Made by a program: the position numbers and the translations under genes
The notes under the pieces: model-generated
The model's database searches: none
What the model saw: only the letters and a program-made list of their open reading frames with translations
Told to the model about the DNA's origin: nothing
Part shown: piece after piece, positions 1-64,000 of the stretch
How the letters are laid out: the number at the start of each line of letters is the position of its first letter
Position numbering within the stretch: the first letter of the stretch is position 1
Origin: Utricularia gibba
Taxonomy: Eukaryota; Plantae; Magnoliophyta
Assembly (NCBI GenBank): GCA_002189035.1
Contig: CM007991.1
Location: 1,550,001 to 1,614,000 of the forward strand
Length of the DNA: 64,000 nt
Direction: 5' to 3'

Positions 1-2
1 TC

Positions 3-299
3 AAATGTGGTATCAATTACCAGCCCCCTACGGTGGTTCCTGGAGGTGATCTTGCTCGTGTTCAGCGTGCTGTTTGCATGATTAGCAACAACACAGCTGT
101 GGCAGAAGTTTTCTCCAGAATCGACCACAAATTCGATCTCATGTACTCGAAGCGTGCATTTGTCCACTGGTATGTGGGTGAAGGTATGGAAGAAGGTGAA
201 TTCTCAGAGGCGCGTGAGGATCTCGCTGCTCTTGAAAAGGACTATGAGGAAGTTGGTACCGAAGGTGCAGAAGATGAAGATGATGAAGAAGGCTACTAA
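3..299 (+). CDS. TUA: alpha-tubulin, C-terminal part (gene starts before the window)
   Basis: Frame from nt 3 reads [85 protein letters not shown]...EEGY*, the canonical alpha-tubulin C-terminus with terminal Tyr. Confidence 0.98.
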
Positions 300-1095
300 A
301 AACTTGTTGGATGAGATTATCACAAGTTTTTGGTTTCCCTATTCAATCCTTGTTTTCTAGTGTGCTTTCGAATGGCTGCAATTGCATTTGGATGTTTCTC
401 ATATCATTGGAGTGGATATGCTTTGGTCATCAGAGTCTCCTCCTTTTATTAACCACTCTTCTGTCTGTATATGTGCTTTTGTCATTCATAACCCTTCCAG
501 GTTCTCATTGATTAGTAGACTACGAGTTTATCCATGAAGTGAAAAAGGATCCGGCTTGGTAAGATAGCAAGGTAATGTTGGTGGATACTCCATTCAACGG
601 GTTCAAGATGATGCTATTTTCTTCCAGCTCAATACCACTCTTTGAAATGGTTGTTATGAGATTAGCAAACACACCAAGTTTGTTAATTTTATGTTTATTT
701 AGAATTATTTAGTATTTTTTAATCTAGTTATAATGTTAACGTGTATGTGAAATTGATGTTTACTGGACAAAAACATCGTTCGGTTCAACTTTATTGGCCA
801 ACCATCGTTTAGGAGAGATTTGGAAGGCTGATCCTCCTTTTTACGTTGTTGTCTGTGCAGTTGATGGATGGAACTTGGTGTTTTTGGGCTATCGGGCCCG
901 CCCCGGCTAATGGCATTGAAGAGGATGGCAGCTTGATCTTTGTTGACAGGTAGCTGAGCGGATGCGTCCAAACCGAACTGCATTTATTTCTCTTCCATCT
1001 TCCCATAAATTCAAAGGCTCGGAACCAAGGAAGAAGACGACCAGTTCAAAGACTCCATTTTCCCTGGTATCTGTATCCGCATATTGATTGATATT

Positions 1096-1668
1096 ATGGC
1101 TCTGGTGGAGGCGCTCATTCTTCTTGCGTTTGTGTCCACGGCCGGTGCGGCCACCACGGACACGGCCTCGCGTCCTTGCGGGATTCTGAGTAATCTATCA
1201 GCTTGCAGCTCTTACATTTATGGGAATCCAAGAAGCACAACTCCACCATCGAGTGATTGCTGCAACACCCTCACCTTCATCCTTCACACGAAGCCGCTTT
1301 GTCTGTGTAAGGTTGTGCAAACCGATAGCTACCTTGTGCAGAACCGAGCTGTGGGTCTTCCTAGATCTTGCAATGTTACCACTCCGCCAGTTTCGCTCTG
1401 CCCACGTAAATTAATCATTCCAAGCATTTATTCTGACATTTCCTTACCCTCCTACTTCAACTTTCTTTCTCAGCTCACACCCAGTTTTTTTTGTTTTGTT
1501 TTTACAGATGAAACATCTTCAGGTAAGCTAATTGCCATCTTAAATCTGGTTACTCCAGAATCATTGTGCCATCTAATTTGCTGAGTTTCTTCAGGGCATG
1601 GAGCCGAGATTGTAGTAGTTTTTCAACTGCTATGTTTCCTTGCAGCGGTTTTCAGAATAGTATTATGA
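1096..1668 (+). CDS. GPI-anchored non-specific lipid-transfer protein (LTPG type); exons 1096-1405, 1508-1522, 1595-1668
   Basis: Signal peptide, eight-cysteine motif (C..C..CC..CLC..C..C) and GT-AG junctions in phase 1. The joined CDS is 399 nt (132 aa) and ends in a hydrophobic GPI-signal-like tail GHGAEIVVVFQLLCFLAAVFRIVL*. Confidence 0.85.
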
Positions 1669-2453
1669 ACGATTGAAGAGTAAATCAACAGAAGCAAAAA
1701 GCTTCTGATTTGATGCGCGATCTCTTACTTGAGGATTGGACTGATTTTTGGTGCCATTGTGATAATGGGAAGCGATACAGAAATGGGAATTTAATTCCAC
1801 ATGCCAAATAAATATCCCTTGTGATGATAGGACTGACAGCTCTCATCTACTACCTTCCCCTCACCTACTTGTGTGGTTTCTGTGTTTTCTTTTTCTTTTT
1901 CTGTGAAACATTTACAACTCCAGACAGGCAAATTTCATTGGCGTTGGGTTCTGCTGGACAGCCTTGGCTCTGCCTCTGCATTTAGTGTGAGTTAGGTAAG
2001 TCCCCACTGAAGGCAATGGCCCTCGTTATGTTGTGACTCATTCCTCTTTGGATCCAACTGCTGCATCTTCCACCAAGACATCATTCCTTGAGGGTGGTGA
2101 TGGTTTAGTAGGCTGCATGTTTTTTGTGATCCTCAGAGGCTCCCCTCTTTTGTATGTGCTGCAGGCACAATTTGACTGAGAAATCAACTGAAAAGGAGTT
2201 TAGGAAAATTAAATGAGCTCTCAAGTAACCTTTGTAATGAGCTTGATTCCCCCGGAAAGCCACCAATCTGCATCATACGTCAGCTGTCATTTCGAAACTA
2301 AGTAAATAATGATCCACGAAGTGGGCATTTTTCAAGTATTTTCACCACTTGAACCTTAACTTAGACAATGTGACTCCCCACGTTACTTCATGTGGTCACC
2401 AGGCTCATTTTTGGTATACTTACTAAGTGCATTGAGGTGCAACTGGGCGTAGG

Positions 2454-3829
2454 TCACGAGTCATCGTCGCAGTCGTCTGCGGTTGCAGAAGCAGGAGTAC
2501 CTATCAACACAAGTCTTTCCTCAGGCTTGTGCCTTCCCAAGTTTCCAGATTTCTCTTCAGCCAGCAGGGACTGCAGATCGCTGCATTTGCTAGGCTGTTG
2601 AATTCAACAGCTTTGGAAGGCATTGTTAGGTCGCGACGTTGGGCGAACGTCATCAGCCGTTTGACGGATTGGTGTGTGCCACGCTGTTGGTGTAAATCTT
2701 TTCACGAGCAGACCGCTCATGGATACCGATAGGCCAGGGAGCATTTCCGATTGCCAGCTTTATGTAATGGTCCATTGCCGGAAGGTAATCACGGTTCAGA
2801 GAGCAGTCAACCACCAACATCAGCGCAAGCCGAATATTATCAGGAAGAACCTGCGAGTGGAAACCCATGATAATGAAAGTGAATTCAATCTGTGCAACAC
2901 CGGAAGACCACAGAAGGAATTGACTGAGACCACGCCGCAACGCTGAACCATTCCATTCATGATTCAAAAAACAGGAGATGAACAGATTAAACAGCTGAGA
3001 CAGAGAGAAACATACCTTCTTTCTGCAGAACTTGAAGAGTGGATTCAAATAGCGAGCACACTGCTTGAAAGTAGCCACCATTGACTTTCCTTTGGCGGTC
3101 CTCTTCTCAGCCTCACTCATCTCATCGAGCTCTTGATTCCATTCATTCAACAGTTTCTTGAAAAACACCAAAATCTTATCCTCATCACACAATTCTTCAA
3201 AATTGGTTTTCATTCTTTTCAAACCCTTCTCATGGTCAACCCCAGAAGACGCCCCGTCCCCGCTGAGATCCTCATCCCCCCCACTCTCCTTGTCCTCTCC
3301 TCCATCCTCTGCCGTCTTTCTTTTCCTATCACTCAAAATCCCGGATTTCTGACGCTTCTTCAACTCCGCGATATCCCTCAAAAAATCATTCGTTTGTCCC
3401 TCCGTCATATCGCTGTCATCGACTTCAAATAACCCAGCTTTCAACACATATTTCAATCGGTCAAGCCGGGCGTCGTCATCTTCCCCAAACAGGGTAACAG
3501 GTTGCTTCAAGAATCGTAGCCTTCGGATCACTTCCTGCTTGAGAGATTAAGATTGTCGATGTTGTTCTCCTCGGCGACGGATTTTGAAGAGGACTCGGGC
3601 TTCGATTTAGACACTTCCAATTTTCGCGTCGAATCGAGAACAGTTATGTTCTCCGCATTGCTTGACTGCTTCTGGCGAAGTGCCTTCGCCTCGGCTTCGC
3701 GCTTCTCCTCCTCCCGCAACCGCTGGAGGCGTTTCTATTAAATCTCAGACCGCTTAAACACTTTCTTCCCCCGGTCTCCTCCGCCAGGCTCTTCCGCTTC
3801 CTCAGTAGCTCCTCCTTCAGCACATCCAT
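2454..3829 (-). pseudogene. PRP18: PRP18 pre-mRNA splicing factor pseudogene (intron 2851-3015 retained)
   Basis: Recognisable PRP18 blocks: MDVLKEELLRKRKSL, EVIRRLRFLKQP, TFKQCARYL, MDHYIKLAIGNAPWPIG, SKAVEFNSLAN. Lesions: tandem TAA TAG at 3740-3735, loss of VTMVG near 2726, frameshifting loss of about IMNDETTRKYL near 2672, and three 1-nt shifts. Confidence 0.88.
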
Positions 3830-5256
3830 GGCTCGATCCGGCAACCGCAGTGAACGATAGCAATTGAAGATCGTGGATGAATTAGGGCTTCGAGTTCAAG
3901 ACGAGGGAAAAACAAATTCGAAATTAAAATTCCAAATTCCTAGTTTTGTTCCCTAAAGTTAAAACAAATCGTTAAATAAAGGAAAATTAAATAATTATTC
4001 CACAAAAAAATGAACTAACTTTATATTGATGGGACAACCTCCTATACAATTTAAAGACAAAATTGATGAATTTTTTAATTCAAAATAATTATTAAATCAA
4101 GATGCTATCTTCATGGATAGCCACTAATTTTTGGATTAAAAATTGAATAGTTGCAATTATAACATTTAATGTGGAGTGATTTAGATGATTAAATTTGAAG
4201 TTAATTTTAATTAATCCAAATTCATGGGTTGTTTTATTTAAATAATAATTTTATTTTTTAAAATACTTTAAAATGTAATTAAAATTATTGGATTTGTCTC
4301 GATATAATATAAAATAATTCAATCTAAATACAAAAAATAGTGCATTTTTGGGTAAGTTTGTAAATATACGAAGGCATCCCTGCACTTCCGGCTGCAGAGG
4401 GTTCTTTTGTTGGGTAGTTACTACAACATTGATCTTTTGTAAGAATGTGAGTTCTTTGTAAGATGAAACGAACTCCACGGCAAGAGACACATTCATTTGC
4501 GATGCTTCCGAGTTCAAAGGTTCCATCTTTTTCTTCTTTTAACTGCAACTTAAATCCGGGCATTGAATGTTACCTGGAAGGAAGTCCTTAATTTCAAGGC
4601 TATGGATTCTCTTGGTTCCTTCTGGTTGTTGCCACTGTTATTGAGTTTGAGTGTTGTTACTATTATTTTACTTTTATGAGCAGAAGAGACACTGTTCCAG
4701 GCTGTCTCCTGAATAAACAGCCTTTAATCTTTTCCCTCTTTATCTTGCAGTCGTTGAAGTTTGAAATTAGTAGCTCCACTAGTAGTGACAACCGAATCAT
4801 GGCGCTGTTGGCTAGGGGAAGGCTTGGCTGGGGCTAATTTATTTCTTCCATCTGGGAAAGTCAGTGTGTATTGAATGGTGTTAGCAGATTCATTTCCAAG
4901 ACCAAAACTTGGTTCATTTCTGACTAAAGATCTCATCTTGATCTTCAAACTTGAGTGATTTGGGAGGAGGTGAGCCACGATTACTTCTTTTGAGGTCCCA
5001 TTTTCAGGAGAAATAAAAGTGAATCTTGCTTTAAGCTGTTTTCTTCATCGACTGCTCTTAATCCCACCGAACTCCATAAAGAACGTTTCGTTGTGTGGAT
5101 AAAACATCTTTCAAGAGCTGGATGCCCAGACCTCAGGAAGCCACATCATAAAGACTGTTTTTCTTCTTACAGAGAACTAGTGGCACGCCTTCCGTTGATA
5201 CAGTTTTTGCGTGGGATGACAACATAACCACTTTCTTCTCTTCTTCACTCTAAAGA

Positions 5257-7534
5257 ATGCTGAAGGTGGGTTTTCAAAATCTGCGTTCGGGCCGAGATCT
5301 AAGCCCGGATTCGGTTATTTTCACCGGTGAATCCAACTTGAGTATGTTCTCCTCCGCTTCCGCCAGTGTAGACCGCTGCTCTTTTGCATCTGATCCAGAT
5401 TCTGTTGCTTCCGCAGTTTCTCAAGTAATGTTCTTCTACAAGCTTCTCGATTTCGCTACATTCTTTTTTTCGGGATTGTTGGTGATTTTGCTCATCCCCA
5501 TTCTTCGAGCCTGGTTCCAGTTGTTTTTAGTGGGCGAATCGTGTGACTCGCCATCGTGTTTTAGTGGAATCTAGTTCTTTCTAACTCAACAGATGTGTTG
5601 TCCGATGGGGATGTGAAGTTTGATTCTTGATTTTTGAATCAGAAGTTGGTAGGGCATGAAAGGTCTGAATTGATAGGTGGTGGTCCTGATCCAGGCAAGC
5701 CCACGTCCGTGAACAAGACAAGCGTTGTTCTCAGCAGAAAAGAGAAGTCCAAAGGTACATTTTTAACTTTCGAATGATGGGCCAATGGAGGAAATTTCAG
5801 AACATGTTCAATTTTTCAACGTTGGTTTCATGTGCATAGAGCTGAAGTGTTTTCCCTCAATCATGTCCTTCAGTTTTAGATGCCAGTGAAGCTGAGACAA
5901 CGGAGGATGACAATAGCGCCATAGATTCTGCTAGAAATTCTTTCTCTAGAGCTGTTAAAGGTACGTTATAGTGTGAATTCTGTGCATTGCTGGTTTGCAT
6001 TTCTCATGTTTCTTGGAAATTCTTTTGTTAGAATGCCAGGAAAGACGCTTAAGATCCGAAGTTGTAGTCAAAAAAACAGGACGCCCGAGATTGGCATCTG
6101 TGGAGCTTCACAATTCTTCATCTAATACCGTGAGCTCTTCATCGCCAAGAGCCGGGTTAATGCGACTGCCATCATCTACAAGTCAAAGAACAGGATGGTT
6201 CCCCAGCCCAGGAACTCCAATCTATAGTAACTCCAGTGTTGTGATTCAAAAAGGTTGGAGCTCAGAGCGAGTTCCCTCCATCGTAACATGAACAGAAGAA
6301 ACGTGAATGGTGGTTTGATGCCCTGCAACAATGGGAGGACTCTGCCTTCCAAATGGGAAGATGCTGAGAGATGGATTTTTAGTCCAGTTTCTGTTGAATC
6401 TTCAGTTAGAACATCATTTCAACAGCCTCAACAGCGGCCAAAGTCAAAGAGTGGTCCACTTGGGCCTCCCGGAGTGGCTTACTATCAAATGTTTTCCCCT
6501 GCAGTTCCTTCTTTTGAAAGGGGAAGTTTTGGGAAGATGGCAGGAGATTCACCAATTTCGGCAGGAGCCATATGTACCAATCCCTCGTCGGCTTTGTATA
6601 GAATACGTCAAGAGAATGGTAACTTGATCTCACCCACAAATCCTTGCATAACAAGGTCAATCAGTATTCATGGATGTGGTGAAATAGTCGGCCAGTCAGC
6701 GCTGCCAGGACATGAAGGTAACACTGCTTCCCCTCTGCAAATGAGTCTTGTATCAAGTTAGATAAACTATTTGTATCATGAGGATCTAGTCTGTTGTCTT
6801 GGTCTGATGGCTGATTCATCCTTCAGGCGCAAATGAAGGTGGAAAATACAATGGCATGGAAAATGCTGCTGTGAACAGCATGTCCATTGGGCTATCAAGG
6901 AAGGATATGGCTACTCAGATGAGTCCTGAGAACAGCTCCAATTCCTCCCCAGAGCGTACCTCCTCATTCTCCATTGCAACACCATCAGTCCTTCCCCTTG
7001 TAGAGTTGCATGCTTCCCAGCAAACAGCAATGGAAGAACATGTTACCATGTCGAGGTGGTCAAAGAAGAGCTGGATAATCTCAGCAGGGGCATCAAAAAG
7101 CATTTCAAAGTAATGGATATACACGGCCTGCATATTTTTGTCAAAAATACTTATCTGCAACATCAAATGCGTGTTGCAGGGCACAGAGAGAGGAAGCCAG
7201 GATTGCTGCTTGGGAGAATCTACAGAAAGCAAAAGCTGAGGCTTCAATAAGGAAACTAGAGGTAGATCTGAAGTCTTCTTCGACTGCTGCCGGTTCGACC
7301 TGCACTACTATTCCATTTGTTTGTTCAATGCAGATGGAACTGGAGAAGAAGAGGGCATCGTCCATGGAAATGATAATGAACAAACTTAGAGGTGCACAAA
7401 GGAAAGCACAACAGATGAGGAGCTCCATGATGGATAATCAGGCGGCTCATCGAAATTCAGACCGAACGACATGGCGTCGGAGGATACTTCGTGGTGGATT
7501 CTTTAGCAGATACTTCACTTGCCATGCTTCTTAG
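5257..7534 (+). CDS. remorin with long N-terminus (group 5-like), multi-exon; 1-nt frameshift at 6274-6276
   Basis: DLSPDSVIFT..SASASVDRCSFASD, DSARNSFS, GWSSERVP, TLPSKWEDAERWI, RKDMATQMSP and the remorin C-domain REEARIAAWENLQKAKAEASIRKLEMELEKKRASSM. Splice phases are consistent except at one CCC run. Confidence 0.88.
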
Positions 7535-8073
7535 CTGTTGCAGAGTTGCTACTTGCTGCTCTGGTGAGAATAAGGTAGTAAGAATTAAATTACCCTGCTC
7601 CCCATCTGTTGAAATCTGCCGGTTATGTTTGCTTTCTCGTGTGTCAATGATAGAAGACTTGGACGCCATTCACCTCTTAAATGTGGAACCAGACAATCAG
7701 AAACACTGTTAACAATGCACCATATTTTATGAGAAAAATCAAGTCTTGAATACTTTCACGTGGCAAGGGCAGCTATGGTTATGCGTGGAGCTCAAGTGCA
7801 AAATCCGGCCCCACCATGTCACCGTCGCCGGAATCACCACCTGATTTTCCGTCGCCCTCACCCTAGCCGTCTGTAAACCCGGAGAGGCATTCAACGGTCG
7901 AGAGAAGGCATGGTTTGTTCGTGTTCATAACAAGGTATTCAGGAACCGAAACGACAAAGGATTGCTGTGTTTATGGTTCTTAAAATCTTCACACAGTAGT
8001 ACGGAACTAACACAACCTTACGCCCGGTGAACATGAACAAGGTGATTAAGCTGGTAATCATTCATTTCATTCC

Positions 8074-8685
8074 TCAAACGGACGAAGGATCCGGGTAGCT
8101 TGACGGATGTTCAACGTTAGGAACCGGAAAAAAACTACCCATCGGAACGCCAGCCTCCGGCGTACCCACCCTGCTAGTCGAAACCTGCTCCAGAGACTGC
8201 ACTTGATTCTTCAAGAACTTGACATAAAGTATCGCCTCATCGAGCATCGACGCCGTGTCCATTTTAGTTCCCCCGGGGACGAGTCGCTGCAGAATCCGGA
8301 TCCTCTCGCTGATCCTCTCCCTGCGGTGCCGCGCGGCGACGCTCTGCGGGTCAGTGGAGATCTTGACGTTTCTCCTCTTCGGGGGCTTGACAGATTCCGG
8401 GTCAATGTGAACCGGCTGCATAGCCGCGATTCTGAATATCATTTCTCGCATAGCCGCCATCGAAGCTCTCTTGCCGCCACCAGCCAGAGGCAGAGACGTA
8501 TCCCCTGCTCCCTCGGAAGAGGAAACAGGGAGAGTTGGATTCGGCTGGTGGGTCTGGAAACAACCATTGATTGTGCTGCTGTTGTTGATGCTGATGTAAG
8601 AGGATGAGAAATCAGGGAGATGCTTCCCGACCTGCATCAGCATCATCTCCATCTGATCTTCATTTTCTTCCTTCGAGAAATCCAT
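8074..8685 (-). CDS. HEC: HECATE-like bHLH transcription factor, intronless
   Basis: [75 protein letters not shown] is the HEC/IND signature. Confidence 0.93.
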
Positions 8686-10414
8686 GGGAGGAGGAGGAAA
8701 CAGAGAACCGAATGGAACAGTTTTTTCATGGAAGACAGGGGCACTTCAGGCTGCCTTTTATGCCAACAAAGGGGCACTTCTTGAAATCATCAATTATGTA
8801 CCCTAATCTTTGACATGCTTATTTTGATTTTACTTCTAAATATTTTAATATTACTCAAAATTTTACCTAAAAATTAGACATAAAAACATAAGAAATAAAT
8901 TATTGTAGTTTTTTATTTATGTTTTTTTTTAATTTCCAAAGTCTTGCTATTTCTCATCTCCTTTTGCCACGTGGGGTGGTGGTGTTGAATTGATTTGATA
9001 GCTTTTTATCAATATATATGTTGGATAAAATGCATACTTAAAATTCTTTTTTGTATATTGTTTTATTAATCAAATAATGAAAATATCTTATTACATATCA
9101 TCATAATGACTTATTGGTCGGCATTAAGTATAATGATTGGGTATACTCCCGCCCAACTTTCTATTCCCTTATCTGTTTCGAATTCCTTCTCGAAATCCTC
9201 ACAGACAACCAACCACACAAACAGCGAAGGATTCAGCCACTCGATCGCGTTCTTCAAGTGGTCATGGTTGATGAGTTTTTTCTTGCTTTCTTTTTGTGAT
9301 TGAAGAGTGTAGTGCAAAAGACTGTTGAGGTCTGAGCTTGTGGGTGAATGGATGAATGAAATTCAGTCTTGTGTGTGTTTCATTGGGATGGAGGCATCTG
9401 AAGCGTACGGCCAGAGCTTTTCTGTGAAAATTTATCGTCTTGTTAACAGGTGCAGCCTCCCCATTTGCCCCTTCTCCCCATACCTCGCGCACAGGATCAT
9501 GGGTCTTCCTCAAACTCCGAGAATATCGAGGGCGGGCTGGCTTCGCCTGCGCAGCCACATGCCTCCATTTAAGGATTTATCTTTCAAACATCCTTTGACT
9601 GTTCGTCTTACACAGTGTAGCATGTATCAGGAATCAAAAAGATACCAAGGCTGAGAGGTGCCGGCAGTGGCAACAAGTTTGTCGACCCTGACTCGAACCG
9701 GGCGATACGGTACACTTGACTGTGGTGTGGTTTACGAGCTTGAGGGGAATTCAAATCCCTGCAACATTTTCGGAAGCGACAACCATCCTCTACCCACATG
9801 AAGGGCGTCAGAGCTCAGAATGAATCGAAAAAAATATTGTACTTTCTGGCAACCGAATGGCGCCCCAATTAATCGCAGCAAGATTTGAAACACTTGGCTC
9901 GATGTCTAGTTATTACTCTTGTGTATGATATGGTGTTATTTTGGACAAACCTGGGCACGACCCATGTTGTGAGGAAGAAGGCGGGGCGGGGAGTCCCTAC
10001 GCAATATTTTATTCTCTGTATCACCTTATCTCATCCCACCCACCAACATCACAGATACAATTCACGGGGATGAAGATGAGATTCCAGTCTGGTGGATTTG
10101 TAGTTCACCTGATATAGCCTGGAACCAAACAATTTAGCAGGTGTCCCGGCAGCAATGTACAACCCATACCATTATTATCAGTGTTCTGTCGTAACAGGGT
10201 ATATTCAAAGAACATCCTGTAAGAAGTATAACTGGGAATATTTCAAGCAAACCACCATTCAAATCATTAATGGTTTGCTTGAATTCCATGAATTTCTAGC
10301 TCACTGCTCAATTCGTACGCTCTTTATGGTTAAAAATCTTTGACATGGGTGATGGTGAATTGTCAGATACAATGGAAAATGTGCAGTTAGATACAAGGTT
10401 TCTTAGCTTCCTAA

Positions 10415-12145
10415 TCACATATAAACCTCCATGCCTGTATATTTCCACGACTGGCACACAGGACAAATGCTCAACTTGCTCTCGCATTCTTTACACATAC
10501 ATAGATGCTTACACGGAAATAGTAGCATGCACACCTGGTTCACCCCACAAACCTTGCACCTCATAGGATGCCGGTTCGTGCTCACCGGTGGGAGGCCCAC
10601 TGGACGGCCGTTGCAGCAAGAAGCGGTGTCTTCAACCTCGCTATCCCACACCCTTCTTTGCTATCTCTGCCTTGGGCATAAACCTGCTGTAGATTCTGCG
10701 TCAAGCTGTTGATCATGCTCTCAATGTATTTTGCTCTTTGTTGCCAGGCATTAGCCTCCATGGAGAGGCGATTCACTCGCAGCTCGAGCTCCATGTTCTT
10801 CTTGTTGATGTCCTCCACCTCGGCCTCCTTCTCACGTAGCTTTTGCATTACCTTCTGCTCCACATATGAGACGGTTTGAAGTTGCGTTGCCTGGAACTTC
10901 TCAAGAATAGCTTGCCGAAGACGATCCCCCTATCATCAAAATAGCAATTCAGATTCACACTCCAAGAAGATACTAAACTCTTTACGCTGGGAAAGCATGA
11001 AATTTCAGGAACTTCTTTGGAGTATGTTCCAGTGCTAGTGAATAGTATATACTATCTAGTGCATCAAGAAAAATCATAGGGGCTCGTTACTGTAAATGAG
11101 TATCAGACAACACTTGCTCTTAATTATTATTAAATATCCCACAAAAAAAAGACGAAATCATAATACCAACGCACTTAATCCTCACAATGAAATGGATAAC
11201 TTTTACCCAAATTTCGCCAAAAGGTTACTTTTATCCACATTTTGCCAAAAGGGGGAATGGATAACTTCCTTAGCTAAAATGGGTGTAGACACAATGGTTC
11301 AGGGTCTAAATCGATTAAAAAGGGAAGGTCAACCACACCATACAAGAAAACAAGAATCCAGATACTGGCGCAAGGAAAGTAATATGCAATAACTCTAAAG
11401 GGGTAAAAAGAACCCACCTGAAGCTTAATATATCTTTCAATGTCAGCATCCTGCCTTTGCACTTCTTGCTCAATAGAATCAAACCCCAGGCCAATAACAG
11501 TCGAATCACCCGAAGATGTCAAGAGTGGATTTTCCAAAGAAAGACCCAAGCCAGTGGACACTGACTGTGGATGCATCAGCTCCGCCGACGACAACTGCGA
11601 GTTGTTGTTACTATTGTCGTCCATAAAAACTTGCTCCGTGGGCGTCGTCGTCTTCAATCCTAACCCAAAATTCCATTGCAAATCAAGATCATCTGCCTCA
11701 TGAACGGAGACCGGCGCCTGCCCCGCGACTTGAACTGTTCATGGATAGAAATGGTTAACAAAGACACCGACAAAACCACAACAACCAAGGATGAAAAGTC
11801 TTTGGATGGTAAGCGAAAATACGAGAAGGGATATAGGGAGGATGATCTTCCAGCAGATTATCGGTGTTGAAGTAGACAACTGGCTGCGAAATCTGGCCCT
11901 CCATGCTATTGTTATACAAATCGCTGAAACAGAAATCCCAATTTCCATACATAAACAGCCGTACGTTACGAATTGAAAACAAGAACCTCGCATACCAGCA
12001 AAAACCTAATTCTAGAACACAAAGCAATGACATCCTTCTTTTGGACCGCACACAAAATTCTAGACCAAAAATACCTGAACGGCCTCGATTGCTCAGGCTG
12101 CTGCTGATGAAATTGCTGAAACTGGTTTTGGGGGAAGGGAGCCAT
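10415..12145 (-). CDS. BOI/BRG-like (SBP1-type) RING E3 ligase, 4 exons; 1-nt frameshift at 10645-10647
   Basis: MEGQISQPV, SVSTGLGLSL, QRQDADI, QKLREKEAEVEDINKKNMELE, WQQRAKY, DSKEGCG|DSEVEDTASCC, and a C-terminal RING CKVC..PCKHLCMCKEC..CPVC. Confidence 0.9.
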
Positions 12146-12820
12146 TTGCTCAAATCTTTCCGACCAACGACGAAATGAGAGCGCAGCCGGAGGCACATTA
12201 TATAAACATTTTATTTAAAAAATAATAAATTGACATCTCAGCACGTTTTTCAAACTCAACAGAAATTTATTCGATATTATTACAATTTTAATGATATTCT
12301 AGTTGACAATAAATTTTAATATATATAATTTGATTTATTATATAAATAAAAAACTCTCCTAAATTTTAATAAAAATATTAATTACAAATTTCATCATTTT
12401 CGAGCATAATATTTGACACAAAGAGATATAATCCAATCAAAATGATATAATTTTTAGCATCGGATTAAAATCCATTAATTCATAAAATATTATCACAATA
12501 AATTAATATTACTCTCCATGCCGTACTTAATATTAGTTATAGTTTTAGGATGTTTCTTTTTAATTATAATTATAATAATAAAAATTTGAATTTAATACGA
12601 TCTAATTATTAATTGTACTGTTAATTTCGTGATTTTCAACCTGTCCTCATCACCGTGAGCTTTGTCTTCTTTTGGGCCTTTTTGGGCTCCGGAACACTTG
12701 GACCGGGCTGGGCTATTATATTTTTAGAAACTCTAATTAAAAAGTAATATATTTATTGAAAAGAGAGAGACACTTGTGCGTCTGTAGAGAGGGGAAGGAG
12801 TGGTGCAGGCAGCGCCGGCG

Positions 12821-14061
12821 CTAGTTCCAGATACCGACTTCCATGAAGCCTTCTTCGGTAGCACACCCTCTGAACATACCAACACTGTTGAACCCACAAG
12901 CAACTTCACCGGTGCTGGACACGGCAATCATTCCGGCCTTTCCGCCGCCGTCGAGCCGGTTCTTGATTACAAATTGTACTGCTTCTTGCAAATTCAGTCC
13001 CTTGTACTCCATCACGGCCGCTACGTCACGGGCAAGAGTGCCACGAATGATGGCCTCGCCTTCTCCGGTGCAGGAGACGGCGCAGATGTCGCAGGCGTAG
13101 GTACCCGCGCCGATCAGGGGGGAGTCACCGATCCTGCCAGTCATTTTGTTCATCAGCCCACCAGTGGATGTGGCGGCTGCGCAGTTCCCCGCACTGTCAA
13201 CGACCACGCACCCCACCGTCTCCGGCGCGTACACGCTGATAGGAAGCCCGTTCATCTTCAATGGGGACTCTGAGACCGCGCACCCCGCGATGGGGATCCT
13301 GTAATCGAACTGGGGAACCAGAAATTAGTTCACGATAGACGGCGTGGATTGGGAATGGAATGCTGAAATGGTGGTGGCAGACGTACTAGAATGGCATTTG
13401 CTTCTTTCGCCAATTTCAGCATGGAAACATTGTCCTCTGTGATGAAATGCTCATTTTCAACCATTTCAACACCCTGATTAACACCAAAGAGAAGAAAAAA
13501 ACTCAACGTTGCGTGACAGAGTCTGAAAAGAAAAACAAGAATACAGTGAACGCGATTCCCGATATCGATTTTGTAGTTAGCCGCAAAGAGTACCTGTTGC
13601 TTTGCGAACTCTTCTGCGCCAGAGAAGGCGAGGTAAGAGTGTGGAGACTTCTCCAATACAAGCCGAGCAAGAGAAACAGGATTCTTCACCGTCGTGAGTC
13701 CAGAAACAGCGCCGCATCGCCGGCCGTTCCCGTCCATAATGCTCGCCTCCATCTCAACCGTTCCCTTCTCCGTCAGCGCAGATCCACGCCCCGAATTGAA
13801 AAGCGGATCGGTTTCCAATTCACGAACCTACACAACCAACACAAACAAAAAATTCAAGTATCTCAACGTCGCACATGAGATATCGAGCAGACGAATTACC
13901 ACAAGTTCGACGACGTCAATGGCGGTGGCGGAAGAGCGAAGGGCGGAAATGCCGAGGTTCAGACAACGAGTGAGGAGTTTCTTCGCCTCCTCCTGGCGTT
14001 GTGCAGGAAGATTAGGATCCACACCAGCGCCCCCGTGCACCGCTATCGCCCAGCCGCCCAT
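12821..14061 (-). CDS. ASPGB: plant-type L-asparaginase/isoaspartyl peptidase (ASPGB, K+-dependent type); exons 14061-13900, 13827-13594, 13473-13387, 13309-12821
   Basis: [23 protein letters not shown], autoprocessing site APE|[34 protein letters not shown]. All introns are phase 0 GT-AG and the frame is intact. Confidence 0.95.
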
Positions 14062-14933
14062 CCTGTCTCAACCAGACCCGCTCCTCCGTTCCTATTCTGA
14101 AGGGACACGGCGATCGCTTCCAATTTTATAGGCGCGACCGCAACCGGACCTGAAATGAATTATTTTCTCATTCAAATTAACTTTACGAACCAAATGAGTT
14201 CCGCCTTCATCTACCCGCCTCCCCACCTCCAACTTCCAAATTCTAACACATGAAACAAAATTAATTAGCAACTAAAACGGTTATTTTAAAGCATAATCCA
14301 TTCCAAACACACACTCAAGCATACATTAAGGGAATGATCCGTTGGAATAATTTAATTAGCAATATATTTAAATAAATATTAAATTAAAAATATATTTATT
14401 TAGATTAAAAAAATTGTGTTCACAAAAATTATATAAATGGTAAGTTTGAAAAGGACGCGTCGAAAAAATCTAATTATAAAATTATAACATGTGGATGTGG
14501 AGTCCACGGAATATATGTATTATATTGGCAATCCGTGGTGCCTCCGACACACCACTGTGCGGATTCCACCACTTGGACAGGCGCGGACGAAGGTACAAAA
14601 ATGTCTCTCGTGCCGCCTCCTACAAAAGGAAGACAACTTTCCCTTGCAATTGCTTGTCGTCTGGGTGCTATTCTAGTCCTAACTAGGGTGGAACCTTCCG
14701 AAACTAGTTCCTTACTGCCTTAATGGTTTGTTTAAAAAGAAAGATGTTTTGGAAGATGGGGCATGGGTGTCGGAAAGATTCGAATCCGTGGGCAGTGGAT
14801 CTGGGAATCCTCCAAAGATCCCACCGCCACATGCATCTCGCAGGAGGTGACCCTATCGAATCACATGGGGCGGGGCATTCACCAGCTTTTTCCCTTGCCT
14901 TGTTTTCTTGCATATCTGGGGCGACGCCTGATA

Positions 14934-15575
14934 GGGAATATGGGCCTTAAATGGGCCTAGAGCAACTTTTATAGTTAACTCGTGTAGCATTAGGAAACGA
15001 TAGAGGTGGGTTCGATTTCGAACAGTATGGTTTCAAAACCATGGTTCGTCGTGGGCAACAATTCCAATTTCAATTTGAAACTGTATCCTCAAATCTTGAA
15101 TCGAATAGAAATCGGAACCATACGGACGATTTTGATTCAAAACTGGAATCGAAATTTGCGAATCAAACCATAACCGAAACCAATTAATTAATGTTTATAG
15201 GTGTTTTATTGTTACTCATATGAATCTGTAGATGTTTACGAAATTTTTAATAATTATTAATTTTGTATATTTAAGTAGATATATTACAATATTAATTTTT
15301 ATATTTAATTAAATATTAATCTCTTGAAATCGAATCGAAACCAAAACCGATGATTTCGGTTCGAACCGCCCACCTCTAGAAAATGAGATCGAATAGATGG
15401 GTCCGACCCGACGAGCCATCATCAATGACCCCTGATGGGTCACTCTGATGCAGGGAATATGGGCCCAAAAAGGGCCTAGAGCAACTTCTCGAGTCAGCTC
15501 GTGTAGCATAGTGAAAGAAAGAGATCGAATAGATGGGCCCGACCCATGGCTCCTGATGGGTCACGCAGATACAGG
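14934..15575. repeat. two-copy direct duplication of a GC-rich unit of about 120-140 bp; copy 1 is interrupted by a MITE
   Basis: gggaatatgggcc..gggcctagagcaactt..ctcgtgtagcat occurs at 14934 and 15453; gagatcgaatagatggg.cc and cctgatgggtcac occur both after the MITE and in copy 2. Confidence 0.85.
15001..15378. mobile_element. non-autonomous MITE, probably hAT family
   Basis: Perfect 10-bp TIR TAGAGGTGGG...CCCACCTCTA, many subterminal (A)AACCG/AATCG-type repeats, AT-rich core, no ORF. Flanks GGAAACGA and GAAAATGA match 6/8, consistent with a decayed 8-bp TSD. Confidence 0.78.
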
Positions 15576-16279
15576 CTGCACCTTGACTCGATACGGTCTA
15601 GCGTAGGTCAACAAAAACGACGAAAATGTGCACCACCTTATTAGTGTTTTAAAAAATAATTTAATGCATTTTTCGGATTAATCTTATATTTAATTGAAAC
15701 CTTTTTATATAATAAATTGAATCTAATTCATTAATTTCTTAATTATATTTATTATAAATTAAAAAATTAAGAAATTGGAAATTCGTTAAAGTTTCGATCC
15801 GTAGCTTATTACAATTACACTAGGTGTCATGTGTCGGGCAGTTGCCACGTGCGCGGCAAGCCAAACAGAAACAGCGCTGCTTCACGAGTGCAACGGCTCC
15901 TCGTTTTTCAACCTCGAGGGCCGTGCACAACCACTAAAGCTTGCAAATGATTTTTTTTCGGGATGAGGTATTAAAATGATATTACATTATTTTATTTAAT
16001 ACATTTTGAATTATGCATTTGAAGGGTGTATTTATTAGACTCAAAAAAGAAAATAAAAAGGTAAACAAACATGATCCAACGGCTCTGCGAGGAGACAAAA
16101 TTTGCATACGATTTCATCATTGCTGTCAAACTCACCGGAGCGTTTGATATGCCACGGAGATGCAGAGATGATGGGTCGCCGTCTCGATTCAGAGTCATAC
16201 AATTAGTTCGTTTATTCTCCGGAGGTGGATACTGAAATCTCAGCGATCGGGTGAGTGAAATGATCAGAAACGAAAATTT

Positions 16280-17558
16280 TCATCCTGCGGCCTTGCTTTT
16301 CTTGCTCGGCGACCACAGGACGGGGGCTGGGTTATTTAACTGCATTTGACAGGATTCACTGCAGGAGCTGCTGGAACTGAAACAGACGCCGGCAATTCCG
16401 GTGGGGATTTCCGAGATTGCTGCGTTTTTTCTTTTGATGTAAGAGTGGGGATTCAATTTCGCTGCTGCTCCTTGTATTATGCTGCAGCATTCTTCGACTT
16501 TGTCCTGTTTAGGTTTCCGTGGGAAAAGTCAATAATCTGCTCTTCCGTTAACGAGGAAAGGCAGGTTAAGTTTTGAAAATAAAACCTTGTTGATTCCGAG
16601 GATTCCGATGAGATCGCAGCGGCAATCGGCGGCGATTCTGGGTTCAAAGCTTTTAAAAGCGAACAGCATTGTTGCAGTTGCAATTGCGGAGGGTAAACAT
16701 CTCATGAATCTGTAGTCTGTAAGACGAATGAGAGGATCTTTCAAGCTACAGCTATAAAATTTCTGGGCATGTTGAATTTGTGAATGTTGTTACCAGAGAG
16801 AGCAGAGCAGAGCAGGGATTCACATATCCTGAGAAAAAACCGAAGGAGAGAGCCCTTGAATCCAAGCTCTTTCGAAATGCAATGAATAAAAGAAAGGGGG
16901 GTAACAGAGTTCATCTTCCATTGAAGTGTGGACAGCACTAAAATCTCCATCCTTTGAATTGTTTTCGCCTCAAAGACGTATCTGGAATCAACCTGAATAA
17001 CAAAGAAAAAACAGAGGAACCAATTCATTTCAGACACCAAATGCCACATTGCAGAAACGGCTCATAAAAATTGAATCTTTAAACATACCTGGAGATCTAC
17101 GAGCAGGGGAACATGTGTTTCTTCAACTTTAGCAGCTAAAGAAAGACAAGCAACAGCAGCAAGATGTATTGTCCACGGCTCATCTTTGTGCGCTTTGAAA
17201 GTATTGAGAAATCTGTCCAAACAGTAAACACCACGAACCGCTGTCTGGGCAGAAAATGAGTAATACCCAACAACGCCAAGCATCCACTCTACCGCCTCCG
17301 CCCTGGCAGGAAAAGGGAACTCTTCAAAATCATCACCGAAACCGATTTCCATTTCCTTCTCAAGCAGAGTACTCAAATTTTCATCTTCCCAAAAGTCACA
17401 AAGGTCACCATTACCCCCTTCCCCATCCTCAGCATACCCTGCCGCTTCTTCCCATGACTCTGAATCACTTCTCCATTATCCCACAAAGGTTCCTCCTCTT
17501 CGCAGTACAGAGAGCCCACAAACAAGGATTCGTGATGGGGAAACATATTCTTGTGCAT
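16280..17558 (-). CDS. CYCD3: D3-type cyclin, 4 exons; 1-nt frameshift near 17470 (start 17558 or 17546)
   Basis: RBR-binding LYCEE motif, ARAEAVEWML, LDRF, LAAVACLSLAAKVEETHVPLLVDLQ|VDSRYVFEAKTIQRMEILVLSTLQWKMN, and LPSAIATATM. Confidence 0.9.
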
Positions 17559-20500
17559 GCCCGCTCATTCTGAGGCGCAGCAAGGAGATAAACTGTGGAA
17601 CGAGGCAGGGGTCTGAGCCATTCCTGGGAAATGAGAGCAAGAGGGCAATGCGAACCGGAAAAGAGGGATGAGAGATTTTGTGGAAGCCAGCAAGACAGCC
17701 TTGGCATTCTCTCGTGTTGTATATATGTCTGAAACGAAGCATGTGTTGGTGTGCGTAAGCGCCGAGCGGGAATTAAGAATTAAAAATTGGGAAAAAATAC
17801 AACTAATTATTCATGATGTAAATGACCAATTTGTCCTTTATATCGTAATTATATCCCTAATAAAAACCTTAATATATACATTTAAAGGTAATAAAATAAC
17901 ACACCATACCATTAACAACATTCAACACACAAATGCGATGTCCATAAAATCCAAACTAACATCATTTCTATCACCATGCCATTAGTCACATGGGTCAGTC
18001 CCATACGTTGATAATTGATTCCGTACAGAAAATAAGTTTATATAAAATTAGAATAAATAGTAAAATGATAAATAAAAATATTATAATATAATATTCTATA
18101 ATTTATAAAATTAAAATTATTTCATAAATAAAAATAAAAATGTATTGTATTATGTAAAATTATTAATTTTTACTATTAAAAATGAGAAATAAAAATAAAA
18201 TTATTTCGAACACATTCTTAACGTTACAATCCAATAAACTTAATACTTCCTTTTGGCATGTGCTTTATCATTTGAAATTGATTTTTTCACGTTTTAAAAT
18301 AATGTTTTATTGTCAAATATAATTGAATATATATTTCAAAAAAAGTATTTTTTTTAATAAATTGAAAAGCCCCATGTGTTGGCATGTCATTTACTATATA
18401 ATCAGATGGTGTGATGATTCTGTCTCTGCGCTAGTTTGGTCGCGGTAAAACTGCATAGCATTTGACCCACGCTCTCGCTTTTCCTCTTTTGCATCACGCT
18501 CTTCCTTCCTCTTCCCCCCATGCCCTCTTCCTTTCTTGGTTGAATGAATACCTTTTTTACCTCGTTAACCGTGAGTTTTACTGCACTACTTCATTACAGT
18601 AATGATCAGGGTTTGCCTCAGGAGGAGATAAAAAGGGAAATGGGTGTTGTTGGGGAGGAGGGGTTAAGAAGCTAGGCAGGATGTGTGAAAAACTTGAATC
18701 TTGCAAGTGGAAAATATGTAAAGGACACACGAAAATCTGACTGCTAACAGCTTGTCTACAGGAAACTAGCAGATTGGATTTGTGTAAACTTGGAAAACTC
18801 CGTGTTGTGGTGCTCTGATATGACTATACCAAGAGTGCTTGGAAAACTTGATCATGTCGTTACGAAGCAAGTTCATGGCATTCTCCCAGTGCACAGAAAA
18901 AGAGGACATGAATAATTAGAAGAAGAAGACGAGGAAAAGAACAAAAGGGGAAGAAGGCAATGACCCCCCTTGGAGAATTCAGACCTTTTCTCATGGAGAA
19001 AATTAGGTCAAAGGTTTTTCAGACAAGGGAAGGTTTTTTCCCAACTTCCCTGCGTCTTTGTCTACGACTCTTGCCACTCCATAGCTTTTCTTCCTTTCTT
19101 GATATCCCAGATCTCGATGGGGCTCTGACTCTGGACTTCCTCCTCACCCCAACCAACAAACTTAAAATAAACCCAAAAATCTACACTAATTATTCATTTC
19201 GTTTCATGGGTTGTTGAAGAATTGAAACCACTCCCCAAACTCGCCCCGAAAAATCCAACATGGACCGTAACCATCTTTTACTTCTAAACACTAAAGTAAA
19301 AGTTTTATATTGATATTGACATTTTTTATATTAATAAAACAAATATAAATAATTGTGTCCAATAGGATGATGCCTTCATTACAAGATTAGTGTAATATTT
19401 GTTTGAGTGCAGGGTAGAAAAAGGACACAAAAAAGCCCCTGCGTCCCCCTCGGGGTCTTAAAAAAGAAAAAGGAGACGCAAATATTTTTGTTTTGTCTTG
19501 CTTCTAGGCTTGTTTTATAGGATGGGGGTTGGTTGGGACTTTAGGCATCGGACGTACGTACAATCATTATTTTTTATGAAATAATATGGAAAATATTTTA
19601 ATATTTGAAAATAAAGGAGCATTTAATCTAGTACATTTAATTAAATATAATTAATTGTGACATAATAAATTGTTTTTTTTAAAAAAGGAAGTTTTGCTGG
19701 ATCGGGCATACACACCGCACGTTGAAATTGATTTAATGGTGGCCGTCGATTTCGATCCCCCAGGATCTCAATGATGCATAAGAAACACCATCTGTGTATT
19801 GAGCTGTTGGATTTCCTTACCATATGCGTTGGGCCTGAAGCCCAATTACGTCGCTGTCCGGAGCCCAGTTTCCAATCCGTGTAATTTTAGGACTACGTCC
19901 ATTGTAAGTAAATCCATTGCTAATAATCTGCTCCATCCCGATACTATTACTGTAACTGTGATCTCATCCGTCGAAGGTTTTATTTTATTGTTCCGGTTAA
20001 GACTGGCTCGAAGTGTTAAAGAAGGAAACTTCACATGTGGGAGATGCATCTGTGGTTATTTTGTTTATTTGGAGTGAAAACGGCGTTGGCTTCGAATCCG
20101 ACACTGCTGTGCATCTGTCATACTGTTTGATGTGGTAAAAGTTAAACTGTAACATGCATAACAGTTTTACTTAAGCACCCAGCCCATATTCTTGCGGTTC
20201 ACGGCGGTGAATTCTGAAAGAGTAGGTGGGGGGGAGGGAGGTGAAAGAAGTTGTGTATAAGATGGGGTCTTGCCAACTCAGTGTTCGATGGATGCTCTCT
20301 TTAGAGGTGAGCGTGAAGGACCACCCATTAGTTGTCCTGGTGGGGCTGGGACAGAGCCTCTTCATGTCTGCAATTATTTTGATTCTTGTCCATTTTTTTT
20401 TTCCTCTATCAAACTCTGCAACTTGTTTCTCCTCCTTTTACCGCATCTCTCAGGGGTTTCACTGTCACCATTTCGAATGCCGACGCCCCAAAATCCCCTT

Positions 20501-21094
20501 CTCCCAAATGCTCGATCTTGTTCTTCCTTATGGTCCAATGGGAAGAAGAAAGAACCCACTTTGAGAAGTGGGAGATGAGTGGACTTAGATGTGAAGTTAG
20601 GTTTAGGCGCAAGTTGTGAAGACTGCGGTGGTAGAGTGGTTGTCCCTTTGTGATTCCTGAAATTTCTTTTTTTTTTTTTATTTCTGGAGAAATTGATTCC
20701 TGCAATTGAATTCTTCCGGGGCTAACGAAATTGTTAGGTCCACAAAACAATGTCACTTTTTCGCACATTGAATGTGTCGGGATTTGGCCCAGAAAGTTAA
20801 AAAAGAAATCAGACCAGTGCTTTTCGACATCTTGATCTCTTGATTAGAAGCACAATTAGCGTAATGGCTGCTGAATAAACCCAGGAAATTGATGAAATGA
20901 TTGGAGAATGTGTTGCAATCAACAGGGGGATATGTCGGTGTCAACAGGTTTACATACACATTTTTTTTTTCCTCTGACAAACTAGTAAGGCTGTTCACAG
21001 ATGCATATTCTTTTCCTTTCCAGTTTACCTGCTATCAACAGTCTTCCAATCTGGAGTTTTCTTTCTACTGGAATCAATAGTTCTGTTCAACAAA

Positions 21095-22678
21095 ATGGAA
21101 GGACGCCTTCCAACAATCAACTGTTTGCTGCAGCATTCTCTCAGAAGTCTCTGTGCATGCTCTGATTCTTCTTCTTCTTCACCTTCCAAGTGGGTGTACG
21201 CTGTATTTTGGAGAATACTTCCAAGAAACTATCCACCTCCAAAGTAACCAACCGCATTATCCTTGAAAATGAGCTTCTTGTTCTGTTAAACTCTGTCTCT
21301 TCTCGTTGCAGGTGGGATTATGGTGGAAGCTTGCTTGACAGAACCAAGGGGAACAAGAGGAACTGGTGTGCTCACCTTGAACATGTCCTGTTAAACCATT
21401 CTGGGAAAAAGGACTTGACATTTTGGCTGTGCTTTGGGTTCAGGATTCTTGTTTGGGAAGATGGGTATTGTGATTTTGTTGCTTGTGAAAATGCTGCAAA
21501 TGGCTACAGCAAGGGGATAAGGTTCGGAGCTGATATATTCTTCAAGATGTCTCACGAGGTTTACAATTTTGGAGAAGGGTAAAACTGAAAGAAATGCTCT
21601 GTTTCACTCACACTCTCTACTGTGACTTCTTTCTCTTTGTCTAATGCTAATTTTGTTGGGTAGAATGGTGGGTAAAGTTGCGTCAGATTACAGCCATAAA
21701 TGGGTGTACAGTGATAGCCAAGATCACAATGAATCCAGCTTCATTTCCTCATGGAATGCCTCAACTGATCATGTGAGCAAACATTTGATCTGATAAAAAC
21801 AGAAAGCCTTTTGTTTTGGTTCATCTCTTTACACACTTTTGTTCAATTAACAGCAACCAAAAGCTTGGGAAGCTCAGTTCAGCTCTGGTATTGAGGTGAC
21901 AATCTGAATTCCCGTTTCCTTTTCATTGAGATAACATCAAATCCTGCTCTTATCATTCCCAATGGTCCTGCAGACTATAGCAATTATTTCAGTGAGAGAA
22001 GGAGCCATCCAACTTGGCTCCTTTGATAAGGTATACTTGATCAATATCTAGCGTCGAAATCGGATCGAAAACCAATACAGTGAAAGCCCCTCCACTCAAC
22101 TTCTTGTTTGATCTAATCAGGTTCTTGAAGATCTCACACTGGTCCTAAGCATCCAGAGAAAGTTCAGCTACCTGCACAGCATACCAGGCGTGTATACAGT
22201 CCAGAGACCTTATGTTCCTGCACAAAACCCCAGCTTTTTGGCTGATTACCCCAACTCCTTGATGAAAAATGAGGCTGTGGATGTTAAGCCTCAGATCACA
22301 AGATTCAAAAGGCAAAGATGTGACCAAAATGAGAGTGATTCAGCCTCCCAATCTGTTTATTCAGGAAACAGCAGCCCAAAAAACAGACTTCTTGGAACTC
22401 TGCCTTTGTACTCTATTCCACCCCTTTTGCCATCAATGCCTTACAACGTTGGAGCATTCCTGTGGAAGATCAACTCAAATCCAGCAGCAGCTGACCATGA
22501 AGAGACCTCGAATGATAAGCGAAATGGGAGTCTAAAAAGCGGTGGAATGAATCAGAATTTGGCAGTTGAGGAGATCTGGGGAAGTGATTCCCATCTGGAA
22601 ACATCCCACGGCGGCCTTGAAGAACAAGAGAGGCCACAAACAACCATGAACCAGAAACTCAAATCTGAGGATGATTAG
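21095..22678 (+). CDS. RICE SALT SENSITIVE 3-like protein (bHLH-MYC N-terminal domain, no bHLH), 7 exons
   Basis: Spliced product MEGRLPTINCLLQHSLRSLC..KWVYAVFWRILPRNYPPPKWDYGG..KGNKRNWILVWEDG..FFKMSHEVYNFGEGMVGKVA..WEAQFSSGIETIAIISVREGAIQLGS. All junctions are GT-AG and in frame. Confidence 0.88.
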
Positions 22679-24356
22679 GCAGTGCTTGTACAAAAACTTA
22701 GATTGGGTGATCAGGAAATAATGCTACTTCCGATTCCAAGTAAGTTGCTCATATGTTTTGTCTGTCTTTCAGTGGATTCGATTGCTGTCGTCATCGCATT
22801 CCAATGTTCGATCCTAGTACAAAAACAACTGAAATATAAACCAGAACCCAAATGAACTCCACCCTCATTCAACCCGTGACAGGGGGACCGCCCCCATTTG
22901 TTTTATCTTCAGTCGATGCCACAAGAGACAACTCCCTCCCTCATCCTATCGATATGCCAAGATCAAACTCGGTTAACCCACAACCTCACAAACCGGCGCG
23001 GGGCATTCTCGATATCTTCAACAGCGGCCGCCATTGCCCCACACAAAAAAAGAAAAAAATAATAAGAAGAAATTGAATTAAATTCGATAAAACCATAATT
23101 AAATTAAAATTAAATTGTTTTATAGTATGAATTATATTCACAATATTTTTTTGGTCATTTTAAATATGGAATCCACTCAGATTTCCAAAGTACATATAAT
23201 ATGTGTTTTTTATTTAATCATGTGATCTTTTGTATTTACCAATTTATTTTCCAATTGAATTTTTTTCTATTATTCGAACTGTAAAAATTCTAATTTTCTA
23301 TAAAATATATTGTCTCAACCCATTTCTATTTTGCATAATATTGTCCGTTTCTGATATTCAATTATTATAATTTTACCTTTTTTCATTTCAAAAAAAAAAT
23401 TCATGTAATATTAAAAGTATATTTCTATTTAAACTTATTTACTAGCCCATAACAAATGTTAGATACCGTAACTAAGTATTTGGCCTTACATATATTGACA
23501 CCAATATTCAAAATTTGTATGTAAATTTCCACTAAATTTCAATTTATTTAAAAAATTAGAATAATATTTTTGAGACAGAGAACTTTGTAATGGAATAATG
23601 TAATGTTGGGAGGTTTTAATGTGAGCTGCAAGGGCATTACATTTGGAAAGTGGGCCACAAAAGATTCGTGTGTCAGATGGGCCTGGCCCATGTATGAAAT
23701 TTATCGACGGCCGCTCCTCATTTACCCCTTGCCATAAATTCGTCCCTACCGGTGCTCTGTTTTTAATATCATTTTACCGCTGGGCTGCGATCTTGTCCCA
23801 ATTCAATGCGCTGTTGACTCTCTTTGTTACATCTGATGTCACTCGGGTGGGAACATTGATGATCGCTATTCGGTACAGCTACCCATCGGATTATTTTCTT
23901 TAATGGCGGATGAATGTGTCTCCGGGATACAGAAAATTATTTGTATCGGAGTATGCGAATTGGAGGAAAGAAAAGGAAAATACTTCTGGGTGTGTGAAAA
24001 TCTGCCATTGTTGGACCAGTTTGCGCTGTGAACTAGTAATGATGGACAGGTTCAACGGCGCCGTTCCCTCCTTTTCTATCATCGTGACAAAAGACTGCAC
24101 CTTTGTTAATTCCCCACCTCTGTTCTTGCTTCCTTTCTTCACGTGATTTCTGAGTCTAGCGTTCAGTGTTGGTTCCGATTCTCAACCCTTTTTTCGCATA
24201 CTCTTGTCGTCGTCTGGGGAAATACCCTTTTCTTCTCTGTTTTCTTTTTTTTTTTTTTTGTTGATGATAATGTAGTTACTTCATTTACTCCGATTTAGTT
24301 CTGTGAGGGAAATTGAATGTATGTGGGGAGGGGGGAAGAAGATGAAGGAGATTAGG

Positions 24357-26357
24357 ATGGTGCGTTTTCTGTTTCTTGCTTTGTGGGTGTTTCGGTATGG
24401 GTTCTGGGTTTCTTCCTCGTCACCATCCGACGCAGCGGCGTTGCTGGATTTCAAATCTGCGGCGGACTTGCGGGGGAATTTGGGTTTTTCCGACAACACT
24501 AGCTTCGCCTTTTGTAAGTGGGTTGGGGTTCAGTGTTACGGTACGTCGGCGGTTAAGTTGGTGATTGAGGATTTGAATCTCGGCGGGGTTTTTGCTAGTG
24601 ACACCCTCACGCGCCTCCACGAACTCCGGGTTCTCAGTCTCCGGAACAACTCTCTCACAGGCCCCATTCCTGACCTCTCCGGCTTGGCGAATTTGAAGGT
24701 TCTGTTTCTTAGTAGTAACTACTTTTCAGGGTATATTCCTTCTTCTCTTTCATCCATTCATCGTCTCAAGACCCTTGATCTTTCGTACAATATGCTTTCT
24801 GGTTCGATTCCAGAATCTCTAGCAAGTCTGGGCAGATTGCGCTATCTCCGTCTCGATTTCAATCGGTTGAACGGTTCTATTCCGGCGTTAAACCAGTCGG
24901 GTTTAGTGATCTTCAATGTTTCACATAATGAACTCGCCGGTGAAATTCCGGTGACTGCCGCTTTATCTCACTTCGATTCCTCTTCGTTTGCTCTGAATTC
25001 GGGGCTCTGTGGAGATGTAATTCGCAGGCCCTGCAATTCGACTCGCCCCCCTTCTAATACGAGCGCATCGTCGCCCCACCTCTCGGTCAAGCTGCGCAGT
25101 TAACCGCCGGCATTGGATTGAAAAACAACGGCTTTCGGAAGCGCAGGATTGCTTTCGTTGTCGGTCTCTCTCTCGGTGTGATTAGTTTACTCATTTGCAT
25201 TGCGGTCTTTATCTTGGCAGTGAGAAAGAAAAAGGGCTCTAACTCCCACCGATTAGCAATGAAACCGGAGATGGAGACCAGCGCCATCGGAAACGCCGAG
25301 GCTTTAGTGAGAATCGCCGCGGAAAGCCAAGAGCTGGAGGAGAAAGTAAAGAAAGTTCAAGAAGGGAAGCAACAGCGGATACAAATGATGCGGAAAAGTG
25401 GGAACTTGATTTTCTGCGCTGGTGAAGCGCCGGTTTATTCTCTGGATCAGCTAATGAGAGCCTCCGCCGAGCTCCTCGGCCGGGGTACAATCGGGACGAC
25501 GTACAAGGCAGTGCTCGACAACCGTTTGATTGTAACGGTTAAGAGATTAGACAGCGGAAGGCTTTCCTCCGCCGCGCCCGAAACTTTTGAAGCACATATG
25601 GATCACGTCGGCCGGTTACGACACCCGAATCTAGTTCCCCTCAGAGCTTATTTTCAGGCCGGAGAAGAAAAGCTTCTGATTTACGATTATCAGCCGAATG
25701 GGAGCCTTCATTCTCTGATTCATGGTACTGCATCTCCTTCTTCAAACCTGTGAAATCAAATCGGATTTCTGACATTCGCATCATAGGTACAAAATCAGCG
25801 AAGGCAAAGCCACTTCACTGGACATCATGCTTGAAAATAGCAGAAGACGCAGCTCAGGGACTCTGTTACATCCACCAGGCTTGGAGACTGGTACACGGCA
25901 ATTTGAAGTCTTCAAACGTTCTCCTCGGAGCAGATTTCGAAGCTTGCCTCACCGATTACTGCCTGGCAGCGCTGGCAACTCCCCTGGCGGAGGAGGATGC
26001 GAATGCCCTTGCCTATAAAGCACCGGAAACTCTGAAACCAAGATACTCGGAACCGAACTCCAAGTCTGATGTTTATTCATTTGGGTGTTGATCATCGAGC
26101 TGCTTACCGGGAAGCCACCTGCACAGCATCCGAATCTGTTTCCCGGAGACATGATTAGATGGATTAGATCCCTGCGCGGCGACGGCGATTGCGGTGACCG
26201 ACGGCTGGAGATGCTACTGGAGGTGGCGGTGGAGTGCAGAATGGGATTGCCGGAGCAAAGGCCGACGATGTGGCAGGTGTTGAAGATGATTCAGCAAGTG
26301 AAGGATCTGGAGCTCGTGGAGGAGGAAGGCGGCGGTATCAACCCCGGCGTGTCTTGA
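24357..26357 (+). CDS. LRR-III receptor-like pseudokinase (At5g67200-like); intron about 25725-25788; 1-nt frameshifts at 25074-25077 and 26083-26085
   Basis: Signal peptide, WVGVQC cap, LRRs ([18 protein letters not shown]), transmembrane helix, and kinase with [15 protein letters not shown] replaces HRD and DYC replaces DFG, i.e. a catalytically atypical kinase. Confidence 0.92.
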
Positions 26358-26484
26358 CATGAGACGGATGATGCCTCAGCGGCCACCAACTCTGTAACTG
26401 GCTGCCACTGTCGTATAACCAATTAGTTGTATTGTACACGGCGTGTGTACGGTTAGTTCCTCAGACGGCAAAAAGGCCACGCCA

Positions 26485-26504
26485 GCCCAGCCCAGCCCAG
26501 CCCA
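26485..26504. repeat. (GCCCA)4 pentanucleotide tandem repeat
   Basis: gcccagcccagcccagccca read directly, about 130 nt after the RLK stop. Confidence 0.9.
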
Positions 26505-27593
26505 GTCCAGTGCCCGACCCTACCCTTGTTTATTCTTGTAATAATTTCATTTTCTTTTTAAAAAATTACATCAAAAAAAATTTAAATTGAAGTTGTAACA
26601 AGTATAATTATTTTTCGAAACTTGATTTGAATTTAAATTGTATGGTTTGATTTCATTGTTGATTTAGTTTAAACTTTAAAATTCTGGTTTCGATTTCGAA
26701 ACTAGAATCTATTACATACATCTAATTATGATTTATAAATTATTTATTTTCATATACTGATTGATTCCGAACCAAAATATCTATTTTGCATCGATCTCAA
26801 CTCCTTGTTGGAAATTTGGTATTGAAAAAAATGTGTGTAATACTACATTACTAATTGAAATTCATTTCAATTAGATCATATAGAATGAAATTTTAATTGA
26901 ATTTGATGCATTTTAAAATGAGGTGAGCCCCCACATGCACATAGGGTCTATTGGGCTTTCTGAGTATTCTAGAAACTCAAAAAGCTATGTGCGTAGAGGG
27001 AAGTGCAAATTTAATCTCGAAAGACTCTTAACATTTGCATGTGGACGAGGCCAAGTCTAGCCCATGTTTTGTCTCAATTTGATTATGGTTAGACGTTTAT
27101 ATATTCAATGTATTAAATTGATTTCTATAGATTAGATCTTATTCTCAAGACTATTGAAACTTGATTAATCGAGAAATTCTTTAGAATAACATGTATACAT
27201 ACCTATTCCATTTTCATCCGTCTTTACATAAGCTACAATAAGATCAAGGGGAGCATATGCAGCCAAGTGCCACAAGTGTGATGTCTTTTCCCTCGTACTT
27301 TCTGCGTGTTATCTCCATCTTTACGCCATTTGCAGCCAACCACTAGCGGCGTGGACCAGCAGCAGTTGCTGTATGGATAGAATGTTGTGTGTTTAATTCT
27401 CAAAAAGTGGCAACTTAGGGGGCGGCCGGGGTGATAAATCATGCAACTTGAGGAAGACGAACCAACCAATGAATGCACTTGCTCCAAAGCTGCTCGCTCT
27501 CCCACATGGGATGTCAATTCCCAACTATACACTTTACACACACGCACACACCAACTTAATTCATTCTTTATTCCATTTAAGATAAAAATGCTC

Positions 27594-28238
27594 GTCGGCC
27601 GTCCCATCCCCGCCTTGCGTGCGCCGCCGGCACTCCTCCCACCCATTTATAACTTCAACTCTTGTGTCGGCCTGAACGGATTGGTAAATGGGAGGGATTT
27701 AATATGGTCAGTGGGTGCCATAAATTAATAAATTAGTGTTCTGAATAATTTTTAAAATATATTTTTATTTTTTAAAAATTATTTTTAAAAAATAGAAATA
27801 AGAAATAAAAATAACTAACTATTTAATTTTTCAAAAATAATTTTATAATATAATTTTAAAATTGTTTTTGATAGAATTAATTTTATAATTAAAATTATTC
27901 TGGAACAAAAATATTTTTATATTTAAAAAATAAAAAAATAAAAAATAAAATTTTTATAGAACACTTATTAAAAATTTGCAAATTATCACGATTTAATGAA
28001 AATATAAAAAATAGTCCGTTATTAGTATATCTCATGGATTTAGTGCTCCATACTGAACATATTTAATTTTCAATATTTTTTACTTCAATCATTTTTTTTA
28101 TCAATATTATTTAAATGTCATTTGTAAGTAATTATCAATATTTAAAAATGCATATATTTAATCCCTATTATTTATTAATTTGACAAAATTGATTCACATT
28201 TTCTCCGATCACTGTGACCGCCGCTAAGCACCACCGAC
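27594..28238. promoter_or_regulatory. DRE/CRT cores upstream of the DEAR-like gene
   Basis: GCCGAC on minus at 27594-27599 and 27666-27671; ACCGAC at 28233-28238. Motif match only. Confidence 0.4.
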
Positions 28239-29040
28239 CATTGCCGGCAACGGTGAATCATAATATATATATTTAATTAAAAATCCTAATATTTTATTAA
28301 ATAAATTACTGTACCAACACAACTCCAAAATGTTTCTATTAAGTTACTGGTTTTATTCTTTTGTGAATTATTTATTTGTGGTTCATATTATAAGAAGTAT
28401 GATTGTGTCATATCAAGGACAAGCATCTAGCATGAGAAGTGGTGTCACAATTTGCCTCTTATCTCGGATTATACTATTTTATTCTCATATAAGATGAATG
28501 AGAGATAACATAAGGTATGTGTCACGGTCACTGCAACCTGTGACAATGTCGTTACCGTAGGTACAACAATAGTATGTTGCGTACATGAATGATTCATTAC
28601 TGAGAATCTCGTATGTGCCCAACAAAATATCAAGAATATCCATAGTTGATTTTAATTCAAAATTGAAAAATCATCAAAAAAATTAACAAAAACCCATTAA
28701 TTATTTTTAACTTTTTTATTGTTAAAAACAAAAAAAATTGATAAAAAAAAAAGATATCCATGGAGTTACATGGTTATAGTTATGACTGGACAGTGTGTTG
28801 TCACGTTAGTGGATGGATTTTCGTATTTAAAAAATGATTATTATAAAAAAAACAAATTATTTTTGGAATTGCGGAGGGTGCGTTAACAGTACAAAAATGA
28901 TTCCTCCGGCTCAATATATATCTGCGTATCCTCCGAAGGGATGAAAGGACACGTATCCGTGGTAGTATGACACGGGAGCTTCTCTTCTCGCCGCCTCGGT
29001 CAAATCCCTGATCTGAATGAAGAATTCCCTCCAATCCGCC

Positions 29041-29517
29041 ATGGAAACTGCTTGCTGTACCTCGTCCTCCGCCTCTTCGTCCAGTTCAGAGACGTCGAAG
29101 AAGAAGGGGCGGGAGCACCCACCGGACAGGCCCTACAGAGGGATCCGTATGAGGAAGTGGGGGAAATGGGTGGCCGAAATCAGGGAACCCAATAAGCGAA
29201 CCAGAATCTGGCTCGGCTCCTACTCCACCCCGATCGCCGCCGCCCGCGCCTACGACACCGCCTTGTTCTACCTCCGTGGCCCCAACGCCCGTCTCAACTT
29301 TCCGGAGTTTATACTGAAGGAGGACCGCGTGAATCAGCGCCCACACGATCTATCCGCCGCCGCGATACGGAAGAAGGCCACCGAGATCGGCGCCATGGTC
29401 GACGCGCTCCATTCCTCCTCCCCAGGCAGCGGCGCTAACGATTCCCGGGTCCGCGAGAAACCCGATTTGAACCAGTACCCTAGCCCCGAGAATTCCGAAG
29501 GCGAAGAAGATAATTGA
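29041..29517 (+). CDS. DREB A-5 / DEAR (RAP2.1-like) AP2/ERF repressor, intronless (alternative start 29017)
   Basis: AP2 domain [50 protein letters not shown], and the EAR motif PDLNQYP. Confidence 0.94.
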
Positions 29518-31430
29518 ATGTTTCCTTTCTTTTTTCCGAATTTTCACTCTACAAAAAATAAAGTTTCTCGATTTGTATAATATTTTGCTCGGCTGTTCCT
29601 GCAATCATTCTCATCAAACTTGTCAAAAATAATCGAAATAAAATTCCTAAAAACATTAAATAATAATTATATATCCATAAATTAACTTATAAATGTTCAC
29701 ATCAAAGAGGTCTCTTTTTCACACTTTATTCAATATAAAGCGTTTATTGATTTTCAAGAACCGTTTAATGAATTACATTATAATTTATGCTGTTCCATTG
29801 CCGAAGGATAAGGTGGGGGCCTACTTGGCGCGAAGTGGCAGTTTGCCAAGACGAGTGTTTTAAATATTTTTGTTTATGTTTTTTTGATAATGAATTGAAA
29901 ATCTAATTGAATTCAATAATTATTAATCATATTTTAAAATACTTAAAATTTATCAACTAACACTATGTTGGATTTATGCATTTTCTTTTTTCGGATTTTG
30001 TGGGTGAATTCAAGTTAATACAGTTACAACACCCGAATCGTATCACCATAAACTCATAATTGATCATATAACTATTACGATTCATGTTTTTATTATATGA
30101 TTTTGTTCGATTGTACTATTAAATCCTCATAGTTTTATGTTTTTTTATTTTTTTAAAAAATACATCATATAAAAATAGAGATATCCATCTATTTAAATAC
30201 ATTTCTTTTCTCGTTCATAATTAAAATGAAATAAGATTATTAGTTTTCAACAAATACATTTAAATAGAATAATTATACGAGATTTTTTAACTAAAAGGAA
30301 AGAAAGTAACTATGGATTAATAGAACCGGACAATATTGTAGGATTAGTAGCGTGGTTAGAGACATGTAGCTGATTATCTCGAGTTTTTGAAAGTGGGGAG
30401 GGCTTAATTAATTAACAGAAGAGGCGCGTTGTTAGTTGATAATATTGATTAATTAATAATGTGTCGTCAGCCGCTTACCATTTATTGCATGCTTTGCACG
30501 TTATCATAAATGAAAGTAGGACGTGACATAAGGACACCGACGACAACGTATCTTCTACATGTCAATCGCTTACCGACATCATGTTTATTTCACTAATCGT
30601 AATTATGGTCGACGTTCGCTGCCCGAACGAATAGTTTTCATGCGTGCTAATACAAGATCTTCTCCAACAGCGAGATTTTCGGCGGCCCTAAACCGGCAGC
30701 GCCTCACAGCCGTCGGATCCGAATGGGGGATTTTGTCGGAAGTAGAAATTAGATTTGTGATGTGGAATTAGGTGGATATGGACAAAAAAGGAAAATGAAC
30801 GGGCGCATTCTGACGTCATCCTGCTCAATCATATCGCCATTGGATCCAACAGAATTTTAGAGGCGAGATTCGATGGTGCACTGTGTGGGTAGGGGTAGAT
30901 TGGGTATTGAAAATGAATGGATGCAAAAGGGGTAGAAGATATTTATTTATTAAAAAAAATATATTTTGAAAGGTGGCTGAGGAGACATGTATATTGATTG
31001 GAATTTGGAAATTTATTCACTGTCCATGACATCCTGTGAAATTACTGAAATACCCGCGGGCAAATTGGCGATGACTTTATTGTCTGGGACCATTTTTGGA
31101 ATCCGCAGGTACCAGTTGCCCATCCCGATTATTACCGTGATTGACAAGACTGGGCAATTATTAGAACCGTTGAATCACATACATCTTGTTGAATCTTACA
31201 GGTATGTGTTTGTCCCAGATGACTTTCTAACAGTAAAATGCAGAAAACACACGAGTTTATGCTCCCATTCAGAAACTAATGCGTATGCAAGTGAACCTCC
31301 TGGTGAACTTGAAACTAGGAGCTCAAGAGCTTTTCCTGAATCACACAAGAGGTAAAGGACAAGGTGGAATGTGGAAACCTGGTAGCAATGTACAGAACTG
31401 TATGTGGTCTGGAACTGGGAGAGGTTATAC

Positions 31431-32630
31431 TCAGCTGTCATGGATCAGGTTAGTTGGCTCGCTCAGGACATATTTGGGAAGTTCATATTTGGCACCTGTA
31501 GCAAGTAGAAATCTTGTTAGTAAGATAAATGTTGGGATATTCTTGACATGGATGAAAGAAGTTGATAAAGGGCTTGGCCAAATCCTAGATGGGGAGAAGG
31601 TAAACTCATTGTGACAAACTTCTCAAACAAAAATCCTTAGATAACCTCTTTGGTCATAGCAGGTTGTTAAGTCGGGGTTCTCGGCAATAATACCGGCACT
31701 GTCAACAATCGCCTGTGCGAGTGCAAGATCAGCATCAGCTGCTGCTCGGAGGGCATCCCAAATTTCTGATCAGTACAAGGGACAAAGAAGATGAGCTCGC
31801 AATTCATTACATGGGATCTGTGGTTGTGTATCACATTTTTTACTAGTCACAAGTTTAGTTGATGGAAAAGAGTGCAAAATCCGAAGAAGATTTTTATCAG
31901 CTAAGGGACGCATGGTTAAATGAACACATGGAACTGAAGATCATATATCACCAACTTCATCGTAGGGCCATAGCAACAAGGGCATTCAAAGCCTTCTTTC
32001 ATTGAACAGTTTTCAAAACATTGAAACGTTGAGAAGACATGCCTTTTTGGCCACCATAATGTGGAGCGGTGTCCCAGAACTCCTCGCGCATCCGCAATAA
32101 CTGATCCCTTGTTATGGACTCAGAATGCCTCCATGGCTTGGGTTTACGTATCTTCTTGGGCGACTCTGAACAGATATTAGCATGATTTAACAGGCAAGAA
32201 AACATTGAAACACTTTTCAAAGAGTTCATAATGAAAAAGTAAATTCAATGGTGAATTCAGTGGGAGCAAGGCACCCTTTTGCCTCGATTTCTTTGCAGGA
32301 TTTAGCTTTCCAACAGCTGGATTTTCTCACAAATTAATCGCTCACTGTTAAGCATAAAACCTATGATCAAGGGATACGGCATATCCCCCCACTAACACCA
32401 GGAAGTACAAGCAAAACTTATTTTTCGAACAAAACCAATCACCGTCAGCCAGCGATTACCAAAGCTAGCTAGTAACTAATCTTCAGAACAAATGTTACGA
32501 GTAAGAATCACCTGATCGAAGACATCTCACCAGGACAAGAAAAAAGGGAATCAACTATTCGACACTTGTCGCAATTCAAAAAAGGATAATAAAAACCCTT
32601 GCCTTGATTTCTTGATGCAACACAACCCAT
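31431..32630 (-). CDS. ubiquitin-domain-containing protein (UBTD1/2-like, DC-UbP N-terminal family); exons 32630-32597, 32165-32043, 31765-31646, 31495-31431
   Basis: [72 protein letters not shown]. N-terminal MGC suggests acylation. Intron 2 requires a GC donor. Confidence 0.9.
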
Positions 32631-34467
32631 GCCGTGAACCACGATGCGACCGAAGATTCCAGTGCCACAATCCCGAACGAATCCAGAAGAAAAAAACGAA
32701 TGCTTCGATTCGTCACGAAACAGTTACAGGTTGAAACTGGGGGCGCTCTCCCGGCGCAGCAATCCCGGTTGCCTTCTCCTCCGGGTATTAAAATTCGCAC
32801 TTTCTCCCTGTTGTAGTCCAATGTTCTTCAACTTCCGAGTCGCAAAGAATTGGACCCTCTGTTTACTTACATATTCGCCCCGTAAAAGTCCCGCCATTCC
32901 ATAACAACCCCAGCCCAAAACCATATATTTCCACAATCGGCCCATTAACTCCGAGAATGTCAGAGGCCCCTATGGGGCACCCCAGTTTGTACGGCTAGTG
33001 AATCCATTAGAAGGAACATTTAGAAAAATGACAATTGTACCTTTCTCTATCATATATTACGATTAAAATTTTACATATATGATAATCATTTTTATCACAC
33101 ACTCACAATATAATGATCAAATTTGTAATACACCCCCCTATAAGAGGTGAGTATGCTTAAGATTATCTTTACTCATTTTCAAAAATAATGATGTCATTTC
33201 CAAAAATGGAATAAATGTTTTCAGAAATGATTAAATTTGTTTCTCATTTTTTTTAGTAAACGAAAATAATGAAACCCAGTTTACTTCAAGAAACGATTTA
33301 AAATGTAGTTTACAATTTAATATGATTTTAATATTACAATTTCATAAAATGAATATAATGGTGAAAACTCAATAACTTAATTTTTGGAAATATCATGTCA
33401 TTATTTTCGAAAATTGATAAAAATGCTGACAAACTTAGGTGTGTCAATTTGCAGAATTGTGTACTATCGGGGTGATGAGGAACAACATTACAACGTTCAA
33501 GTGATCCCAAACGAACCCAAACTCACTCCATTCACAGTAAAGTGAACATGGTACTGTGGGAAGTCAAATGCAGCAGAGGGAAGCAGCAATAAAGTGTATG
33601 GTGATTTGAAAATAGTCTGATGGGAATGGAGTGGCAGGGCGAGGAAATACGAAGCTGCAACTGCGACTGCAGCAGCAGCCTCAGTCCTCAGGAAGAGAGA
33701 ATCTTGAGGTTCAAAGAAGAATGTCAGGGTTCACACTCAGGGCTTTCCTCCCCATTTTCCACAACCCATTTATGTTTGTAATAAATGCGTGCTTCCGTTT
33801 GTATGTCATCTGTAGCATCACCCCAACTCCCCGTTTCCCTTATATGGAATGGCAACATGTGTGCGTTGTATACGAGGTGCATATTTCGAAATTGCGAATG
33901 TGGCATTAATTCCTGTTGTTGACCCAACTCTTTAATCAAAATTCTGTATCATTTTGAACTTTGTTGTAAATGAAATACTCTCCATAATCATCCTACTCCT
34001 AATGAACTGTGCTTAAGTTATATGGGCACATCTGATGTGAAGTTGGGGTAGATTTAAAGCATGTTTAGTGATAAAAGAATGCATCTTTATTATGATATGG
34101 AATGAGATTTGCTAGCGAACTCGTGGGTTTTCTTTTCTGGGTCACAAAGGTTTAAACTTTACAGGCTTGTTAGGAGGCATGAGTTATGCCCACTTCTCGA
34201 ACAAAAAGGGAAATGAATTTGGTGGTTGAATAATTTCACATGTGACTTCGACATGGAAGTGGGGGCTGCTGCGTTCGTCATTGGTTGTAAGTGCAACGCA
34301 AGATTTACAGGAGATTGGGGTCGAATCCTGCACTATAATTACGGCCATGGGATTCGAAAACTGGCAAGAAAATTGGACACGATTCACAAAACGGGCGTTC
34401 AAAATCTCTTGGGAGAAAACAAGCATCCCTGCAAAAGATTTTGTTTTTTTCTCTGGTTCAGCAGAAG

Positions 34468-34779
34468 CTATGGTGTAAAATGAGAGGAGGGGTTGTTGCG
34501 TACAGTGAGAGAGAAGCAAGATCTTCTTCTTCTAGCATTATGCATCTCCAGCGCCATGGACACCTTGGCAGCCAATTCCCGGTCGGTAAAGATCCGGCCG
34601 CCGTGGGTGTCCGAGAGGAAGGCCGTCCGGTGGACGGGCGGAGACCAGAGCCCGCTCGTGGCGTAATCGAAGTCGAACTCGGACACGTCGGAGAACTTGG
34701 AGAGAAGGCGCCGGGACACGGAGTTGGAGACGAGCTGGATGCGAAGGTGATGGGACGTCGAGGGATCGGAGGACGCCAT
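34468..34779 (-). CDS. small conserved plant protein of unknown function; 3' end uncertain (possible donor at 34503)
   Basis: GC-rich codon-like [58 protein letters not shown], resembling an uncharacterised plant family as recalled (EFDFDY..S.IWSPP). Confidence 0.7.
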
Positions 34780-35941
34780 TTTTCTGTGGCACAGAACACA
34801 AATGCAAAAAAGCCCGATGATCCAAGCGAAGAAAGAAAGCAACGCTGAAAAGCGGTTTGGTGGCACGCACCTTGTCGCCCATTCATCAAATATATTATTA
34901 TTATTATAATTATTATTGTTATTAATTTTACCAGTCCCCCACACATTTTAAAAATCCGCCTTATTACGTGTCGCCCGAAAAGCAATTAAAAATCCAGAAA
35001 CAAAAAGAAAATCAACATATTTTAGTTTATTTTATTTTTAATATCACTCAATCCAAAATTTAAATTTTAAATACAAATGATATAAAATAGGGTTGTCATC
35101 TCCCGGCGTCATCTAAAAAAGTGGGTATTTACTGATTTTATACTACACATTAAAAAAAATGAATATTTAAAATATTTATTTTTTTTCATTTTCTAAATAT
35201 TATATGTGCATGTAAATAATGCAGGAATTGTACTCACATTTTAAAATGCATCTAACTCAGACAATAAATGGCTTTAAAATCCACATTGAATTCCACAATA
35301 ATTAAGGATGCAGCCACCTGCCCATGCTGCACCATACTTCATCAATATTTCAAAATTATGAGGGCTATTTTATCCTTTTAGATTTTCATTGTCCAAAAAA
35401 ATATATTTTTTTTCAAAATTGAAAATTTCTGTTTTTGAGCTCATCAATTATTCATAATAAGATTGGTACTAACTCTTAGGCCTTGTTTGTATGAATGAAA
35501 TATTATTTGATTTTAAATAGCATATTTTTAGTAAATAATGATATTATAGTATCATAGATTACATATCCAACAAATTTTATTATTTTAAAATTTGTGTACA
35601 TTAATTATATAATATAGATATTCTAATAATATTATAGATAATTATAATTATAACAATTTATATCAAATGAAAATTTCTGTAAAATATTTTTGAAATTATT
35701 TACTTTTATCTGAATTAATTTCATTCGTATTTAATATCAATAATCTTAGTTTTTGGTTGCCATGGGATTTCTATATTAAAACAGGGATAATTTTTTAATG
35801 GGAAATAAGTAATTATTTGAATGAACTATTTTTGATTTAAAAATAATAAATCTGACCATGAAAAAAGAAAAATAATCAGTGTGTTTGGAGGACAGATGAA
35901 GGAATTTTTGCGATGGCGATGTGCAGCATTGAAAAACTGTG

Positions 35942-36043
35942 AGAGTGAGTAGCAGGGCAATTCTCCTTTGGCATGCTCCAGCCCCATGCACATGCACAGC
36001 AATTCCTGCATGCCAAAGGAGAATCGCACTCCTACTCATACTC
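35942..36043 (-). ncRNA. MIR399: MIR399 precursor hairpin; mature UGCCAAAGGAGAAUUGCCCUG at 35973-35953, star at 36029-36009
   Basis: Minus-strand 3' arm equals a canonical miR399 sequence. The duplex with gtgcgattctcctttggcatg pairs at 19 of the 21 mature positions (one G-U), and the lower stem continues (ctactca/tgagtag). Confidence 0.95.
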
Positions 36044-36183
36044 CCACACCTCCGCCTGCCTACGTCCATGTCCATCTGAATATCATTCCGGCGGCGAAGA
36101 GCTCCGGCGTCTGCGGTCGCCGGCGCTGCACATGGGCAACAGAAGGTGAGAGGAGGCAGGTATATAAAGGGGCACCCGGGGTT

Positions 36184-36898
36184 GGATATGCCAGGGAATG
36201 ACACCAGAGAAGGCATATACTGTGGACTCTTCACCTACCCTTCTTTTCCTGTTGGTAGGAGGATATGCTGTGTTTTACACCATGAAACCTCGTTTTTTCG
36301 CTTTCCCTAGCGACTCCTGACATCCGATTCCTCACATGGGATATCCAATTTAACAGAAGATGAACTCTGTTACGATCTGATGAGATGCCTAATTGCTGAC
36401 TGATCATGTGTTTTCTTTTTCATTTTGCTGCGTGATGCGCAGTCGTAGTTCAAGAAGGTTACAGTCGGTTTCTTTGAATTTCCAACGTGCTCGAGTTGCC
36501 TCATCGGCATAAGATTTTGGATATGCCATGAGTCACCAAAGTGAGGAGGTATATGCTGGGAACTATCCTTGAGGAAGAATCTGCTTTCGAGCTGTAAGAT
36601 TCAGTCTGCATGTAGGCTTTCCATGCATCACAACTTACGTGCACAATCACCAAACCCTAAACCCAAAACATAGAGATTGAAAAACCCTAAATATTGGCTT
36701 GCCATGCATCATTACCTGGCCTTGTTAAAAAATACAGGATTTACAGGTTCACTAGGATAGTGTGTAATGTGTGTATGTATGCCTATGAATGTGTAAGTGG
36801 GATGGGAGCTTCAGATCTGCAGTGGAGTAAGGGAAGAAGTATGTGAAAAATGAGAGTTGATCAATTGAGAGTATGGATATGAGCATATAAGAATATGC
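36184..36898. promoter_or_regulatory. cluster of seven P1BS (PHR1-binding GNATATNC) elements in the shared MIR399 promoter
   Basis: GGATATGC 36184, GCATATAC 36213, GGATATGC 36261, GGATATCC 36339, GGATATGC 36519, GTATATGC 36549, GAATATGC 36891. TATA-like boxes at 36171 (TATATA) and 36923 (TATTTAAA). Confidence 0.88.
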
Positions 36899-37017
36899 GG
36901 GGAGAAGAAGCAGAAAGCACTCTATTTAAACGCAATGGCAGCCATTTTTCTTTCTGTGGAGCAACACACAAGCATTACATCTGCAGGGAGTTCTGACAAA
37001 GGAGAAGAAGGTACGAG

Positions 37018-37116
37018 TGCATCATGGGGCAAATACTCCATTGGCAGGAGCTGAATTTCAGCTTGCATCAGCCTGGTTCCAGCGACCCTGCCAAAGGAGA
37101 TTTGCCCCACAATGCA
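37018..37116 (+). ncRNA. MIR399: MIR399 precursor hairpin; mature UGCCAAAGGAGAUUUGCCCCA at 37089-37109
   Basis: 3' arm matches the miR399 consensus. 5' arm ggggcaaatactccattggca (37026-37046) pairs with one mismatch and one bulge. TATA and P1BS lie directly upstream. Confidence 0.95.
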
Positions 37117-37466
37117 GATGTACTTGCGAACAACGCACGATGGCACCCTCGAGTGGAGTGTTCAACATTCATGTTTTTCTAAGTGCATCTTTGAGGAACA
37201 AGGAGGATAGTGTAAGTCTTGGCATAACTGATCAATCTTTTTCATAACATGGGACAGGGAAAAGGCATACCATGTAGAATGCATAGATGGAAGCCGAAGG
37301 CAGTACCATCACCGACCACTCAGTTGGCCTGGGCTGGAGCAATCAGTAATTTACAAATTTGCTGTCCTGTGTTTTTACAGAAGGTTACAGGCTGTTCTGA
37401 AAGCTGACTTTCAGGTTCGCCGCCATCAATCAGTACATGGAACAAGGAACTGGAATTGGAACACAT

Positions 37467-38299
37467 TCATACAGAGAGCACGTTCATATGGACAAACCAT
37501 GGAAGGACAAATGCAATGGTAAGGCAGAGAGTGAGCAACCAACATAGCAGTTTGTCATTGAAGAATCTTCTTGATGAAGATGATAAATTTGAACCAAGAT
37601 CAGCTGATATCATGATCTCCACAGCTCTGTTTTCTAAGACAACACTCGTCGCAATTTCACCACATATCTCACACGATCTGAAATATCAAGTTGAAGAAAA
37701 TCACTATATCTGAATCCTAAACTCAAGATAGCAAAGAAACAGCGCATAACACCTGTTCAGCCAGTATCCATCAAAACAGAAAAGAAATGCTAACAAATTA
37801 CTGCATAGTGAAAACTTCAGAACCAGTTACCAAGGCCACATTGAATAAAAAGAAAGATCACTCGAATATTACAACAAGATACCAATTGCAATTGTACAGC
37901 ACAACTCAGAAACTATGGAATGTTAACTTCCGTCAATATGCAAAACTTGCTTAATTTACTCTGTTTTTGAACTAGAAAACAAACCACGAGAAAGAATGAA
38001 TACCTGTTTCCCTTTACCCTGAACCAGGACTCAGCACAGTGGGGATGCGCAACTCCGAGTTCTCCTTTACAACCACACCCCAATTCAATCAAATCATTCC
38101 CAATTTTGCCAATCTCCTGCCCACCCAGTTGACAAATTCTACAAATCCTCTGATCCTCACACTCGTTAACTTCAATGTTGCAAGATGGAACTTGTTCATC
38201 TCCCTCACTTGTACCAACGTGCTTCTCCTCCCCAATTTCGGCCGGATTTTCTCCGGCAGGGGCTAGTCCGGGAGCAGCTTCGCCGGGCCTTGGATACAT
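37467..38299 (-). CDS. RING-CH (RINGv/MARCH-type) E3 ligase with C-terminal hydrophobic segment; exons 38299-38004, 37677-37467; start uncertain
   Basis: C4HC3 pattern CRIC..CGCKGELGVAHPHC..WFRVKGNR|SCEIC, ending KLLCWLLTLCLTIAFVLPWFVHMNVLSV*. Confidence 0.88.
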
Positions 38300-39023
38300 G
38301 AAATGTGCCCCAAGATCAGATCTTTTTCATGGAAAAAGGGCTTTCTTCCTCCTTCACATCGATTAACGGTTCTTCCTTCAGTTGACCTGCAACTAACACT
38401 CACATACTCACACTAACACCATCTTCTTCGTACGCTACCATCTCTGGTTTGTGGCCTGCGCCTGCAAATTTTGTGTTTTTCTTATCATAAACGTACTTTT
38501 GAAGAATTACTACTAATTAATTATTTTAATTAAATCAGTACTAATTAATCATCTTAACAAATCTATCAGTTTTTTTTTTTTTTGAGAATAACTAAATAAA
38601 TAAATACATAAAATTATCCACGTTATCTTCGTGTACTGCTGGTGGAAGAACACTGAACCCTATTTCACAGGTTTCTTCCCTTCCAATCGTTTCATCAATG
38701 GCGTGAGGGAAAAGGCAGGTGAGCGTAATCCCATTCACTTTAAATCTTCCAATTCCATGGCTGTAGAGCGCATTGGTGCAATGTTGCGAAAGTTGTGGTT
38801 TTCTGTGAAATTTGCTTCTTTCGTTATGATATTTCAATTCTTGTGAGTATGTGCTGATTCCTTAGATGGTGGAAGTGAGTTCTAGTTCTTCGTTTTACAA
38901 ACCAGGAGGAATTTACTGTTTTTTTGGAACTCAGGTACGCCGTTTTGGTGTTAGGAAACCGGAGAAAACGCTATTGCTTCATCATTTTCTTGACGTTGGG
39001 TGTTCCCGTTTTTGCTATCGCAA

Positions 39024-41458
39024 ATGGCGTCTCTCAATTTCAACCCTTTCAACGAAAACTGGTTCAGTAGGCCAAATAGAGTGCCCTTTCAGCCTATCAA
39101 TCTCATCCATTCCTTCCTTCAACCCCGCTCTCAAACCCCTAATTTTGCCTCCATTTCCAATCTGTTTTCGAGAAAACCGAAATCTAAGAATGGTAAGGAG
39201 CCTGGTAAGTATTCCAAAATGCTCGATCAGTTCTTCTGGGAGGTGGAGAACTTTCCAGATTACCGGGATTCCCCTGAAGTTGAGAAGATTTTGAATGATC
39301 ACCCATTTATTGAGAAAAAGGAAAACCCGACACAGGAAGAGGTTGAGGAGAACAACCAATGGTGGGACGCGGTATTGGCCGACCCGGTGACCAAGTTCAT
39401 GCTACGGGCTGAGGAAATTGCTGATCAAATTAATGAGCAGGAACTTCAAGAGAACTCCGTTCCCTATAGGAAGGAAGATAAGAAATTATGGCAGGTACTT
39501 GTTTCTTTTCTGTGATCCTTTAGTTGAGAATTGAATTTTGTTGCTTGAGTTTATCGCCCACATTCTCTTTGTATTGTTTGTGAAGGCTATACCAAATGTT
39601 ATTGGATTGGATGGAAGACCAATGCCGAGAAAAGCAATAAAAACTAGAGAGGAGTCAGATAATAAGTTTTGGGATTTTGCTAGGCAGTTCTTTTTCGGGC
39701 TCTGGGGATTCAGACAGAGGCCTTACCCACCTGGCCGACCGATTGATGTCACACAGGCTATCGGTTACAAGAAACTCGAGAAGCGGTATTATGACTGTAA
39801 GATTACATTGCTATCTCACTGATCAGTGTATTTATTGCATAAAGCTGTCTTAGAAATGATCCAGTTTCATTTTTGGCACCGGGTGTTTTTCCAAATTTCA
39901 TTTTATATGTCTTCTAAAGATGAATGTAATATCAATTTTTTGATTTCAGAGTACAGCAATGGGTGGGAAAGTGCATTTGTATCTTTTCTGAAAGCACTCT
40001 ATTTTAAACTGCTGTCTCTTATGTTGCTCCATTTTATCGCAATTTCAGCGCATAACGCTGGAAAAGTGCTTGTTTTTTAACATCTTCTCTTTGAGCAATT
40101 TATGGAAGGCTGTTAGTTTCAGTTTCAAAACAACAGTTCTTTACGCAATCATTACAATTTAACTGGTGAATCCTATATTTTGTTAATGATGTTCAGTTTA
40201 TGGAGTCCGTTTTAGATATCTGAACCTGGAGGCTTGCATTTTTGTGGCCTCTATTCCTTGTCTTGTTGGATTGCTTCATGGATTAGAGACTTCACAATCT
40301 CTTCTCCATCCTAGTTATCATGAGAAGCGGAGGATTTTTCTACAAGGATCGACTGGGTCGAACCAGGGGTCCGATGGAACTGATACAACTCAAAACAGCT
40401 TGGGGTGCCGGGATAATTGACAAGCATACTTTCGTCTGGGGCGAAGATCTGGACGAATGGGCACCTATAGGGATGATTTATGGCATGGAGCGTGCAATCG
40501 CCACGTGGGATGGTTAGTGTTTAGTATTGGAAAACATGTCCTGTTCTCCACTGCTTCTGATGGTTTATGAGCTTTCGTTTTTTGTTCAAGTAAAAGTTCG
40601 TACATGCTTAAGGCTCAGTGCAGAGAAATGAAACTTGCAGTTAGGTTGGGTGCCGCTGCAACAGCTTTTCTTCATAAACTTCAAAAGGGTATCCCACCCT
40701 GGGTTCCTTTAAAGGGTTTTGAGGAGAAAACTTATAAGCAGCTTCAAGACGAGGCATACGAAAGCAAGCGGCGTGATTTAGCCGTGTTGGAGGCAAACAA
40801 CGGCGTTTGGCCTGGCGTTTCCATCCCGAGTCATGCACTGTTTCTCTGGGCGGGCGGCTCGGAGTTAACAACTCTCCTGGAAGAAGGTGATCATATGCCC
40901 AACATGTTCATCCCAAAAGACCTCAGGTTCTACAAATCATATATCCTCATTGCATTGCCCTTTTTGGTACTTCAAAATGTGATACTAGTCTTGTTCTTTT
41001 CTTTATGCAATAGGCTTCAGTTGATCAAGGCAATACCAGGTCTGAGACCATGGGAAGTTCTTAGCGTTGAGCAGGCAATGGATGAGATCACATATGGTGG
41101 AGAATGGTACCGTGAGCCACTCGGCTCGTACTCAACCGGACCGCCATACGTCACCGAGTGGAACAAAGATTTTATGGTCCGCACCTATTTGCAATCTACG
41201 AATTACGTCATCTTCTTCTTCAATTTGACTAACATCACTTATTACATTTGGCAGAGACTGTTTAAAGTCTTCCATGACCTTAGCGTGGAAACATATCAGA
41301 AGCTCGAGAAAACGATTCCGGGGTTCGCCACCGTGATGGAAAAAGTACAGCAAGATAACCTTGATAGGAATGCCCGGAAAAAGGCAAAGAGGGCGGAGAC
41401 CGTGGCAGCGCGTTGGAAACAACTCCCCTCCTCGGCCCAGGAGAGCAAGGAAGAGTAA
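39024..41458 (+). CDS. TIC56: TIC56 chloroplast inner-envelope 1-MDa translocon component, 6 exons
   Basis: MASLNFNPF, KFWDFARQFFFGLWGFRQRPYPPGRPIDV, YKDRLGRTRGPMELIQLKTAWGAGIIDKHTF, GIPPWVPLKG, PGLRPWEVLS. Junctions are in frame. Confidence 0.9.
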
Positions 41459-42531
41459 ACTAGGGACAAGTGTTTTTTGGGAAGAGTTATCTGCAAACAG
41501 GGAAATGTGGATAAATGTGAAAACTGAATCCATATTCTCATCTGCTGCATTTATGATGGATTCTGGACAAAGGTAGTTCCTTTAAAAGGGGGTGTGAAAA
41601 ATTATGATCAATCCTTCCCAGCGAGGAATTCGAAAACGTGTCTCTTATGTTGACTTCAATGAGCTGTGGGGAGGAAAGTGAACTGATTCTGATCTGAGTT
41701 TCTTGCAATGGCGACAAAAAAAGTTCCACCTCCAAGCAGCGGAAAAAAGCTCCTCTGTTTTCTTCCCCAGCAGATTTGAGAAGGGTTACTTTGATTTTCT
41801 GCAACTGCTGCTGCATCGAAATGTGTGTTCTTGAGAACTGAACTTTGACTGGTTGAGAGGAAGGGGGAGGAGGAAGGAAGCAGGAGACGACCACGACAAA
41901 AATCGGCAAACACAGACTGGAATGAGCTGGCGATAAACGACGTCGGATTATCTGTGGCGTGGCGGTGCATTGGGCCTCTGTCTTTGCTGGCCTTTTCTTG
42001 TCAATGCCACCCCTTTCTTTGGCCCACTCCATCCTGTAAAAGCTTTTTACTAAATACATTAATAATGATATAATTAATTACTTTCTGCCCGGCAACCAGA
42101 TAAGGCATAATATAATAAGATTTTCCTGTTTTTTGTTGCAACAAAATATATAATTTTTTCTTACATGTAATAAGTTTTACCTTTTGATTCCATTATAAAT
42201 CGCATTTAATGATGATTCTTGTCATAAAAGAACACCCATCTCCACTTAAAAAAAATCTTAATTTTATTGTAAAAAAACATAAATAATTAATTAGCATGAT
42301 CAGTATTATTAATACGGAATCTAAATTGTCCAAGGGCAGGTGAGAGACAGCGCACACCATTAATCGGCGGTAGTTGTTAGTAATTAGGGAGAAGTATGGG
42401 GGTATTTGTGGAACATACTGACAAGAGAAATAAAGAAGACGAAGAAGAAAGGGCTGTAATCACATGGGTGCTGTTAAATATATGGGGTCCTGCTCCACTC
42501 ATGGCTAGCTGCTCCTTCTGCTTCGTCTTCC

Positions 42532-42550
42532 CTCTCTCTCTCTCTCTCTC
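42532..42550. repeat. (CT)n microsatellite in the 5' leader of the GSK3 gene
   Basis: ctctctctctctctctctc read directly. Confidence 0.85.
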
Positions 42551-42682
42551 TTCCTCTCTCCATCTCTCTGTCTTGTCTTCTGATTTCTGTTGCCGACAAT
42601 TGTGACCGCTGAACCACAAGGAGGGTCGCCGAGGAATTTTTGGGAGAGGTTTTTGTTTTAGGAACGAACACGTTTTTGCGCC

Positions 42683-45050
<2,368 letters not shown>

Positions 45051-45935
45051 GCAAAAGGCCTAAGCCTGAAGACTCTTTTTCGAATCAAGGGCATGTTTGG
45101 TTCTTGGATTTTGTGAGTATTTTGAAATCTTAGACCCAAACATGCCGTGTTATGCTCCCCCGCAAGTATATAGTTGTTTCCTGCTGCTCCTCTGTTGTTT
45201 CTGTTCACGGAGAATGGATGATCGAAAAGTGTGCATAGGCCTAAAAAAGAGCCACCTGTTTACTTACCTATGTTCCATTCGGATCCTGCACTCGTATCGT
45301 GTTCAGGTATGAGTGAATGCTAGTTTCACAATTCACTCGTGTAATATTATCCTATTGGTGTGTTGAATCCCCGCTTGATGCTATTCTTTGTTGCCTCCCT
45401 TTTTCTCCGTGGTAATGATAACTTGCGAAGGATTCCGCAGTTCCCCATGTATTCCAACTCTCTTGATAAATGGAAGGGTGATGCATGAAATGATGTTGCG
45501 GCACTAGCAGCTACATTAACCAGTCAGGAAGAAGATTCTCATCAAGCTGAGATAAGTATTGGTAATGGTCCTCATTGATGCAACCCAAATGAGGCATGTT
45601 TGTGTTGATCCATACCTGAGGTTCCTTGGAAAGGGGGGATACATGTTCCAGGTGAGGTGACGTGGGCGTCGATGAACCACACAAATTTGCGATCTGCACA
45701 AATTGGCAGGTTCCAACAAGTAGTACTAATTTCGTGTTACCTCGGGACAGGGAACAGCTGGTTAGTTCAGTTCAATGAACCCACGCTACGAAGACAAGAG
45801 TGGAACGCAGGCCGATGTAGGAAAACTCACGAGATTTTGATCCCTGCTCCCCGCACAACTTGTATATTACACCTAGGTCCTCAAATCAAACGCCAATATA
45901 AAACAACCGAAGATTCCCTTTCCTACGTTTCGAAA

Positions 45936-46724
45936 ATGGCGGTTGAGGGGGGCAAGGTTGGAGAATGTGCGTACCAGGCGTGGATGCGTCTCCAGGAGCA
46001 AGAGCTCTCGGAGTTGAACCGAGCATTGACACTCAAATCCAGCGGCGGCGCAACTGACGCCCAGCTGAGCCTCTTGATCGAGAAGATTCTCGATAACTTC
46101 GAGGATTACATACAAAAGCGGAGCGTGATGGTGCGGCAAGACGTGTCCCCTTACTTCGCGCCGCCGTGGTGCTCGTCTCTGGAGCGATCGGTGCTATGGA
46201 TCGGGGGATGCCGGCCGACGTCTTACATCCGTCTGATCTATGCCATCTGCGGAATCGAGATCGAGTCACAAATTTCCATGGCTCTCCAGGGGGCGGAAAT
46301 TGAGAATTTAGGGGCAATTTCGCGCGCGCAAATTGTGGCGGTGGATCAATTGCAAATTAACACGGTTAGAGAGGAGAGGAAGCTGTCGACGAGGCTGGCG
46401 AGCCTCCAGGAGGAAGTTCTCGACAATCCGTTGGTGGCGATAGCGCTTCAATCCCGCCGCTGCGGTTGCGGCTGCAGCGGGAGTTCCTCGTCCCAGGGTC
46501 ACGGATTGGAGCAGGCGCTTGAGAAACACGGACTCGCGATGGCGACGATCCTAGGCGAGGCAGATCGGTTGCGAATAGATACAGTGAAGGAGATCGTACG
46601 GATTCTCAGTCCGTCCCAGGCGGTCGAGTTTTTAGCGGCGGGGAAGAAGCTCCGGCTCTGCCTCCAGGAGTGGGGGTACGGAAAGGATATCGAACGCGCT
46701 AGGGAATCAGGTAACGGAAACTAG
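45936..46724 (+). CDS. DOG1-like protein (DOG1 domain), intronless
   Basis: [74 protein letters not shown] near 45897 supports Met at 45936. Confidence 0.88.
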
Positions 46725-46750
46725 AAAACGTCGTCGTATCGCACATAACT

Positions 46751-46796
46751 CTATGTATCTATGTATCTATGTATCTATGTATCTATGTATCTATGT
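46751..46796. repeat. (CTATGTAT)5.75 octanucleotide tandem repeat
   Basis: Five perfect copies plus CTATGT, immediately after the DOG1-like stop. Confidence 0.95.
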
Positions 46797-47428
46797 TCAT
46801 TTTGTCCGATACGATAGATGGCAATAATAGTCAGGCTTTTATTTATTATTTATTAATCGTAGCCCTAGCTAGCCACGATCCCTTCCTTCCTACTTGCGTG
46901 GGTTTGCAATGAATATCTGCATGGTTTGAGGGAGTCGTGGCAACAACTCTCAATAATCACAATGATTTAGAAATTCTATAATACATATCTTATAAAATTA
47001 ATCAATTTTTAATGTTAATTTTTTATTTTAATTTATAAAATATAAAATAAGAAGGGTCGGATTTGGGAATCACATATACGCGGATCATAGTTGAAACGTG
47101 CAGGCATCCACACTCATCACCTTGACCCTTCGTTCTTTTGAACTTCTCCAATTCCAGACTGACACGTGTACACAGGCACGTGTTTCTATTCCCATCCGAA
47201 ATTATAGTAATTAATAATGGTGTTATTTTGTCAACACTTTTAATTTTCGAAATTTTTTTGAAAGTGAGGGTATAAAATGATTAATTGAATTTTTTATTTT
47301 TAATAATATAAAATATATATTTGCTTTTATTTTCTTGAGTGGGAGCGCACCTCATCTTCCTTTCAAAAGGCAAGAGATTGGTTGATTTCTGAGACGGAAG
47401 AGAAAGGGGGAGACTTTCTTCAGTTTGG

Positions 47429-47877
47429 ATGGAGGCGTTGAAGGATTTGGTCAGATGCGTCGTCTCTTGCATTCTTCCCTTCGGCGTCCTGGACGTCGTC
47501 AGAATAGTTCACCCTAACGGCCGTGTCGAGGAGATCACCGGCGACGTCACGGCGGGGGAGATCATGGAGCTCCACCCCAAGCACGTCCTCAAGAGGCTCG
47601 ATTCATCGTCCTTGGAAAAGGATGATCGCTCCAGAGTCTCCGTTACTCCCCCGATTCTGTTCTGAAACGGGGCAGGTTTTATTTCCTCATCCCGGTGACG
47701 CCGCAGTCTGAGAAAGCGCCGCGAAAGAGATGTCGGGGAGAAAATAGAGGCGGATCGGATCCTTCGATCATCCCCGACTCCACTTGGAAATCGGGACCGC
47801 CGACCGAACGGAGGCGCCGCTCTGGACGCGAGTGGCGGCCGCAACTGGAAGCCATCAGCGAGTCCCCTGCGTTGTAA
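47429..47877 (+). CDS. DUF4228/PADRE-domain protein; 1-nt frameshift at 47648-47652
   Basis: SCILPFGVLDVVRIVHPNGRVEEI..AGEIMELHPKHVL, then shifted frame PDSVLKRGRFYFLIP...WRPQLEAISE. Confidence 0.85.
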
Positions 47878-49158
47878 AAATCCTGCTTTCTCGGTTGTCT
47901 GCGGAAATATTTTGTGAATGGAAAAAAAAAATCAATTATTATTATTTTTTTATATTTCACACATTAAATTAAAAAATTAATATAAAAATATTCATTTTTA
48001 TCACAAAAAAAAAAAACACAATAAAAAAAGACATCTGTTCTAGTGGAATACCTTGATACACGTATACATTGTTGAAACTCCCCATATGTTAATCATATAG
48101 AAATTACAATTTCCTAATCCAGAGTCCAGACTGTCAGTCAATCATCAATATGTACGGGCATATTATTTTATAATATCCAATACTTTCATGATACCATCTT
48201 TTGTGTTTCCATATTATATAAGTATTTTAATTATAAACTTCATCATATCATTTTTAATATATCATAATTCACATAAAACACATAAGATTTTTGAGAAACT
48301 AATTATATCCAATGCTATTATTTTCTCATAAATAAAAAGTATTTAATCATAAATAATAAACATTACGCGTAAATTAAATATTTAAAATTCAGTAGTTGGA
48401 TTTAAATGATATTTTTCTACTCTACATGCCATTTTTTAAATGGGTATTATAATAATGATTGAAAAAGATTTATTATATTATTAGTAAATAACAATAATTC
48501 AATATTATTCTTCAAATATCTTATTTTACATTCTAAAAAAATTCGAATTGTGGTTGGATGTTAAAGATAATCTGAATTTAGAAAAATAAATTGATAATTT
48601 TATTACCAATATCACATTATTTTATTGGCTTTTGGATTTATGAGAAAAAACCCAATTTGATATTATTGTCACCATTATAGAAAAACCTTTAAATCAATCA
48701 TCAATAATGAGTCATTATTGATTGAGACGCTTTATTTTCTTATTTTTTTAATAATTATGGAAATTGATTATAATGGTTGAACCATATCCTTTTTTGAATT
48801 CAATACAATTTAGTGATGAATTTAATAATTTTTTTATTATATTTTTATTTATTTTTAAAAATAATTAAATTCTTTATCTAATTAGACTCTATTTTGTACA
48901 ATTTATTTGGAATGAATTTTCAAAAAAATTAGGAAAAATTATAAATTAAGGTTTTTTAGATTTTTAGAAATAATAAGTGCCTTGGTAATAATAACATTTA
49001 TTAATATATTTGAATTGAACTCAATATAACATAACCCCCTCAAACATGATTTTTTAACTGCATTGGTGAAACCAAGTTATTACAGTGTTCCCTTTCGCCA
49101 TGAACTTCCTCCATCTTATTGCATTCTCTAGGCTTCAGCAGTGGAGATTGCTCTGCTC

Positions 49159-49754
49159 CTAAATGAGATGGTTGGGATCGATTTGCAGCTCCTTGAAGAG
49201 CTTAGGGCATCCCGCACCGCGTTTCTTGGTGGTGAATCCCAACGGATTCGCCTGCCGGATGTCGTCGTGGAACCCGTTGTTCTCCGTGATCGTGATTTTT
49301 GACGACGGCTCCAACGCCCATCCCTCGTTGGGCAGCTCGGCGCAGTCAGGGCGGCTGCTCTTAACCAGCGTCACTTCGCATTCCTCGTCCTCGTGATCAC
49401 CCTCCGCCTTCAAACGGTAATGGCCATGAGCGTCCGTCTTCCCTTCGATGCTGTAGGTGATGTTGCCTTTTTCTTCCCCACGGCATTGCAGACGTACCGT
49501 AGCACCTGCACTCAGATTCAATTTAGCCGCGTTTCAATGGATTTGGATCTAATTTGCCATCTGATTCGGGTCAGAAATTGTGGGTTACCTGGCATGGGCT
49601 CACTGAGCTTGTTAATGAAATTGACACGGCAAACTTCGCAGAAAACTTGCCCCTCGACGAAGAAATGAGGAACCTTAGATTCCACGGTGCAAATGAGAGA
49701 GAGCAGGGACAGGGCTCCGGCGAGGAGAACCGCGATCTTCCTAAGACTTGCCAT
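49159..49754 (-). CDS. pollen Ole e 1 family protein; exons 49754-49589, 49505-49159
   Basis: Signal peptide, VEGQVFCEVCRVNF, GATVRLQC, GKTDAHGHY, CEVTLVKSSRPDC, ANPLGF. Joined CDS is 513 nt. Confidence 0.92.
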
Positions 49755-50140
49755 TCCCGATCAGTTGTAGAATGTGAATTGAAATGTGATATAAGTTCTT
49801 CGAGAGAAGGGTGGTATTTATATGCGTTGGTGGTTGTTTATTTCTTCTCCAGGGGCCAAAAATTTCTCTCCACCCCTAAATAAAGTCCTGTCTTTTATGG
49901 CCACCCGGAAAAGTCTGCCTTGATCTGAACTTTCTGGGTCGGGTCGGGTATACCATGATCCCACTAATCATCTTGATGTTGATGCGTTTCTTTGTATAGC
50001 AGAAGGCAATTTGGGGTACAATTCCAGGGCATTGGGAAGAGTGTCAGATGATAAAGAACGGCTATCCTTGCAAATCCTTGCAACCCATCTGTCTCACGGA
50101 TCAGTCGATTTCACGCTGCTTGACTATAAATAGAGTATCA

Positions 50141-52733
50141 ATGGCATCTTCTTCTTTGTGTTCGTGGGACTCCCAGCGATTGTTCGGTTATTGGAGATCA
50201 AGCAGCGAGATTCCCACTTCATCATGTTCGAGTTCCTCCAATTTTAGTCTATTTCATGGTCGCTTAGGCGGGAGCAAGGCGTTTTCATGTGAGTGCACTC
50301 AAGATTCCTTTTTTTTTACGCTTGTGTTATGGGACGCTGACTCGCTTGATTAGACGTGGTGATTCTTTTTTGTTTGTGTTATGGGAATTGAGTGGTGTTT
50401 GTTATGAACTGATTCTCTGGGTGAAGAAGGACAAGTTTATTCTCTGTTTTTTCATCTTGAGATCAGGAAAAAGACTCTGGCTCTAAATGGGATTATCATG
50501 CCTATAACGATCAGCTAGTCTTACTTTCTCCCTGCTGAAAATTGTTTGTTGGGTGTTTGCTGTTTTACTGATGGGAAAGCTATCAGATGCCGCATCTTCA
50601 TATTTCAGTTATTTGCAACGCAAGCTTTTCATTGATGATGCAAAAAAGATGAATTTTCTATTATTTTGTTTTCATTGTGGCCTTGAAAATCTTTATGCTT
50701 GTGATATTTGATGGTCATTGAGGAAATTGTATGTTGCAGGCATAAACAGTAGTCAGAACGACTGGGGTCTTGGAGGTCTACAAGCCATGAGTACTTCTAA
50801 AGGGAATCTTGCCTTCACAAGCACGAATGCTAGTGATGATAATCCTGATCATCTTCTTGTTCTTGTTCACGGCATCTTTGCAAGGTATGTAATTTTGTGT
50901 TTCGGGAAGTAGAATTTTATAGATTCCTCCAGGGATGGTTCAAAAAAGTATCCGCGGTGTTGATGTTATATTTCGTTTGATACATTCGCAACTGCAGTCC
51001 TAGCGATTGGATATACTTTGAATCGGAGCTGAAGAGGAGATTAGGAAAAAAATATCTGATATACGGTATGTTACAACTCCCTTGTATGTGAGACTTAGAT
51101 TTAAACTCTCATCTTAGACTGCTTGATTTTTGTTTCTGTGTGATGAAAATGATGTTTAGTTATGTTGGTTAGTGCAGCCAGTTCGAGCAACACGTACACA
51201 AGGACCTTCACAGGAGTTGATGGTTCAGGCAAACGGCTAGCAGAGGAAGTCAGATAATATCTCCCTTTGATTTTTTGGTGTTTCCCAAATGTACACGCAT
51301 ATAAACGTTGATGCATAATCTCTTTATAGAAGAACAGGTAATGCAGGTTGTGAGGAATGCAGGAAGCTTGAAGAAGATATCCTTCCTGGCTCATTCTCTT
51401 GGAGGATTATTTGCCAGATATGCAATCTCTATTCTCCACGATCCTCGTGTCTCTCCTCTTCAGTGTGATGATACAACTTGCCCTGGTTCTTCTAGAGGTT
51501 TGATTGCTGGCCTTGAAGCAGTCAATTTCATTACTCTTGCAACGCCTCATCTTGGTGTCAGAGGGAGAAAGCAGGTTTGTTTCAGTTCATTCTCTTCCTC
51601 CTGTTGTTATTGCATCAATATTGAGACTATTATTTTCCAAATGTCAGCTCCCTTTCCTTTTGGGTTTATCGTTCTTAGAGAAACTTGCAGCTCCCCTGGC
51701 CCCCTTTATCACTGGTCGAACAGGGAAACAGCTGTTCCTCATGGATGGCAAGCCCAGTAGACCTCCTCTCCTGTTAAGAATGGTGTCTGATTGTGAAGAA
51801 GGAAGATTCATGTTAGTGCAAAGCTGCTCCCTTGGATCATATGCTCGTTTCTTCTTCTGATTTCATCACAGTTGAATCTTGTGATTTGTTGTTTCTCCTC
51901 AGATCCGCACTCGCTGCTTTTAAATCCCGAGTTATTTATGCTAATGTTTCATATGATCGTATCCATGAATCAAGCAACAAGTGCTGTTTAAATCTGTATT
52001 ACCATCATTTTCTGTTCCATTTGTTATCTTCCTTAAGAAGCACACAGATATGGTTGGCTGGCGTACATCATCCATACGAAGGGAAAATGAACTTTTCAAT
52101 GTAAGATGCACTTTGGTTCACCTCTTTTCGATTGCATTCCTCTATAAGACTGATGAACATTGATTCTGGCAGCAGGCTCCAACTCGCTCTTTGGATGGAT
52201 ACAAGCATGTCGTTGATGTTGAGTATTGCCCTCCTGTTTTATCAGAACACCCTGAGTTCCCACCACTAGCAGCCAAAGCTAAGGAAGCCGCTCAAAATGA
52301 TCCAACCCTGCAGAACACTGTGGAGTATCATGAAATCATGGAAGGTTCTCATGGACCAGTCCATTCTAAAAAGGCGTCTCCACCCTGAATCCCATCTTCA
52401 CATATTTAATTTGTCTCTGCTTCTTCAGAGGAAATGATTGACGGTTTACAGCGGCTCGGGTGGATGAAGGTGGACGTCAACTTCCATTCAGCGTTCTGGC
52501 CTTTCTTTGCCCATAACAACATCCATGTAAGGCTCTTATCCTGCCATGGCTGTGTTAGCCTTTCCTCCCCCGATTCATATTAGCATTCAGGTTACTTCTT
52601 TTTCCTTGTTTCAATCGCAAAATAGGTAAAGAACGAATGGTTTCACAATGCTGGAGCTGGGGTAGTTGCACATGTTGTGGACACAATCAAGCAGCAGGAT
52701 TCTTCTTCTTTGTGTATCCCTGCAAATCTGTAG
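50141..52733 (+). CDS. DUF676 / ROG1-like putative lipase (alpha/beta hydrolase), multi-exon
   Basis: HLLVLVHGI, GVDGSGKRLAEE, ISFLAHSLGGLFARYA, NFITLATPHLG, YANVSYDHMVGWRTSSIRRE, AHNNIH. Junctions are in frame. Confidence 0.9.
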
Positions 52734-52918
52734 CTCCCTTTTGATGTGTGCTTGTATCAGCAGAGAAGTTCGCATGTTATTGCATCTGGAATATTGATAG
52801 CATGTATTCCTTCTCTTTTGTGTCATCAATGAGAGTGTAATTCATTCACATGTCGTATTACAGAAAGAGGCAGAGTTTTTTTGTTTCTTGTTTCTGAAGT
52901 TGAGTTTACTGCAGCAGA

Positions 52919-55422
52919 TCAGCAAGCACAGGCTGAAGACCTACCAACAGATGATCTCTGCTGCTGGTGCTGATAATTCTGGCAGGCCTGAGCTTTATGC
53001 TTCAGCTCCTGAAATGCCTTCATCGTCTCCACATCAAATCCACCCGCAAACTGCAAGGATCGACAACCAGATAACAGAGGATTCTTGATCTCATCAACAG
53101 AAGGCGGAGGCGGCCCACCTCAGTTCACATGATGCTTGTAGCGTACCTGATGCACACGAAAGGCGAATTTGACGGCTTGCACAATGAGCTCCTCCTCCTC
53201 GGGACCACCGGCTCCTTGCAGCCCGAGCTCAGCCGATACACGTTTCATGTACTTCATCGCTAGCTTCACCGATGCCAGCTTCATCTGCGGTGTGGTGACC
53301 ACACAAGTCCTTGTCTCAAATCCAGGTAACTTGCATCAAGATAACTCTACTTCAAAGCAGCAGCTTTTTTTTTTTTTCTTTTTTTTTTACCTGGCTGACG
53401 TAGCCTGTGTCCAGCATCCAGTTCATGGGTATTCTGAACGACTGGTATCGTCTCGAGGCGGATTCCCTCATCCGAGACAAGTTGTAGACGCCGTGCTCCA
53501 ATCTGGGAGAGCAAAAACAAGAGAGGAAACTTGATTTATCGCATTAGACACCATCTGCAGCTATGTGTTTCGGGTTAAAACCAGCATTACTTGTCAAACA
53601 GGGATTGCATTTTCTTGAGAGCCGCTCCGCAAGGCTGCCGGGGATCGTCGTGGAAGGACCACGCCTCCGATTCGAGTTTCTTCAGATCACTGTACCCGAA
53701 TGCAGCTTCTCTCAGGGCGTCAGCCTTCTGCTCTGGCCAGTTGAAGTGCTTTAGCACTGCCCTCTCATCAACCTGTGCAACATCATGAATGAATACACAG
53801 TGCTGGTGCATGGTCTGGATCATCTTCAAGAAATGTTACCAGGAAGGAGAGTTCATCGTCAAGCCATTTCACAAATGGAACGACGTCTTCTATGTCTGCA
53901 AATGCAGCATCCTCGACTTCTTTGATCAGGAACTTGATGAATTCTCCCTGGGTTTCTACATCTGTCTTGATCTAAAAACAACAAGATGAGCTGAATCTTC
54001 ATGGAAACAGCCTCGTGGCTACACAGAGAATATTCGTTCATGAAGATTTGATTTTGATTTGAAATCATGGGATCATAAATGGGAAAAAGAGGTTCTAAGG
54101 AATATTTTTGAGGAGGTGAGAATTTGAAATGAGTGTGACTTGACAGGGAGGGAAAACTGTATGGTAGGTAACATTCATGAGATGAACAGAATAAAACTTA
54201 CCGCTAGTAAATATGCAGAACGGTTCTCAATTTCTCCGATCATATCCTTGGCTACGGCTCCGGCGGCCGGAGCATCAGATGCGGGGCCTCCTGCGCCGTT
54301 GTCCCTCCGAAAACTGCTATCCCTTTTCATTAATGAATGGTAGAACTCGACGACTTCGGGAACTCTCCGGACCTTGGCTTGGTTGGCTTTCGAGGGGCCC
54401 TTGGGAGGAGGTGGTGGCGGCGGTGGTCCAGAAGCCACGTTCGCAGGTAGCGGCGGTGGTGGTGGAGGGGCTGATGATTTAGCTGTAGGCGGGGGTGGAG
54501 GAGTAGGTACCGGAGAGGGTGGAATGTTGGAGATTTCCGTCAACGCCCGGTCCGTGGAGTCGGCTGAGGAAGAAGCTGAAGTTAGCAGAGATGAAGAAGA
54601 GGATGGTGAAAAAGATGAGATGCTGGACGCCGACGGCCGCGGCGGCGGCCGGGGAATACGAGGAGCGCGTGATTTCATCTCCAGCAACGCATCTGGAATT
54701 TCCGCCAGAACATTGGGCTCCACTTTTTTTAATTCAGGTTCGATCTTCACGGTGCCACTTCCATTTTCCGGTGGATGTACAGGGGCGGTGGTTTGAGTGA
54801 CGAATTTTTTTGAAGACTTGGCAGCAGAGAAACTGGATTTGTTGATCTGGGTCATTGAAGAAGATGACGCTTCCTCCTCCTGCTCTTCTTGCTCTCTCTC
54901 AGCAACTGCTCTTTTAATGTTCGATAGCTCAGATTGCATACATCTAATTCTCTCTTGATATTTCGAGTTCAATTTGGACAACTCCATGTGCAGAAACTCA
55001 TTCTCTTGCCGGAGAAGTTCATGCTCCTTTTCCAAGCACTCCAATTTCTTCTTATTCCTCGCAATCTCGGATTCCTTGTTCGATATCTCTGTCTCAAGAA
55101 CAGGAACAATGGCAGCCGATTCCTTGAGTAATTTCTGCTCCAGAAGCTCCGTCTTTAACCTCGATTCCCTCTCCCGAAGCTCCTCCACGACTCGCAGAAG
55201 CTCGGCGACATTATCCGGTGGCCGTGGCCGTACCTGCGACAAAGACCGAGGGAAATGACCTCCAAACGGCCGTGAAAAAGCAGCCCCCCCACCGGATCCC
55301 TTCTTCTCCGATTTGGGCTTCGCGGGAACAGGCTGTTTCAGCGAACCCATTTCGCCATTCATCTTCACCCCAGACGGCGACCTCTGTAATCCCATCGCCG
55401 TCCTCACTTTCCCGGCCACCAT
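52919..55422 (-). CDS. CHUP1-like microtubule-associated protein (IPGA1-like), multi-exon
   Basis: MVAGKVRTAMG, coiled coil, proline-rich region, RRVPEVVEFYHSLM, MIGEIENRS, WLDDELSFL|VDERAVLKHFNWPEQKADALREAA, FAFRVHQ|FAGGFD. Confidence 0.9.
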
Positions 55423-57101
55423 CAACCCCCCCGCAGAACCCCGAAAGTGGACAAAATCGTATCACTCTCCAGCTAACTGTAAACGCTCTCACCCTTCGAA
55501 ATTGTCCCAAATGCAGAACAAAACAAAACGCAGAATCGAGAGAGAGAACACTCGGAGAAGATGAGGAAAGAAAGAAAAACGGTCCTCTGAGTTGGTAGTC
55601 CCAACTTTATACCGTACACAGTGAAAATTTGAACTCTCACCTTCCTCCAACTTCCACTTGAAGGGTATCCTCATAATAACAGAATCTTAGATTACTACAC
55701 GCAACTGCACAAAATTCATACCATCCTGCCCCCACCCTATCATAATTTTATCTAAAATAAACCAATAAAAATGACATTATAATATCAGGAATTATAACTC
55801 TAAGTTGGCATTTAATAATTTGTTTTCATTATTTAATTACCTTCGTATAACTAATCATTTATATTTGATAGTTCAATTTAATAATATCAAAATATGTTTG
55901 ATAGAATAATCTAATTTTTAAATATATTTATCAAATAATGATATATAAAATCGAAGTATTAAATAAATTTTAATTTTAATCATACAATATGTATTTATAT
56001 ACATACAAATAACTCAAATACATTATTAATGAAACTAACACATCCTAATTCTCTACTAATCACTTTCTAAAATAAAGAGGTGCTACAAAAACGCAGAAGC
56101 AATAATAGTAGAGCAATTAATACCTACGAGAAATATTATTTTTTATGTGATTTATAATATTTAGGGAAAAAATTAAAGATTAAAAACTCCCCAACGGTCA
56201 TATCCTTGGTATTCTATTCCTTCAATAATTCGCCCTACTTGTCCGAACTCGGGGCGGCGGTTCTCCTCAAATGATTAAAAATAACCAAGAAATTGTCGGT
56301 GGTGATTATGTGTTTATTATTATTATTTTTATATCAAGAAATTAATATTTAATGTGATTATTTTTTGTCACATATATATCATTAATTTTGTGAATAATTC
56401 CATGGGATTGGATGGGATGTAATAATGTGGGAGTGTGATGAGATAAGATGGGGATAATACCCAATCACATGCTCCACTTCCTGCTACTGCAAACCTAAGC
56501 ATCCTCTAAGGGATATGTCTCCGCATTCTCGTGAATCTGAATAAAGGCAGGTGATTCACATGAATGCCTTGCTTTTCTTACATGAGAAGCATGTAATTAA
56601 TTACCATAACCATGGATTCCTTAAATTATGGTCATTAATTAAGATAAAATGGGTATAAGAAGTTTAAAAATATCTTATCAAACTAAATATAATGCCTACA
56701 AGACCAACTGTAAGTGGCTACATTTAAAATCTTTGGACATGGATGATTGTTTAATTGAAAAATGAGAATATAAAATAAAATGCATTATTATTATTATTGT
56801 TATTATTATATTGAGAGTGAAAGGTGGAGGAGTGTAATATTGGGAGGCAGACAGACAGAAGTATGGTGAAAGGGAGAGAAGAGGAATGTCTGAGCACCTT
56901 GTCCGAAACCCGAATCGCTCCCCCATCGCCCCCATTAATGCACAGCACTTACTAGTTACTTCAACTACTCAATAATAATGATAATTATTGTAATAAATAA
57001 ATAAACTTTTTTTGTATTGGGCTTCTATCGGTCCACTGGGCAAGTAATCTACTTGGGCCAGCCGGTTCTTGAATTTGGTCCATGCTGGCATCCACGGGGC
57101 G

Positions 57102-57206
57102 CCACGTCAGCATGCGGGTTCGCACTGAAGGGCGCGCCGCGGGGTTAACTCGTGCCAGTCCTTGGAAACACGCGTTCTTATGTTGCCAATTACAAGTCGA
57201 CACGTG
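57102..57206. promoter_or_regulatory. ACGT-core bZIP/ABRE-type sites upstream of DGAT3
   Basis: CCACGTCA at 57102-57109 and ACACGTGG (G-box 57201-57206). Motif match only. Confidence 0.4.
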
Positions 57207-57301
57207 GGGAGACTCTTATCCGCACATGTTGCCTAACGTAGGGGATCTTTTTTTCGATCTCTGTGTGTTTGGGGAAGAAGCGGTTTGGATTCACGGGAGC
57301 C

Positions 57302-58641
57302 ATGGAAGCCATCAATGTGGCCTTGACGCAGCCTCTGCGTTTCCGATCTTCGATCTACGGCGCCCTTTCGTCCAACTCCAAGGAACATGGAGCGATTTGG
57401 GGGATAGGGTTTCCATGCCGGAGGAGGGGCCAGGTTCGGATCCTCGCGCCGGGTTTCCGCGATCAGGGTCATGTTGACTATTACGGTTCTTCCTCCTCCG
57501 CGAGGAAGATGAATTCGGTAGTCTGCGCTGGCGGAATTGAGAAAATCGTGGCGGATGCGAAGAAAGGTAAGAAGAAGCAGATGAAGTTGCTCAAGGGGAT
57601 TTCCAAGGAGTTGCTAACCCTTTCCCAGATTAGTTTCGAGAATGAATCTGGCGCCGATCATCACAGCAAAGGCCATATAATCTCGGTTCGATCCAAGCCC
57701 TCCTTAGAATTCTTGTTTGCTTCATCCTCTATGTCGAATTGCACTTCTTCCAAATGGAAAAATTCTAAATCTCCTTTCCGCAGGAAGCTGCTGAACTTCT
57801 CTTGGAGCAATTACAAAAGCTGAAGGCGAGTGAATCATCTTCTCCATCAGAATCGAGCGACGGTGAATGCGCTGGTTCTGCAGATCCAGTTTCAGTTATA
57901 CAACCCATTCTGTCAATTCCTCTCTGCAACCCGGAGATGGATTCTGGGATTGGTTCCAAAGAGCAGCAAAAGGAGAAGCTTTTTGGTGAAGAAGAAAAGA
58001 CAACATTTGATAACATGGCAATTGTTGATGGTTCCAGGAAGTGTGGGAAGAAGGACGAAAAGATTAGATCAAAGGCGAGCAAGAAGTTACAGAGAAATGT
58101 TACTTGTGAAACTTCTAGTTCCAGTTCTTCGTCGGAGTCCAGCGATAGTGAATGTGATGAGGTTGTGGACTTGGAGAACCTCAGGCTTGGGCAGATTCAA
58201 CAAAACATTAAACCACAAGAGGCTCCCACTCCGATCATTGAGACCGCGGCTTCGTTTCAATCAAAACTCTATGAACCAAAGCCACTGGCTCTCCTTCCCA
58301 CATTGGGCACAGAGAACAGACCTAAGGTACAAAAGCAGGAAGACATTGGGAAAGACCCTGGCAGCTTGGGAGGGGTTAATTCTACAAAAATAGAAGTATG
58401 TATGGGGGGAAAATGCAAGAAATCAGGCGCAGGAGCCCTGCTGGAAGAATTTCAGAGGGTTGTGGGCATTGAAGGTGAGGTCACTGGTTGCAAATGCATG
58501 GGGAAATGCAAAGAGGGACCAAACGTAAAGGTAGATGAAAATTCTCTTTGCATGGGTGTTGGTATAGAAGATGTGGGCGTTATAGTGACCAATTTCTTGG
58601 GTAAAAATGAAGATCAACTCGGGTTTGCTACTTCTGGTTAG
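57302..58641 (+). CDS. DGAT3: soluble diacylglycerol acyltransferase 3 with C-terminal thioredoxin-like [2Fe-2S] domain; exons 57302-57685, 57784-58641
   Basis: GFRDQGHVDYY, KKKQMKLLKGISKEL, EAAELLLEQLQKLK, IEVCMGGKCKKSGAGALLEEFQR..CKCMGKCKEGPNV. Confidence 0.9.
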
Positions 58642-58952
58642 AACTTCATATCTGCAGCAAAATACGTGAGACAAATCCAGCAAGGAGACCAAGTTCTATC
58701 ACATATGCATTTAGATTGAAGATATGTCTATCATATGTAATCTTCCATGCGTTATCTATGTTTTATAGACTACCCAAGCACATGGTACTAATAAGATGCT
58801 ACTGAAAATTCCACAGAAGGGTATTATATAAATGCAAACTTGAAACACTGCAACGTCAAAAGTAGTATCAAGGTATGCCAAGTTGGAAACTAATAAGCTG
58901 AATACTTGACACCAGCTCATCTCTGAAATTCGAGAATCAAGAGATGCCGACA

Positions 58953-60301
58953 TCACTTACGGGCCTCTATCTTTTTCTGCTCCTTGGCTGCGGAAAGAAT
59001 GAGGATAACGGGAAGGCTAGTAAGGAACTAAACAAAAGGTAAAGAAAAGAGATAGGTGGCAAATAATGGCTGATTACCAGCTTTTTCCTCTTCCCGTTTC
59101 TTTGCAGCATCTGCTCTCTGCTGGCGTATGAGGGCCAAACGCTCTGCAGTTTTGTGGAAAACAAACAATTGATGAAAAATACAAAGAAGCTAAAGAAATA
59201 AGATGAATGTTCAAACGTAAGATCAGCAATTATCAAGTCCCGATGAATTACCTAAATCCTTTCTTGCTTGTTCTGTCTTTCCCTGTTCTTGCAGCCGCAT
59301 GAACCTTTCATGAGCTCTCTGCTTCTCAATCTCCTCTCTGTTAACATCAACACATAATGCACATATGAGGTAAACCAAAAGAGGATCATAGAGAATTTAA
59401 AATTTGATATTTCTTTCTTAAACCAAACATAATGTAGGAAGAAGAAATTGCAACGCAGGAAAATAATCAAACCTCTCGCGTCTTGAAAGCTCTGTTGTTT
59501 TCTCCAGCTGAAAAAAAAAAAATACACAGTAGGTATGAAAGATTTAAAGGGAAGGCAAGAAAACATAGTTATTGTTTCTAACATCGACATCTCTTGCTTT
59601 CAAGTTCTTCGGTTTTGCCAAGTTTGGATTTTCGATCTGAATGACACCTTCAGCACCCTTCACTTTCTGGAAATCAGATAAAAAAGACCGAACGTCCGAG
59701 CCAATGAGACAACAAAATAAATAAAAGAAAGTGAATTAACAAGATTGTTAATCCAAGAGCTACATCATGATTTCACTGACTTCAGGTTCTTCTTCGGAAT
59801 CCTCTTCTGACTCTTCCTCAAACGTCTCTTCCTCCTCCTGCACCTCAGCTACTTCCTGATATGAAATGACTTAGCATCATCAAGAGAGCAAGAAAAAAAG
59901 GCACTTTCATTTAACATCCCGAAAAAAAAAAACTAGAAAACACTCTAAAATTCGCATACCAATAAGAATCACACTTAAATATAACCAAGGAAAAAAAAAA
60001 ACTTACCTTCTTGAAGGTACGAGGACGATTAGCGGAGGTGCCCGCCACTGAAAATCAGGGCAAAGGAATAAAGAACAAAACTCAGTATACTAGAAAAAAA
60101 AGCCCAATCAGAATCATTACCAGACTACTACAACAATACAGATTCCGCAATCCGAATTACCATCTCCCAAATCATACGTCAATTTTGATCCAAATATTGA
60201 AACAAGAGAAAACAAATTGAGGAATCAATCATACTCATTTCTTCAGGAGTGGAGAACTGGCGACGCCCGGTGGGCTTCCCCTTGAACTTCCCTCTTCCCA
60301 T
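58953..60301 (-). CDS. PDAP1: 28 kDa heat- and acid-stable phosphoprotein (PDAP1-like), 8 exons
   Basis: [75 protein letters not shown]. Confidence 0.9.
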
Positions 60302-61703
60302 TTCTTCGAGCTCCGCCTGATTTCTTTCTCCTCTCCTTAGATTCCAAGATTTCCCCCTTCAAGAAGCCCTAACTTCAATACTAACCCCACCCTCCACTCA
60401 AAAGAATATTTTTTTTATTTCTTTCATAAACTTCAAACACATTTTTTCGTTGCCCCATTAAAAAAAATTCTTTTATTTTTCACTTAATCACCCACCAATC
60501 ACCTTCATACCTTTTTTTAGAAAAAGAGTAATAATTATTCCAAATGAACACCAATTTTGTTCCTTGTGGAGAGTGAAAGTTAACATTTTTACATTAAAGT
60601 TTTCATTTTTAGTAAAATTGGATTAAATAAGAATAAGGAGTGAACTGGTTTTTATGTTTAATTTAAAGTATCATTTTATTAGTTAAAATAATTTTATAGA
60701 TACAATGATAAAATACTATATCGAACATACATTAAAAACTACAAATAATATTTAATTTTAGTTCAATAATACCCATTACCAAACGGCCCACTTAAAAAAC
60801 CGGGCTTGACAAACACCACTTGGGCTTTCATTTTTATGCATTTTTAATATATATACCATATATTAAATTTAATAATAATTTAATCTATTAAACATATACT
60901 ACGTAATTTAATATTTTGAAATTTATAATATATCCTTACATTATCTTATAAAATATTTTTATAATATTGAAATTGATTTTACTTTTAATAATGCTGAGTA
61001 CAATTTAAAATTACAGAACATGCTCTTAAAATAACTTAAATCTAGGAGGTAATTACAAGCCGCAATGTCAATTTCAGTTATTAGGCTACATCTCCCATGC
61101 GCCAACTCCCCCTTGGAGCATTAACTATGAAATAATGCAAGATTTCATAGGATCAAAACTAATTGTATCTTAAATACTTTTAACACTGTTGATGAAATAA
61201 TTATTTTAATAAGTATAGTTGATGTTATGATTAAGAGTATGAGTACATGGACTTGTCATGGTCACGAGGTCGCATGTTGTGCGTAACATGATTGAATTCC
61301 AGTTATGCCCTCGGGGGACACGTTTTAAAAGTGAGTTCCTTTATAAAAATAGTATATGGTTGTCATACAAATCTGATGACGTGGCCACAATTAATTGTGT
61401 AGTGAATAATCAAAGGCGCGTAACCCTGCCCCTTTTAGAAGGGAACCAACACCCTAGGAGTAGGGCGTAGGCTTCCAGATACTTCTTCTAGTTCTGGTTT
61501 TTTTTTCCTATTTAATTATTATTTTTTAATATATTGGTAAAATACGTAACGTTTAACGGTGGAGGGGTGTCACATCACATCACTCTCGTCTGTGAGGCCA
61601 ATTAATCAATTATTTACTATAACTAACACTAAGTGGGCCCCACGCAGTCGCCGCTCAACCCTCATTAATCCGACGTCGTTTCCTCGAATCTTCCGCAACA
61701 GCG

Positions 61704-61758
61704 TGACGTCATTTGCACAGCTGTGATGTGCATCGTTACATCACCGCCGTTGACGTTA
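61704..61758. promoter_or_regulatory. TGACG / as-1-like TGA-factor sites upstream of the glutaredoxin
   Basis: TGACGTCA 61704-61711, TGATGTAA-like half site (TTACATCA on plus), TGACG 61751-61755; TA-rich box near 61785. Confidence 0.55.
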
Positions 61759-61842
61759 CATCGTCTGCTTTTGTTTTCCTCGTCTTTAAATAATTCTTTT
61801 CCCAACTCGGCGGCTTCTCAAAATTCACCGCCGTCCCGGACC

Positions 61843-62238
61843 ATGCAACAGCAAGCGTTTTACCGATCAGCCGCCGCCGCCGACGATCCAGAAACGGATG
61901 ACGTGGCGGGCTCCAGAAAGTTGTCGGAGATCGGGAAACTGGTGGCTGAGAATGCGGTGGTGGTGTTCGCGCGGCGGGGATGCTGCATGTGCCATGTGGT
62001 GAAGCTGCTGCTACAGGGACACGGTGTCAGCCCTTTGATCTTTGAAGTCGATGAGAAGAAGGAAGGTGGCGTTGCTTCTGAACTCTCGACGATCGGCGGG
62101 TTGGGACGACAACCGCCGCGGCTCCCGGTGGTGTTCGTCGGCGGCGAGATGTTCGGTGGACTCGAAGAACTCATGGCCGCTCATATTTCCGGCGAACTCG
62201 TGCCCAAGTTGAGACAAGCCAAAGCTTTGTGGCTTTAG
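61843..62238 (+). CDS. CC-type glutaredoxin (ROXY; GRXC9/ROXY19-like), intronless
   Basis: Active site CCMC, LPVVFVGG, AAHISGELVP and terminal ALWL motif. Confidence 0.94.
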   Translation: MQQQAFYRSAAAADDPETDDVAGSRKLSEIGKLVAENAVVVFARRGCCMCHVVKLLLQGHGVSPLIFEVDEKKEGGVASELSTIGGLGRQPPRLPVVFVGGEMFGGLEELMAAHISGELVPKLRQAKALWL

Positions 62239-63434
62239 AGAAATAACTTTTTCACACTCCGGCGCCACAGCGCACCGCCATCTCCGATGATGATGAAAAC
62301 CAATTAATTTCCTTCCAAGATACACTCTTAAGCACCACGTTATTTTCTATTTTTAAGTAATCTATATATATATAAATATATAATTCTATATTAAATTTAT
62401 ATAGTTCATTTTATTTGAAAACAAATCAACACAATATTCTTATCGTAATTTGAAAACATGTTCACGGATTCATTTGGTACGACATTGATTAGTTAACAGG
62501 TTGTTCGAAAAAGACAGGTGTGCGCCTGTGCGGTCGGTGGAGTGGGTCCCAAAGGATGAGGCGCATCACACCCATTGTCAAATTACTTTTAACCCCCTAA
62601 TGGGCCGGGAATAGAGTGGCCCAGTAATCCCCTCTGCCGGCGGCCCAGCTTCCAATACTAAAAGCCGAATAGAGTCCTCTTTCTTATCCCCGTCCAACAC
62701 ATATGGACACTTCCCTTAATTGGGCCAAGCCTTTTTCTCTTGATGAAATATAAATTGGGATTCTGAAATTTTTTTAAAAATAAGGACAATTTCTATTTAT
62801 TTTTTATTTTTATTTAGTTGTATCACGTTGACTTCTGTGTCCAAGAGTGCTTTCTGTGTGGCGCATAATTGGGAATGCGTTGAGGAACCTCACTTGGGTA
62901 TTCTCCCCAAATACAACACATGGTTGGTTGTGGGTTTTAGGAGTTGATGGTAACCCATCATGTGGGATGGCGCCCACTGCCCAGCAGTGCGAGTAGTGAG
63001 TGATGGGGATTTCAAAATAGCCCGGCAGTTGATCGGCATAAATTCGACGAGTGGCTTCCGTGTGTGTCCTGCCGACTAGGAACCCCTCCCTATCGTCTTC
63101 CACTCCTCGCCAAAGGAAAACAAGCACAGGAATTCAGACTCCCTCCCCAATTTCACGTTTTCCCATTTCCGTGGCACGAGCTGATCAAATCACCCTTCCT
63201 TCTTGCAGTCTCTGGAAAGTGGAAACTCGAATGGGTGAGAATGAAGCAGTACTGCAGCCGGGGATGTGGATTTCTGCTGCCTATCGCTGGTCCCAGTACC
63301 AGTCCTAGTGATGATGATTTGTGAGGCGAGGTTGGGGTGGGTGGGCCTGTTGGCCCATTTCTGCACTGCACCTAGTGTGCTTTGGCCCACTCCATTCATT
63401 AAATGCCTCGAATATGAACTGAACCCCCATCCCG

Positions 63435-63452
63435 CCCCCCCCCCCCCCCCCC
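63435..63452. repeat. C18 homopolymer
   Basis: Read directly; exact length is uncertain in this assembly. Confidence 0.8.
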
Positions 63453-64000
63453 ATTCATTATTATTATTATTAATAATAAATTGAGGATTATCATCATTCT
63501 CTCTCTTATAGAAAAAACGATGAACAATTTATATGATTAGTTGTTGGTTTCCGTCTTCTATCGTAAAAATTTCGTCACCTAAAACGATTGGATCATGATT
63601 TTTTGATCATTTGAAAAAACAATAATTAAGCTGATTATTCGTGAATTGCTATGGATTAGGACAACTATACCCCTCAAAATATTCATAGGACAAGTAAATA
63701 TGTGGGGACAAGATAAGCGTAATGTCCCACGAGTAAGAAAATGTCTTAATCTAGCTACACAAGTGTCCCACGTGACACATAATGTTGTGTTAACCACCGA
63801 CCCCACAGGGCACGGACTTGTGTCTTATTTTCTTAGAAATGTAATTACTAAAATACGTGGAAATGGAACACGACATAGTTTGCGGCGAAATTGGAATGCA
63901 TTAAATTCGAATCTAAATTCATCATTATAATAATACAAAAAACGAATAAAAGGTAATTTTTGATTTTATTCCTTTCGGTGTAGTGAAAGGGGTGGAAGTT

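Follow-up and report, generated by a model that had tools for sequence, protein, structure and literature searches.

The window analysed here, a stretch of 64,000 nt of Utricularia gibba DNA, contains two predicted miR399 genes that point away from each other across a spacer with repeated P1BS elements, and the question that this locus raises is whether the spacer acts as a single regulatory unit or represents two adjoining promoters. P1BS elements are present in miR399 promoters and pri-miR399 is induced by Pi starvation (PMC3355690); induction increases with the number and proximity of P1BS (PMC4991007), of which Pi-starvation-induced promoters typically carry one to three (PMC4991007, PMC7941915), while the short motif alone over-predicts PHR targets, being found in 30-40% of control promoters (PMC4991007). 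Since P1BS promoters at MIR399 genes belong to textbook phosphate signalling, the Utricularia locus itself is expected; the original prediction went further and proposed one compact bidirectional phosphate switch, producing two miR399 isoforms, with an unusually dense P1BS battery.

Two hairpins, designated A13 and U13 for the nucleotide at position 13 of their predicted mature miRNAs, define the genes, which are divergent, with 5' ends facing and hairpins 973 bp apart. Their features are as follows.

35943-36041, minus strand: precursor hairpin of the A13 MIR399 gene, distal to a neighbouring RINGv gene (Rfam RF00445, 59.1 bits, E 2.7e-11)
35953-35973, minus strand: predicted mature miR399 of the A13 gene, 3' arm, TGCCAAAGGAGAATTGCCCTG (exact miR399 pattern, 19 of 21 nt paired)
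36011-36029, minus strand: predicted miR399* region on the 5' arm of the A13 hairpin (complement of the mature with two mismatches; pairing in the fold)
37015-37119, plus strand: precursor hairpin of the U13 MIR399 gene, the nearer of the two to RINGv (Rfam RF00445, 71.8 bits, E 4.9e-15)
37089-37109, plus strand: predicted mature miR399 of the U13 gene, 3' arm, TGCCAAAGGAGATTTGCCCCA (miR399 pattern, 20 of 21 nt paired)

Both hairpins pass the gathering score of the curated RF00445 covariance model (57 bits), the A13 hairpin by a margin of only 2 bits, and both folds are far more stable than those of shuffled sequences (MFE -68.5 kcal/mol and z -8.7 for A13, -62.7 kcal/mol and z -8.0 for U13; none of 200 shuffles was as good in either case). 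The canonical miR399 pattern, which begins with UGCCAAAGGAGANUUGCCC and has a 5' U, matches exactly at 35955-35973 (minus) and 37089-37107 (plus), and the folds together with the Rfam alignment assign both matures to the 3' arm. A match to RF00445 on the antisense strand of the U13 hairpin (60.8 bits) reflects hairpin symmetry only, because the miR399 of that strand would carry an inserted base. The predicted pair of hairpins pointing apart was thus confirmed by the covariance model and the folds, and pattern matching placed the matures where they had been predicted, at 35973-35953 and 37089-37109. By sequence, both hairpins are genuine MIR399 genes that encode two isoforms, as had also been proposed; position 13, at which they differ, has been reported to influence how pairing is divided between PHO2 sites and the IPS1 decoy (PMC3355690).

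These data also bear on the suggestion that one hairpin, with either U13 or A13 as the likelier candidate, is decaying or poorly processed, so that the locus effectively yields one miR399. The CCA 3' end of the U13 mature is unique, occurring in no other hairpin of our MIR399 sample, and a literature search for this end or for TGCCAAAGGAGATTTGCCCCA found no paper; the A13 score is close to the threshold, and the pair is missing from this place in four relatives (see below). However, both hairpins have intact stems in which mismatches are few and the free energy is very low, both matures are canonical over positions 1-19, and both genes have kept a TATA box and conserved P1BS, which makes loss of one product improbable. 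Since the fold places the last two nucleotides of the U13 mature in an internal loop, its exact 3' end is a prediction. No miR399-complementary stretches were found in the 64-kb window besides the hairpin arms themselves, and PHO2 is located outside it.

Between the hairpins, exact matches to the P1BS motif GNATATNC and two TATA-like boxes are arranged as follows, from the A13 to the U13 side.

36161-36168, minus strand: A13 TATA-like box, reading TATATAA on the plus strand, identified from sequence, with the hairpin about 120 nt downstream
36184-36191, no strand: P1BS GGATATGC, A13-proximal site 1, aligned with the same octamer in both Rehmannia and Populus
36213-36220, no strand: P1BS GCATATAC, A13-proximal site 2, aligned with GCATATGC of Rehmannia and Perilla
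36261-36268, no strand: P1BS GGATATGC, A13-proximal site 3, aligned with GGATATGC of Rehmannia
36339-36346, no strand: P1BS GGATATCC, A13-proximal site 4, an exact motif match
36519-36526, no strand: central P1BS GGATATGC, aligned with a central GAATATGC of Populus with flanks alike at 18 of 24; overlapped by a PHO element, ATGCCAT, at 36523-36529
36549-36556, no strand: central P1BS GTATATGC, an exact match 30 bp from the site at 36519
36875-36890, no strand: two P1BS-like octamers with one mismatch each, GGATATGA and GCATATAA, in tandem with the site at 36891
36891-36898, no strand: P1BS GAATATGC, U13-proximal site, an exact match that aligns with relatives
36923-36930, plus strand: TATA-like box TATTTAAA of the U13 gene, identified from sequence, with the hairpin base about 85 nt downstream

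The predicted count of seven P1BS in about 715 bp was therefore correct, and the accompanying chance estimate of 0.2-0.3 was reproduced, as base composition gives an expectation of 0.28 and 5000 dinucleotide shuffles of the spacer one of 0.26, with no shuffle containing more than three. In the other 63 kb of the window there are 14 P1BS, giving a Poisson probability of 3.6e-9 for at least seven in the spacer. A P1BS had also been placed close to each TATA-like box, and this was upheld at both genes: the site at 36184 is 16 bp from the A13 box and that at 36891-36898 is followed after 25 bp by the U13 box, which is located at 36923 as predicted, although the A13 box lies at 36161-36168 rather than at 36171. 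The two boxes are about 755 bp apart, with TSSs placed from the TATA boxes only, and 350-390 bp separate the central pair (36519/36549) from each box. One further P1BS pair in the window, at 43057/43089, was considered as a second Pi-starvation promoter and rejected, as it lies inside a GSK3/shaggy-like kinase gene.

Whether this arrangement is peculiar to Utricularia was addressed through the genes surrounding it. Best matches for both an ERF gene (29017-29517) and a RINGv gene were found in Lamiales, and the latter served as the synteny anchor, with exon 1 alone as the database query.

37467-38299, minus strand: two-exon RINGv gene, convergent with the U13 gene (Pfam PF12906, E 3e-8)

Its exons, 38299-38003 and 37679-37467, were delimited by tblastn with Lamiales orthologues. 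A protein search with exon 1 gave 569 unspecific RING-CH matches and singled out no Arabidopsis orthologue. Arabidopsis MIR399D/E/F may lie next to a RING/FYVE/PHD gene and some 165 kb from PHO2; a main-text literature search found no mention of AT2G34200. The ERF gene was dropped as an anchor, as its counterparts in Sesamum (L001 and L002) have different neighbours and no MIR399 within 10 kb, and the same was found for a small unknown-protein gene (34471-34782) in Sesamum, Handroanthus, and Penstemon (L003-L005).

With the RINGv anchor, the same divergent MIR399 pair was found beside the orthologous RINGv gene in Rehmannia glutinosa (L006) and Perilla frutescens (L012), in the order RINGv, U13 gene, and A13 gene beyond. 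Divergent U13/A13 pairs are also found on chromosome 4 of Populus trichocarpa (loci L044, L091, and L112, with L091 being the same locus as L044 and the species assigned from an exact protein match) and on a further plant contig (L075), and Rfam confirms the MIR399 hairpins of L044 and L075; tblastn detected no RINGv gene beside the poplar or L075 pairs (for L091, over 11 kb on the U13 side). Synteny of the pair, suggested earlier as a check, is thus found in Rehmannia and Perilla, and the pair itself recurs in Populus. Every pair consists of one gene with A and one with U at position 13. Hairpins group by isoform and not by species (mean identity 0.62-0.63 within an isoform type vs. 0.52 between types): orthologous A13 hairpins are present in Rehmannia, Perilla, and Populus, the U13 hairpin clusters with the U13 hairpins of relatives, and the A13 mature TGCCAAAGGAGAATTGCCCTG is identical in the partner genes of Rehmannia, Populus, and L075. 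The Populus, Rehmannia, and Perilla pairs are, on these comparisons, most likely orthologues of the Utricularia pair.

The neighbourhood also varies among Lamiales. A tRNA-Glu(CTC) gene that lies between RINGv and the pair in the Lamiales relatives is absent at the Utricularia locus, and Perilla has an additional duplicate of the tRNA plus U13 unit. In Erythranthe, Salvia, Sesamum latifolium, and Striga, the RINGv and tRNA-Glu neighbourhood was found with no MIR399 within 10 kb, suggesting that the pair is dispensable there or that these loci are duplicates that lost it. The RINGv gene with the highest identity is on a Genlisea aurea contig (L134) of only 2.8 kb, which ends in AT-rich repeats and on which no MIR399 was found.

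Like the Populus, Rehmannia, and Perilla pairs, the Utricularia pair combines divergent U13 and A13 genes with tandem GGATATGC-type sites about 200-240 nt from the A13 mature, one GAATATGC-type site about 190-236 nt before the U13 mature, and central sites. The sites at 36184, 36213, 36261, and 36519 and the block 36875-36898 each have aligned counterparts in at least one of Rehmannia, Perilla, and Populus, while the remainder of the spacer is unalignable between Utricularia and these relatives. On the A13 side, P1BS are found 211, 240, and 288 nt from the mature (211 nt for 36184, counted from the 5' end of the mature; 288 nt for 36261), compared to 204, 225, and 295 nt in Rehmannia and 197 and 220 nt in Populus, and where the A13 gene has its TATA-like box, the aligned Rehmannia sequence has a TATATA run. 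On the U13 side, a P1BS precedes the mature by 190-236 nt in all five pairs (190 nt here, 221 in Rehmannia, 236 in Perilla, 200 in Populus, and 222 in L075), the octamers at 36875-36890 belong to a conserved tandem block that Rehmannia and the two Perilla copies also have upstream of U13, and a TATAAAT or TATATA is similarly spaced at the U13 genes of relatives. For the site at 36339, no aligned counterpart was found in the compared pairs, with a Perilla site at a similar distance, and a second central P1BS is also found in Populus and Perilla, without alignment to 36549. Identical P1BS that align within an otherwise unalignable spacer argue for selection on PHR-type binding, and their positional conservation in orthologous pairs constitutes good indirect evidence for PHR-type control of the pair.

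The same data allow the possibility of a chance cluster, i.e., a by-product of base composition with no regulatory role, to be judged. While GNATATNC fixes just six bases and the 14 other copies in the window (e.g., 43057/43089) have no obvious meaning, seven sites are far above the 0.26 expected and the maximum of three among the shuffles, conservation in three other genera extends from the positions to the asymmetric variant GGATATGC itself, and most of 57 MIR399 genes from other plants show the same P1BS placement. The conservation data bring this explanation close to refuted, and we give it practically no credence. It is also very unlikely that the P1BS battery chiefly serves a further Pi-responsive transcript from the spacer, such as a lncRNA or a small ORF, and not only the miRNA genes. 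A duplicated block of about 81 bp in the middle third of the spacer (36600-36720), with two telo-boxes and RY-like CATGCA motifs that are unrelated to the P1BS, could be taken to favor such a transcript; by contrast, no spacer ORF exceeds 58 aa, Rfam gives no match in the spacer other than MIR399, nothing in the window besides the hairpin arms is complementary to miR399, and the conserved P1BS hug the TATA boxes of the two miRNA genes.

To put the density of sites into perspective, we counted P1BS in the 800 bp upstream of 57 MIR399 genes from other plants, i.e., 59 regions with the Utricularia pair. The other genes have a median of two and a maximum of four P1BS per 800 bp, as compared to six for each Utricularia gene, and 52 of the 57 have at least one within 500 bp, mostly about 150-330 nt before the mature; these numbers provide a baseline for claims that a P1BS promoter is dense. 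The original prediction of an unusually dense battery holds insofar as the Utricularia regions rank highest of the 59, although the excess mostly represents spacer shrinkage, in a compact Lamiales genome, plus about two extra sites. Mature-to-mature gaps are 1115 bp here, 1244 bp in L075, 1508 bp in Populus, 1991 bp in Perilla, and 2795 bp in Rehmannia, and the spacers of relatives hold three to five P1BS (five in Populus, five in Rehmannia, and four in Perilla), as opposed to seven here. The high density would thus have arisen because the spacer, in shrinking below 1 kb, retained its ancestral sites and gained about two more. On these comparisons, the back-to-back MIR399 pair is a compact copy of an old and ordinary arrangement that is not special to this genome.

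We consider it likely that the locus comprises two functional, PHR-driven MIR399 genes, each with its own P1BS module and with a further pair of sites midway, which descend from an old A13/U13 couple and whose spacer has shrunk. Transcription would proceed outward from the two TATA boxes, with four exact P1BS forming the module upstream of the A13 box and one exact plus two degenerate sites forming that upstream of the U13 box; the extra pair midway could serve both genes. Under low phosphate, SPX proteins would release PHR1-family MYB-CC factors, dimers of which would bind the imperfect P1BS palindromes and switch on both genes, and the two 21-nt isoforms would then cut PHO2/UBC24 mRNA and derepress phosphate uptake and transport; we infer these steps (TSSs, PHR binding, Pi induction, processing, and targeting) from the established PHR1-miR399-PHO2 pathway. 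The paralogous couple probably goes back at least to the last ancestor shared by rosids and asterids, and the wider spacing in relatives, together with a TATA-proximal P1BS module for each gene, suggests two neighbouring promoters as the ancestral state.

Two divergent genes are usually said to share a bidirectional promoter when their TSSs lie within about 1 kb of each other. Judged by the TATA-to-TATA distance of about 755 bp, the two genes would fall inside this working definition. One bidirectional switch, as in the original prediction, is plausible. In its full form, in which all seven PHR-bound sites work as a unit that both genes require and that drives them, coupling the output of the two isoforms, we regard this interpretation as possible but doubtful. 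The near-palindromic P1BS is without orientation, the central pair 36519/36549 lies about midway, with 36519 conserved in Populus, and a shared bidirectional promoter has been suggested from expression patterns for the co-expressed Arabidopsis MIR395a and MIR395b-c (PMC3511311), which likewise represent a nutrient-starvation miRNA family on opposite strands. Unlike the Utricularia pair, which is known from sequence and conservation, the MIR395 cluster involves another miRNA family, nutrient (sulphate), and transcription factor. On the other hand, close spacing has not been maintained, as the matures of relatives are 1.2-2.8 kb apart, the conserved P1BS adjoin each gene's own TATA box, L075 is without any central site, and lone MIR399 genes elsewhere manage with only a proximal tandem P1BS pair. 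Among the few papers that literature searches returned, no title concerned a bidirectional MIR399 promoter. A bolder version would hold that the A13/U13 pair has formed a single regulatory unit since before the rosid/asterid split, that its spacer, together with a midway P1BS apparently shared with poplar, acts as a common PHR-dependent enhancer and sets the proportion of two isoforms whose preferences between PHO2 and the decoy differ, and that in this very compact genome the unit was squeezed below 1 kb and gained sites to become the strongest MIR399 P1BS battery yet seen; this we consider speculative and unlikely.

Known phosphate-responsive genes offer further comparisons. Like Arabidopsis and rice MIR399 genes of the PHR1-miR399-PHO2 system, the Utricularia genes belong to the same Rfam family, have a 3'-arm mature with a 5' U, and carry P1BS just upstream of the TATA box, while differing from the typical Arabidopsis or rice gene in that two of them share a spacer of less than 1 kb with seven exact P1BS. 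Closely spaced P1BS pairs near the (here inferred) TSS are likewise found in the tandem-P1BS promoters of IPS1, SPX1, and PHT1, and such pairs are units giving strong PHR1-dependent induction (PMC4991007 Table 1; PMC3355690); unlike the Utricularia spacer, these promoters drive single genes and usually have two to three sites. A small new point is that the two isoform genes appear as an old divergent couple recurring in Lamiales and poplar, in which individual PHR sites have apparently kept their positions despite turnover of the spacer around them. The very short Utricularia spacer may thus offer a convenient natural minimal construct for asking which P1BS serve which gene and whether the midway sites work both ways.

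The two MIR399 genes of the window, A13 and U13 (named by the base at position 13 of the mature miRNA), were both recovered with the Rfam model RF00445 (gathering score 57), and no Rfam family other than MIR399 was found across the 64 kb. They lie in the gene order LRR kinase, ERF, small unknown-protein gene, MIR399 A13 (-), MIR399 U13 (+), RINGv (a RING-variant gene, -), and GYF-domain gene.

Features of the MIR399 pair and its surroundings
29017-29517, ERF gene, single exon
34471-34782, minus strand, small unknown-protein gene
35943-36041, minus strand, A13 hairpin (RF00445, 59.1 bits)
35973-35953, minus strand, predicted A13 mature miR399, TGCCAAAGGAGAATTGCCCTG
36161-36168 and 36923-36930, TATA-like boxes
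36184, 36213, 36261, 36339, 36519, 36549, and 36891, exact P1BS, GNATATNC
36875 and 36883, P1BS-like octamers with one mismatch each, in tandem with the 36891 site
37015-37119, plus strand, U13 hairpin (RF00445, 71.8 bits)
37089-37109, plus strand, predicted U13 mature miR399, TGCCAAAGGAGATTTGCCCCA
38299-38003 and 37679-37467, minus strand, RINGv exons

Folding gave long, almost perfectly paired stems for both precursors (-68.5 kcal/mol, z -8.7 for A13; -62.7 kcal/mol, z -8.0 for U13), with none of 200 shuffles as good in either case. Model matches and folds confirm both hairpins of the original prediction, including their mature positions, and their strands place them head to head, pointing apart. 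The U13 hairpin also has an antisense RF00445 match of 60.8 bits, which reflects hairpin symmetry; read antisense, its 3' arm would have an inserted base. As had been proposed, two isoforms are predicted: position 13 is A in one mature and U in the other, and their 3' ends are also unlike. In the A13 pri-miRNA, the predicted 5' leader (36046-36135, minus strand) is unusually GC-rich in AT-rich surroundings and holds a short ATG-started ORF of ~16 codons, possibly of miPEP type, which is not conserved in the Rehmannia alignment.

P1BS is the binding site of PHR1-family MYB-CC proteins, and miR399 guides cleavage of PHO2/UBC24 mRNA, with IPS1/At4 decoys damping miR399. All seven P1BS claimed for the spacer between the hairpins were found as exact sites, and the chance expectation of 0.2-0.3 was reproduced at 0.28 by base composition and 0.26 by dinucleotide shuffling; the highest count in 5000 such shuffles was 3, and the Poisson probability of at least seven sites is 3.6e-9, given 14 sites in the remaining 63 kb. 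Of the TATA-like boxes originally placed, the plus-strand one at 36923 stands, while that of the minus-strand gene lies at 36161-36168 rather than at 36171. Previous studies have reported P1BS in miR399 promoters and induction of pri-miR399 under Pi starvation (PMC3355690), and 1-3 P1BS as typical of Pi-starvation promoters, with more and nearer sites giving stronger induction (PMC4991007; PMC7941915). In 57 MIR399 genes of other plants, a partly redundant set, the 800-bp region upstream of each hairpin contained a median of 2 P1BS (mean 1.8, maximum 4); in 52 of the 57, one or more fell within 500 bp, most often as a tandem pair with a spacing of 20-35 bp immediately before the TATA position. 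Each window gene has 6 in 800 bp because the spacer is common to both, so that the battery is, as first described, unusually dense and indeed the densest in the sample compared.

Other motifs also occur in the spacer. A PHO element, ATGCCAT (36523-36529), overlaps the central P1BS at 36519; in Rehmannia and Perilla, the element occurs as its reverse complement, ATGGCAT, overlapping the second of the A13-proximal P1BS. In barley, the PHO element is reported to be bound by PHR-like factors (PMC7941915). Unrelated to P1BS, the region 36600-36720 carries an ~81-bp direct repeat (GGCTT.CCATGCATCA at 36610-36630 and 36691-36711), RY-like CATGCA motifs, and telo-boxes AAACCCTA at 36652 and 36682, the only two in the 64 kb.

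The ERF and small-protein-gene anchors led to loci without MIR399; the RINGv anchor led to relatives' loci carrying the pair, so that synteny, proposed as a check, was recovered beside RINGv in Rehmannia and Perilla. In Rehmannia glutinosa, RINGv is followed by tRNA-Glu(CTC), an opposite-strand MIR399 (mature ..ATTTGCCCGG), and, 2.6 kb further on the RINGv strand, a second MIR399 whose mature is exactly the window A13 form; Perilla frutescens shares this arrangement and has, in addition, a duplicate of the tRNA together with U13. No MIR399 was found within 10 kb in Erythranthe tilingii, Salvia miltiorrhiza, Sesamum latifolium, or Striga hermonthica, which keep RINGv and the tRNA. Public metagenome contigs scanned for the miR399 core yielded 120 plant-derived stretches and 94 script-called matches with hairpin support (window, Rehmannia, and Perilla counted in), among them two further divergent U13/A13 pairs, both confirmed as MIR399 by Rfam: one on contig L075 and one on Populus trichocarpa chromosome 4 (L044, L091, and L112, assigned by exact match of the neighbouring DUF1685 protein). 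Hairpins cluster by isoform, not species (mean identity 0.62-0.63 within versus 0.52 between types), each type having its own lower-stem signature. This grouping, together with the occurrence of pairs in several plants, indicates that the pair is not peculiar to the U. gibba genome and appears to be an old paralogous couple dating at least from the rosid-asterid ancestor.

Positions of P1BS in five divergent pairs, all oriented as the window (A13-side and midway sites as distances in nt to the 5' end of the A13 mature; U13-side site in nt before the U13 mature)
Window: A13 side 211, 240, 288, 366; midway 546, 576; U13 side 190
Rehmannia: A13 side 204, 225, 295; midway 1758; U13 side 221
Perilla: A13 side 363; midway 638, 731; U13 side 236
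Populus: A13 side 197, 220; midway 687, 699; U13 side 200
L075: A13 side 253, 265; midway none; U13 side 222

In promoter and whole-spacer alignments, Rehmannia and Populus have the same octamer opposite the site at 36184 (GGATATGC). Opposite 36213, Rehmannia and Perilla have GCATATGC, and opposite 36261, Rehmannia has GGATATGC. The tandem block 36875-36898 aligned with tandem P1BS-like motifs in Rehmannia and in each of the two Perilla copies, and the central site 36519 with the central poplar GAATATGC, with flanks alike at 18 of 24 positions. Outside aligned P1BS the spacer is essentially unalignable, a pattern that would be expected of functional binding sites. The window has 7 P1BS in 1.1 kb, and Rehmannia, Perilla, Populus, and L075 have 5, 4, 5, and 3, respectively, with mature-to-mature gaps of 1.2-2.8 kb. 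Five or so of the window sites thus appear inherited and about two (36339 and either 36519 or 36549) extra, the density seemingly owing mainly to spacer loss in a compact genome.

Under low phosphate, both genes would be switched on through the spacer P1BS, and the activated pair would supply two isoforms unlike at position 13. Variation at this position shifts pairing between PHO2 sites and the decoy (PMC3355690). Retention of one A form and one U form in all five pairs suggests that the isoforms are not redundant; PHO2 and the decoy are both located outside the window. The spacer may also act as one bidirectional switch, as originally proposed: the short distance between the genes, the palindromic nature of P1BS, and the pair of sites midway are consistent with a shared switch, but a TATA-proximal module of its own is conserved for each gene, relatives tolerate the wider gaps, and L075 lacks midway sites, all of which argue against such a switch being essential. 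A comparable bidirectional suggestion exists for the Arabidopsis opposite-strand MIR395 cluster (PMC3511311); among the few papers returned by our literature search, no title dealt with a bidirectional MIR399 promoter. The original observation holds in every part, and its interpretation as a whole is partly supported. Judged from sequence, the locus appears to be a MIR399 pair under P1BS control, an already-known type of system, and the added value is modest, i.e., the pair and several single P1BS appear ancient and the U. gibba version is the most compact seen.

The closest relatives of the ERF were from Sesamum, Handroanthus, Andrographis, Perilla, and Salvia (identity up to 74%), which assigns the window to a Lamiales eudicot. 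In searches with the first exon of RINGv, the greatest similarity was to a protein from Genlisea aurea (70-77% across the RING domain), a hint, though no proof, of Lentibulariaceae. U13 and RINGv are convergent, with 348 bp between hairpin end and stop codon (37119-37467); the 3' end of the U13 pri-miRNA must meet or overlap the 3' UTR of RINGv, and antisense interference is therefore possible. In Arabidopsis, PHO2 (At2g33770) is presumably linked, at ~165 kb, to MIR399D/E/F (At2g34202-08), beside a RING-type gene, and it is conceivable that regulator and target have long been linked.

A tRNA gene follows RINGv in all six Lamiales relatives with long flanks (L006, L007, L008, L010, L011, and L012), between RINGv and the MIR399 pair wherever the pair exists; none was seen on the 2.8 kb Genlisea contig (L134) or anywhere in the window. 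ARAGORN identified tRNA-Glu(CTC) at the three loci checked, i.e., Rehmannia L006 (13262-13335), Perilla L012 (12185-12257 and 16818-16893), and Erythranthe L007 (12157-12229); in Perilla, the tRNA and U13 MIR399 are duplicated as one block. Other plant contigs carry convergent MIR399 pairs, in L072/L074 (1968 +, 6042 -; also U13 plus A13, 4 kb apart) and L057 (1418 +, 7784 -), or U13 copies in tandem (L068 and L076). Erythranthe tilingii L007 has four exact P1BS in 216 bp (18129-18344), downstream of the RINGv orthologue at a distance of ~7 kb. Neither MIR399 nor any other Rfam family was found close by, and this cluster could drive a Pi-responsive gene that lies outside the flank retrieved. 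Finally, a Penstemon smallii chromosome record (L005, 20288-20419) matches bacterial 16S rRNA positions 1388-1520 (Rfam, 86.6 bits), probably as an organelle-derived insert or assembly contaminant.
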